64,000 bases of DNA, taken from the NCBI GenBank assembly GCA_045837725.1, contig JBEWZL010000179.1, forward strand, positions 124,001 through 188,000, given 5' to 3'. This stretch comes from Vermamoeba vermiformis. Lineage: Eukaryota. The position numbers and the translations under genes are program-made. Under the pieces are notes generated by a model that saw only the letters and a list, made by a program, of their open reading frames with translations, did not search any database and was not told the DNA's origin. Every line of letters starts with the position of its first letter. Within the stretch, counting starts at the first letter, position 1. Of the stretch, positions 1 through 64,000 are shown piece after piece.

Positions 1-1876
1 TCAAATCAAGCGAAGTGTACGCTTGGTTGGTGATCACAAGCACGGCACTGAATGCACCTGTTCGCCAGCCAATGTTGTGATTTTGCATCAGCGCGGCAAC
101 TGCTTGCAGCGACAATGACGCACTTCCTGACGCCGTACTAGTGGAAGGCAAGCTACGAATGTTGGATTGTAGTGTCGAGGTCGACGAGGTGAGGTACGAG
201 TAGATGTTTTCAGTGTGGCTCGAGCCTGAAGTAGCAACTGTTGCCAAGCCAACTTGAGCACTGTAGCTCGATGAAAGTTGATACAAGAAGGTGGGTGCGT
301 AGTTCTTGATCTGGTCGATCGTTGTGCTAGCCATGCCTTGAAGATCTAGAAGAAGCAAAATGTCGACCAAGGGATTGTTGTTCGTCACACTGAAGCTCAA
401 CGATTGAGATGCGGATGCGGAAGTTGGATTGAAGTAGACAGCGTATTGTTGCGGATAAAGGCGATCTGAGGATCCTCTTGAAGTAGGAACTTGATAGAGA
501 ACCGATGAAGCAACGTTGGGGTCGCAAGTCGAAGAAGTGGATGTGCATCCAGCGATCTCGGGACCAACAAGCAGTAGTCTATAGGAGCAACCAACGGCAT
601 AGCAAGTTGAGTTCAGCTGCTGCACTTGAGTCGAGCACGCGTTTCCATTGACGTCCAAGCCATTTCCACTAGCAAAAACAATACAAGTAATACCGTTGGT
701 GAACAACTGACTGGCGTAAGTCATGACTGCAGTTCTAGAAGCTGTGTTGTCTGGCGCAATGGACCAACCAGAAGGAACTGATATATATGACTGGCATGAC
801 AAGGAGGTAAGACCTTGCAACAGGGCGTATTGAGTGCACGAGTACTGAACGAAGCTGAGGATGGATGTGCTTTCGCAGGTTTGGATGTAGCCGCCAGAAT
901 AGATGGGAATGGTAGCAGTCCAATTACCATCGATAGACCAAGTAATCATTGCATCGTTATAATCCTGTTGCACGGAAGTAAAGATAAGAAATGCAATTCG
1001 CCGTAAATTCCGCGAGGCACTTTCTTACCCTATCACCAAGACCATACAAGTCTTCAAAGCCCATCATCACCACATCATCGATACGGGCCCACGAGCAGTG
1101 CTTGTATCCATCGGGATTGTTGATTTGAGAGTTGAGGTAACTGTAGTACGTGTACCCGCTTGGGTTGTTGTAGCCGTTTCCTTTCAACCAAAAGCCAAGC
1201 ACGGTACCTGATAATCAACGCGAATATTATTCTCGTGCAATTGTTAAATTGTGAATTACGGGTAATTACGCACCTGCCGGAAAAGGCCCGACTTTAATTG
1301 TATCTCCCGGGGAATCACAGCCTCCTTTTGATACATTACGGATCGCAGGTAATATCATCGTCATATTAACCGCTTGTTGAGTATTAGGGTCTACCAAATA
1401 GTACCTATGTATGACCGCCTGTTAGAAGGAACAAATGCTAATTGATTGCACGTACCCTAACTGGTTCACATAACCCGCGCCTTCATAAAGGTATGTAATG
1501 TTCATATATGAGACCTGCAACGATAATGAAGGTAAGAATGACGTTATAGAGGCACTGATAGGATGTACGTACTGAATTGAATGTAACCACAACATCGACA
1601 TTGGGATCCACAAGTGCGGGGTTAGGTGTGCGGCCTTCGGGAAACAGCTTGGGAATGAGCGACAAGACCGTCGACGAGACTGGATTGAAGTAGTACGTGC
1701 CGCCAGTGTGCGCATCTATGTCATCATACATCAGTTGCTGCACTCATACGAAATAACTATAACGGCTGACACGTACCTGTAGTACAGTTGAACGAGAGCA
1801 CGGGAACAACGCAGCAAACAAGAAGGAATAAGAGCACTGAGCTGAGGGTCCACGCTGTTCTATTGGATTGCATCAT
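1..1876 (-). CDS. Secreted/surface Sib-like (integrin-beta-like) protein: signal peptide, DUF4114-like region, Cys-rich segment, VWA-like domain; continues off the window
   Basis: Spliced translation MMQSNRTAWTLSSVLLFLLVCCVVPVLS (signal peptide) ... YEGAGYVNQLGY ... MGFEDLYGLGDRDYND. A >300-codon open exon follows with VDILLLLD and IGWRTGAFSAVLVIT, resembling integrin-beta I-like/VWA domains. Confidence 0.6.
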
Positions 1877-2573
1877 CTACGCAATCATAAGTATGAAGTA
1901 ATTACGACGGAATTTAAGTGTAAATTGCAAAAGCGAATTCGATTCTCTTACCTCAACAAACAGCGTGACGTGACGTGCTAGTATATGATTGATTCTAAAA
2001 TACAAAAGTGTTTAGTGTTTCATGAAGACTGCAAGGCAACCTTTTTATACCTGCCTAAATTTCCAAGCGTTACTTTACCCGATGTGAATCAGCGGAGATT
2101 GCAATCTGGCGTGTAACGTGTTTTCTAACACTAATGCGGCACGTAATTCCGGTACAATAAACGTGTATTTTCGAGCGGGTGTACTTTGATCGTGATTAGA
2201 TCCGTTGACAGGATCTCCATTTGTATAGCTGATAAAATATATTAAAACATTAACCAATTTAGTTTGTGCCACGAGCGTATGTTGATTAATTATTCGAATG
2301 CGTAAAGAAACAATTTCCAGAGTCGCAACACAACAAAAATCGCAAAAATGCACATAAAGCAAGATACGCAAAATAAATACGTAATGTAATTTTACATAAT
2401 TAGGTCTAATTTTAAACTGATTGGTAAAATAAATTAATACAAACCTGTAGAAAAGGTCCGTCAAATCCCATGCCAGGAGACACAGTTGCGTTCAGATATT
2501 TGCGCGACGTTAGTAGCATCGTTTGTTTGTTAAGTTGAAGGTGGAATTCCAAGCTAAATGCTTTGCCTTCGGC

Positions 2574-2665
2574 GGGAGGCAATAAGTTTCTACCGGTCCG
2601 AAAGTTACGTGTAATTTTAACCCTGCCTTGTACTTTTTACACGGCCGTGAAACCTTGTAATTTTT
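2574..2665 (+). repeat. Left terminal inverted repeat
   Basis: GGGAGGCAATAAGTTTCTACCGGTCCGAAAGTTACGTG... is the reverse complement of 7260-7351. Internal CCTTGTA motifs are repeated. Confidence 0.95.
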
Positions 2666-2851
2666 TACACGTACAAGGCACAATAATTCCTTGTAAAGTC
2701 ATTATAGCCTATTTATTGTAATAATGGTCACGAGCAACCTCGAATCTGGATGTGAAAGTGAAAAGACCACGCTTTGTTTCCAGGAAGTAATTTCTGGCAG
2801 ACATAAAAGCACCGGTGGTTTCGTTTTTTCTCAATTCATTTCCACGCAACG

Positions 2852-5800
2852 ATGACCACAAGACAACTCGTAGAACAAATTGCTGACCAAATTGTGCCTG
2901 ATCTGTCGCCTAATCCGACTTCTACCACCCCTTCACCACAATCGGTAATTTACAGTTGATTAATAGTATTAATAGTTAATTTTAATATTATTTATTCTAT
3001 TTTAGGAGCAAGAATCAGCCCAAGTTGACGTAGTTTCGGCTCCTGCAAATCCGCTGAAACGAAAGCGCGAAGACTTCGAGCAAGGTTTGTTAATATCTAA
3101 TGTCCAATCTCGTTTTAATGATATGGTGGCATTCTAGAGTTGTATAGAACTGTTTCGGCCGCGATCGAGCATAAGAAAGGCTTTTTCACGGAAGAGGACG
3201 TCAATTTCACGTGCAAGACACTGATTGATAACGGCTTTGATGCGTCAATTGTTTTTGCATTAACAGATGCTGAAATATCTCGCTTTCAACTGAAGGCTGG
3301 CTTAATTCGGCACGTAAAGATTTACCTCTCTGAAATAGAGGCACAAGAAGCCGTAAGTAAACCTCTACATCTTAGTTTAAATATTCATTATTCTATCGCA
3401 CAGGCTCGCAAAAAAAGAAGACGTATACATACTCCAGAGACCCTGTCTGATGCACTCAAGGCCTCCGAGCCGAATCTGCTGCAAAATCTATTCCCAAGAG
3501 AAGGAGACTGGAAGTTTATGGAATACGAAGACAAGAACGGCAATATTCTCAATTGCTTTATTTGTCGCATTTGCATCACATCGCTGGAAATTCCTGGTGG
3601 AGACTTATCGCCGATCCGCGTTCATTGCTATGGTCGGCCTCACAAAGGTGCTGTTCCAACACATCAGAAATATGTCGCACAAAGAATTGCTGGCACACGA
3701 AACACGAGGTACCTTAAATTACTTATTCTAAGTTTGTACTTTATATTGACGCTTGATTTGAAGTGTTTTAACAAAGCGTCAGTTGGATGCGATTGCAAGT
3801 CAGACAAAGAAGCAACGCTTCCAACTTTGTTGCTGCTTTGATCAAGCTGCCAAAAGAGTGGTTGATAACAAGGAGTTCTGGTCGTGTGCGTCGAGTAAGT
3901 GTAGCTTTAGTCAACCAGTCCCGATGCCCTCTGCGAACACAAAGTACGTTACTTCGTGATATTTTTGGCCTGATCTAAAATAACAATATTAGTTGACACG
4001 TACAGCAAATAATTCGAGAGCAATCGCTAGCAATACAAGCGAATGCACACCCAAACGTACAACAAATCCAAAATACATCCCAAGCCCAACCCAAACCCCT
4101 AATTCTTACATTCCCACCACGTATGGCAAGACGAGCACCAAGAAGAGAAGTCTACATGCAACACACAAGTACTCAATCAGAATCCCTGCCACCTGAGCTC
4201 AAGCGATTACAAGAACTACTTCACCTCGTACTAAAGGCCATTAAGGCCAATAGTATTCCACCAACATTAAACCTTGATATACTCAGCGATTACATTCGTA
4301 ACAACTGTTTACGCTCGACACTTGGTCACAGGTCTCGCTCAAATTAGCTTGCATTCAACTTGGGCTAACCAACACCAATTTAGGTTTACTGATGCATCGA
4401 AGGCCTATTTTCTTGGACAAAAAGCACGTGGTATGAGTCAACGGCAGCAGTATGACCGCAAGTTTGGCTTGCACACCCCATCGGTGGTCACCATCAACGA
4501 GAGTTCAAAGATGACTCCCGTTCTCGAGCAGTATGGTATATCAAATGTTCTCTTTCAAGAGGTGACTGAATTCAATACATAAGCAAATTTTAGTGCTAAT
4601 ATTCTTAAATAGTTTGTTGACTTTGTTGAACGCAACGACCTTCGAAGCAATTCTTGGGGGTTATGATTCGACAGTGTTTTCGTACCTTCAGATGACTCTG
4701 TTTGCGTTCTAACAGGGACACGTCATGGCCTTGTCACTGGTGAACAAATAGAGAAGATAACTGAAGCCACAAGCGTTACTGAAATGCGGCAGTCGATTAC
4801 TGAAGAACACAAGTTTGCAAACCAAGTGCTAGCCTTTGTTCTCTTTCCATTAGAGAGGTATCGCGCAAAGCAGTGGTTACTACCGTTAGGTAATTTGTTA
4901 CACTCTAACAACTCCAACGTAGACTGACTGACTTAGGAATGGTGCCTACAACCGGATATTCAGCAGTGGAGGTGGAAGAACTCGTAACAACTGTATCGAC
5001 AAGAATGAAAGCCAGTAATCTCAACTTGCTGATGGTATCCGGTGACAATGCTGCAGCTCATCAATCGTTATTTGCCAAGCTAATGGAAGACCGTCAACAG
5101 TGTTCTTTTCCGCTTATAGATTGGCCCTTCACTTATCGTGGTATGTAGTGAGCCATTGAACTTTCGGCCAACTAACGAGATTAACAGACAGTGACCCAAC
5201 ACCACTGCAGGATTATCATCACTTATTCCGCAAACTAGTTACTGTCTTGTGCAAGGGTCGCAAGTATTTAGTAATTGGCAATCATCTAATTGCCAAAACA
5301 CTTCTTATCGAGGCGGCCACGGAACTGAATTTCTCAGTGAATATGTTTTCCGAGCGCGATGAACAAAACGATGACCGAGTAGAGCTACTTTTGACGAATG
5401 AACGAGTAAGTAAGGTCCTTTATTGCATACACTTTAATTAATTATGTTTAGTTTCGTAATTGGCTGTCACTATCAGATGAACGCAAGGGTCTGCTATTGT
5501 ATATTAAGTACGTGTCCTTCATGTACGCTGCCTTCAAGTCAAAGCACCATTCATGGGAAGACCGAGTTGCAATGGTTTGGCGAACTGCTTGTTTCTTCAC
5601 CTATTGGCATGCATTGTTACGAGAGCAGGATCTTACTATCAGAGACAACTTTGTCTCAAGTCAAACGTTCAATGCTGTGATTCAACTCGCAACTGCTTTC
5701 GTAATGTTCGTTGTTCGGTTTGCACAAAAGCTACCGACCTTATCGCCTTCATTACTTGTATGCATAGACAATTATTGCATTGCTGTTACTAATTTGTTAT

Positions 5801-7099
5801 CAGTCTGAAAAAGCCTGAGAATCGCTGTTCGCCGCTGCACGAGCGTTCATTCCCAACACAAGTTCAATAACTGCCACCAACTTCTTCTCTTTTCTCAATT
5901 ATCGTGCTTTGTACGTACTATTCGCATTGATTTATATTATATCCCTAATTAGTTTGAGCAGAAGCAACAGGCTGGATCCGATCGAGATCACCGAATTTCT
6001 CCTTGATGAATTAATACCAATGGTATGTCAATTATTCGCCAGATTGTAACACTAATAATAATGATTCAGGGGAATGTGAGCAGCACGCATATTGGAACTC
6101 TTCTGAATAAGATTGATCTGGAAACAAGAGAGGATCTGAAATTGTTCGGATTCGAACCTGTCATGAGCAAATTTATTAGTGTTTCAACGTGCAAGAAAGA
6201 TGTAGATTATATGAATTCAGATTATCAGCAGAATAGTATGTATAAGCTCTTAGCAATTGTTTGCTAACCTTTGTCGCAGATCCGAGCGACCACTTTGGTA
6301 GCATTAGTCCCGTTCCAAATACAGCACCAATAGTAACAAATAAGCAGCCTAGGGTTTTCAATCGCATCAAAGGCACAATCCTTGTTGTCACTGAAGAAGA
6401 GCGACAGTTTTGCGAACACCACAACATTAAAATTCAAGCCAACAACAGAGTCGACGCTAATTCATTTTTGAAGCATACAAGCCGGAAGAGAGCGCACAAG
6501 CATTACACAAAAGATCGATTGAGCCGCCCACAGAATGCAGAGAGTACGAGCACTTGTCTTGTTAATCAGCCTAGCTTCGTTGCTCCGTCAACAGCCCAGT
6601 ATCAGCACAAAGCTTGGTATTGGATTAATGAGAATGATACGCTCAAATTGGCTTACCTAATCCAAGCTCTAAAGCCACGAAAAAGTACAGTTGTTAGTGC
6701 GAAAAAGGGAGAGTGAGAAAAAGTGTACGTTGCTGAATCGAATTAAGACTCATAGTAACCTTAATTAGGACATACGAGTTGATTCCTAGTGTTGACCAGA
6801 AGAACGAAGATTACAGCTGTATCTTCACGGCGCTAGATACTGTGTACAATTTAGCAAGCAAGACCTTAACTTGCATGCCACGAGACAACTGTTGGACGCG
6901 CGTTACGAGCAAATCAATATTGTCTCCTGTTACTGAAGATATCCCTTTTAACCCTTGGAGCATCAATAGTAAGACGGGCACTCAATACGCCTTGTTACGG
7001 GTACTAATTTCTCTGGATTTAGAGCACAATACCATCGAATTCACGCTCGCAGAACTGCAACCCTATTCCACTGTTTTAAACACTTGGTTGAATGACTAA
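2852..7099 (+). CDS. Multi-exon P-element/THAP9-like DDE transposase with in-frame TGA codons (recoded gene or pseudogene)
   Basis: Manual splicing gives GHRFTDASKAYFL..LHTPSVVTI (HTH region), WGL*FDS (first D), VSGDNAA (second D), QDYHHLFRK (DxxH), RDEQND, FFTYW and SLLSEKA*ESLFAAAR (catalytic E). Terminal TAA at 7097-7099. No frameshift is needed. Confidence 0.85.
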
Positions 7100-7114
7100 T
7101 TTAATGCGTAAACA

Positions 7115-7184
7115 TATTTGTGGCTTAAATTATGAAAGTAGCAAGTTTTCGGTGCGAATCTGGGTTGCATCTGATCTAAAAATA
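7115..7184 (+). promoter_or_regulatory. Possible non-canonical SECIS-like hairpin in the transposase 3' UTR
   Basis: ATGAA (7132-7136) and TGAT (7172-7175) have SECIS-like spacing, with GTAGC/GTTGC and TTCG/CGAA pairings between them and a lower helix TATTTGTGG/CTAAAAATA. The apical AA is missing. Confidence 0.35.
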
Positions 7185-7259
7185 CATTGCGAACTTCGGT
7201 TGGTGTTGTATGGGTGTAAATAAATGTTTTGTACGATTTTTTAGTAAGCCTTGCCTTGT

Positions 7260-7351
7260 AAAAATTACAAGGTTTCACGGCCGTGTAAAAAGTACAAGGC
7301 AGGGCTAAAATTACACGTAACTTTCGGACCGGTAGAAACTTATTGCCTCCC
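7260..7351 (-). repeat. Right terminal inverted repeat
   Basis: Ends ...GAAACTTATTGCCTCCC and is followed immediately by the TSD CCTTCGGC. Confidence 0.95.
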
Positions 7352-7413
7352 CCTTCGGCTTGGCTTGTGTTGCCTTTTGTCCAAAACAAAATTTGATCAG
7401 CATCTTGCAAACA

Positions 7414-9307
7414 ATGGAGACAACAACACCAAACATTGATACCCTGCCGCACGAACTCATAGTTTTGATATGCTCGTGGTTACAAGTCCCAGATCTCCTT
7501 TCATACAGCGGATGTTCCCAAAAGTCAAATCGAATCTGCAAGAGCGACGATGTTTGGCGTTATTTCAAGAAAAAATCGCTTACAGATAAGTGGTCATTCA
7601 CCGCCAAGGTTGAATCGTTGTCTTGTCCCATCATAGAAAAAATTCACAAGAAGATCTTGCTCCAGAAAAATTGGAGAAACTCAGGTATAGATCTAAATGA
7701 TGCATATTTGCGGCAATTAGGCATTACGAATATTAAAGAATATTATTAATTCTCAGACTTGCTTCCAAATGCATATTCTCTTCCGCCAATCGAAGGAGAA
7801 CTACTTCACGCCTCTGCTCGGGGATCTAGGTATAATAATTGCACTGTGATCTCAATATTGTTGTTATTGACCTATATTGCGCGCAGATTGCTATTGGCAG
7901 TAAGACGTGCAGATCGCAACCAACCAGATCTTTTTGTTTACGACTTAGAGACCTTAAAACTCGTAAATACGATCGAATATCCCGATAATTTTGATAATGC
8001 AATCTCTTTATGGGATGTAAGTCCATATCTAAGCCAGCGGTCGTGGTGACAGAGTCGATCTGTCAACAAAGAACTAAGCCTTTTCGAACAGGGAGGCGAT
8101 AACATAGTGATTGGCGAAGATGTTCAAATTCCACGAGGATTTGATGAACCTGGTACAATAGGAGCCAATATGTATCACTATTGGGTGTGGAACTTGGTCT
8201 CGAATGAAATTTGGCGAGTTCCTTCGTGCGTTACCTCGGGAACGAACTACGTGTCAATGCACGGCAAGTACTTTGCTTATCTGTCCGTTGGCTATGGAAT
8301 TCATGTAAGCGACATTGTACTACACGCCTCACGTCAATGCTACTGAATTGCATTTTATATTTAGATCTTGGACTTGACAACGCGTCAATGTGTCATCAAG
8401 CAAATGTTTGCAGAATACAATGCAGCCTATGTGCATATCCCTAGTCGTGGAGCTCTAGTATATAAACAAGGTTATGATGAAGACGATAACGCCAAAATAC
8501 GATTCGTGCAGTTTAGCGACGACTGGCTAACCATTTTGGTACGTCCTGAATATGTTTATCGCGTATATGTTAACAAAATAATTAATTATTTTTTTTGAGT
8601 TGTAGTTCGAAAAAGAATTGGACATTGTTTTGAGGTACACTGAAAAGTTGGGAATGACAGAGAACTATCTTCTCGTTTCTTTCGCCGATTTCGTTCAAAT
8701 TCGGACGCATGTAGGTCACCACAAGGATAGTAATATTATTCGTTAGTATTAATTTGTCTGTTCTCGCAGATTCTGGATCGCAAAACCTTCAAGCTCATTG
8801 CCGAGGACGCAAAACATACTTCATTCACGGTGTTGACCGACGACGTCGTTGCTACAATAGCGCACAATTATAGTGGATTTAAAAGCACTATACACGACCT
8901 GAAACAAAATATTGAAACTGACATTTTTGACACGGATCTATTCCACATCCATTCTGACCTGGTAATTAGCATTGCTTTAGTCTAAAATACAATCGCTTAA
9001 TGCTCGATAGTTTCTTGCCGACCATTGCAAATTCTCCAGTGACGGGCAGCAAGTGCAAAATTACTACGTCATGTCTTTGCCTAACAATCAAGTCGTGCAG
9101 GAATTAACCAAATTTGGAAGTAATTCTTTTCATAAGCGATATAAGACCCTATTCAAACAATTCGAATGGTACTCAGAGGATAGTAGCTTATTGGAACAGG
9201 TGCTCGTCAATCAATCGCAGATTATCGTTATTTATCAAAATCAAACTCTTTCGAAGACTTTCTTTTTCATTTTAGATTTCTGCGACTCTGTAGTATTTCA
9301 GCAATAA
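7414..9307 (+). CDS. F-box protein with probable beta-propeller-like C-terminal region (multi-exon)
   Basis: N-terminal IDTLPHELIVLICSWLQVPDLLSYSGCSQKSNRICKSDDVWR is an F-box motif. Downstream exons are beta-strand-rich (LFVYDLETLKLVNTI, YWVWNL). Ends TAA. Confidence 0.8.
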
Positions 9308-9538
9308 AATTGGCTCCGCACGTTACTTTGGAACGCGCGACTCAGAATAAATTAAAATTGTACGACCCTTGCAGTCTGCTTTCTTATAGTATTCTATTGC
9401 TTTGCTTGTTTGGAATAAGAACGATAGTAATGACCTATTGATCGTTGCAAGAAAAAAAAAATGGTACGGATCCGATTCAATTTTTTATGTCACCTGCTTA
9501 CTAACAATAATAATAATAAATAAATTACTCTGGCCACT

Positions 9539-10761
9539 TTAGAACTGCTTGAAAAAGCCGCAAATCTCGGGGTGATCAGCGAAACCATGAATAAATTCGT
9601 TAATGTCGATGGATCCGTCCTGAAAATATTTTTGTTACAATTAATTTCAATTGCCCTAATACTTCTATATTACGTACATGATTAGCATCTACTTTGTTGA
9701 AAATATCGTCTAAAATAGTGTTCAATTTGGCTTGACCATTCTCATCGATTTCAATTTGAGTAGATCCGCTAACTTTTTTGCCTTGACGTGCTTTCAATTG
9801 AGCTCTAGTCACCTATAATTAACAGTTCCCTATATTAATATCACGTTCTATAATCACCAATATCAATCGTACTTGTTTGACGACCATCACGAGCATTTTT
9901 CGAACTTCGTCCTTTGACAACACGCCATCGCCGTTCTTGTCGAAAATTTCAAACGAAGCTGCGTTAAGTCATTAATTACTATATTTGTATAATATAGTAC
10001 GTCGTTCAAGACTTTATGACTCTTAAATATTTCTGAACAGAATTCATGAAAATAATTTGGCGGCAAAAATCAAGGTGTTTGTATGATATTCTATTCATAA
10101 TTATATTACAGTGTTATTATTCTTATATTATTCTATTAAATAATAACACGGGATTACGCATTTAATTTTTTGCCTTGATTCGGTCTCATCTTACCTCGTA
10201 ATTTCTGTTCAATATTTCCACCAAAAGTCACTCCCATAAGCGCCATATATTCCTCCAAGTCCATATCACTATGAAAAAACGCGATCTACGTAAGTACAAA
10301 AGGATCCCAAAAATAATAAAATTAAAGAATTATTTTACCCGTTGCCATCGCGATCAAATGAATCGAACACTTGATTAGCCAGCTCTCGTTCCATTACACC
10401 ATGATTATCCATAATTTTTAAAAAGTTGTCCCGAGTGATTTTGCTGCCATGAGCCGATTTTTCGAAACTCTTGAAGATCAGCTTTGCTTTCTCTGGGGGA
10501 ACTAAATAAAATATTATTTTAGATAAATAGCACGTCTATTTATTTAAATTATAATCAACGAATTAATTATTTACGATTTCAACTTTGCATTAGGGAAAAA
10601 TCAATAACTTGCTACTCGTGTAACAATCATGCAATAATAATTACATAATATTTATAATGAATTTTACGAAGGTATTTTACAAGGATATTCAACTTACTAT
10701 TGTACATCTTACGAAAATTTTCCATTTCGTCTTTGCTGAGCTTCAAATGACCGTTACCCAT
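9539..10761 (-). CDS. N-myristoylated EF-hand Ca2+ sensor (NCS/frequenin or calcineurin-B-like)
   Basis: MGNGHLK start; EF-hands FDRDGNGDMDLEEY, FDKNGDGVLSKDE and DANHDGSIDINEF; ends FFKQF*. Confidence 0.85.
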
Positions 10762-10905
10762 TTTTTACTTAATATATAATCTATTGTACACTTGTGATCT
10801 TGATTAAACTCGAATTCCAGTTTATGGAGCCTTCGTATTTTTTTGTGAGATCGCACGTGATTTTGTCTTAAATAGGCACCTTCGTACAATGAAGTCATTT
10901 ATACA

Positions 10906-12725
10906 TTAATTAGGCCAGCCAAGGGTTTGATACAAATACTGTTTAAACAACATGCTTTCTTGTCTCGGGAAAGCTTTGAGATCGTTAAAATTGAATTGTT
11001 CAATCTCTTCTGCGAGCTTGTGTACTTGGCAATAATACAGATAACCTCTCTTGCTCTATAATATAATTATTAGTATAATTGTACGCTAATCTTAAGACAA
11101 GATTTGAGTTGGATGTACCAAAAAAAACAACTTACCAGCTCTACGGCAATATCAGCTTGATGTCCAGCCATGAGACTATTATTAGGCACGACTATAAGGT
11201 CTTTGCCAGCCTCGAGCACATCCAACACAGTGCCAGCACCTGCGTGCCCAATCACGAGACTGCATCCAGCAACTTCATGCACGAGCGTGTCTTTGTAACG
11301 ATAGATCTCCACATTGAACTTCTTGTTGTTTTCAAATTTGCGAAGTGCCACTGGTTCATAGACACCTTTGCCTATTAACAAGAAAGTTAGCGGATCCGTT
11401 AGATCAGCTCATTTCAATACAAATTTTCGCATAGTAATATCTTATTATATAGCCATCGACTTACCCATTTGCACGTGCATGCCAGTGTAGCCAAGTTTAA
11501 TAAGCTTATCGACAAAATCTTCATCGTCTACTGCGCGGATCAAGTCGTCAAACAGCGTGCTTCCAACAGTCACTAACACGTAGCCTTGACCAGGTGATCG
11601 GGCACGAACAGTTTGAGCGACTTGATTATGATCTAATAGTAATATTAATAGCTATACATCAATTACAACAATAAGAGTGCCGAGCCTAAGTAAAAAAATA
11701 TATTGACACGTGTCATACCTCAAGTGACACGTCATTATATTCATACCTAATGGCAATCTGCCGGTGTATCTCGCGTGTTTGTTGCGATGCAAAAGTGGTG
11801 ACCATTGCACGGTGAAAAGATCAACGAACGGCGCTAAGATCTTCGCGGTGAATGAGAAGTGATGCACGCACGCAAAACTTTCAGCGAGCACTGTCTTGCT
11901 GTCGATGAGACCCAAGTACTAAACATAAGCAAATTAATATGAAAGTATTTCTCATACAAGCGGGTGCTACGTACATTCAAAAACAACGAAATAGCGCAGA
12001 TCGGGACACACGTGCCAGGGCCATTTGCAAGCACCTATAAAAAATAACATTAGTTTAAATAGACTTATATAATAGGATAACAATATTTGCTACGTCATAA
12101 TATGGGGCATAAATGCGAGTCTGAAAAATGACCTACCAGATCCGGTTGGTTTTTGACCACGACGTTCCAAGAGAATAAGAGTGCTTTGAGCGTAGTAAAT
12201 ATAGATGTGATATAGGACTGGCCTACTTCGCGACTGCGGGGAATTCGAATCACTGAGTAGTCTTGAGGCGCTGTACCGTGAGCGGTTTCGAAGGCTTGAA
12301 GTTTGCTGTCAGAACCTGAATCTGTCTGAGCAACTACATAAATGCGTGGACTACGCATTAAATATTAATAATAGTCGTAGCATTGCTTTAAGGTATTCTT
12401 AGTTACCTAAATTGCGTAATATCAAGAGTATTTAAAAATCGGAACATTTCAGCTGTGTGGCCACCTAATAATAAAGTATTAAATATTATTTATCTTCGTC
12501 TTATTGAAATTGCAGACATTATATATTCAATTTCTAAAATGATTAACCAATTTTTAAAATTAATGGAAAAAATTGCTTACCAGATCCGAGCACTATCATC
12601 GTCTTTAAAGGTGCTTTCATTGCTGGCTGACCTCTCCATAATTTTTTTAATCGTAAAATAACAAAAAGTATTAAGACTATGGCTGCGGATACAAATCCGA
12701 CTTTAACAAACAGATGGAGCTGCAT
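10906..12725 (-). CDS. ALG14-ALG13: Fused UDP-GlcNAc transferase ALG14-ALG13
   Basis: TM segment, then MIVLGSGGHTAEM, IPRSREVGQSY and NGPGTCVPI (ALG14), spliced in frame to VLVTVGSTLFDDLI, IGHAGAGTVLDVL and VVPNNSLMAGHQ (ALG13). Confidence 0.88.
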
Positions 12726-12909
12726 TGTGCTTTGATCAAGTGAATTGTTATATCTGTCTTGTCATCCAACTAGATTTATCCTCTATTGTGGTCGGTGACG
12801 TGGCTGTCAAATTGAAAATTCCACGTGCCAAATCCAATTTTTTTATGGGCAGCTATTTTATTGCAGATCAAGCAAGCAAGGCCACACAAGCCTCATATTT
12901 TTATTGTAT

Positions 12910-14711
12910 ATGTCTGTTAGCTCACGTAACACAAAAGCTCCTCAACGTACAATCATAAGCAATGGAAAACTAAGTCTGGTTCAAATCTGTCTTGACAACA
13001 TCGTCAATAATATTGATTATTGGGCGGCTTACTTGGATCCAATAACACTAAATAAGAGCAAATGGATTCTCACGCCCTTTGATGCCTTGCCCGAGCCACA
13101 GCGATTTATTCCTGCTTTGATCTCTAGATTGAGCAAAAAATCAAAACTCAACGAAAGAACGCTCGGAGTATTCTTGATTCATAATTTAGAACACCTCTCT
13201 ATAACAGCACCCTTTGTAAATGATTCTTTCATCGAGCTAATTTGTAAACGGTAAGAGATCAAGATGGACTATTTAGGAAAATAAAAAGAACAAAAACCCG
13301 CGAAATATTTTTACACAGCTAATAACCAAAATAATATTACCAAAATTAATACTAATTTATTTAATTAAAACTAGGTGTCCTGCATTGCGCTACTTGGATG
13401 TGTCAGGAAACAAAAATGTGTCCAACCTTTCTGCGCGGACTATAGGTACGATTTAATAGCCAAATTAATTGAATATTCTAATTATAATCTATAGCGTGGT
13501 ATTGTCAAAATATCGAGCATTTGAATATCTCTGGAACAAAAATGATAGAGCAGGGCGTTTTGCTCTTGATCCGAAAATATCAATCAAATCTCAAATCTCT
13601 AGATGTATCAGGCCTCAATATTACCAATACTACAGGTACGATATTACATTTATAAAGCTGGATCTGCTGTAAAAACTAAATTTTTTAATTTATTTCTAGT
13701 TATGGCAATAGCAGACAATTGCAGTAATTTAGAAAACTTAAGTATATCATCGTGCGAACAAATTGGAGATGAAGGAATGGCATCAATTTTTGCAAAATGT
13801 CACGCGCTCCGGTCACTTAACGCGAGTGTCCTGTGGTCAGTCTCTGATTTTGGAGTCCTTGATCTGGCGCAGTGCAAAGCCCTTACCGAGCTCGATATTT
13901 CCTCTAGCAACGTACGTCATTTCGATTGACACGTGTCAATTTTTCGACACGCGAAGATCCACATCCGCAAGGGTACTTATTGCTGACACTTTACTCAGGT
14001 GTCTGATGAAGTGATTGCTCCGATATTACAGTCATTGCCTGGCCTCGAGAAGCTCAACCTTGCCAACAGTGCGAACATGGCACTGCACAACGTCTTCGCA
14101 GCCCTCGCTCATTGTCCAGCCCTACACTTCTTGGACATTAGCCATCCTCCTCGCGGCACAATGTACCTCGGCCTCCAAGGACTCACGGGTCTCACTGAAC
14201 TACGTGCCCGCTCAGCTCTGGACCACTATTCGCTGCCATCACTGCGCTCTTTAACTGCCCTTCAAGTGCTGGATCTGTCCATGAACAGTGCTGTCGATGA
14301 TGAGACACTGACACCTCTGACCTCGTTATCGTCCCTGCGTCAACTAGATCTCCATCAGAACGAGTACATGAGCTCTCAAGGACTCGCCGCTGTACTTCAA
14401 GCCAACACGTAAGCACGTCAAAGTGACACGTGTCACATCTAACAATCGCTCAATTTAGGCAGCTAGAAGTGCTCGATATTGGTGCGTGTCCACTCATTGA
14501 CACACCACAGCTGATCAACGCCCTCACTGCGCTTAAAGAACTGCGCGACATTAATTTAACAGGCAACAAAACTGTGACCGTGAAACATGTCAATGCACTA
14601 CTCGCACTGCCACTGCTGCAACGAATTAACATTACACGATGCTCATTAATACCAACAATTCAGTGCTCTAAATGGCAAGAACTGTATAAGCACATTACCT
14701 GGATCTACTAA
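12910..14711 (+). CDS. Leucine-rich repeat protein (FBXL/AMN1-like)
   Basis: Repeated LxxLxLxxC/N motifs across exons, e.g. NCSNLENLSISSCEQIGDEGM and LQVLDLSMNSAVDDETL. Confidence 0.85.
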
Positions 14712-14773
14712 AATTAAATCTCATTCAATCACAACAACTGATGAAAGAACCATTTTTGTGTATTTACATGAAT

Positions 14774-17700
14774 TTATTCATCTTTTGGTTTGGGTTCTTT
14801 GAACCGAGGTTTTTTCGGCAGAGTACGCAAGATGAGCCGTTCAGGTGATCGATACAACTCAATTAGTTCACGATATAACGATTCTTCGAGCTCCAAATCT
14901 CCGTCTTGTCGAGCCAAGAAAATATCTTTGCAGAATGTTCTCAACTCCTCCACTTCGTTCATGTCGGTGAACATGATGCGCGTGTATCGCTTGGTCAGTG
15001 CTAAACGAACAAATCGACCCACAGTCAAGACAACACCAACATCTAATGAAGCAGTTAGAATTGTTACAGGATGATTAGGATGTACTACATACATAGACCA
15101 ATAATGCCCTTGGCTGAGAGCAATGACAAGCTAGTTGACACGACGTTTGACACGGCTGCAACTGTCAACTCGTCCGAGGCAAAGAATCCTTCAGGATCGG
15201 CTTCTTGCACGTTCCAATAACGCATGTACTGCGTGACTGGCTTGCCATTGACTGTGATGTTGTACTCTGAGGTGACGAGCTTGAACACCACGGACACGTA
15301 AGACCGGAAGCCCAAAACACTGTCAAGGACATTAGTTTAATGTTTGTGATCGAGTTCTAGGATTCAACTTACCTGATCTGATTTGAGACTGGCAAACGAT
15401 AGAACCGCGGGAACAAGTCTCTAATGACGAATGATTCATTGCGCCCTTGCAGCGTGTCCAAAACACTTGACATTTCTTCTTCAGTTAATATCTTGTAGCC
15501 CTTTGTGCTCAACTCCAAGTGCTGCATAAATGTTAGAACGTAATTCTTGCTAGTAAATTCTATTGACACTTACGTCCTTAGGCAAGTCACGTCTGAAGGT
15601 GAACTCGTAGGTCATTCGTGTAGGAGCACCACGTTCAAGTCTTGCAGTCAATGCTTCTAATGACGGAGCTGTGATGGACCAAACATCGCCCGAGGTCAGC
15701 GTCATGTTCATGATCTGCATGTTGTTCTGGTCGTCCTTCGATAAGAACACGTATCGATGCCGCATGAGCTCAAAGGTCTCGTCGTCAATCATATTTGTCA
15801 TGTCATCTGTTGACAGCCACGCGTCATAGAGCGGACCATAGCCATCAAACGCGAGTGTCGCACCAAAGTACCGCACGGAGTTAGCTTGATTGCCTGGCGC
15901 GTCCTCCATCAGTGCTAACAACGGGAACCAAATCACAGTGACGAGCAATATGAACAGACCGAGGCCAATCAACAACTTGATCCACCAAGGCTGTTTGTCA
16001 CCTGGTCGCCGTTCAGTTCTTCGTTCATGTTCGATACGACAGAGCACGTCAAACATGTCATCGTAAAGGTCTTCAAGCTTGAGCCACTCAAAGAAACTTA
16101 ACGCCGTTGTCGTGGTAGTCCAGTCGAGAAGTGTGCTCAATTCCCACAAGAACGGGATGGCACGGAACACCATGAAGACGATTCTACGTGTAATGCCAGG
16201 GTGATCTTCATCGGTCAAAAATCGACCTTGCGGCACACTTGGATAGCCGTGATAGAGCTGCAATCCAGACGTGAATAAATACGCCAGCTTTAGCATGTAG
16301 AAGATGATGAATGCAGGACTAGCCGTGAATTGCCTGTGAAACAAAAAGTGTCAAAAATGACACGTGTCATGAGGTCACTACAAATGGACTTACAGATTGT
16401 TGATGTAAGGCATGTAGAAGATCAAATAGACGTGATAAAATATCACCATTGAATAATGCCACAACAACTTGACGGTCTTAGCACGGTACAAGAACAAAAC
16501 ACGCTCCACGAGAATGAAGATGAATTGCACGAGAATTGTCATGACATAGATGGTAGGCAAACGATTCTCCAAAATGAACTAGCGATGATCATATTAGTTA
16601 ATTAGGTCTGGCTTAGACAAGCAAAACACGTACGTAAATGATGTTGCCACCTTCACCGCCCGTGAAATCTCCAGGAATGAGGAGCAAAAAGAAGAAACAG
16701 ATGATTTCTGCGAGGAGTTAGTACGATAAACAATGTGCCTAATAAATGACGTACCTGCAATGAACTGTGCTGGATACACATCGCGTCCAACCTTCACCAT
16801 CAGCAGCGTGCCAAAGTGTCTTCGGATCATAATAGAAAGCCCGCAAAGCAGTTTCGGTCGTGATGTTGCGGCAGAGCTTGCAACCGTACTGCATCAAGCG
16901 GAATATCTTCAAATTCGCCTGACTTGGGACTACCAGGGCTCGACAGCAATGCGCTGGTACGTCGTGCGAGTAGGGCTGGTGTAGTGCCTGTCTCGAGGTC
17001 AATGGATATGCCAGGCTGAATTGGATCGCTGTTGCTTCTTTTGCCACGTGGCGTAGTTGGTGCAGACGAGATGAACTGAGGTGTGCGACGCGTGTCACTG
17101 CTCATCGGGAACGGATCATCATTATCAGAACTAGTTCTCTCCTTCTCTTCTTCCTCTTTCTTTTTCTTGTTAAGGTCTGGTGGCTTCGTAAAGTTCCACA
17201 GTCCGTGTTTTTTCAAGTTATGTCTGTGGAACAACACTGACAAGAGTGTCACCAAGTCCCAAAATGCAGCCAAGATGTAAGCCTTGTCAAACTTGTAAAC
17301 TCCGACCAAGAACGGGGCGGAGAACAACCGTGCGTCATTTTGAATATTGCACGTGGGCTCAGAGCATTGTGGCTGTATGCCCCAAATGTGACCTTCGTTG
17401 GCTTGACAGTCACAAAAGATCGAGAATTGATAAACGAACTTGACCACCAAAACGAAGTCCAGATATAATATTACGAAGCGCCAGTAATTCTGTAAATAAG
17501 TAGATGAATGTCATATTTGAAACCGAGTTGTAACTTACGGTGTGAGGACGCGGCTTCTCGAGCAATGCGTACAAGAACATTGTGATTGGCAGCACAATCG
17601 CGAGGATGTTGGCGTGCACAACGGCAGTGAACATCATCAGCACGAAGACCAAGTACTGCGAGTATCGCTGTGACACTTTCTGAAGGCCAATCGCGATCTT

Positions 17701-20700
17701 GGCAAAGCTGGATCGGTTGTACTCGTAGAGGTGCTTGTGATGAGCATACGACAGTCTATCCAGCAAATAAATGAACTTTTCTGTTGCTACTGCAATTGCT
17801 TCAGGTGTCTCGCAGCAAACTTTCTTTGGCTTTTTCTTCGTGTTGTCAATGATCGGCTCTTCAACGATGAGAGAGGCGTTGTCTGGTGTAGTTGTTTCTT
17901 TGCTCCTGCCAAGACTGTCGAGACTGATGTTTAATTCTATCTCCCGCGAGGTGTTCAATGAACTGTCACTTTCGCTACTACAACTCAAACAGTTAGATTA
18001 CACGTGTCATTTATATTTTTTTGTAGAATTTCTTACTCTGAATCGCTTTCTAAGGCCACGAATATCTCAGACTGCATCTCTTGTTTCTTTTTTTCCTCTT
18101 CTCGCTTTTGTTCTTCTTTAGCTTGGTCCGCTGCAGCAGTTGTTTCCGTAGGTAAAGGTAGGCTCAGTCTTGAAGAACTTAATGACTGTAGACGCTTGAT
18201 GTCAATCACTAGATCTGACAAGGCCTGCTGTTGAGATGCAATGTCACCTTGTGGTGCATTTTGAATGTTGGACGTGGCGTTTAACATTGCTGCTTGGCCT
18301 CTTTGTTCGATCATTGTCCACAGCTCATTCTGTCTTTGTCGGCATTCCCTCACTTTGCAAAGTTAATGTCTATTGCGTGCCATGTGTAATACTTACGTGT
18401 CTCCAATTGCTCTTTTCTACGGGCTTTTTGCTCGCGTAACAGATCGAGCTCCTTTATCTTCCTTTCCTTGTACTCGATGTATTTTTTAACGGCAAGTACA
18501 GTCGCTTTTTGTTCTTCCAATTCCATCGCTTTTACCACCAAATCGAACTCTGGTCGCGAATAGAACTGCACTCAAATTAGAATTGAAATGTATCAAGCGC
18601 GTGAAACATACCCAGCGCTGTGCGTGCAACAGCAAGAATATCATGTAATCGAAAACTACCCAGTCCGTTGCCTCGCCTCGCTTTCTAAAGCCAACAATGT
18701 TTTGCCAATCTTCGGGCAAAGTACTGCCCTCGAAGATAGGTGTTTGATATGCCAATCTCACTGTCAATACTGCATAGTTGTAGTATCTAGACCATTGCCA
18801 CAACGAGTCTCTTCGCTTGAAGAACTCGTGACCGGCATAGAGATACAACAGTGAAAAGAGCACGTAACCTACTGACAGGGCATCTGCTTGCACTGTCGCG
18901 AAGACAAACACAATGACCAAGACAAAGTACTGTGAGTATCTGAACACGTTGAATTTGAGCGAGTTGGTCCAATAGCGCGAGTGGCGGGCAAAGTCTTCGA
19001 GCACGTTGGTGCACTCGATGATTGACTGCCAGTACTGTGAGCTTCGTAGATTCTCCAAGCCAGGTTGCAACTTGTAGATGTGCACGAATACATAGTAGAC
19101 CAAGAAATCGACCAACAAGTGATAGCTGGTAGGCAGCTGAATGCCAAGCCAATATTGCCAACTCTCAGGCAGCACTCTCCATGGAGCATACGCCAGATCT
19201 AAATAATGAATATTAGCTACCTACAACGTGGATTAGGAATTGCGTGTCTTACTCGTTGGCACTCCCAAGTTGAGCGCGTATTGGAACACAATGCCAAGCA
19301 TTAAGATCAATGAGACAGCGAACTGAAACACCCTGGTCTCGAAGATGTGTCGTGGGATGGTCACACAGACGCCTAGCAATAAGAGGTAGCCTGTTGCAAA
19401 GACGTTGTAGCGCACTAGAACTGCGATGACAAGTGCAATGAGCGTGCACTGATAGAACGAGACATTGAACAGGTTGGAGAGGTACCACTTCGCGCCTTCT
19501 TTGAACTCGGCACGGTGGAACTTTCCTGTCAATGTCGGTGCAAAGCGAGGTGCGTAATTGAAAAGTGTAATCTCGTATTTGGCTGGAGCTGCATTCCAAA
19601 GTGTCAACTCATCCACTGAGAAGTCATGCGAGTCCGTGGTGGACACATTATCAAGGGCCTAATGAATGTTAGACGAAATGAACGTGTGCTGAATCAAATA
19701 CCGTTTCTTGGCTTACCAGGCTCATTTGAGCCATGTAATCATGCTTCCACCTGCGTGCAACTCGCGACATCATCACGCACAATATAATTGCCGCATAACC
19801 CTTAGAACACATTAGTTTTATTCGTACCGTATATTAAATAAGAATACATACTCCGACCAGCTTAAAAGTCGAATCCTCGATCAAAAGACCAATCCAGCGC
19901 AGCAACGTGGTATCTTCGAGGATTGCACGAGCTGGGAATTGATAAGCCATTTGTGCCAACGTTAATAGCTTTTAACAGAAGTTAGTCCTGAATGATAACT
20001 ATGAACTCTTATTACCATCGAGTAGATCATCAAGAAGAAGCCAGAATCGTCTAGGCCACTTGTCAGAGGCATTAACACCAATACGAGCAATAGATAGAAC
20101 ACATTCAACGCTGATATCGGTGATAAAACAACGATGAAGGTGACAATTGCAGTAAGCTTTTGCGCGTGTATGATAAGGAATCGCTTGGCAATGTTAACCA
20201 CGTGTGGTAAAGCTATTGACTTCTCAAGCACTTGGCGATACTCGCGAGTCTATCCTTTGTTAGTAATCACAATAGTCATCGTGCGTCTTACCTCTGGACC
20301 GTAAAGGAAGGCTTTGTATTGAATCACGCTGAACAAGAAGACACCACTGTTGCCGAGCAATCGCCAGAACAATGGCTCGTCAAATGCGTACAAACCAATG
20401 TCTTGGAGCGAAATAACTGATCGAAGTCTTAGTAAACATAATATTAAGGTGTCCTCGATACTTACAGTCGTTAGGCGGGTACACAGACTGCAACCACGAT
20501 GAAAACTTCTCGAACTGGTAGATGTAGCGCGAGATTAATACCAAGCCTGAATAGAGCACGAGAATGATCCAGAACTTGGAGATGTAGAATGGTGCATCTC
20601 TCGTCTTCATGTGAATGAGCAAGCAAACAAAGGTGAATAACAAGTACACCATGTTGATGATGCTGAGCTGCGTAGTGATGGCAGCGATATAGACCACAAA

Positions 20701-23302
20701 GTAACACACTGTCAAGCCATACTCGTGCCACACGTGTTGAATGGCAGCAATAATGAAATACTGTCGTCGCGGTGATTGTGCGCGCTTTTCCATTGCCTCT
20801 CCTACAAGCGAATGCGTTAGTCTGGATATTTAAAATTCATCCCAACTTACTCTTCTTTCTATTTACAAACGCAATGAGTTGCCATTGAATGATGGCAAAC
20901 AACAGAATAATCAAGTGATATAACAAGCCTTCGAACACGAGATCGCGGTGGTTAAAGTGATAGAGTCCAATCACCCCAGCCATTGGTCCATCAGCTCCAG
21001 GCGTCCAATACAAGTTCCACGAATACACCAATGACACCACGAGGAAGCAGTACAGCACAAGCACGAACCAGAAGCGCTTGGCAAACCTCGGGAATACGGC
21101 GAACAGGATGAAGATAATTACTAACAACATGTTAATATAGCACTAAGATCGATAAAGATACGTACAATATCCTGCGCGAATCAAATTAATGGTAGCCAAT
21201 GATGCCATGTATAGACCTGCGAGCGATAGCTTGTACGAGTTCTCTAACACCCACTGTGCAAATGCTTCTAAAGCACGTTTTCCTTTGCTGATGTGCTCTT
21301 CAGATAACATGTCTGCCAGCATGCCATTCTCGCCTTTGATTGACACGCTCGACTTTAAATCTACGTGTTTTTCCTCGACACTTTTATCTTCATCTTCCTC
21401 GTCCTCCTCGTCTTCTTCGTCTTTTGATGCTACATACAACCGTTAGCCGTACTCTTACTGATTTTATGGAGTCCTTACGCAAGGGCTGCAATTGATGAGA
21501 ATCCTGCGAGTCTGACAAATCACCTGCGTCTTCTGAATTCGCGTCCAATATGCTGCGATGATAGCACGTCAAGATGAGGATGTAGAACGCCCAGCACTGT
21601 AGACCGAGCCACAGCCAAATAGCATCGAATTTAACGAGGCCAAACGTAGCCCAACCCGACGACTTCACATGGTTAGTACAATTAGACAACTGACTTTGGG
21701 CACTTACGTTTCCATCATTAATCGGAAGATTGAAAAGGTACTGCGACACGAGCCAGACGGCGAAATAACATGCCAATGAAGGCAAGAACTTGACACGATC
21801 GAGTTGTTCGTGATGACTAACTGCACCAACGAAGACAGCCAAAAGCAAGACAAATCCGAGAAATGATGGCACGAGCAGTGCTACTATTAATAGCACCACG
21901 TGGCAGAGTTTGCGCCCATGCCTTCCGAGGAACTTTTGCACCTTTTCTTCTTTTTCAACGACTCCAGCATTCAAGTGCGTGCTGTACCATGCCGAGGTCT
22001 TAGTTTGGAAAGGTGCCGGATATAATTTTACAACCATAAATTCGCGGAATCGATACGACAACTACGTCATAAGGGTTAGTGGACATTAGTTGGCAATACT
22101 AAGTACATACCAATACGAACAATAATAACGTTGCTATCCATCCAGCAGCCAATCCAATAAACGCAAAGCTTGGTTTGAATTCTGTATAGTGAAACAATCC
22201 AAATATTTGTCGTCCATTAAACGACGAGTTGTCTCTGACCCACGGAATTTGAAAGGTGTAAATTACAATAATATCGATTGTCGTGTAAATAAGTAGCCAT
22301 ATCCAACATCTAAACATCAGTATTAACACTATCACACTATAATTTAATGGTAATGACTTACTTCTCTACGATCGAATTGATATTTAGGGTCATGAGTCCT
22401 TTGTACAGCAATATAATCAAGAATGCCATGAAGAACACGAGGTGCATAAATGATGAAAAGCTAATGCCGACTAAAAATAACGTGCACAATATCGCTACAT
22501 CATTGACAGCTGGCAATTTGTGGTGCGTTGGTCGATCAAAATCTAGTTCGATTTCGTTAATACAATGGTGCTATTATGCTTCATTAACGTACTCCTTTGT
22601 GAGAATATATGTCCATTTTGAAATAATATCAGCAATAATGTGCTTATAAGCAGCACTGCAATGTCGGGAAGAATGTACTGTGCGGCTTCATCAGAAGTTT
22701 GGATCCTGCGTGAAATTTAGGAATTACAATAAAATATTATTATACTTATGATACTCACTTTGGAAACCCGATAAAATCAAGGCTATCAGATCCGCTAAGG
22801 CCGGCAAGGTGATACAGTGATTGAAATACAATGTGCCCGAGGCACACAACTACGCCAATGAAGAAAATAAACGTCGCCAATGCTCTTCCAAATGATTCTG
22901 TATGAAATTTGATAAATACGTAATTTACGAAATTATTGCAGATTTTCAAAAATTAATTGAATATTTTTTTCCGATAGAACTTACTTCGAGCCTGCAACAA
23001 GTGATGCGGCATCCATAAAATATTGCAGAGAAAGCATAATAAATAAATATATGATACAGCGCTCACTCTGCTCACAGATGCTGATCACAAACGGTTAGAA
23101 TTGAATTTAAAATTGAAAATAAATTATAATTTCGCAAAAGAGTACCTCCTAATAATGTAATTGGCAATATCCATTGATAAACAAATAAATAAGCTCCACT
23201 AGTTTTTCTGCTATTGATCGGATTTGATAGAGCCCGAAGTCGTGCTAGGAACTTTGACCTTCCTCGAGCAGACTTGGCCCATAGGTTGCGTAATTGTTGC
23301 AT
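14774..23302 (-). CDS. PIEZO: Piezo-type mechanosensitive channel (multi-exon)
   Basis: Many 4-TM units; the PFLWELSTLLDW..TALSFFEWLKLEDLY motif; C-terminal IGLYVGVVLTVGRFVR..DIFLARQDGDLELEESLYRELIELYRSPERLI. Confidence 0.95.
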
Positions 23303-23485
23303 AATAATATTAATGTGATGATCATTGTGCTGCGGTCATTTACCCGCGATGAAAAATAAAACCTCATACGAACTCACTTAAAATTCCTTGCAAACCATTT
23401 ACAAGCGGCAAAATGCACACGATGAACTCTGTTTATTTATTTATTATCGGATTAGCTTTCATAAAAAGCCTCAAAGCAGCTGGTC

Positions 23486-25331
23486 CTAATTGATACCATG
23501 TTTGCGCAATGCTCCGTTCAACACAGTTTGAGCCTCATTGTTGTGATCCTTCATCATACGAGTAATATCTCTCGCTGTACCCGCTATATTCGAAACTCAG
23601 TACACTCGAATTGATGCAAACCACAGTTCAACTTACCTCTAACTTCCCTGCGTTTAGCCTCGTTTTGGATGTAACTAAAGAATTGTCCTGGAGTGTACTT
23701 AATGTCGACCAAGTTGTACGTCTCAGCAGTGACTTTCACCTGCACATAGGTCAGACTATCGTTCGCTTTGTAAACACTTTGTACTTACAGTCATGCCAAT
23801 AACAATGGTACGCAGCACATCGGGGTACTTGAACTTTTTGTACATGTCAGAAATTACTAGCTGGTAGGAAGCGAGTCCAATTTTTCCCTTCAGAGCAGCG
23901 ACTTTCGGGTCTTTCCTAAACCGAGAACAATTAACGTCAGTTACTCCTTACTGAGGCTCATTTAATGGTGAGTGCACTCACAAGAACTCGGCCTCCATTT
24001 TACGCTGGACCGCGATCGGGGAGAAAGCATGATAAGCCATGAGATCGTCGAAGCTGATCGCACCATCACCGTCCATATCCACCAAGGCAAACACCACTTT
24101 GGAAAGGTCAGATACCGTCGAATCTACAATCATTTGCGCAATATAATTCCACTTACCCGCATCTCTATTCGGGTTGCTCTGATAAGTGTCAGTATAAGTG
24201 AGGGCTCTCGACACCAAGCTATAGCCGAGGACGTAATTGGGCAACGTGATCACTCCTTCTTTTTGGCAACCAGTAATAACGAGCATCACGCGAGAGAAGT
24301 AATCGACCAAATCGGCATCGGTGACAATTTCTTGGACGATTTCCCGAGTGAAACCAGTCATATCATCAGTGGCAGAGAGAATGATCTATTCACATCGTTA
24401 GCAATGGTAAAAAAAGCCGTATTGAATTCTTACGATTAATTTAAAAATGTCCCAATCAACCAGTTTTGCCATCTTCTTTTTGTCGTCAATAGTGTCCGAT
24501 CCACCAGAAACTTCGCGGAATTGTGCGATAAAAGCATTAGCCCGTTCCAAAGGCACTATGAAACAGTTAGCGGTTGAGATCGACTCCGCATCTCACTCAC
24601 CATCAAGTCGAGTTTCGATCTTAGTGCGTGACTCGTCGTCAAGTAATAACTGAAATTATATAAGTTACAATTAGAGGCTCGGGTAATGGATCTATTGTTG
24701 TCTCTTACCAGCAACGGATAGTTAACTGTGAGGTGCAATTTTCCCGTAATCTTCTTCGCCTCCTTCTCGCTGGTTTTAGGGCCTGGTCCAAGTTCAAGAA
24801 CGACTTGTACATATTCTTTCTTTTCTTTCATAAGTTCTTTTTTGAGATCGATCTCCGCGTGACCCACTTTTAAACTGTTACTACAGAACAAGCGCTTGAC
24901 TAAAATACTTACAAAAATCCTTTCCGACCAAATCTTTGTCGTAAACATCGAAGCCGATCGTCCATTCTTGTTCAGAGAGTGAAAAGTCCCTACAAAAGTT
25001 TAGATGAAAAGAAAATTTAATTTTAAGGATTAATTAAAACTAACCATGAAGCTCTTTCGTTCCAAACAGGGTCCTACAAAGAAATTGGTTACGAAAGAAT
25101 CAAATCTAAAACGACTAACTTACCAACGTTTTCTGGATAACTTTTGTCTTTCGAATTTGTGCACCCGGTGTTAATCGGCCAAAAGAAACGTAAGGATCGG
25201 ACTTTCCTGCAATATTTTAATCATTACAGGTAATTTGATATGTTTTGCAATTCCAATTTACCGTTAGAATCCGCGGCTCGAAGTCCCTCAGCGCGCACGA
25301 TCGTGATAGATATGTCGTAGACCCCACTCAT
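23486..25331 (-). CDS. C2-domain protein with EF-hand-like motifs
   Basis: ITIVRAEGLRAADSNGKSDPYV..KTKVIQKTLDPVWNE (C2); DMDGDGAISFDDL (EF-hand-like); ends KHGIN* (TAG). Confidence 0.8.
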
Positions 25332-25925
25332 TTATATTACTTGACGTGATAAGATCAGTGGAAAAGCACGAATTACCTTTTTCCAAATTTTTAACCATTA
25401 TGGTTTTTTGTGCACAAAAATCATCCAGAATATAAATGGTCGATCAAATCAGTAATGAAGAGTACACTTACTGCAGTGTGTTTGCATTAAGAAGAAAAAT
25501 TTTAAGGTCCAATGTGAAAGCAAAAGGAATTCCTTTAGAAGATCGATCGGATCGCCATACAGTCGCACCACTTGGTGGATATTATGACGAATATTCGATC
25601 ACAAAAAGTATAAATATCGTTCAAAGGTTCGCATAACCACGAATCCCTTCATCGTCAAGCAACAATGGCAGCAAACACATGTGTTTCCAAATTACGACTC
25701 TAAGCAGGCCGAACAGAGCACCAGCGCAGTATCCAATCTGTACGCGTACCTAACATTAGCACCTTCTTCTATTTAAAGTACTTTGTGAAGTATGGCAGGC
25801 TCGTAGTCCGGAACTATTTTTGGCCGGTTGTCGTAGTGCGAAGATTATTTTGTGTCACCTAATAAATACAGTTTGTTAAATTAGCGGAACATATTTAACA
25901 CAACAATAGATCCGAATATAACAAA

Positions 25926-28876
25926 ATGCAATCTAAAAAGTATGTCATGCAAGCAAATGACGGATTTGTAGAGTACTTTGTTTGAACTTTCTTTTGCTTT
26001 GGAGACTAATGATATTTTTTAATATTGAAATACTGAATATTTACTAATTTTTCTTGCTTTATAGCGCGTCGTACCATCCCATCCGCAAAATTTTGGTCGC
26101 CAACAGAGGTGAAATTGCTTTGCGCGTCATGCGCACTTGCAAAAAATTAGGCATTGCGACCGTGGCTGTGTACTCTTCGGCTGACAAGTAAGGACAATGA
26201 ATTAAAATATTTGGTGATTTTCTACACGATATTTTTGACCAGCGCGTGGATCTGGTTAATGCTAAAATGTGCTGCAGGAATATAAATAATAACACTGCAA
26301 TGCTCCATTAAATTTTAACAACATTCTCTCTGTTGGTAAATTAAATTGTTTGGCTAAAGGACACATTTTATTAGTGGGTTCGATCAAGTTACCAGATCAC
26401 ACCACTTCGGATTACGTATTTATCGCTACAATTGAATATTAAGTATCTTTTCCAACACCTTCTGACCTTGCTTGTTAGGAACGCCCCTTTTGTTGAGTTT
26501 GCGGATGAAGCGATCGGTATTGGTGGACCAACCTCCAAAGAATCCTATTTGAACCAAGAATCTATTATCAATGCTGCAAAGCGTGCAAATGTCGACGCCA
26601 TTCACCCAGGTATGCTATTTTAGGACACGCCTCAGTTTGTGTACCGAATCTGACAACTTCCGAAGGTTACGGTTTTCTTTCCGAAAACTCGACTTTTTCA
26701 GCTCGTGTAGAACAAGAAGGTTTCATTTTTATTGGTCCCAAGCCTGACAGCATTGACCGAATGGGATCCAAAATTGGCGCTAAGAACTTATTGACCAGTC
26801 CTCCTCACGCTGGAAAAATTCCAGTAATTCCAGGTTACAACGGAAGTGATCAAAGCGTTGAAAAATTGACTGCTGAGGCCTTGAAAATTGGTAAGAATTA
26901 AATTTCAGATCCGGATCTTTGCAACTCAATTTCAGCATTTCTAAATAAGGAAATGTATCCTAACTATCTATATCACATTAGGCTTCCCAGTCTTGCTTAA
27001 AGCCTCAGCTGGTGGCGGTGGCAAAGGTATGAGAGTCGTGCGCCAACGTGATGAACTCGAGGAGACAATTGCCTCGTGCAAACGTGAAGGCCAAGAGTCA
27101 TTCGGTGACGCCTCGTTGTTGATTGAAAAGTACTTTGATCGTGTGCGACACATTGAAATTCAAATCTTCGGTGACTCACACGGCAATGTCGTGCACTTGG
27201 GTGAACGTGATTGCTCCGTACAACGCCGTCATCAAAAGATTATTGAAGTACGTTAGAACTTTATACTATAGAAAGAACTAACTTTCCTTATTAGGAAACT
27301 CCTTCACCTATTATGTCAAACGAACTTCGCGAGAAAATGGGTCAAACAGCGTGTGTCATTGGTCAAGCCATAAACTACCTCGGCGCAGGCACTGTTGAGT
27401 TCATCTTTGACGAAGACTCCAAACAATTTTTCTTCCTCGAAGTCAACACTCGTTTGCAAGTAGAACATCCCATCACTGAAGCTGTCACTGGTACGTGAAG
27501 TGTGACTAACATGCGTGGATCCAGCTCTTCTAACGATGACAGGCCTCGACTTGGTTGAGCTCCAAATTCGCATTGCTGAAGGTGTGAGCTTATGGGACTT
27601 GGGCTTGAAACAAATCAATCGCCGCGGTCACGCTATTGAGTGCCGTGTCTACGCTGAAGACCCTCTCAATGACTTCTTGCCTGCCGTCGGTAAAATTCAC
27701 TTAATGTTGCCTTCTGACACTCCGGTATGTCCGCGCTATCGTTTATTAATCTGTATACTTAACCTATATTTCTAATCAGGGCATGCGTTATGACAGCGGT
27801 GTCAGATCCGGCAGTGAAGTGAGCATTTACTACGACCCTATGATTGCCAAAGTCATTGCTTATGGACGCGATCGTATTGAAGCCACTCAACTGATGATCA
27901 AAGCACTCAGCGAGTTGGTTATTTTTGGCAACTTACAGACCAATCAGAAGTTCTTGATTCAAGTTCTGACGCACCCCAAGTTCGTGCAAGGCGAATATAA
28001 CACGCACTTCATCAACAACTTCTTGCCTAAAGAAGTCCGTGAGCAGTACGTGGCTCTCGATGAGAAGGCTCAAAAAGAACTTTGCATCGCTGCTCTCATG
28101 TTCGATTGGCACTACAGAACTAACAAACGTGAATTGCTCAAGTTCGTCACACCTGGTCTCCGCAACGTCCCTTACAGGTATGCTTATTCATAATATATTA
28201 TAGATATAGCCCGTTCTCACCCTTGATGCCAAACAGACCTCAAACCATGTCCCTCACACTCGGCAAACAAACTTACACCTTGCAATACACGCACATGGGC
28301 GCGCACAAACCCAAGCCCGAGAAAGAATTCGAAGTGAAGATTGGCGACGAGCAATTCTTGGCGTCATACCGTGTTGTTCCACGCGGTCCTAACAGCGCCG
28401 TTCCTGCTGAACTGTCTCAAATGACCGACGTTTTGTTAGTAAGTGTCAATGGCATGACACGGCCGTATACTTTGTTCAGCGAAGATCACGATGATGTGCG
28501 ATACAAAGTCAACACTGTCAACGCTTCACACGTCGAATCAATTTTCATTCACACTCCCACTTTTGGCTCGCACTTGATCAAGAAGAATCCTAAGCTGCAA
28601 GTTGGAGGCACTGGCAATGACAAAGAAGACCAACAAGTAGGTCTCTACAAGGCCATGATGTCCGGCAAGATTGTCAAAATTGTTGCCACGCCCGGCCAGA
28701 CCGTGAAGAAGGGCGCAGTGCTGGTGATCATGGAGTCCATGAAGATGGAGACTAGGATCGAGTCGCAAGAAGACGGTGTTGTGGATCAAGTGTTCACCAA
28801 GGAAGGCATTGTCGTGCAAGAAGGTGACCCGCTCTTGTTCGTGAAAAAGCCTGAACAACAAGCTGCCAAGAAATAG
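25926..28876 (+). CDS. Biotin-dependent acyl-CoA carboxylase alpha subunit (MCC/PCC/GCC family): BC + BT + BCCP
   Basis: [58 protein letters not shown], and the biotinylation motif ESMKM. Confidence 0.93.
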
Positions 28877-28957
28877 ACCAATCACAGCACTCTTTGTTAA
28901 TTTTTGTATTCTTATTCGTACAGTAAACCCTCGAGTTTTCACGCAAAGCACGTGCTT

Positions 28958-31062
28958 TTACTTTACCAAATAAGGCAATAACGAGTCCAGTACAATGCGT
29001 CCCTTCGGTGTCGTTCTGAACCCTTCGTTGTCAATCACTAACAGCCCTTCATTAGCACATCTCTCTAGTGCCTCTAAGTCAATGAACTCATGTCTGTTAG
29101 TGCTGTCAACACCGTGCTCGGCGAGTGTGGCCCACTTTACTCCTTCGTTGATACGCAGCCCCATCATCACTATTTCCTAATCAGGCAACAAACGTTATTT
29201 TAGGAAGTCGCTGTGGAGATTCGTACCATTGCTGTTTGCGCTGTGGTCAATTGAGTCCGTTCAACATTGCCCGAGCCACTATTCAACACTGCGTCCATCC
29301 ACTTGCTGGGGTGTTTGATTTGAATCAGCGAGTAGCGTGCGTCATCTGTCGTCACTCTGCTCGATGCGCCTGGACCCACGCCAATGTAGTCCCAGCCTCG
29401 CCAGTACGCAAGATTGTGTCTGAATAACATTATCATTATTTTATGTTAATATCATGTCTAATGTTTGTACCTGGACTCGTGTCCTGGTTTGGCAAAGTTG
29501 CTGACTTCGTATTGAACGAGACCGGACTTGGCTGCTTCCTATTGGTGCAAATAATCATTATTACAGCTCTTTCATGTCATTCGTCGTAATCACTCTCGTA
29601 CCTCCACACTAATGTTGTACAATTCTTCTTGCACTTCTTCGCTGGGCAATGTGACTAATTTGGTAATTTTTGTCAGTTGGCCGATTGATCATTGTTTAAT
29701 CACGTGATTTGTTGGCTTACTTTTGCCATTTTTGTACCGATTGTGAAATCTGTTTCAGTGAACGGTGAATAAAAATATCTTTTGTTATTTGCAAATATTT
29801 TTCACGTACGCAGTGCCAGGCTCAATCGTCAAATTATATAGAGATAAATGTGTCGTGCCGTAACTCAATGCGTGCTGTGCTAATATTAGCTACTGAATTG
29901 TTGCAAAGATTGATGGATCTGTTTTGAACTCACTTGCAATTCTTTTCGCCAACTTTCAGCTGTCTGTTTGTCGTGGCGTGAATAAATCAAATCAAAACTG
30001 ACGCGCGGAAAAATTTGCTTGGCCTGTTGAATGACACGTGTCGCTTCCTGAATGACATGTCAATTGCTAGTTCCGTTCAGTGAAAACAACGAAATGTACT
30101 CGCCTCCGCCGTATGATTTCTGCCTAAATATTTCAAGTCTTCTGGGATCAATGACTAAAAAAGGAAATTAATGGTCTTGGTTCAGTGAACGAATAAATAG
30201 GCAAAGTTACCTGAATACCCAATGATAGCCGTTCAATTCCTGCTTCTCTGAACTGCTTGAATTTTTCCGCTTCGAACGACTGCAAAGATTAGACGCGATA
30301 TTAACGGTGTTTTTTGTAATTTTGAATGCGTACAGTCGGATTGGCCTCCATTGATATTTCGACATCATCTGCAAACGGTAATTTGGAGCTCAAATGATTG
30401 ATTATTTCCTTAAATGTTGAGGGCTATATTTAACTCATTAGTATTAATATTTGAAACGATAAAGAGTTGACTTACTTTTGCTAGCGAAGGAGTTCCGCCT
30501 CCAAAAAATATCTAATAGGGAATCATTCAGTATATTGGATATATTTTAAATAATAAGAGATAATTACCGAAGAAATAGTCACGGGCTCGGAATAATATTC
30601 GATAAATCGATCGAGCTCCTTTAGGATTGACGTTTTCATTCGTTCATGAGGGATAGCTGCATCGTCCTCGGCTAAATATCTATTGAAATCGCAATATGGA
30701 CATATTGATTTGCAGAATGGCCTGTCAGTAATTAATCAGTTGGATCTGGATTGAAACAAAAAATATACTGGGCCTCAAATAATTTTAATAATATTATTGG
30801 GATGTTAGAGTAACATTTTTACAAAGGAATTTACCAATGAATGTACACTGCGACTTTTTTGGGCGATTTAATTTTTCGATCACGATCCGATCCATAAAAT
30901 CTTCTTGATACGCCTGCTTTATTTACATCTCGTTAATTAATTTTGACTTCGTGTATTGTTTACGCGATAAAGAAGCAAATAAAATCACATACATCCGTAC
31001 GCCGTTGTAGATCCAGCGATCGGCAACTTTTGCAGTCGTCTTAATAATGACCGCGATAGCAT
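28958..31062 (-). CDS. RSAD1: Mitochondrial radical SAM heme chaperone, HemN/HemW-like
   Basis: MLSRSLLRRLQK transit-like N-terminus; YIHWPFCKSICPYCDF (CxxxCxxC); FFGGGTPS; MEANP; YEVSNFA; HNLAYW. Confidence 0.9.
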
Positions 31063-31474
31063 TGCGTGATAGGATTATGCCTCGTATATATTAATTAATG
31101 TTTCCTATTGTTCCGTAGTCCAAATGATCGAACACAATGGTAAATTGTTTCGAAAAGGGACTGTCCGCGCTCGCGATCGCAAATATTCTAAAGAGGTTTG
31201 CCATTAATCATGATATTAATGGCATAGTATATCTATCGGCATGTTTGCAGGGGCAAGAATAAGAGTAATATCAAGATTAGACCATGCAAAACGCTTAAAA
31301 GGAAAGTATGTTACATCCGATTTATTGAATCAAAACTTCCTCGCCCAATTACGAGCTAGTTATTATACTAACGCGTAATTAGGTTCGGATAACACCAATA
31401 AAAGAGTCCCTAAGCAGGGAAAATTGCGCAAAATTGTTTTTTGTTTTCAAAATTCTCCGACGGTTCGTGCAGAT

Positions 31475-32287
31475 CTAACCAGTGAGCTTAGTGGGCTCTC
31501 TGTCGTCTAGAAAATGAAATAAAAAGTCGTCTACGAAGCATTTGAGATGAAATTCGTCTTGTCTGAGACTATGGCGGGCACCTTCTTTGCGTTCAAAATA
31601 TTTGAAGTACAAGATGGCGGTTTTGAGCAGTTCCATACCGTCAGGTGTAGATCTAAATTGATAAAATTATTATGGTGCTTATAATTTAATTAATGAAGAG
31701 GTTTGAAAGCTAGATTTGCTTGCACAATTTTTAACGAATTTTCTGTGCGATCAAAAATCAAAGGACTATCACCATCACATTAAATAATATTATGTATATT
31801 GCATGATATGCCGTAAACCATAATCAAATACTAAATGTGGTAGTTTTCGCGATTTGGTTTTTGACGTTTTTGTTTCAATCTAGTTCGAAAAGCTTAGACC
31901 TGCGAGTATATTCACTTACCTAAACTCTTTAATTTCATTTTTGGGTCTACTAAGACAGGCTGAAGCCTTCGTCTCAAATTCGCCTGCGTTTTGAAGATCG
32001 AGTTCGTCGGGAAGGGACAATTCTCCGTAGGTAGATAGCTCTTTGGATATATTCTCTTTAATAGTCATTTTGAATATCAGATTGGACACATCTATCATGC
32101 CCGAATCATTTTTTGAGTGCCGCTGCAACCTTGGTGGGGTCGGTGCCGATGTAGTGTTATTACCAACTGGGTTGGTCTTGCTGTAAAAGCTTTTGCTGCG
32201 TCCCCTTCGCTGCGGCACCTCCTCGGTCTTGGGCAGTGCGCCTTCCATTCCAGCAGCAGATGTAGGCTGGCTAACTTCCGTGGCCAT
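31475..32287 (-). CDS. Hypothetical protein
   Basis: ORF MATEVSQPTSAAG... followed by a plausible second exon (STPDGMELLKTAILYFKYFE...). The 3' end is uncertain. Confidence 0.5.
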
Positions 32288-32835
32288 ATGTACAAAATAT
32301 AAAATTCGCGATAATATATATACGGAATTGAAGCTGTACAACCAATTCCAAAGACTATGAAACAAAAAATATATACAAGATTAGGTCCGTTGTGGACTCT
32401 CTGTTTGATCTGGTTTAAATTTTGTTTACAGTTTTTTTTACGGCCGTCAATCTTCAGCGAGATTTATGCGCTAACATTTCAATGCGGACCTATAGCTGTC
32501 AACACGTCAATCTATCATCACGCACCACGATCCGAATCTTTATGCATTATAAACAAAAGAAGTAATAGTGACGCGAAGATTCTGATCAGATCTGCTTTGC
32601 TCGTGCGATCGAGATCTTGTGTGTCAACTACTAAAGTTGAGAAATTCACCTTAATTGATTCTCGGACTATTTCAATCGGATTTTGTGTCGCGGCATTGAA
32701 TAGGAATCTTTGTGTTAGTCCTCGGCCTATTGATTTCGAACTGTGGGACCGAACGGCCAAATCCAATCAACAACGTCAGCTGCATCAATTCAGTTTATTT
32801 ACATCATCATAATAATATATTAATTACAAACCTAT

Positions 32836-33787
32836 CTACTTTTTGTTCGGATTGGAGCTATTAAAGCCGGTCGGCAGTCCTAAGGCAGCCATATCCAGCT
32901 CGCCTTCAGCAGGAGCAACAAATTCCGCTTCTTCATCGTCCTTTTTCTTCTCATCGTCTTTTTTTTCTTTCTTTTGTTGCTTTCGCTTTCTTTTCTCTTC
33001 CTCTTCGTCCTCTTGAGCCTTCTTAACTCGCTCATCCAGATCTAGATACCGAAAGCCGTCAATCACCGTTACAATACACAAATGGATAATATACTCCATC
33101 ATTAATTAATGCGTACCGTAATGCTTGACATCGTCGCGCTTTCTCTTGTGCTTGTTCAATCGATCGCGAACATCTTGCAAAGTGGATCGTTCGACACGCA
33201 GTGACATACCGAGCATGCGCTGGTCTTAATAATAGTGGTATTAATATTATTGTTATGAAAGAATACTATAACCGCCAGTACTTACGATTCTTGCCGTTCA
33301 AGTGATCCAAATACGTCATCGAGTCCTTTAATGTGCAGTCACAAACAGCGCAATGAAATGCACCTAATTCAGAAGATGGCGCGCCAGCATTGACCGAGGT
33401 AAATTTGCCGACTTTCTCGTCCAAATTTATAATTTCCTCGCGTTCTTTCAAAGGTCCTCGCTGCACTAAAAATTACGAATTAATTTAGAATAATATTTAC
33501 GAAATTATTATGCGCCATATTTTGCATATTTAATTAAAACAGAATATTCCTTGTTTATTCAAAAATTAATTTTGCGAGATCCTTTCACCTACCTGGAATA
33601 GCGGACCTTTTCTTCGATTGATTATCGACATCCTCTCCGCGCTCGCGAGCCTCGGCCTTTTTTCGAAACTCCTCAACGTTCCAAGAGCGACGCTTCGTGT
33701 GATCGACCGTACCTCCGTAGATCCCTTGCTTCAGGGAGACAACAAGTTAGAACCATAAAAAATGCTTAGTTAACGTACCTGTGACAT
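32836..33787 (-). CDS. ZMAT2: U4/U6.U5 zinc-finger matrin-type protein (Snu23/ZMAT2)
   Basis: [48 protein letters not shown]; C-terminal MAALGLPTGF. Confidence 0.92.
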
Positions 33788-33979
33788 CGTTTAACGTTTT
33801 CTAAGCACGTAAAGCAACGAGAAAGAGTTGTGGTAGTCGAGACTTAACGATGGTTAAGTCACGGTCAAATTTTATCAATTTTATGAAACAAAATTTTCAA
33901 CCGAGATTTTTCATCTTCTCCTGCCCTTTGTTTTGTATGCGCTCTTTTGCATTACAGGTCCACAGAACTAAATAGAATC

Positions 33980-35055
33980 ATGTTTGAGAAGGTAAATATC
34001 GAGGACTTAATATTGGTCGAGCAATTATTATGCTAGGGTTTCATCTGGTCGAGAAGATCCGAATCTTATTTATTATTGGCTCTCAACGCAGAATATACCT
34101 TCAAACAAATAATATTATTGTTATACACGTAATATTACGGCAATATTATTAGTTGGGCGAATATATTTGTGGAGAGAGATATTATTGTAATAATTATTAA
34201 TTTATTTTCATCCCTAGCGTAATAATTCTCTACACACGATATTGAATTAATTTACTTGTAAATAATATCACTCAATCTTCAATAGCACTCGATCAGTTAA
34301 CACTATCCCGAATCAGATTAGATTTTAATGATTATTTTATAGAGAGTTGTTGTCGACGCGCGTGGTCACCTTCTTGGCCGCTTGGCTAGCTACTTGGCTA
34401 AGGAACTCTTGTTGGGTCAACGCATCGTCGTTGTCCGCTGCGAGGAGATCAATATCACTGGTCGCTGTAAGTAGCTATTTTAATTTATTATTTATAAATA
34501 CGGAGGGATCGATTGTTAGTGCAATGCGATTTTGTTTAAACGAACAACGTAACAAGTGCAGATTATTAATGTTTTGTTTTACGATCAGTCATCCGCAACA
34601 AGAACAAATTCATGTACTTCCTCCAAAAGCGCATGAACACTAACCCCAAGAGGGGCCCTATTCACTTCAGAGCCCCCTCCATGCTCCTCTGGAGAGCCGT
34701 CCGCGGAATGTTGCCCCACAAGTCAGTTCGCGGTCAACTCGCTTTGAACAGATTGAAGGTCTTGGACGGCTGCCCTCCTCCTTTTGACAAGGTTAAGCGC
34801 ATGGTTGTCCCTGACGCCCTTCGCGTTGTCAGACTCGCCCCTGGCCGCAAGTTCACCACTCTCAAGGATCTCTGCGCCGAAGTTGGCTGGAAGTACAGCA
34901 ACGTTATTGAAAAGTTGGAGGCTAAGCGAAAGGTTCGCGCCGCCGCTTGGTACGCCAAGAAGAAGGCTTTGCTTAAGTTGAAGAAGCAAGCCGCCACCAA
35001 CGTCGCTGCTAAGGTGCAAAACGAAAACAAAGTTCTCGCCCAATACGGTTTCTAA
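33980..35055 (+). CDS. RPL13A: 60S ribosomal protein L13a (uL13)
   Basis: [40 protein letters not shown]; strongly biased codon usage. Confidence 0.97.
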
Positions 35056-35542
35056 AAAAGATCCAAGTAAATAAATAATATTGTCAAATAATGTGGACCT
35101 CATTGCACAATAAATAAAAATCATAAAAACTAAAAGAGCCTTTGCTTTGTTGACGCGTACCAGGCAGCTGTCGTTCATTTGACATGCTCCGCAGAATTCT
35201 TGCGGAAAATAACTGGCCGAAAAAAAATGAACGGTGATAACCATAAATAAAACATAATCTCCTTTTAATCTCGAACGCTGTATCTCTCTACAATCTCGCC
35301 CAAATTTACATCATTTTATAGTGTCCTTTGCTTGTCGATAGCTGCAACAAATCATCTTCGACTGAGTATCGCTGGTAAGTAATACTCCCGATCGACCACT
35401 GCGAACCGGCGCCGTTACTGAATTCCTTATTTTATATAGATCCAGTAGTCGAAGAAATCAATTTGCAATTAATAGACTGATACTATCAAATTAAATTACA
35501 ACATAAAAAAAACCAAGAGAAAAGTTTCAGTTAGTGTTTAAC

Positions 35543-37877
35543 ATGGAACCTAACCCGCGACCACTAAAGCGTTCCAGAAGAGACGAAGGCAATATGATGA
35601 TGCACCATATACCTATAGATAAACCACCAATGCCTATGCAAGTGCAGCACGATATGACAAATCTGCACCAGCAAGACGACATCTGGCAACGAGTCGCACG
35701 TTTAGAGCAAGAATTACGTGACCGAGAGGGAAAAATTATGCTTTTACAAGACGAATTAGCTAAAACTAAAGAACAAGTCAGTGAATCAATTAATTTCCGT
35801 CCCTGTTACCGGATTTCGTCTTAGAAAAATTCAAATACTCACCAATTCCTTTCTATAGAACGAGGAGTTGGAAAAAAGGGTTAAAGAATTATCCTCAAAA
35901 GGATCTAATAAAAAGGTAATTAATTTAAACCGCAATAATGCTCAAATTTGAAATCTGAATAACGAACCTGTCTTAGGGTGCGCAAAGCAGATACTGGCGA
36001 AAAGATGAACATGAGCGATTTTTAGAAGCTATTCAAAAGTGAGTTGATTTTGCAGTATCTATTTGACGCTGTCACTAACGAAATTAAATTTCAGATTCGG
36101 TAAAAAGGATGTCAAAAATATTGCGGGTTATGTAGCGACGCGAAGCGCTACTCAAGTTAGAACTCATGCTCAAAAGTGGTTCCTTAAACAAGTAAGTCAT
36201 TTGTTTGTGATTTACCTGACACGTTTAAAGTCAACGGTCAGATCGCGACTTTTAGTAATTGATTTTGCCGCACTTTAAATTTAATTAGATTCGGCATCTT
36301 ATCGAATAATATATAATTACATAAATAATCAGAAATATGCCGTAATTATCCGTTGATTTTATTAACCTGAGTTGCCTGTCAGAAACGTGAATCTGAACGC
36401 AAAATGCAACAACGAGAACGAGTATTAATGGAGCGTGAAGAACGCATGCAACGCGAGTGGCAGCGAGTACAAGCGATGCGACCTAGTTCAAACAGCGGTG
36501 GAGCCAACACTAGCAGCACTCCATTGCCGAGACCTGGATCTTTCAGCTCACCATCACCGCTGCCATTCCCTAATATGGCTGGTACGTATATACATTCACA
36601 ATATAATACCGTGAATGGTGATCTAATATAAGCTCGTGTATCAGATCCAGGATTTTTGACAGCAGAAGAGTCGCGCAATTTACTCAATGCGATGAAAGCT
36701 TATGAGAGTGAAAAAGATGTAAGTGTCACGATTATGATCGGATGATATTAAGGCCGGGTCTGTGTATACCATGTGATTAATATGCGTTGTATATTAGTAC
36801 GTGACAAAGCTGCAATTAGTCCAAAAGAACGCGTTGCCACACCGAACAGTCGAAGAAATTAATATGATGGTCAATTTGCTGCACGAATATTCGTCCAATC
36901 AGGGACCCAATAAGAAAGGACGAGTACGTATATACATAATTTAATTAGCTATATTTAGATATAACCTATTGTTAGCACAAGAAATCGAATTTGGATTCCG
37001 TTTTTACCAAAATTGGCAAATTCAACAATTTAAAATTGATTAGTTTATGTGTCCGTTGATTTATAATTAATTTATTTTTTACAGTCACCATTTCAGTTTG
37101 TCTACAACAATTATTACCCGTTCCCTGGTGCTGGTGAAGTGCCGCGACCGGGCAGCGAGACAGGTGTCAATCGACCAATCAAAACCGAGCCCGCCACACT
37201 GCCGCCCATCGAACAGGCACTGCTCATTCAATTGCAGGGCGGTCATCCCATGGTACGCTGAAAATATTTAAAAATTTATACGCGTAATTAACGTAAATTA
37301 TTTTAGCCGCCACAAATGCACGGCCCGCCACACACTTGGGGCCTTTCAGCAGGCACACCGACCTCGCCACCACCTGGCTGGGGCATGGACCTGTCAATGT
37401 ATTCTGTAAGTACATGATGGTGTATATTTAGAACTGTTGTAGTGTCGTTGCAATTGAGCGGATCTGACGTGTGACGCACAGGACCATATGAACGGAGACA
37501 GAAATAAGAATGGTGGCAATCACTCGAATGGCAACAATGCGGGCAATAACAACTCAAACAACAAGAATCCAAACAACGCTAATGACGACGATGATGACGA
37601 CGAGGAGTTGAAAGCACTGCGCAACAAACAACAAAAAGTATTGCCGACGGGCATGACACCGACAATGACCCCTGGTGGCCTGCCTCTCGCACAGCTGGGC
37701 ATGGGACCTCTTGGTCTGCAAACACCGCTCGGCCTGTCAATGTCGCCAGGTCTGATGATGGGCACTTTTTCACCCACACAAGGCCTCGTCATGTGTCCTT
37801 CACCGCTGCGGTTCCCAACACCAACTTTCTTTGGCGGATCACAAACACCGAATGTCGAACAGAAACAAAAATCGTAA
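35543..37877 (+). CDS. Myb/SANT transcription factor of the SHAQKYF class
   Basis: RYWRKDEHERFLEAIQKFGKKDVKNIAGYVATRSATQVRTHAQKWF, with a coiled coil and low-complexity N/P/G tails. Confidence 0.88.
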
Positions 37878-38069
37878 CTAGTTGAAGCGTGATTGATGTG
37901 CTGTTTGACAGATTGATCGGTCAGAGCGGATGTGGTGGAAGGAAAACCAACAATTTTGTACAGCCCTTTGTGAAGGTGTGAAAAATATGTAAAATACGAA
38001 GAAACAAAAAGCATAAACTTATGTTGTAAATTTACACGCAAAACTCTACTGTTATTATTTACAAGTGCC

Positions 38070-41000
38070 TTAAGAATACATTGAAAACTCTTCCTCTTCT
38101 TTGAACAAATACGTGCCATCAGTCACTGTCATGCGTTGATCGATCGGTGCTAAGTATTCAAGGCGTGAGAGTGGATCCAACGCCGAAGGGTCTCTAATAC
38201 CCGTTTCCCTAAAAACATTGTCAGTGTAAGGCACTTTAAATAGACACCTGTATAGCGTACCATAATGTGAGAGTGCGCAATGTGTGCAGTTTGGTGAGCG
38301 TGCCAACAACACCTTTAGTAATTAGAGGACTGCCGAGGTCGAGTGAAGTCAAGTGCGTGAGACCTGACAGCGCATTGACGCCGTGATCAGTGGTTTCGAT
38401 GCAAAAAGCTATTTTGAGACTTTCAAGGCTTGTGAGGGCTGCAACAAAAATGAGCAATGGAACACCAATTGAAAGTTAAGCACAGCTCTACTTACATCCA
38501 ATAGTGACGAGACTCATGTCACTGATGCGACAGTAGGCCATCGATAGTGATTTGAGATTAGTAAGGCCTAGGAAGGTGCAATAGTTAGGTTTGTTTGAGT
38601 ATGACAAAGATGACACTCACATCTGAGATATTCAATGCCGTCATCATGTACCAATGTGCGATTGAGATCTAACTTCTCCAAGTTGACTAATTTGGCTAAA
38701 CATGACAATGTAACTGCATCGCTCTCAGTGTTGGCGAGGGACAGGTCACGCAAGTCCGTCAAGTCTGTTTTCAATCAATAAATAAGCTAACAGAGGTACC
38801 TAGTAATAAGCGATGCGTACCTGCTAAGTATGGAGCCACTTCGTTGTTGACTTCAGAATTGGTGTTCAAGTACAACGTCATCAAGTGCGACAAGTGTGCC
38901 AGGGCCCACAGACTTTGAGCTGAAAGTGTGACGAACGAACAGTCCAAAAACATTAAGCTCGTGAGTTCTGCGGGTCGTAATGGTTAAAACAACTAGTTGT
39001 AGCTAGTGAGAACAAAAAGAAGAATACGTACTTGAAATGTGGTGAAAACTTTCATCCGTGACTCGTGTCGCTTTGATGACCAGGGAATTCAAACTCGACA
39101 AATCTAGGCGGTGCATTGTTAGCAACGAAAGAACAAGGGGAAAAGTAGATGGCTAAAAGGCAAAAAAAGATATGGCCATTCCAGGGATCGAACCTGGGAC
39201 CCTCGCGTTATTAGCACGATGCTCTAACCAACTGAGCTAAACGGCCGTTGTTGATCCGTCGGTCAGCAAAAATAGGGCCTGGTTCGATCGGGAACGAATG
39301 CAGAATCTCAGAACGCAAAAGAGCCTGGGGAAGGCAAGCAAAGCTATTTCGTAACGAGCCTCCGTGTTTTCTTATTATAAGCAATTGGTACCGCACTTGC
39401 CACCTGCAGGCACTATCGCATGTTAACAAAAAAAAAGGTCATAAGGAAAACTAGGACCTTTGAGGAGAGGAACACCAGCTTGCTTGCGCAAAAGGCAAAA
39501 AACAAATTCCGATACCGGGAGTCGAACCCGGGTTTCATGGGTGAGAGCCATGTGTGCTGCCGCCTACACCATATCGGAATGGTTGAGGGTCGAGCAAAAT
39601 TTTTAGCAGCTCGGTGGTTCGAAGTGAAGAAGCTCAAGGTGGCCCTCTTGCTGCTGGCTCCTTCGTTCTCTCTGTCTTTCGTGAGAATCTGGATCTGCGT
39701 ACGTAATATTGGTCTACTGCTGTCTTAGCATTCGCTGCCCCGACATTTGCAAGAGAGCTGTTAGAGTACTTGGGTGGAGTTTCAGATTGATTGGTTTACA
39801 ACTGACGTTGCTTGCTTTTTTGTCGTGAAAACCGAGTAGCGAAGCGACGTACCGTTCTACGACTATTCAGATAACTTAAATGCCCTTTCATTAATTTTAA
39901 AATAAAAATTCATTTTCGTCTGCTTTTCGACAAAAAAAATAGTATCGCACGGCATCCATATACAAGCACAATAAGGTAAAAAGCAAATGGTTCCACTCGG
40001 AATCGAACCGAGGACCTACTGCGTGTTAAGCAGATGTGATAACCAACTACACCATGGAACCTTGTTGGTGCGAAGCCGCGGAACGAAATTGAGTCGCCCG
40101 CAAAAATCGAACCAGGCGTGCTGCAAGGCTTAGCGATAGGTAAGTACTGTTATGTTCGCCCAATGTTCCACGCGAAGTGTTTGCACGATTGAAGTTTGTC
40201 TGTTCTTCTTGCGTTGGGGTGAAAATGTGCGGGCAACGATATGTCATGCATCACTCGAGATACGTGCAAACAAAAAGAAAACGTCTGATTTCTATGCGCT
40301 TAGATCAATGCACGAGGAGTGCTGGGTTCTAGGCTTTCTGATCAATGCACGAACTAGAATTTCATTAGTTGGTGAACTGCTCCAAGTAATGAGTTACGAC
40401 AATTGATTTGAATTTGTTGCAATATATTCGTCGCTAGAGCTCGTAGTACTTCGCACTTCGTGTTAGGCTGATTGCCGACCCCTCAATTTGTACTGACTTG
40501 TTCAGGTTATGACCGACAAGCGATCATATCTTCGCTCTCAGCACAACGCGCTAGCAAATATGCCCATCGTAGCAGTGATAAGCACGAGTTAGATGGCAAT
40601 TAGAAGCTTGCCAGTTTGGTCCAGTGAGATCATAATTGATAAAAATTTTAAAGTCAATCAATAATGTTCGGACACAAAGAATACGCAAAAAAATAGTATC
40701 GCACAGCATCTATATACAAGCACAATAAGGCAAAAAGCAAATGGTTCCACTCGGAATCGAACCGAGGACCTACTGCGTGTTAAGCAGATGTGATAACCAA
40801 CTACACCATGGAACCTTGTTGATGCGCCGTGTCGTGATCAATTCGAGTCGCCCCGAATCAAAGGCTCCAAGCTGCCAATGGTGTTGGTTCTGTGCTTGCC
40901 CGTACTGCCCCTTCAACTGCAGCGTAGACATTGTATCTACGATAAATATAATAAACGCTTCGAAAGAAAACAATGGCCGAGCGCGACCTGTTATTTGAAG

Positions 41001-42323
41001 CTGCGCGTGTCTGGTCTCTATCATTGTCCAACGCAGCTGTACCAGTACCGTGGCTGTAGCTCCGTCGAACTTTTGAACGACGTCCGTCAGATCGAGAAAT
41101 GTTTCTCAACCAAGCCGTGATAGCTCAACTGGTAGAGCGACAGACTGAAGATCTGTAGGTTTCCGGTTCAACTCCGGATCGCGGCATCTATTTTTTGGAT
41201 CTGGTTCTCATCAAATTCACAGAATTTTTGATCTGTGCGCGAGTTCTGCCGCACTCATTTTTTTTTGTTCTCAGACACCAAATATAATATAAATAGTAGA
41301 TATATAACTTACTTTGACATATTTCCACGAAGCACGAGTCAGTTAACCAAAGGCTGCTTAGATCCAAGGAAGTCAAACTCGGCATTTCTTTGTTACGAAG
41401 CGTTAGATGCAATACACTTGTATATAGTCGCACCGTCATTATGTCAATTACTTACTAACAATTTGGTTGAGAATTGTGCCCGGTGTTGCCAGTGTAGCGC
41501 CAATATTTAAAGTCCTCAAGTTTGTTAACGCTACAGACATAATCAATTAAAGTACTAATCATAATATATAGTATACGCACTTGAAAGTCGAACAAATGCC
41601 TCGTCGTTGATTAATTTACATTTGTTTAGGACTAACGAGTTGAGGTTTTGAAGTCTGTCAATTATTTTCTGCACCCCTTCAGATTTGATTCGGTAGCCTA
41701 TCGTCGGATAATATGATGAATATTTAATATACTATATATTGAATCGTTACCTTTGCTAACATCGAGCATTAGTAGTTCTGGATGGTGTTCAGCGATAGTG
41801 TCTAGCCATTCGTCGGTCACGCGAGTTTGCCTGACCGCTATACTATGGTTAATATCAAGCACAAAAAAAAATCAATTTAGGCACATCAGACGAGTAACAG
41901 TATTTGACTCCGAGATTTTCTTTAAATAAGATCAAAGTGCGCGTCAAACTGAAAAATTATTTTTAATTTGGAAATATCGTATTTTAGAACTATATAAATA
42001 AATTAATATCCTTTCATACCAGTACTATGTTGTCCACTATTTATTAAAGTTGATCTGCTGAATGGTGACGCGTTCGTAAATTCTAATAGCAAACTGAGCT
42101 CGGTGATGCTGCAGTTATTAAATAACATCAATACTTCATTTGTTAGCGTTCTTGTAATACGTAATTGATACAATAAATGCTGAACTACTGATCCAGGCAG
42201 ATTTAGCTCGCCAGGTTTCAATAGAGGCGTTATCTTTTCATCTTCATCCACGCGATATATTTGATTTTTGACAATATAACGAGCAGCGAGATGTGTGAGG
42301 GGTGGTGGACTTCTCCTGCTCAT
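38070..42323 (-). CDS. Leucine-rich repeat protein whose 2.2-kb intron (39104-41312) hosts five tRNA genes
   Basis: PPPLTHLAARYIV N-terminus and LRR exons. The exon ending ..VEICQ A| (donor 41312) joins |AT TTG.. (acceptor 39104) in frame. Confidence 0.8.
39173..39246 (-). tRNA. tRNA-Ile(AAT)
   Basis: GGCCGTTTAGCTCAGTTGGTTAGAGCATCGTGCTAATAACGCGAGGGTCCCAGGTTCGATCCCTGGAATGGCCA; full cloverleaf with a downstream T-run. Confidence 0.96.
39507..39578 (-). tRNA. tRNA-Glu(CTC)
   Basis: TCCGATATGGTGTAG..CATGG CT CTC AC CCATG..GGTTCGACTCCCGGTATCGGAA. Confidence 0.95.
39988..40061 (-). tRNA. tRNA-Val(AAC), copy 1
   Basis: GGTTCCATGGTGTAGTTGGTTATCACATCTGCTTAACACGCAGTAGGTCCTCGGTTCGATTCCGAGTGGAACCA. 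Confidence 0.95.
40742..40815 (-). tRNA. tRNA-Val(AAC), copy 2
   Basis: Identical to copy 1, with a shared ~55-bp 3' flank. Confidence 0.95.
41114..41186 (+). tRNA. tRNA-Phe(GAA)
   Basis: GCCGTGATAGCTCAACTGGTAGAGCGACAGACTGAAGATCTGTAGGTTTCCGGTTCAACTCCGGATCGCGGCA followed by a TTTTTT terminator. Confidence 0.96.
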
Positions 42324-42565
42324 TTTTACAATGAAATTGACCGACCTTCATCTCTGGTTAATTTCTTCGCCGCCTGATGAAGAACTCTGTTGTCGTACCA
42401 CTTCTAAATTCCAAGGTGACTTTGTAAAGACAATTAAACCGGTGTTAATTTATGTATCATTTTTGCAGTTTAGTTGGTTTGAACCAGAGAAATTTTCATT
42501 GACCACACAGTTTTAACTTGAATTTGCAACTCAATTTTATCGCAACTCAACGAGAGCACAATAAT

Positions 42566-42964
42566 ATGACGTCAGTTATATTGGAGCCAAGGAAGGGCGC
42601 GTTGTTGTACATACAACTTCTCAGTAATTTAAACGACACCATCGTCTCTTACAAGGAGGCCAAACTACGTGGCGCTAATTATCAACGCGACATCACTACT
42701 TTTATGGAAAGAGGATACGCAGCTGATAGCAATGAAGTCACGTGTTTAAAGCAAGCCCAAGAGGCCGTGGAAGAAGAACTCCAATTTCTTCAAACTAAAA
42801 TTAATTGGCTGACGAATATTGCAGCCAGCGGTGAAATAGAGACCAAGAAATTCATCGTTCAACTAAGAATTTTAGATAAACAAATAGATGACCTTCGTGA
42901 TGATCAATTTTGTTCTTTGCGACAAATTGTAACTGATTTGCATAGGTCCTGTGTGTATACGTAA
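42566..42964 (+). CDS. Hypothetical coiled-coil protein (possible short extra exon to 43071)
   Basis: 132-codon ORF MTSVILEPRK... with a heptad pattern and no recognised family. Confidence 0.55.
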   Translation: MTSVILEPRKGALLYIQLLSNLNDTIVSYKEAKLRGANYQRDITTFMERGYAADSNEVTCLKQAQEAVEEELQFLQTKINWLTNIAASGEIETKKFIVQLRILDKQIDDLRDDQFCSLRQIVTDLHRSCVYT

Positions 42965-43118
42965 TTCAAATTTAAAATTATCGGTAGTAAATATTCAAAT
43001 TGATGAATATTTGCAGGCGACGAGAAATAATAAAATTGAAAAGATTTAATTACAAAAAGATACATTCGTAAGTCAGAATTCATTTGCTGACCGATGACAG
43101 CGCGTAGTATTATCAATC

Positions 43119-45118
43119 TTACGCATGAATGTCGCGAGCATATTTCCACGCGTCATCAAACTCCCAACTCCAAATGAAGCAATAGCCACCAGTGTCAGAT
43201 GGGCACCTTCAAAACAGTTAGTATTGGCATAATAACAACAGATCTAACGGTACGTACTTGTTGCCGCCCTCCATGGGCCATCGAGCCCAGTCGTAAGTGA
43301 TCGGTGACAACCACTTGGTGTCCGTGAAGTAAATGTTCGGGTTGATAGTATCAGAATAATAACCTCGAAGGCTGCAAGAGAAATGAGTACAAGTGACTAA
43401 CGATAATGAGATATGCAGGTTCATACCGTTGAATGTAACCACTGTACGTGCTGGCTTTAGTACCAACGAACACGCGTGCGTACGAGCAGATGATAGTCTC
43501 AATGATGCCGTAGGTGTATTCAGGGATCTCATCTTCAATCAAGTACTTGTAGTCCTTCAACAACTTCACCTTGTATCTGCAATACAGCTCGTTAGATTTG
43601 TATTCATAACACAATGGAGCTACAACTCTCGGTGAAGTAATTCATGGAATAATGGTGTGCTTACCTCGCGCGGAAGACGGGCAATTCCTCGCGCTCAAGT
43701 TTGTCAAAGTCAGTCTCGTCTGTGGCCAACCACAACGTCTCGCCCTCTTTGTACAAGTTCTTCGTGTTCTCGAAGATTGTGGCGTACGACAAGCCCTTTT
43801 GAGTCTTGTATTGGAAGTCACCTCTGCGAATGTGAATGGCAGAGAACGGGCCTAATTGCTTAATGATTCGTTCAGCACGTTCGAACCACTCGTTGCGATA
43901 ATGCACAAAGTTCTTCACGCGGAACAACAGGTCTTGATAGAGATCAAAGTCCTCGTACCAAATCGCGTTGTAAAAGTGACCGAACAAAGTTCTCGTGTCA
44001 TAGTGCACTACTTTAGCTGTCAGCAACTTGGGGTCTGACACAACGTCGTAGAAATTTCGCTTGTGAGGACCAGCTACAGAGTTCAGATTGTTAGTTCCAA
44101 GTCACCGAAAGACACGTGTCATAAAATAATGATGTACGTACCAAACTGCTTCAAGCTGGCGTGAGCGTCAGTGTTCTCAGCGGGGATTTTGGGCCAAGCA
44201 AATACATTGTAAATGTTGCTCTTGCCGCGCTCAGGCATGCTCACCACTTCGGCCTCGGGCTGAGCGTGCATAAAGTTGTCGAGGTCACGCAAGTTTGTGG
44301 GCAATTTGTCCCACTTCATTCTCTTAGCAAAGTCAGCGTAGCTAATGACACGCACACCTTTAGCCTATCAAAAATAATATGAGGATTTGTGGGCAAGCGA
44401 AAAGTTTTGAAATTCGTTACCAAGTCATTGAAATCGAAGAAGTTGCTCAAATCTTTGTTCGTCGAGCCCAAGTGATCGACCCAGAAGGGAGGATTCAACA
44501 CGAGAGTGCGGTTCTGAATTTAAATTAATTTTTGCTCGCCGGCGAATTGATCCACTTACCAAAGTCAATGCAAAAGAAAACGCTAATTCGAGGACCATGC
44601 GCTCATTATTAAGACCTTAAATGAAATAAATATAAGAAACATTACTTTAAACAAAATGGATCTGACGTCGCATAAATCATACCTGAGAATCTTGGAGTGC
44701 AAGTCAAAAATTTCTCATCAGGGTCATTTAGCGGTGCAATTTTCTTAGTTTGTGAAGCAGCTGGAGTCCAATAGCGCTTCGTGGCCCACTTGTGACCGGT
44801 CACAACAATTCCGCCTGAGCCAGGCTGCAACAATATTAATATTAAACGCATAAAATATCGGGCGATAGTGTGTTAATAAGGACGTGGAAGAAACAATCAG
44901 GAATAATTTTTCGAATATTCAAAAAAATTAGATCTTACGTCGCTAATTGAAGACAAGCTTGCCAACAAGTAAATAGCCAAAGCACCGACAACAAAGATAA
45001 TAATGCCCTTTTGTTTGTGTTGAGGACCTTTAGTTCGAGCTGCGGGTGACATTACAAAGAAATAATAAAGTCCAGCACCCCAAACGAGGATGAGGAACAA
45101 AATCATCGAGCCAGGCAT
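43119..45118 (-). CDS. GDP-fucose protein O-fucosyltransferase-like glycosyltransferase (GT65/68-like)
   Basis: N-terminal TMs; GLNNERM; RTLVLNPP; AIHIRRGDF; LWLATDE; IICSYARVFVGTKASTYSGYIQRLR. Confidence 0.85.
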
Positions 45119-45580
45119 GTCTGGTGTAGATATCAAGACTTATAAGCAAATAAGACCGCGACAAAGTCTTGTTTTGGTTGTCGCGTTCAAAAAAATCAAA
45201 ACAAAAACGATCTGCTGGGGAAAACCACAGCACACAAAATTAGGAAACAAAAATTGTATTACTGAACTTTCAATAATCTACCTTTGACATATCTTTGCTC
45301 AATCACAGATATTTTTGGCGTCAACAAGTTGTTTTAAACGGAGATCAATCCAATCTCAAAAATAGTTCGGAAATGTTATTGTTTCAAATGATGGATTCGT
45401 TCATTTCTTGATGTTCTAAGCTCTGTGCAGTATCGTTGCACATCTATTAATCACGAATACCGTTCAGTGAAAATAGACCTGGCTTGTTGAATGAAAAGTC
45501 GCCCAAAAAACTGTGAATTATTTCATTGCAAAAGCGAATATAGAACACGTTAGTCAGTATATTTTTGTGATAACCACAAT

Positions 45581-46762
45581 ATGTCTGCCTGCGAAGCCCC
45601 CGTGTGCCCCCAACTTGACCAAATGATCGCTAAGATCAAGGCCGACTTCGAAAAAGATGAATCTGGCCCTAATGTCGAGCAATACCTTCGAGATTACGTG
45701 AACTCGGGCGCAACCGATTACAGAAGTTACGTGTTCTTCAACGACCATAAATACGCGCGAAACTTGGTGGAGATCAACGAGCATTTTGAATTAATGGTAT
45801 GTTTTTTTTGATTTTTCGCAAATCTGAAACATTAATATCTTACTTGCATGTATTTAGATTATTTGCTGGAAAGTGGGCCAAGAATCACCAATCCACAACC
45901 ACTCTGTAAGTTAATAAGCGCATCCCCGAACTATTATTTTTCCGGTCTTCGTGTCTCCCCTTCTTGCCAACCGATACTAACCCGATATATTAATATAGGG
46001 CCAGAAGTGTTGGATGTCCTTTTTGGAAGGCGATATGGAGGAGGTAAGATCCTAGTCCTGATCAAGTTCTTTCGGGACACAACGGCTAATAGCGATTTGG
46101 ATGTGAGTTATTAATACCTTGAATCTTTAGATATATTACACTTATGACGAAGCTACTGGCTCTTTGACCCAAGGCGAATCGCAAGTGCACAAAAAGGGCG
46201 GTGTTGGATTTATTGTTGATGAGATCGCGTTGCACAAAGTTCGCCCCGCTTCTGCCACTTCCATTGGTATTACTATGTAAGTTTCATCATAATACGCTAT
46301 CAAATATCAAGATACTTGCGAAGCTATTTTGGCACGTTTGGCAACCCCGCCAACAAAATTCATGAATGACACCATTAGCACTATTAAGAGAAACCTGAAT
46401 ATCTTGACCACTTAATCATATCTACGTTTACTACTTTGAGCTGCACATTCTTTTGATTCAACAAAGCGGCTTTTAACTAACCGAATCGTTTCTCCTTCAG
46501 GCACATGTACTCAAAGCCCATCGCTTACTCAACGCTGTACTGCCCTCTTACTGGCAAGATTACTCGTCGTCGCAGTGGTTTCTATTCTATTAAGGGTCGC
46601 AAGCTCGTGTGCGGTCAATACACCGGATCATGTTACGAAGAGCTTTACAAGACCTTAGAAGCCAAAGCTACTGCTGAAGAAGAGAGCCATAAGACTAAGT
46701 GCTACAGACAAGCCTTGCAAGAGGTTTTGCCCGCTTTAGAGCACCCTGTCTTCCAGAACTAG
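45581..46762 (+). CDS. CDO1: Cysteine dioxygenase type 1
   Basis: YARNLV, ICWKVGQESPIHNH, CWM, LHKV and HMYS motifs. Confidence 0.9.
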
Positions 46763-47035
46763 ACCTAGCGGATCCAGATCTCACTTGTTCTATTTATTAT
46801 TTGTGGCTTATGATATGCCTATTATTGATTGAAGTTTTGTAAACATCGATCAGTAGTTGGTGTTCATATACTATGAATTGTAGTTGTACATAAATCCCAA
46901 TATTTCAAATCGAATCTGCTTGACTAAGTCGTTATATCCGTGATCTATATTAGTATTTAATTACATCAATATGTACATGTATATACATTGGGATGAGAGT
47001 TGCGAGTCGTCGTGCTTGTTGGAGGGATAAAGCGA

Positions 47036-47543
47036 TTATTTGTTTTTGTCAGTCTCAATGCTCGATCCTAGTTTGCTTTTTTCCTGAGTAATTCAAATAT
47101 TAATGATAAATAATATATTATTCTATTGTATAACATTAATTTGTATTACAAGCTCATTTGCATTGAAATTGAATTTTAATTTAGAATAAATATTGAGTAA
47201 TTACTGCTATATTTGCCAATATTATAATGCGTGAAAAATATTATTATAGTTATTAATTAATTACCAAATTTTCTTTCATTCGTTGATTCTCGATTTCTTT
47301 GTAGATGACGCTGGGAATCCAACTAGGACGGACTTTACGGCCTAGCATTTCCTTTACAAAGTCCCATTTAAGCAAATAAAATCGTATTAATATGAACCAC
47401 GCTATTAAATTCGATTAGGAGCTGCATCCACGTAATGCAATTTATTCTTTGATCTTACCTCCGCCAGTAATCACCACGAATGACAATATAAGGTACAATA
47501 GCGCTAGCGGAAAGCTCTTATTTCCGTCAGCTGTAGTCTCCAT
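47036..47543 (-). CDS. Small single-TM protein, SMIM13-like (not in the ORF track)
   Basis: Three exons give METTADGNKSFPLALLYLILSFVVITGGAWFILIRFYLLKWDFVKEMLGRK...ETDKNK*. The W..I..FYL.KW.FVKE.LG stretch resembles the SMIM13 core. Confidence 0.6.
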
Positions 47544-47779
47544 ATTGAATGAATTCGAGAGCTGTTGTATTCTCGTCAAAATGTTTTAACAACTGGCAAA
47601 ACTTGCAAGGTTGCTCGTTTGAACTAAAACTGAATAATTCTGTAGCGATACAGGACCATTATGCACTCTCCATATGATTCCATGAGTGGGCAGTTCTTCC
47701 AGTCAACCTTCGGATCGGCCTTTGACTCTGAGTTTTTTATTTACAAGGAGCCAATCAAGGGAGCATTATCAGACAAGAA

Positions 47780-49362
47780 TTACATTACAATACAATTGCG
47801 ATTGTTTGTGGCATTAGTATTGGTGTTATTGTTGCTCAGCTCGTCGTCAATCTCCATTCCATCGCCATCACTCGCGTACGGATTTTTCCGCTTGTATTTT
47901 GACGGCAAACCACGTAGTTCTTCAAAAAATATTCTCCAATCAGGTGATAGGCATTCGTAAGGGTCTTCTACAGGCTTTTCAAGTATTCTGAACTCAAACG
48001 GACCGTTTTGAATCCGCTTCCGATCCTCATCTACTTTCCAATCAAACAGACAGGCAGAAGTGTCTTGGAACTAGTATAAACCGTTAGTATAAGTAATATA
48101 GATGATATTTAACTTACAAAAGGATTTAACTCTACGATTTGAATGGATCCATCGTCAAACACTACAAAATCAACAATGTAATTTTGTTGCGGCACCAAAT
48201 CTTTAATCTTTGCGTGAAATTCCTTGATTTGTTGCTCAATCAACGCTTTTCTCGGCGGCAGATCTTTAAAATACTGCAAGTAACAGTACTGCGACACCGC
48301 ATTCAAACTCTTATTATACACAAAGCCTAATATAAACAGATTAGTAATATTACTATGATTAATATACGATTATTACCTCTAAATTCCATGCTTGCATTCA
48401 TCGGCCGCCATTCTCGAATAATAATATCTAATTTAAACGCGTTTGGAAATTCCAAAGCCCTACGAGATTTTAAGTATATATGCTCGGTATATATTTGATC
48501 CTTGTATTTACCTTTGCAAATCTTCGCGGATTCGTGAGCTTGTCAATAATAGCTGTTAAAGAAAAAAATTAAAAAATCTTTTCAGATTATGAGATCCATT
48601 GATATTATCTTCGAATGAATACGTGCCTCGATGGCTTCACGTCCGTTTTGTACTCGCAGTGCAGTTCTCGATGCTTGGACAAATGCACAGGTGTCTTCAT
48701 TTGGTGATCCATCGCTGTGTTCCAGTTCCTCGAGCAGCGCTTGTTTTAATCGAGCATTGACTACTGACGCCAAGGCATCTTTAGGGCTACGGGCGCGTTA
48801 GTGTTATCGTATAGTGGGGCATGTTATGTAATTACCTTCGTGTGCTGAGTTTGACGAAAGCACATCCATTAAATTTAGTTTTAATTATTGCGTCAATTTC
48901 GTTTATAAACTGCAAAATATTTTAATTAACATTGATTCAATATCTAATATATAATATCTAGCACTTACTCGTTCTATTATTCTTGTATCTTGATCTGATA
49001 GAGATCGTTTTAAACACGCGTCATGCAATATTCGCATTTCTTGTTCTCGTAGTGGAAAAAATTCTGTTCTTGGTGTATAATCTCGAAGAGTATCATACCT
49101 AACATTTATAAAGCTATTAGATGATTCTGTAATTTATTAAATAATAAATTTCTAAATGTTAAATTTTGGAACTGAGCTCCAGGCAATTGAATAATTTTAA
49201 TACGGTCGTTATAATATAGATTATACTATTAAATTACCATGTTTCTATTGCAAAGTCAAAAATATATTTGGTCCTCTGAAAAAAGAACTTATGGCTCTCG
49301 ATCTTCTTTTTAGTTTCTTCACTTATTTCCTCGCCTGGTTCTCCAGGTACCTCTATCTCCAT
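47780..49362 (-). CDS. Cdc123/D123-related (R2K clade) ATP-grasp enzyme ending in a CaaX box
   Basis: FVKLSTRSPKDA, SSRIREDL, IREW, EFRGFV, AVSQY, IVDF, IVELNPF, ACLFDW and GPFEFR motifs; C-terminus NNRNCIVM*. Confidence 0.85.
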
Positions 49363-49625
49363 ATTATTACGAACAGCTTAATAAATAAATATAGCTGTTG
49401 TCTTCGTGCTGCCGATAATGAAAAAATCTAAAAATATCTCGTTTGCAATCAATGAACTCAATAACGTTAAATTTAATAATGAAAATATATAACAGCCTTA
49501 TCATACAACAGGTCTCATAATTTGCTTCGGCTAATGTATCTACCAAATATAGTAACAATCAATAAACTAGTACTTTCGGTTGGTGTCAAATTCAAATGCT
49601 TTATCTAACAGTGTAATGCTATATA

Positions 49626-51101
49626 TTAATTATTGTTATTATTATTCACATTCTCAACATTGGTGTTGCTCTCTAATTGATTAGTGCGTTGTAATTCAAT
49701 TGCTTTTTTATACGGGGGATTAATAGGCGGCTGTAAAACATCGCGGTGTTTGTATTCCTCGCTAGGATTTAACTATAATGATAATAGTAGTGTCAATTAG
49801 GTGTGATAATCGATAATAAGTGCAAATACGTACTTGAAGGGGATAATTCTGATCTGAATCAAAACCGCTCAAATCGCCGCATGCCACAAACGGCACAACA
49901 ATTCTGTTGGTACCAATCTCTTCGTTTCCAGGGCCTATAATAATATTAACACTGTGCCTCTGCGAATAATATAAAGCACGTACCGTAGCCGTGGTCTAAG
50001 AGCGGATCAATCATCGTGGGGAAAAATCCTTCAGGAGGCGAGTAATTTTGGCCGACAATAAAGGATTCTATTGTAAAACTATTAGTACAGCATTTTAACT
50101 ATTGTTGTTATAGTACCAATGCTCGAGTTACGGCTGCTCTTGGGCTTGACAATAGTGACCATTGGGAAGAATACTTTGAGCTGCGAGTACAGCAATGTGG
50201 TGTCCTTGCCACGGAAAATCTTTGCAACGAATGTGCCACCAGGGCGCAACAAATGTGTGGTCAAATTGAGTGCCTGAAAAGTAATTAGTACGAGTGTGTC
50301 GGGGCATATTGAAGATGTGTTCGTGACTTACAGCAAGCAATAATTGAGCTTGGACGTATTCATCAATGTCGTGCATGCCGGTCACTATAATTATATTGGT
50401 TAATTAGTGGTAAAAACAATTGTTATAATGTGAGGAAGTACCGTCAGGAGCACCGTCGCAAATAACAAGATCTGCCAATTTGCCGTTGAATACATCGATA
50501 ACTGACTTTACGGTCGATAACTTGGTGATATCTCCTTTAATTTGATGCACGCCCTTCAAGGGAGCCATATCTTGAATATCTACACTCACGATCTGCACTT
50601 CAGGATCGCTAAACCAAATAATTATTCATTTGTCTAATCACCGTTAATTATTTTTGTTCGTACTCTTGGTTAGGTTCGTATATTTTTCTGCTCAATACTT
50701 GAGTCCAACTGCCTGGCGCAGCGCACAAATCCACGGCTCGTTTAACGCCTATCATTAACAGAATAATTTTAATAATGCATTAAAAATATTACAATCGTGT
50801 GTACGATTATGATATGATCGAGCGATTCATTATTTTCATCGGTTTAAATTCTGTTTAATTTCGCAGACGCGATCGAGATCCAACGATTCAAAGTTCTTCG
50901 TGCCATTATAACTGTTATTTACTTACCCTCGAATATGTTAAATTTTTCATCAATTTGTAACAGTTTAAAAGCTGATCGTGCTCGCCATCCTTCTTCTTTG
51001 GCTTTTCGATAGAAAATATCCTACACACAACATTATTGCGCATTCATAAACACTACTTAAATATCGACACTCACTCTTTTGTCTTTTGAAGCACGACCCA
51101 T
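49626..51101 (-). CDS. TRM7: tRNA (cytidine32/guanosine34-2'-O)-methyltransferase Trm7/FTSJ1
   Basis: [52 protein letters not shown] and KPKSSRNSS. Confidence 0.96.
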
Positions 51102-51545
51102 TGTTGCTCGTTGTATTGGATGAAAAAATATTAGATCCCGAAGTTGTGACTGAAGTTTGCTTGCGATTATTAATCAATGACAATACCATCATGAATCATT
51201 AGAAAGCCTGCCATAGTACTCGAACCAAAGGGGTCCTTTGTGTGTTTGGCCGAAAATGAACTGTCACGCGACGTATCAAACCCAACTTTCTTGCGCTTTT
51301 GTTTGTTACAGATCCACTGCCCATGTGATGAGCAACACAATTGCGCGATAATATTTCATTCATATAGTGTACATAGCAACATAACGGGTAAGCCTACAAG
51401 GCCTCGAATTTTCCAACTATGAGAGAGTGACTAATTTTGCACAAATAATGATAAAATTTCCTACGTTAATGCGCGATAAAGATTAATTAAAACTATAATT
51501 TCTTTTAGCCTGTAAATAATAATTAATTATTTTCTTTAGATAAAA

Positions 51546-51779
51546 ATGAGCAGTCAAGACAACCAAGCGTTGTTAGCGCAATCTAATACAAAAAGTATTG
51601 ACAACAAAGCAAATATTAAAGACGAAGAAAGTCTGCTTCCAAAGAAACAAGGGATCGACTGGGAATTTGTTTGGGAAGAAATTAAGTGATATTGTAAATA
51701 CTCAGGTCCTGTCATTATCTTCGTAGCTATTGTAGTAATAGTATGTATATGTGTAATTGTCTTTATGACGAAGAAATAA
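51546..51779 (+). CDS. Putative new 77-aa tail-anchored selenoprotein (UGA at codon 48)
   Basis: MSSQDNQALLAQSNTKSIDNKANIKDEESLLPKKQGIDWEFVWEEIK-TGA-YCKYSGPVIIFVAIVVIVCICVIVFMTKK-TAA. Probable 5' UTR intron at 51388-51539, SECIS-type hairpin and AATAAA downstream. Confidence 0.75.
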
Positions 51780-51811
51780 CGAGATCTGAGCTCAACTTTC
51801 CTATCACTTAC

Positions 51812-51885
51812 GAGTTATTGGCTATGACGACGCTCAATATAATCCATTAATAAGGACATTGATGTGCTCTGATAATAGATAACTC
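51812..51885 (+). promoter_or_regulatory. SECIS element (type II-like)
   Basis: Helix I GAGTTATT/GATAACTC; core ATGAC (51824-51828) opposite TGAT (51870-51873); helix II including TCAAT/ATTGA; unpaired AA (51841-51842); apical mini-stem TCC/GGA. Confidence 0.75.
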
Positions 51886-52004
51886 AACAATGTAAATAAA
51901 TTATTTTAGTGTTGGTCTTGCAGTGGTATTATTTAAATTAAATTTGGAAAAGAAAAGGAGGAAAAAAGGGGAAAAAAAGGTCAACGGTGTTGTGTCTTGC
52001 GCAG

Positions 52005-55000
52005 TCGTCGATCCACCGCATCTGCACTGGTCAGATCATCGATGGCATTGCTATGGCCGTGAAAGAATTAATTGAAAATAGTATCGATGCAGGAGCTACG
52101 ATGATAGGTAATTATTCATTAAATTGGCAATTTTTACAACAAATTAATATTATATAATTCCTTTTACCCCTTTACTGCATTGCTCAATGTTAAATTAACA
52201 ATATAATAATTAATTATAAATAGAAATAAGAATAAAGGACCATGGAGGAGACTCCGTTGAGGTGGCAGACAATGGCTGTGGTATCGATCCTGAAAATTAC
52301 GCCAATATTGGTAATTATCGATGACGAAGACATGAATCGTATTTAACGCTTTAATATAATAATAGCACGCCTTCATTGTACTTCTAAACTTCAGTCATTT
52401 GAAGATCTGACATCACTGCAATCTTTTGGCTTCAGAGGTGAAGCTCTTAGTGCCCTCGCTGCCCTATCGGAACTCACTATCACTACACGTACTGCCAAAC
52501 AAGCCAAAGCTACTAAACTTACCTTTGATCATCACGGTAGAATAAATTTTATTGCTGGATCCGTTCAAATAATTCCTAATAATTTTTGTAGGTGAATTAC
52601 AGAGTCAAGAAGCTACTAATGGTCGACCAGGCACTACAGTATGCTTCAAAGATTTTTACAAAAATATTCCAGTGCGTTATGCGACCATGCACCAGAACAT
52701 CAAAAAAGAATTCGCGCGCTTGCAGTTCATCATTCAATGCTATGCAATCATTTGCACTAAGATTAAGTTCATAGTATTCCATCAAACGAAGAAAGGGTAC
52801 GTTATTTAATTACTAGAAGTTAAATGCTAATTTTTTTCTAGGAATCGAGTGCGCATTTTACAAACCAACGGAACCTCGTTAAAAGACAATATTAGCTCAG
52901 TATTTGGTCCTCGATTAGTCCAATCAATGGTAGAAATCAAAGATCAAAACGAAATTTGCAGGTAAGTTTTTTGTTGGATCTGTTTTATTCAACGGTACTC
53001 AATTAATCTCTTGCCTATAGTCTGAGTGGCTATGTATTGTCAGGCGATTCATTTACCAAAACAGGAAATAATACGTGGAAGCCGACGACGGGCAATCAAT
53101 GTCAGTTCATATTTATCAACAAACGACCGGTGGACATACCTAAACTCAGCAAGGCTATTGCAGAAGTGTACAAGTCCTTTTTTGGCAAGACAGGACAGCA
53201 AAATCAACCGCCACCGCCAGCTTATGTTATCAACTTTGAACTGCCAACAGACGCGTACGACATTAACATCACACCTGACAAACGCACGGTGATGGTGCAC
53301 CAAGAGAATGAAATCATTGAAGTTGTGCAGCACTTGTTGCATCGCGTGATTGAACCTGCTCAAGGCGCGTATTCAGTGAACCAAGGAGACGATGAGGATC
53401 AAGAACACGAAGATATTTTGGGTGTGGATGACGAGAAAAAATCTGAAACGAAGAGCTCGAAAGAAGAGAAAAATAAAACGAGCGAGAAGAGCAAGGGACA
53501 AAATAAGAACAACAATTCAGGAGACGTTAAAGTACTTAGTCCTGCTGAAGAACGAGCGAATATGATCAATTCACTGAAACAAAAACTGAAGAAAAGTGGC
53601 GAGACGAAGAATGGCGCGAGGAGTAGCGATGAGCCGAAGAGCGACAGCATTGTTGAAAGCATTGTGAACGAAGACAAGAAAAAGAACAAAAAAGACAAGT
53701 TGACATTGAACAGCGACGGAGACTTGAGCGACAGTATTTACAACAACGTCAAAGAAAAATCACCGTCTGCAAAGTCCAAAAAACAATTAAAAATTGCAGC
53801 AGCCGCTTTGCTCGGAGATTCCGAAGACAGTTCAGAAGACGTCATTAGCAAGCTGTTGAAACTTTCGGGCAGCGAGAACTCAGACATTAAGCGGCTGAAT
53901 GAAAGTCAGTCAATGGACTTGAGTGGATTCCAGAGTGGCGGTGACAGCGACGAAGTGATTGATGACTTGAGCAAGTTAGAAGACGACGATCAAGTCGCGC
54001 GTGCAGAACAAGCGAAAAGAATGAAACAACAGTTGTTGTTGAAGACAGCTGTCACTGGTCCCAGTCCCTTCTTTGCCAAGCCCGCCGCGCAAACTAAACA
54101 AGTTGACAAGAGCCAGGACGAGGAAGAAGACTTGTTGAAGAACCCGCCTGTCATGTCAATTGAGGCCCTCGGCAAGGGCTCGAAGAAGAGCAAAGCGTTC
54201 CCTGTTCGATTGCACGCGTCAGCCAGCGAAGGTAGCGAAGAGTCATTGCCAATCGAGGCTAGCGAGTACGCGGCATTTAAGACTGGAAATGTCAAACCTG
54301 CCAAGTTTAAAATCGACAGCAGTGCCACGAGTGAGATGGAAAGCGAAGAAGAGCCACCAGTGGTCAACTTATTTAGACAAAATAAGCTCAAGAATAGCAA
54401 GGACACAACACTCAGTGCCAGCAACGAGTTAAAGAAGAGCAAACAAGAGGACAGATTGAAAATGATCGAGCAGCTCAAGTCCAAAAAGACAGGAAGTGTC
54501 AATAATAGCAGCAGCAACAACACTAATATAAATAATGCGCCGTTGAAATTGAGTGTCACACTGACCGACTCAACAAGTGTCAAAGTCAGTGCAAAAGACA
54601 CTAAGAAATCGAGTGAAAAGAACGAGCCATCTTGCTCACATGACCACGAGCACGATGACAAGGTGGAAGTGATTGAATTCACTGACGGCAATTCTGAAAT
54701 GTTGAAAAAGCATTTCGACTATGAGGCCAGCAATGACGATGAAAGTGATGAAATGAATGCGAACAATAATCAAAATGGATTCAAAACGACTGGATATACC
54801 TTGGACAAAAAAGGGTAAATATGGTTCTCTATTGTATTATTTAAGGTTTACTTGCTAACATTGTGTTCGATCAGCCGACCTGTCGTTGATTTCGAGATTG
54901 GGTATTATACTGAAAAATTCAAAGAAAAACAACGCCAAGCGAGACGCAATGCGAAAAAGAAGGCGCGAGATATGCCTGCAAGAAAATTTTTCACGCGCAT

Positions 55001-55975
55001 GACCAACTCGAGCTCAGATGAAATTGAACGTGAATTAACAAAGCAAATCACAAAAGCTGATTTTGAGAAGATGGAAATTATTGGTCAATTTAACTTGGGC
55101 TTTATCATCGTGAAGCTCGGCAACGATTTGTTCATGGTGGATCAGCACGCTGCGGATGAAAAATACAATTTTGAAGTGTTGCAGACAACGACTAAGATGA
55201 ACTTGCAAAGAATGCTCAAGTAAGGCTATATACATACATATGTATGAACGTGTCCTAATTAATGTTCGAAACAGACCGATGGATCTAGAACTGAGTCCTG
55301 TGGACGAGATGATTGTTATGGATAACTTGGAAGTGTTTCGAGCGAATGGATTTGACTTTCAAATCGATGAAGATGCAGCACCAACACAACGGCTCAAACT
55401 GATTGCTTATCCCTTCAGTAAAAACACAGAGTTCGGCGTGCAAGGTAATAACGTTGTGAGGCTATTCAACATGAAAACTAACGACTCTTATTAGACGTGC
55501 ATGAGATGATTGAGCAGCTCAAAGATCAGCCTGGCAAGATGGTGCGACTGTCGCGTGTCAGTGCCATGTTTGCATCACGTGCTTGTCGCAAGTCTGTCAT
55601 GGTGGGCACACCGTTGAATAAGGATCAAATGAAGAAAGTAAGTAGATCTATACGACTATAATATGGTATTAATGCTATGATCAGATTATCAAGCATATGG
55701 GCACGATGAAGGCCCCGTGGAACTGCCCGCACGGTAGACCAACGATGAGGCACTTAGTGGACCTCAATTTCTTGCCTGGCACGGCCAAACCAGCACCGAA
55801 GAGCAAGCACAAATCAGCATTCCCGATCAGACCTTCAAGCGACTCGACGGGCAGTGACTCGATGGACGAAGATGAAGACTTTGTGTTGGGCAGGAACAAA
55901 CGGAAACGAGATCCGATGGAAGACAGCGACGAGGATGATTTGCGAGATAACAGCAAACGAAGGAGACGATTGTAA
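52005..55975 (+). CDS. PMS2: MutL-family mismatch repair endonuclease PMS2/PMS1 (start codon not located)
   Basis: [79 protein letters not shown] and [14 protein letters not shown]. Confidence 0.95.
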
Positions 55976-56123
55976 ATAATAATGATTGATAGTAAGTTGT
56001 AAATATAAACTCCGTTTATCATGATCACAAGTCCGCACGGCAATTTTCTGCCTTTTCCTCGTCCATTTCGACATAATTTGTATTAATGATAAACACATTG
56101 TAAATATTGTATAAAATATCAAT

Positions 56124-57122
56124 ATGCAAGAGGATATTCATGAAAAGCTGGACCAGGCGCTGGTAGAATATAATAAAACCTTGGATCAGTATCAAGAACT
56201 GCGATCGCAGCTTGGAGACGCCATGAAAAATGTAAATACATTTTATTTAGTACAAATATGAAGTTTGAATTGTTGCAAAGCATATTTCACGCCAGATCTC
56301 CGTCATGAAATATTTAATTAATTAAAAAACTGTAATGAATAATTATTACAATGCTGTTTAATTTCTCGTCTCGAAATATTAAACGATATAACGACAATTA
56401 TATAATTACTATTTGATAGGGTTTTTGGAACTTGTCTCGAGCTAGGAACGCTCTTCCCGCAGGATCTATCAACGAAAAACGCTACCCACCGACCATTGAA
56501 CCAATGGCTACTATTGAGTACGTGCAATTGTATTCTAATTATAGTTGAAATTTACGATGTTTCTTTACGAAAAATGCTGAGCGATCTTACCAATAATGTC
56601 CAACCCTTCAATAAATAGACGCCAATCTCCTTTCCTTCCTCACATTTTCACCAGATTAGACAACACTGGTTCGCATCCGACTTTAAGTTTAATACAAAAA
56701 CCAGCAACCGTCATATCTGAGGCAAGGACTGAAGGAGATGCTGATAGCAATAGAGAGACCAAGAAAGAGAAGGCAAAACCGCTCGATCCCGCGCAGTGGT
56801 TCGCGTACCTGCCTTCACCAGCGCTCAAACAATCTCAAACTAATTTTAAGACAGGTAAGTATACATAATTAATTAAGCCATCGCGATTGATCGGGCCTAC
56901 TATCCTCCTTATTTCCAAAAATGGTGCTTTATACCTTTGTTTTCCAGTCCAACTGTAAAACTAGTGCAATTTAAATATACGGGCCCGCATGCGGTATAAA
57001 TATTAATACGCTTTATTTCCACAGCTATAAATATCATTGTGCAGATCGCGAACATCAGTGTACGGCTCGAGTACTTAGCGGATGAGTACAGCGCCTTACT
57101 AGAGAAAAGCAAACAAATGTAA
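56124..57122 (+). CDS. CCDC115: V-ATPase assembly factor Vma22/CCDC115
   Basis: Coiled-coil N-terminus, GFWNLSRAR and DPAQWFAYLPSPALKQSQTNF. Confidence 0.8.
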
Positions 57123-57294
57123 ATAAAACCACTTTAACTTCAATAGAGGTATGTCATATACAGCGATTTATATAATGAGATTTCACTTCGAAGGATTTTA
57201 TTTACATTGAACTTTTTACATCTGATCAGATCGCAGGAATTTCAATTTCTGTGCCGTATTTTATCGCGGCAAGAAATAAATATTAATATACAAG

Positions 57295-59061
57295 TTAATT
57301 ATTAGTTGACCTAAAGTTCTGCAAGCGAGTTGAATATTCGGCGACTTCGGCGGTGAGCGGATGAGATACCCCGCCCATCTGATTAACGCTAAGTGGTAGC
57401 AGCGCGGGCGAGTAGTGCATAGAAGCATATGAGTGTTGATTCGTTAGTGTATGCGGCTGAACTGCGTACTGGTAGTGTTGATGTTGCGAGGATTGAGTGT
57501 AGCTATCCAGATGCGGCTGTTGCACCGAGTACTGCGGATAATAAGACAAGCCAATAGGCGCTAAAGTAGGCTGTGCTTCGAGAATAGAACTGGTGTAGCT
57601 ATACGGGACTGATTGCGGGAGCTGTCCCGATGATGTAGGAAAGTAGTCGGCTTGCCGTTCAGCCTCAGAGTATTCTTGCCACGTGCGGCTGTCATAGCTC
57701 GCAGGCACAGTGCTATAGTGGTACTGCGGTGCCGAACCGGTGGTTGAATAGTGTTGACGAGTGGCGTGCAAATTGACATTCGTTGCACTATGAAGCGGCG
57801 TGGCGTCAATTTTAATCTTTTTTGGGACTTGCTCTTGCTCCAAGCTCTCAAGGGATCGCTTTCGTGGTTTCGGCAATACGGCAAGCGGAGGACTTTCTTC
57901 GGATGATGAATTTTCTTCCGATTTACCGCTATTTGCCGAGCTTTTCACTAAAACTTTCCTTTCGGTCGGATCATCTTTTACCGAAGCTATTAACGGCGTA
58001 TTCTTGTCCTAAGAATTCAATGTTAGCGTTGATCATGTTAAGAAGATGAAGCGCGCGATCGAACCTGACATTCAGTGCAGACAATGAAAACAAAACTGCC
58101 CGTCGAGTACCCGTAGAGCTCTTCTAAGGGGTTGGAATTTAAGACTGTGCTTCCTTGGGGTGTGTGATTGCTATAAATCGGTAAAAATGTGCGTCAGTAA
58201 ACAACAACGTTTACTCGATCCAAATCGGGAGATTTCTTTGCGAAATTTTGCAATAGAAGGTGGCGTGTATTAGACGCGTGTACTTACAAGCAAAACGCAC
58301 GCGGACATCCAATGCATCTATAAATTTTTCCACGTGAGCTGCTGGTCTTAGCGAAGCAAACGCTGCATTTGTGCGCTGGACAGCCCCTAAGAACGAGTCG
58401 ATCAGTTAAGATCCGCAGAGTACCGCACAAAGCGGTATATATGATTCAAAAGAGCGTGTTTAATATTATTGAACCGAGGTTGACAGCAACTTATGCTCGC
58501 GCGAGTAAGGAGGATCCATTCCCCGGCGTTGTCCGTCAATCCACAATTACTTCGGAAATTCAGCTGATAAAACATTTATCGATTAAAACATACCATCTGG
58601 GTTTAGTAATAACTGTATCTGCTGGTAAGCAGTGCATGTGATAAGAACAAGGGCAGAAACTGCACTTGACAAGCTGGTCATCTGAACCACGACAAGTAAA
58701 ACAGACATTCTGGTGCTGTAGATGGTACTCATTAATACAGGCATTGAATTTTAGATTTCAAAAACGGAAAATCAAGACAATCAGATGTAAAATGGTTGTA
58801 ATTTAACTCTGGTACCATAATTACGCTAGAAGTTCGTAATACTCTGTATAATTTCCACTTACGCCGTTAATTCGCTTTTGTTTGGTTTTATCGGATGCTG
58901 TTCTGCTTCTCTTTTCCTAAAGGTTTAACGTTGTCAGATCGCGTTGCGTTCGTAAGAAAATATCGTTAAAAAGCTTTAATTAGCGGGCTAATACTCTGAA
59001 ACAGATGATTTCGATCGAAGCAGATGATCCGCACCTCTTTACATATCGTTGAAGCCATCAT
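57295..59061 (-). CDS. PHD/NSD-type Cys-His zinc-finger protein with a low-complexity tail
   Basis: Spliced HQNVCFTCRGSDDQLVKCSFCPCSYHMHCL..WGCPAHKCSVC..RCIGCPRAFC..H, then a Q/Y/S/P-rich exon. Confidence 0.8.
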
Positions 59062-59611
59062 TGCTGTTCTGCGGAAAGATCTAACTCGAGTTTTCCACTT
59101 GTGGCTTTGGATTGCTGAATATTAAAATAATTTAACTTTGTCCGCTTTCTGTTCTCCACCCGCGTTTATGGTCTAAAAATTCCTTAATTAGAAATCACGC
59201 GACATTTTCATCGTGTCCAACACGCTTCGAAACTGCTAAAATTGGAACGCAATTAATGTTTATGTTTAAATAACTATGTCAGACCAGCCAACCTCCATAT
59301 AATACCATATTCGAGTATGTACGGTGCGAAGACGGCCGTTCAACCTGTTTAGGCTTGCCGATATAAGGAAAAACGGCCGAAACCCTCCGCTCCGTCACAT
59401 CGATGGGAGGAGGTGTGTACTACGACCATTATATCGATTGGCACTTAATTAAGCTAATAACTTCGAATTCTCGCAGATCAGTGAGGGCGTCTGTCTGGTT
59501 CGTTGCAAATTGAGTTTCTGATAATCTTCCCGATAGAGACATACACACTTACTATTTATTGTTTTTTTCCTTTATTTTAATTATACCCACCGCTTACACT
59601 AGCTGCCACAA

Positions 59612-61487
59612 ATGGAACGAAATAGTGCTGGTAATTGTCCATCTAAAGTTCGATCGTGCATTTCTAACGCTCTAATAGCATTACAGCAAACGCAAGAAAT
59701 TGCTAATTTATTTACACGATACGGGGAAGACTTAGAAACTCTGGATCGTGACAAGACTTACAAATATCAGGTTAGAATTTAATTTCAAATTCTCCAATAA
59801 TTTTAAAAAATTCTGTTCACCTCTAAACTAATATAGTCATCACCCTCCAAGACGTTCTTAATTTAATCCTTATTAAAATAATTCAGATAAAATTCAGACT
59901 GCCGAATGACAAACCACTTGTCTTGAAATTCAACTTTACACCTAATTATCCTACCGATGAGCCACCAGTATTTACCTTACAAACACGATGGCTTAATGAT
60001 GAACAACTCGAAGTATTGAAGAATGCTTTAGTGCGAATTTTTAAAGAAGACACTGAAAAACGAGGAATAATAACGAATTGGGTCGAATGGTTCGTAACAC
60101 AAATTAAAATTTATCAAAGCGTGTTGAATCAAGAAGTACACGCGGCGTTAAAATTCATGAATTTAACTTTGCGATAAAATTAGATACTTTTTTTATTAAA
60201 TTTGCCAAATTCAGTAATTCGGCATTAATTTTATTAGTTTTTTTTCCAGTTTATCCTCTTTCCCAACTAATATTGTGTCATAGGTTAAAGGACAATGCTC
60301 TTCAAGCCTTGAATATAAATCCTTTAGAGTACGTATTAATGCGTTATTTCGGTTATTCCCATTTTATATTAACTTTTCGGCAAAAGATCCGCAGCGGTCA
60401 GTGACGATGAAGAAGAGGAAGAGAAGCTGATAGTCGTCCACGGCAACATCGCTAATGAAAAGAAAAGTAAGATTTCGGAATTATGTCAATTGACTTAAGA
60501 ATCGGGTTACTGATCGAGGTCAGATCGATTCCAAGCCCATCTATTCGAAATCAACACTATGGAGCACTGCAAAGCTGCACTGGCCGAGATCAAAACAATC
60601 AAAAAGTAAGTGCGAATCTGACTCTCGGGTTCTCCCGCAACCAAAATTGAACGACTTTATAAAGGGATGCGACCAGTCTTTCGTGGGCCTATTCACTAAA
60701 AGTCAACAATAATACGGTAAGTAATGTGATCGAGGCTGTTTTCCGGCCATCTTCGTACACCGGTAAAAGATTCCGTACGATTACCATATTAGGGAAAAGA
60801 TTCGATTGCGTTTTTGAACTTTGTCTAATACACATTTTAGAAAGAAGCCAAAGAAGACGATAAAGTTAAAGACGCAGGCTCTGCGGTATGTATAGAACTG
60901 ATGGTATATAAATGCTTTACTAATCTTTACCGTCACTAGATCTTAGAATTAATCCACAGCGCTGGAATTTGTAATGTATTAGTAGCTGTAGTGCTCTGGT
61001 CACAAAGCGACGACATAGCGGCCGATTCCGTCAAACACTTGACTCAGCACGCGAAGACTGTGCTAACAAATTTTTCTCGCGGTTTGACTGGTAAGTGACA
61101 CGCTTTGTCGGAAATTGTCCGATAATTTTATTTCTCGTAATAAAGTCACAACGCTGACCAAACAATGTTGACTTAGAGCGAAAAGAGAATAAGGCAAAGA
61201 ACAAGCCAAAGAAACAGTTCAGACCCACCGCGGATGTACTCAACAGACTCCGCCACGACTCCAAGTACAATCCAGAAGAGTTCTTAGTTGGATACGAGGA
61301 TCGGTATGCGCTCTTCTTGATACGTGTGCGTTACTGACTTAAGATCAGATTTGTGGGTATAAAAGAGATGAATTTGAAGGACTTCGATGCGCAGAGCGAC
61401 ATCCCGGTGCACCGCATCAGATATTTCAAGCGCAACGAAGATATCGTGTGGGATAGAAGAACGAAGCTCGATAAGATATTCTTTTGA
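59612..61487 (+). CDS. IMPACT/Yih1-like protein (RWD + degenerate UPF0029 domain) fused to a C-terminal MJ1316 domain
   Basis: RWD (FTPNYPTDEPP..WL..IITNWVEWL); KKNRFQAHL..ATSLSWAY..EDDKVKDAG..NVLVAV; then RPTADVLNRLRHD..LVGYEDRFVGIKE..DIPVHRIRYFK..IVWDR. Ends TGA. Confidence 0.8.
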
Positions 61488-61813
61488 ATTATGTGAATAA
61501 AAATTACTGAACAAAACTTTTTTTGGGGATATTCAGATGCTCTCTAGATCCAACCTGGATCCGTTCGTGTAAAAAAAATATTGTGCTAGCTAGCTTATCT
61601 AATCATGTTCATCGCCATTTAAATGCTATTCTCACTAAACGCTGATTAATCTCGCCCTGATCTCGCCTGTCCAAATTACGTGCCATTTACACCAGAAAAA
61701 TAAACGGAGCTTTCTTGTTTCCAATTAATATTTTTTGACCAGCCTTCTGCTTGCAACATCTTCTACCACAACTACCAAGTGAATTATCGCTGTTCTGCGC
61801 CTGCTGTACAGAG

Positions 61814-64000
61814 ATGTCACTTGTGGAAGAGCTGCGTGTTGGATCTAAAGTCTTCGTTGAAGATAAAACTGAAGGCTGGATTACCGCCGAAATTATTGAA
61901 CTCGACCCCAACAATGCGGACTCCATTTTGATCAGAACCAACCAAGATCCTCAGCAGGTAAAATAAACAACCGAAATTTTTTGAAAAATAAGAAAAATAT
62001 CACAGTCACTGTAAAATTATTTAATGTAATATATGCTCCCATGCTGGTCATAATGTTGAAGAAGCAAAATTAAAGTCTCTCAAAAATTAAATTTTAGATC
62101 TCGCTAACAGCGAGCTGAACTTCCATAAACCTATATTAAGCACTTAATATATTTACCCTCGGTATAGAATTCAAAGATATCAACTTATTTTAGTCTGAAA
62201 ATGCCAAACTCCACTTAAATTTCGTTAGGTTATAATTCTAACGTTGCAATTTTTGCTAGGAATATAAAAAGCCAGCTGCCGACCTCTACCTATGTAACCC
62301 TCCTATATTAGATGCCGTTGATGACCTTACGACCCTATCATTTTTGGTACGTATTTCAAACCAGATCTTGCAACTTTTTTAATTTTCAAAAATTAGCACG
62401 AGCCTGGTGTGCTGCACAACCTTGAAACTCGATACCAAATGAACATGATTTACTCATTCTCAGGTATTTAATTAATTAAATAATATGACTCTTCACGATC
62501 TAACCAATTTTAGGTCCAATTCTTATTGCTGTCAATCCCTATCAACGTCTGCCCTTATATGCCAATGAAATCATTGCAGCTTATTGCGGCCAACCGCTAG
62601 GTACGAATAATTCATATTAACTGCGGGATTTGGTGTTGACACTCGTGTTTTGACAGGCAAATTGCAACCGCACATTTACGCCATTGCCGAGCAGTCATAT
62701 CGTTCAATGTTAAGTGACGGCCAAAATCAATCTATTCTCGTATCTGGCGAGTCAGGTGCTGGTAAAACAGACTCGACAAAGGTAAGTCCAAATCATTTCA
62801 TAGTTGATTTCAGCGGTCATTTTTGACACGTTGCCATCCAGTTTTTGTTGCAATACTTTGCAGCCATGAGTTCAAAGGACGCGACAGGCTCTATCGAGAA
62901 GAAAGTGTTGGAATCAACGCCTGTGCTTGAAGCATTTGGTAACGCAAAGACATTGAAGAACGACAACTCGAGTCGATTTGGCAAGTTCATTGAAGTGCAG
63001 TTCAACGACAGAGGCTGTATTTGCGGTGCCAATCTGTCGACTTACTTGTTGGAGAAGTCACGTATTGTGCGTCAAGCAGAGGGTGAAAGAAATTATCACT
63101 TCTTTTACCAACTGTGCGCTGGTGCCTCACCTGAAGAACGACAACGCTTTTACTTGGAAGAACCAGGCTTCTATGAATTCTTGAACAAGAGCGGCTGTTA
63201 CGAAATTGAAGGTGTTGCTGATGACGAGTCATTCAGACGTACTCGTGTCGCTTTTGACATTTTGGGCATTACCAAAGACGAGCAAGAAAATATCTTTGCG
63301 ATCGTTTCTGCAGTACTTCGTCTCGGAAACGTCACGTAAGAATTCTGATTTATTTTGCACGAGAACAAATCTAACAAATATTTTAGCGTGGCACCCAACC
63401 CTAACAACAGTGACGAAGCTGTTATTGGCGATAAAGAGCACTTGGAAATTGCTTGCAAGCTCTTGGGCATTGATTTAGCCACGTGCGAGAAGACTTTCAC
63501 GGTCAGAAAAGTCGTGGCTCCCGGTGAAACTTACATTAAGCCCTTGTCTCCTGCTCAAGCAGAAAGTGCCAAGGACTCACTCGCCATGCTCATCTATTCG
63601 AAACTGTTTGATTGGCTCGTGGCTCGTATCAACAAGTCGATCAACAACAAGGCCGAGTCCAAGTCATTCATTGGCGTGCTTGACATTTACGGCTTTGAGT
63701 CGTTCGAAACAAACAGCTTTGAACAGTTCTGCATCAACTACGCCAATGAAAAGCTTCAGCAGCAATTCAACCAGGTACGATCCATTGGAATTTATTGTGT
63801 GCTAATTTGAATCTGACACGTGTCAAAACAGCACATTTTCAAAATTGAACAACAAGAATACACCAAAGAAAAGATTGACTGGTCGTACATTGAATTCAAA
63901 GATAACCAAGGATGTCTTGATTTGATTGAAAAGAAGCTCGGCATTATTGATCTCTTGGACGAAGAGTGTACTTTCCCTCGTGCCACTGACGACACATTTG
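61814..64000 (+). CDS. Myosin heavy chain, class V/XI-like; continues off the window
   Basis: N-terminal SH3-like domain, [41 protein letters not shown] and [23 protein letters not shown]. Confidence 0.95.

What the first reader, a model, noticed from the sequence alone, without database searches (positions are those of the whole stretch)
51546..51900. Hidden small selenoprotein gene: in-frame UGA, tail anchor and 3' UTR SECIS
Seen: a 77-codon frame absent from the ORF track. Its TGA (51687-51689, codon 48) is followed in frame by YCKYSGP, a 19-residue hydrophobic helix and TKK-TAA. About 30 nt after the TAA sits a hairpin with each eukaryotic SECIS landmark: an 8-bp helix I, the AUGAC/UGAU core, helix II, an unpaired AA 13 nt from the core and a type-II mini-stem. 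AATAAA follows at 51895. Established: an in-frame UGA plus a 3' UTR SECIS directs selenocysteine insertion. Inference: a U-x-C motif just before a C-terminal TM, with two [DE]xxxLL sorting signals (DNQALL, DEESLL), does not match the small membrane selenoproteins I know (SelK and SelS have an N-terminal TM and C-terminal Sec; MSP is multi-TM). It may be a new endolysosomal selenoprotein family. Without Sec insertion the product would lose its membrane anchor, which could act as a selenium-dependent switch.
Basis: partly seen in the sequence, partly recalled or inferred. Interest (0 to 1): 0.9.

Follow-up and report, generated by a model that had tools for sequence, protein, structure and literature searches.

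The report
Hidden tail-anchored selenoprotein gene with SECIS
A tiny gene that seems to stop after 47 codons very probably reads that UGA as selenocysteine and makes a 77-residue membrane-anchored protein of a family that no database or paper I could search describes.

Summary
The comparative evidence favours a real selenoprotein gene.

- **UGA kept:** The TGA is present in two syntenic metagenome loci about 75-78% identical in DNA. It is also present in RNA-seq reads from a diverged copy.
- **Coding past the UGA:** Against L001, 11 of 16 substitutions fall on third codon positions. The sense frame has the fewest residue changes of the six frames.
- **Cys homologues:** Three of eight database homologues carry Cys at that column. 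Two stop just before it. Three show a 'W' that is probably TGA read under code 4.
- **SECIS:** The 3' UTR hairpin is more conserved than its flanks (53 of 70 identical, against 13 of 29 and 32 of 72). Its AUGA/UGAU core is unchanged and no helix II pair is broken. It is the only hit in 64 kb for my own SECIS-like filter.

Weak points: Rfam's SECIS_1 model scores only 14.2 bits against a cut-off of 35. No genome is held, so the Sec machinery could not be checked. The U-x-C motif and the dileucine signals are not conserved in distant homologues. The function is inferred only.

The parts
51546..51779 (+). Coding sequence: 77 codons plus TAA, read with UGA48 as selenocysteine
   Evidence: Orthologous frames in L001 and L002. 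Sense frame has the fewest residue changes of six frames. Database homologues.
51687..51689 (+). In-frame TGA (codon 48), proposed Sec codon
   Evidence: TGA is in the window, in L001 at 2343-2345 and in L002. RNA reads of a diverged copy list no change here, at a depth of about 9 in X23. Cys sits at this column in P0006, P0010 and P0007.
51657..51710 (+). Conserved juxtamembrane motif D38-P55: DW.FVW.E.K-[U/C]-Y..Y..P
   Evidence: Invariant columns D38 W39 F41 V42 W43 E45 K47 in alignment A1. Modelled as the start of one helix spanning 39-76. Sec48 lies about 139 degrees from the hydrophobic face.
51711..51767 (+). C-terminal transmembrane segment V56-M74 (tail anchor), followed by TKK
   Evidence: Best Kyte-Doolittle 19-residue window, 3.72. 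Helix with the highest pLDDT in the model. Hydrophobic in all full-length homologues.
51812..51885 (+). SECIS-like type II hairpin in the 3' UTR. Helix I is 51812-19 with 51878-85. Core is AUGA 51824-27 opposite UGAU 51870-73. Helix II follows, then unpaired AUAA at 51839-42 and a mini-stem 51843-45 with 51854-56.
   Evidence: Folds. Same architecture in L001. More conserved than its flanks. 13 of 13 pairs kept, 3 of them through one-sided changes. Rfam SECIS_1 scores 14.2 bits, below its cut-off. Only hit of my own filter in the window.
51895..51900 (+). AATAAA, probable poly(A) signal
   Evidence: Read. L001 also has AATAAA about 25 nt after its hairpin. Use as a poly(A) signal was not shown.

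Best explanation
This is a real eukaryotic selenoprotein gene that ORF finders miss. UGA at codon 48 is recoded to selenocysteine by a type II SECIS hairpin that starts 32 nt after the TAA stop; its core lies 137 nt from the UGA. The product has 77 residues. It has a disordered, acidic cytosolic N-terminal part, a Trp-rich juxtamembrane helix that carries the Sec, and a 19-residue C-terminal transmembrane anchor.

Shown here: the gene, its frame past the UGA, the Sec/Cys pairing with homologues, and conservation of the hairpin.

Inferred: actual Sec insertion, tail-anchored topology with the Sec on the cytosolic side about 7 residues from the bilayer, and a redox role at the membrane surface. 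That role could be a peroxidase, or a selenol relay or sensor reduced by a thiol partner, and I give it about 25% on its own.
For: 1. **UGA conserved in diverged copies.** L001 and L002 are syntenic with window 49224-52539 at 74-81% DNA identity. Both have TGA at the same codon and then continue in frame to TKK-TAG. RNA reads of X21 and X23 lie at 90-95% identity on 51589-51790. They show 26 listed differences but none at 51687-89, where X23 depth is about 9, and no splice joint across it.

2. **Coding constraint after the UGA.** Against L001 there are 16 substitutions in 87 nt. Eleven are at third positions (P = 0.004 against one third). Nine changed codons are synonymous and five are non-synonymous, all conservative. 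The sense frame has 5 of 29 residue changes. The other five frames have 7 to 13 of 28 or 29. In the RNA variant, 6 of 8 changes after the UGA are at third positions (my count).

3. **Homologues.** HMMER over 1.84 billion proteins gave 6 hits at E <= 0.001, of which 5 are real. One search added one more (P0008) and two further cluster members (P0009, P0010), making 8 database proteins. Three have Cys at the column (P0006, P0010, P0007). Two end exactly before it (P0003, which is the L001 product, and P0008). Three have W (P0002, P0009, P0004), all from Logan.

4. **SECIS.**
- The core fits UGAN/KGAW (passage of PMC3753652).
- Identity to L001 is 53 of 70 in the hairpin, against 13 of 29 before it and 32 of 72 after it.
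- AUGA, AUAA and UGAU are unchanged.
- Of 13 predicted pairs in helix II and the mini-stem, 10 are unchanged, 3 are kept through one-sided changes and 0 are broken.
- Rfam SECIS_1 is the top family on the 96-nt stretch and is matched over the whole model.
- It is the only hit of my filter in 64 kb, against 0.175 expected.
Against: - Rfam SECIS_1 reaches only 14.2 bits (cut-off 35, E 2.3). It was not listed at all when 501 nt were searched.
- There is no double-sided compensatory change, because only two distinct hairpin sequences are available.
- The L001 hairpin is no more stable than shuffles: z -0.43, 68 of 200 as good. Helix I shrinks from 8 to 6 bp.
- The three 'W' homologues could be real TGG. 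I could not see their DNA.
- No tRNA-Sec or other Sec machinery could be looked for, because no genome is held. None lies in the window.
- The RNA reads come from a diverged copy, not from this exact allele, and depth is low.
- The libraries look unstranded.
- My SECIS filter was designed after I had seen the candidate.
- An antisense frame is also open in both species, with 7 of 28 residue changes.
Confidence: 0.85

Rival explanations
1. UGA48 is decoded as an ordinary amino acid (Trp or Cys) without selenocysteine. This could happen through a variant nuclear code or through near-cognate readthrough. The protein would be real but not a selenoprotein.
For: Three database homologues are written with W at the column (P0002, P0009, P0004). 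Rfam's SECIS model is below its cut-off. The Sec machinery is unverified.
Against: - The W calls are all from one source (Logan). Each has a close relative that is called as ending at that very codon: P0003 with P0002, and P0008 with P0004.
- The RNA variant has the same C-terminal residues as P0002 and shows TGA (my reading).
- Both Trp codons of the motif are TGG in the window and in L001.
- Long open frames of up to 603 codons exist without TGA.
- Plain readthrough does not explain a conserved SECIS-shaped hairpin.
- A Cys/TGA pairing is the classic Sec signature (established knowledge).
Confidence: 0.07
2. UGA48 is a true stop. The gene would make only a 47-residue soluble peptide. The sequence downstream would be conserved for another reason, such as a UTR element or the antisense open frame.
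For: Standard gene callers end P0003 and P0008 there. The antisense frame -1 is open in both species.
Against: Change after the TGA is biased to third positions in the same frame. The sense frame is the best of six. Distant homologues with Cys read straight through into a matching Y..Y..P motif and transmembrane segment.
Confidence: 0.05
3. This is a chance open frame and a chance hairpin in AT-rich intergenic DNA, and no gene is present.
For: The region is AT-rich. The 121-nt fold is not unusual, z -0.65.
Against: Protein homologues score down to E 1.9e-36, and others at 25-50% identity share an invariant motif. The locus has a syntenic orthologue. RNA reads cover a close copy.
Confidence: 0.01

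Closest known systems
SELENOK and SELENOS (small single-pass membrane selenoproteins of the ER)
   Same: A small protein with one transmembrane helix, a largely disordered cytosolic part, a single Sec outside a thioredoxin fold, and a 3' UTR SECIS.
   Different: The topology is reversed. Here the anchor is C-terminal and the Sec lies 7 residues before it in a helical Trp-rich motif. In SelK and SelS the transmembrane helix is N-terminal and the Sec is near the C-terminus (recalled). There is no sequence relation: a Pfam scan at E <= 10 listed only Orf78 and TMEM9, both below their cut-offs.
MSP, the membrane selenoprotein of Dictyostelium and green algae (Lobanov et al. 2007, PMC2375036, passages read)
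   Same: A membrane selenoprotein of narrow distribution in unicellular eukaryotes, served by a type II SECIS.
   Different: The paper says MSP has two Sec residues; this protein has one. Dictyostelium SECIS elements have UGUA before the core and an unpaired AAA. This one has GGCU before the core (ACAA in L001) and an unpaired AUAA.
Canonical eukaryotic type II SECIS element (Rfam SECIS_1; SECISearch3 paper PMC3753652)
   Same: It lies in the 3' UTR. It has helix I, an internal loop, a UGAN/KGAW core with tandem G.A pairs, helix II, unpaired adenines and an extra mini-stem.
   Different: It scores below Rfam's gathering cut-off, 14.2 against 35 bits. Helix II carries two single-base bulges on the 3' side.
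Tail-anchored membrane proteins in general (SNAREs, cytochrome b5, Sec61 beta)
   Same: A single hydrophobic segment in the last 22 residues and a very short luminal tail, TKK.
   Different: None of these is known to me to carry Sec, or to have its anchor encoded downstream of a recoded stop (recalled; search searches found no such case).

Membership tests
Eukaryotic selenoprotein gene | In-frame UGA conserved in orthologues | tested here: met
   TGA is at the same codon in the window, L001, L002 and the RNA-read variant.
Eukaryotic selenoprotein gene | Homologues with Cys aligned to the UGA | tested here: met
   P0006, P0010 and P0007 have Cys at the column, 3 of 8 database homologues.
Eukaryotic selenoprotein gene | Protein-coding conservation continues past the UGA | tested here: met
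   11 of 16 substitutions are at third positions, P 0.004. The sense frame is the best of six.
Eukaryotic selenoprotein gene | Sec machinery in the genome (tRNA-Sec, SPS2, eEFSec, SBP2, PSTK, SepSecS) | not testable with these tools
   No genome is held for this window. The window itself has 5 ordinary tRNAs and no tRNA-Sec.
Eukaryotic selenoprotein gene | Selenium shown in the protein (75Se labelling or mass spectrometry) | not testable with these tools
   This is a bench experiment.
Eukaryotic SECIS element, type II | Core UGAN/KGAW able to form tandem G.A pairs | tested here: met
   UGAC at 51825-28 lies opposite UGAU at 51870-73. The rule is from PMC3753652. The core is identical in L001.
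Eukaryotic SECIS element, type II | Helix I, helix II, unpaired adenines at the top of helix II, and an additional mini-stem | tested here: met
   The MFE folds of the window and of L001 both give this layout. The AA lies 13 nt from the core.
Eukaryotic SECIS element, type II | Reaches Rfam SECIS_1 gathering score | tested here: not met
   14.2 bits against 35, E 2.3, over the whole model. It was absent from the 501-nt search.
Eukaryotic SECIS element, type II | Structure kept by evolution (covariation) | tested here: inconclusive
   Of 13 pairs, 3 are kept through one-sided changes, 0 are broken and 0 changed on both sides. Only two distinct sequences were available.
Eukaryotic SECIS element, type II | Binds SBP2 and drives UGA recoding | not testable with these tools
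   Needs a reporter assay.
SelK/SelS family | Sequence match to the family profiles | tested here: not met
   A Pfam scan of 5 family members at E <= 10 gave only Orf78 (E 0.012-0.035) and TMEM9 (E 4.4), both below their cut-offs.
Tail-anchored membrane protein | Single transmembrane segment at the extreme C-terminus and none elsewhere | tested here: met
   The best Kyte-Doolittle window is residues 56-74 of 77. The model has one long helix, 39-76, and a disordered N-terminal part. Post-translational insertion was not tested.
Acidic dileucine [DE]xxxL[LI] sorting signal | Motif present and conserved across the family | tested here: not met
   DEESLL is kept in P0002, P0009, P0003, L001 and L002 but absent from P0004, P0006 and P0007. 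DNQALL is not kept in L001.

The most novel reading that the evidence does not exclude
This is the founding member of an undescribed eukaryotic selenoprotein family. Its members are tail-anchored proteins with a single Sec (Cys in some lineages) in an invariant DW.FVW.E.K-U-Y motif at the cytosolic face of the membrane. Because the anchor is encoded after the UGA, selenium supply or recoding efficiency would decide between a membrane-bound full-length protein and a free 47-residue peptide.
Probability: 0.55. Interest if true: 0.7.

Novelty: new variant of a known kind. Interest (0 to 1): 0.6.

Why it matters
Selenoprotein genes are routinely cut short or missed by annotation. Here 5 of the 8 database relatives are mis-called, 2 truncated and 3 with W. 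New eukaryotic families are rare enough to interest people who study selenium biology.

This one has a topology not seen in the membrane selenoproteins I know. The Sec sits just before a tail anchor, so the anchor itself depends on recoding.

It offers a very small test case, 77 residues and a 74-nt SECIS. It could be used to study Sec chemistry at a membrane surface and the fate of tail-anchored proteins whose anchor lies beyond a stop codon.

The mechanism of recoding itself is the ordinary one.

Tried and rejected
**A 20-nt intron that would remove the TGA (51686-51705, GT..AG).** Rejected for three reasons. No joint is reported there and the RNA reads run through it. Its length is not a multiple of three. 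The alternative frame has 13 of 28 residue changes.

**Searches that gave nothing useful:**
- Whole-genome searches for tRNA-Sec and SepSecS: no genome is held.
- Rfam at the gathering threshold on the window: 5 tRNAs only.
- A neighbour-gene search meant to place the organism: 2066 candidates, none scored. This wasted a search, and the taxon stays undetermined.
- Relatives in genome contigs (5 pattern matches, 0 confirmed) and in viral contigs (16 matches, 0 confirmed).
- Protein Atlas with P0006: best score 0.83, no family.
- PDB profile search: one chance hit, E 0.062.
- Earlier scan notes: nothing for this genome or sequence. The word search returned only unrelated Asgard and giant-virus cases.
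- Literature searches listed no paper on such a family. I saw listings and abstracts only, apart from the passages of three papers read. Supplements are closed, so selenoprotein lists held there may include it.

I do not use them as evidence.

**P0005** (2281 aa) was dropped as a spurious repeat match.

Full report
**Observation**

The frame is exactly as described. ATG is at 51546, TGA at 51687-89 (codon 48) and TAA at 51777-79. With TGA read as U it gives 77 residues ending ...DWEFVWEEIK-U-YCKYSGP, then a 19-residue hydrophobic stretch, then TKK. An ordinary ORF list shows only the 47-residue part.

The hairpin starts 32 nt after the TAA. Its minimum-free-energy fold has these parts:
- an 8-bp helix I;
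- an internal loop;
- AUGA(C) opposite UGAU;
- a 10-bp helix II with two bulges;
- an unpaired AUAA;
- a 3-bp mini-stem.

AATAAA follows at 51895. DNA contigs of run X1, probably the source sample, confirm the TGA in a 387-nt contig with 0 differences.

**Is the hairpin more than chance?**

Stability alone says little. The 121-nt stretch gives z -0.65, and the 83-nt hairpin gives z -2.75 with 4 of 200 shuffles as good.

Rfam listed no SECIS family when 501 nt were searched. On 96 nt, SECIS_1 was the top family of the five listed and was matched over the whole model. It scored only 14.2 bits against a gathering score of 35, with E 2.3.

I wrote my own filter after seeing the candidate, so it is not blind. 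It asks for ATGA, a GA partner, helix I of at least 6 bp, helix II of at least 8 bp, and AA 10-14 nt from the core. It found this site and no other in 64 kb on both strands. Forty dinucleotide shuffles averaged 0.175 hits. A looser version gave one more weak hit at 7092-7135, with 0.8 expected.

**Relatives**

HMMER over 1.84 billion representative proteins gave 6 hits at E <= 0.001. I dropped one, P0005 of 2281 aa, as a repeat artefact. The word-indexed search with the alignment returned the same five plus P0008. Cluster look-up added P0009 and P0010.

The eight database proteins split as follows at the column aligned with the TGA:

| State at the column | Proteins |
|---|---|
| Cys | P0006, P0010, P0007 |
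| Ends exactly before it | P0003, P0008 |
| W | P0002, P0009, P0004 (all from Logan) |

Each W form has a close relative called as ending there: P0003 with P0002, and P0008 with P0004.

The invariant columns are D38, W39, F41, V42, W43, E45 and K47.

Pfam, the PDB and the protein Atlas recognise no family.

**Orthologous DNA**

A scan of metagenome contigs matched 83 stretches to the pattern. Two were confirmed, L001 and L002. They are nearly identical to each other. Both are collinear with window 49224-52539 at 74-81% DNA identity. The flanking genes match too: a methyltransferase-like gene upstream on the minus strand and a MutL-like gene downstream. I named both by eye.

Both loci have TGA at the same codon. 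They then read YCKYSGPIIIFVTVVVVVCIFVIVFMTKK and end at TAG.

Against L001, the 87 nt after the TGA carry 16 substitutions. Eleven are at third positions (P 0.004). Nine changed codons are synonymous and five are conservative replacements. The sense frame shows 5 of 29 residue changes. The other five frames show 7 to 13. An antisense frame is open in both species and ranks second. The distant homologues match the sense frame only.

**The hairpin in the orthologue**

Identity to L001 by segment:

| Segment | Identical positions |
|---|---|
| UTR before the hairpin | 13 of 29 |
| Hairpin | 53 of 70 |
| After the hairpin | 32 of 72 |

The blastn block ends at 51888, three bases past helix I. AUGA, AUAA and UGAU are unchanged, whereas the internal-loop bases beside the core all differ.

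L001 folds into the same layout, with helix I at 6 bp and a 4-nt loop on the mini-stem. Its stability is unremarkable: z -0.43, with 68 of 200 shuffles as good.

Of the 13 predicted pairs of helix II and the mini-stem, 10 are unchanged. Three are kept through one-sided changes (A-U to G-U, G-U to A-U, U-A to U-G). None is broken and none changed on both sides. With only two distinct sequences, this is consistent with a structure but does not prove one.

**RNA**

Raw RNA-seq reads of two runs carrying the same species label, X21 and X23, lie on 51589-51790 at 90-95% identity (15 and 20 reads). All of them carry the same differences. They therefore come from a diverged copy, from another isolate or a paralogue, and not from this allele.

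No difference is listed at 51687-89, where X23 depth is about 9 and X21 about 2.5. No joint is listed inside the gene.

By my count, 6 of the 8 changes after the TGA are at third positions. The resulting residues (I46V, I57V, C69F) equal the C-terminal half of P0002. This is why I read P0002's W as TGA translated under code 4.

Reads continue past the stop into sequence that no longer aligns. The first bases of helix I's 5' arm differ there, and the 3' arm was not seen.

A 193-nt contig in X4 is identical to the window, but whether that run is RNA is only a guess. The libraries look unstranded.

**Mechanism**

The best reading is ordinary SECIS-dependent recoding of UGA48, with the SECIS core 137 nt downstream.

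The structure model has mean pLDDT 67. It gives a disordered residue 1-38 region and one helix spanning 39-76. The last 19 hydrophobic residues form a tail anchor.

The Sec lies about 7 residues before the anchor, on the polar side of a moderately amphipathic segment. It is 139 degrees from the hydrophobic face, and the hydrophobic moment is 0.34.

From this I infer a selenol exposed at the cytosolic membrane surface with a redox role. The nearby Cys50 cannot be a general resolving residue, since it is not conserved. Termination at UGA48 would give a 47-residue peptide without the anchor. Whether cells use this as a switch is untested.

**Comparison and novelty**

The gene works like any eukaryotic selenoprotein gene. 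As a protein it is closest in style to SelK and SelS, but with the reverse topology and no sequence match.

Dictyostelium is reported to have five selenoproteins: SPS2, SelK, Sep15, MSP and a deiodinase homologue. All have type II SECIS elements with a UGUA before the core (PMC2375036, passages). None resembles this protein, and this SECIS lacks the UGUA. SPS2 is reported as scattered across Amoebozoa and other protists (PMC4561486, passage).

Six literature searches listed no paper describing such a family. Supplements could not be read.

I could not determine the organism beyond 'a eukaryote with spliceosomal introns'. I could not check its Sec machinery either.

**Verdict**

It is a real selenoprotein gene with about 85% confidence. 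The family is probably undescribed. The function and the sorting claims remain open.

Noticed in passing
window 39173-41186: A cluster of five tRNA genes within 2 kb: Ile-AAT, Glu-CTC, two identical-scoring Val-AAC, and Phe-GAA.
   Followed up: no
window 51380-52040: Contigs of DNA run X1 show two forms upstream of the gene (51397-51556; 10 differences and 1 insertion). They also show length variants in the A/G-rich spacer at 51912-51997. A single 387-nt contig covers 51527-51913, that is, exactly the gene, its hairpin and AATAAA. This may reflect constraint or may be chance.
   Followed up: no
P0002, P0009, P0004 (database proteins): Gene calls in the Logan-derived part of the protein collection appear to read TGA as Trp in these short eukaryotic contigs. 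That disguises a probable Sec codon as W.
   Followed up: partly
window 7092-7135 (+): A weak second SECIS-like hit of the relaxed filter (helix I 5 bp, -4.0 kcal/mol), overlapping the end of an open frame at 6737-7099. The relaxed filter expects 0.8 hits by chance.
   Followed up: no
window 51554-51715 (-) and L001 2169-2486 (-): An antisense frame over the gene is open in both species and is the second-best conserved of the six frames. It is probably a by-product of the codon usage of the sense gene.
   Followed up: partly
window 51987-52110 and 52214-52562 (+): The gene downstream starts with a MutL/PMS-type ATPase motif split by AT-rich GT..AG introns of about 130 nt. I found no ATG in frame just upstream, so a short first exon may be missing from view (the name was read by eye).
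   Followed up: no
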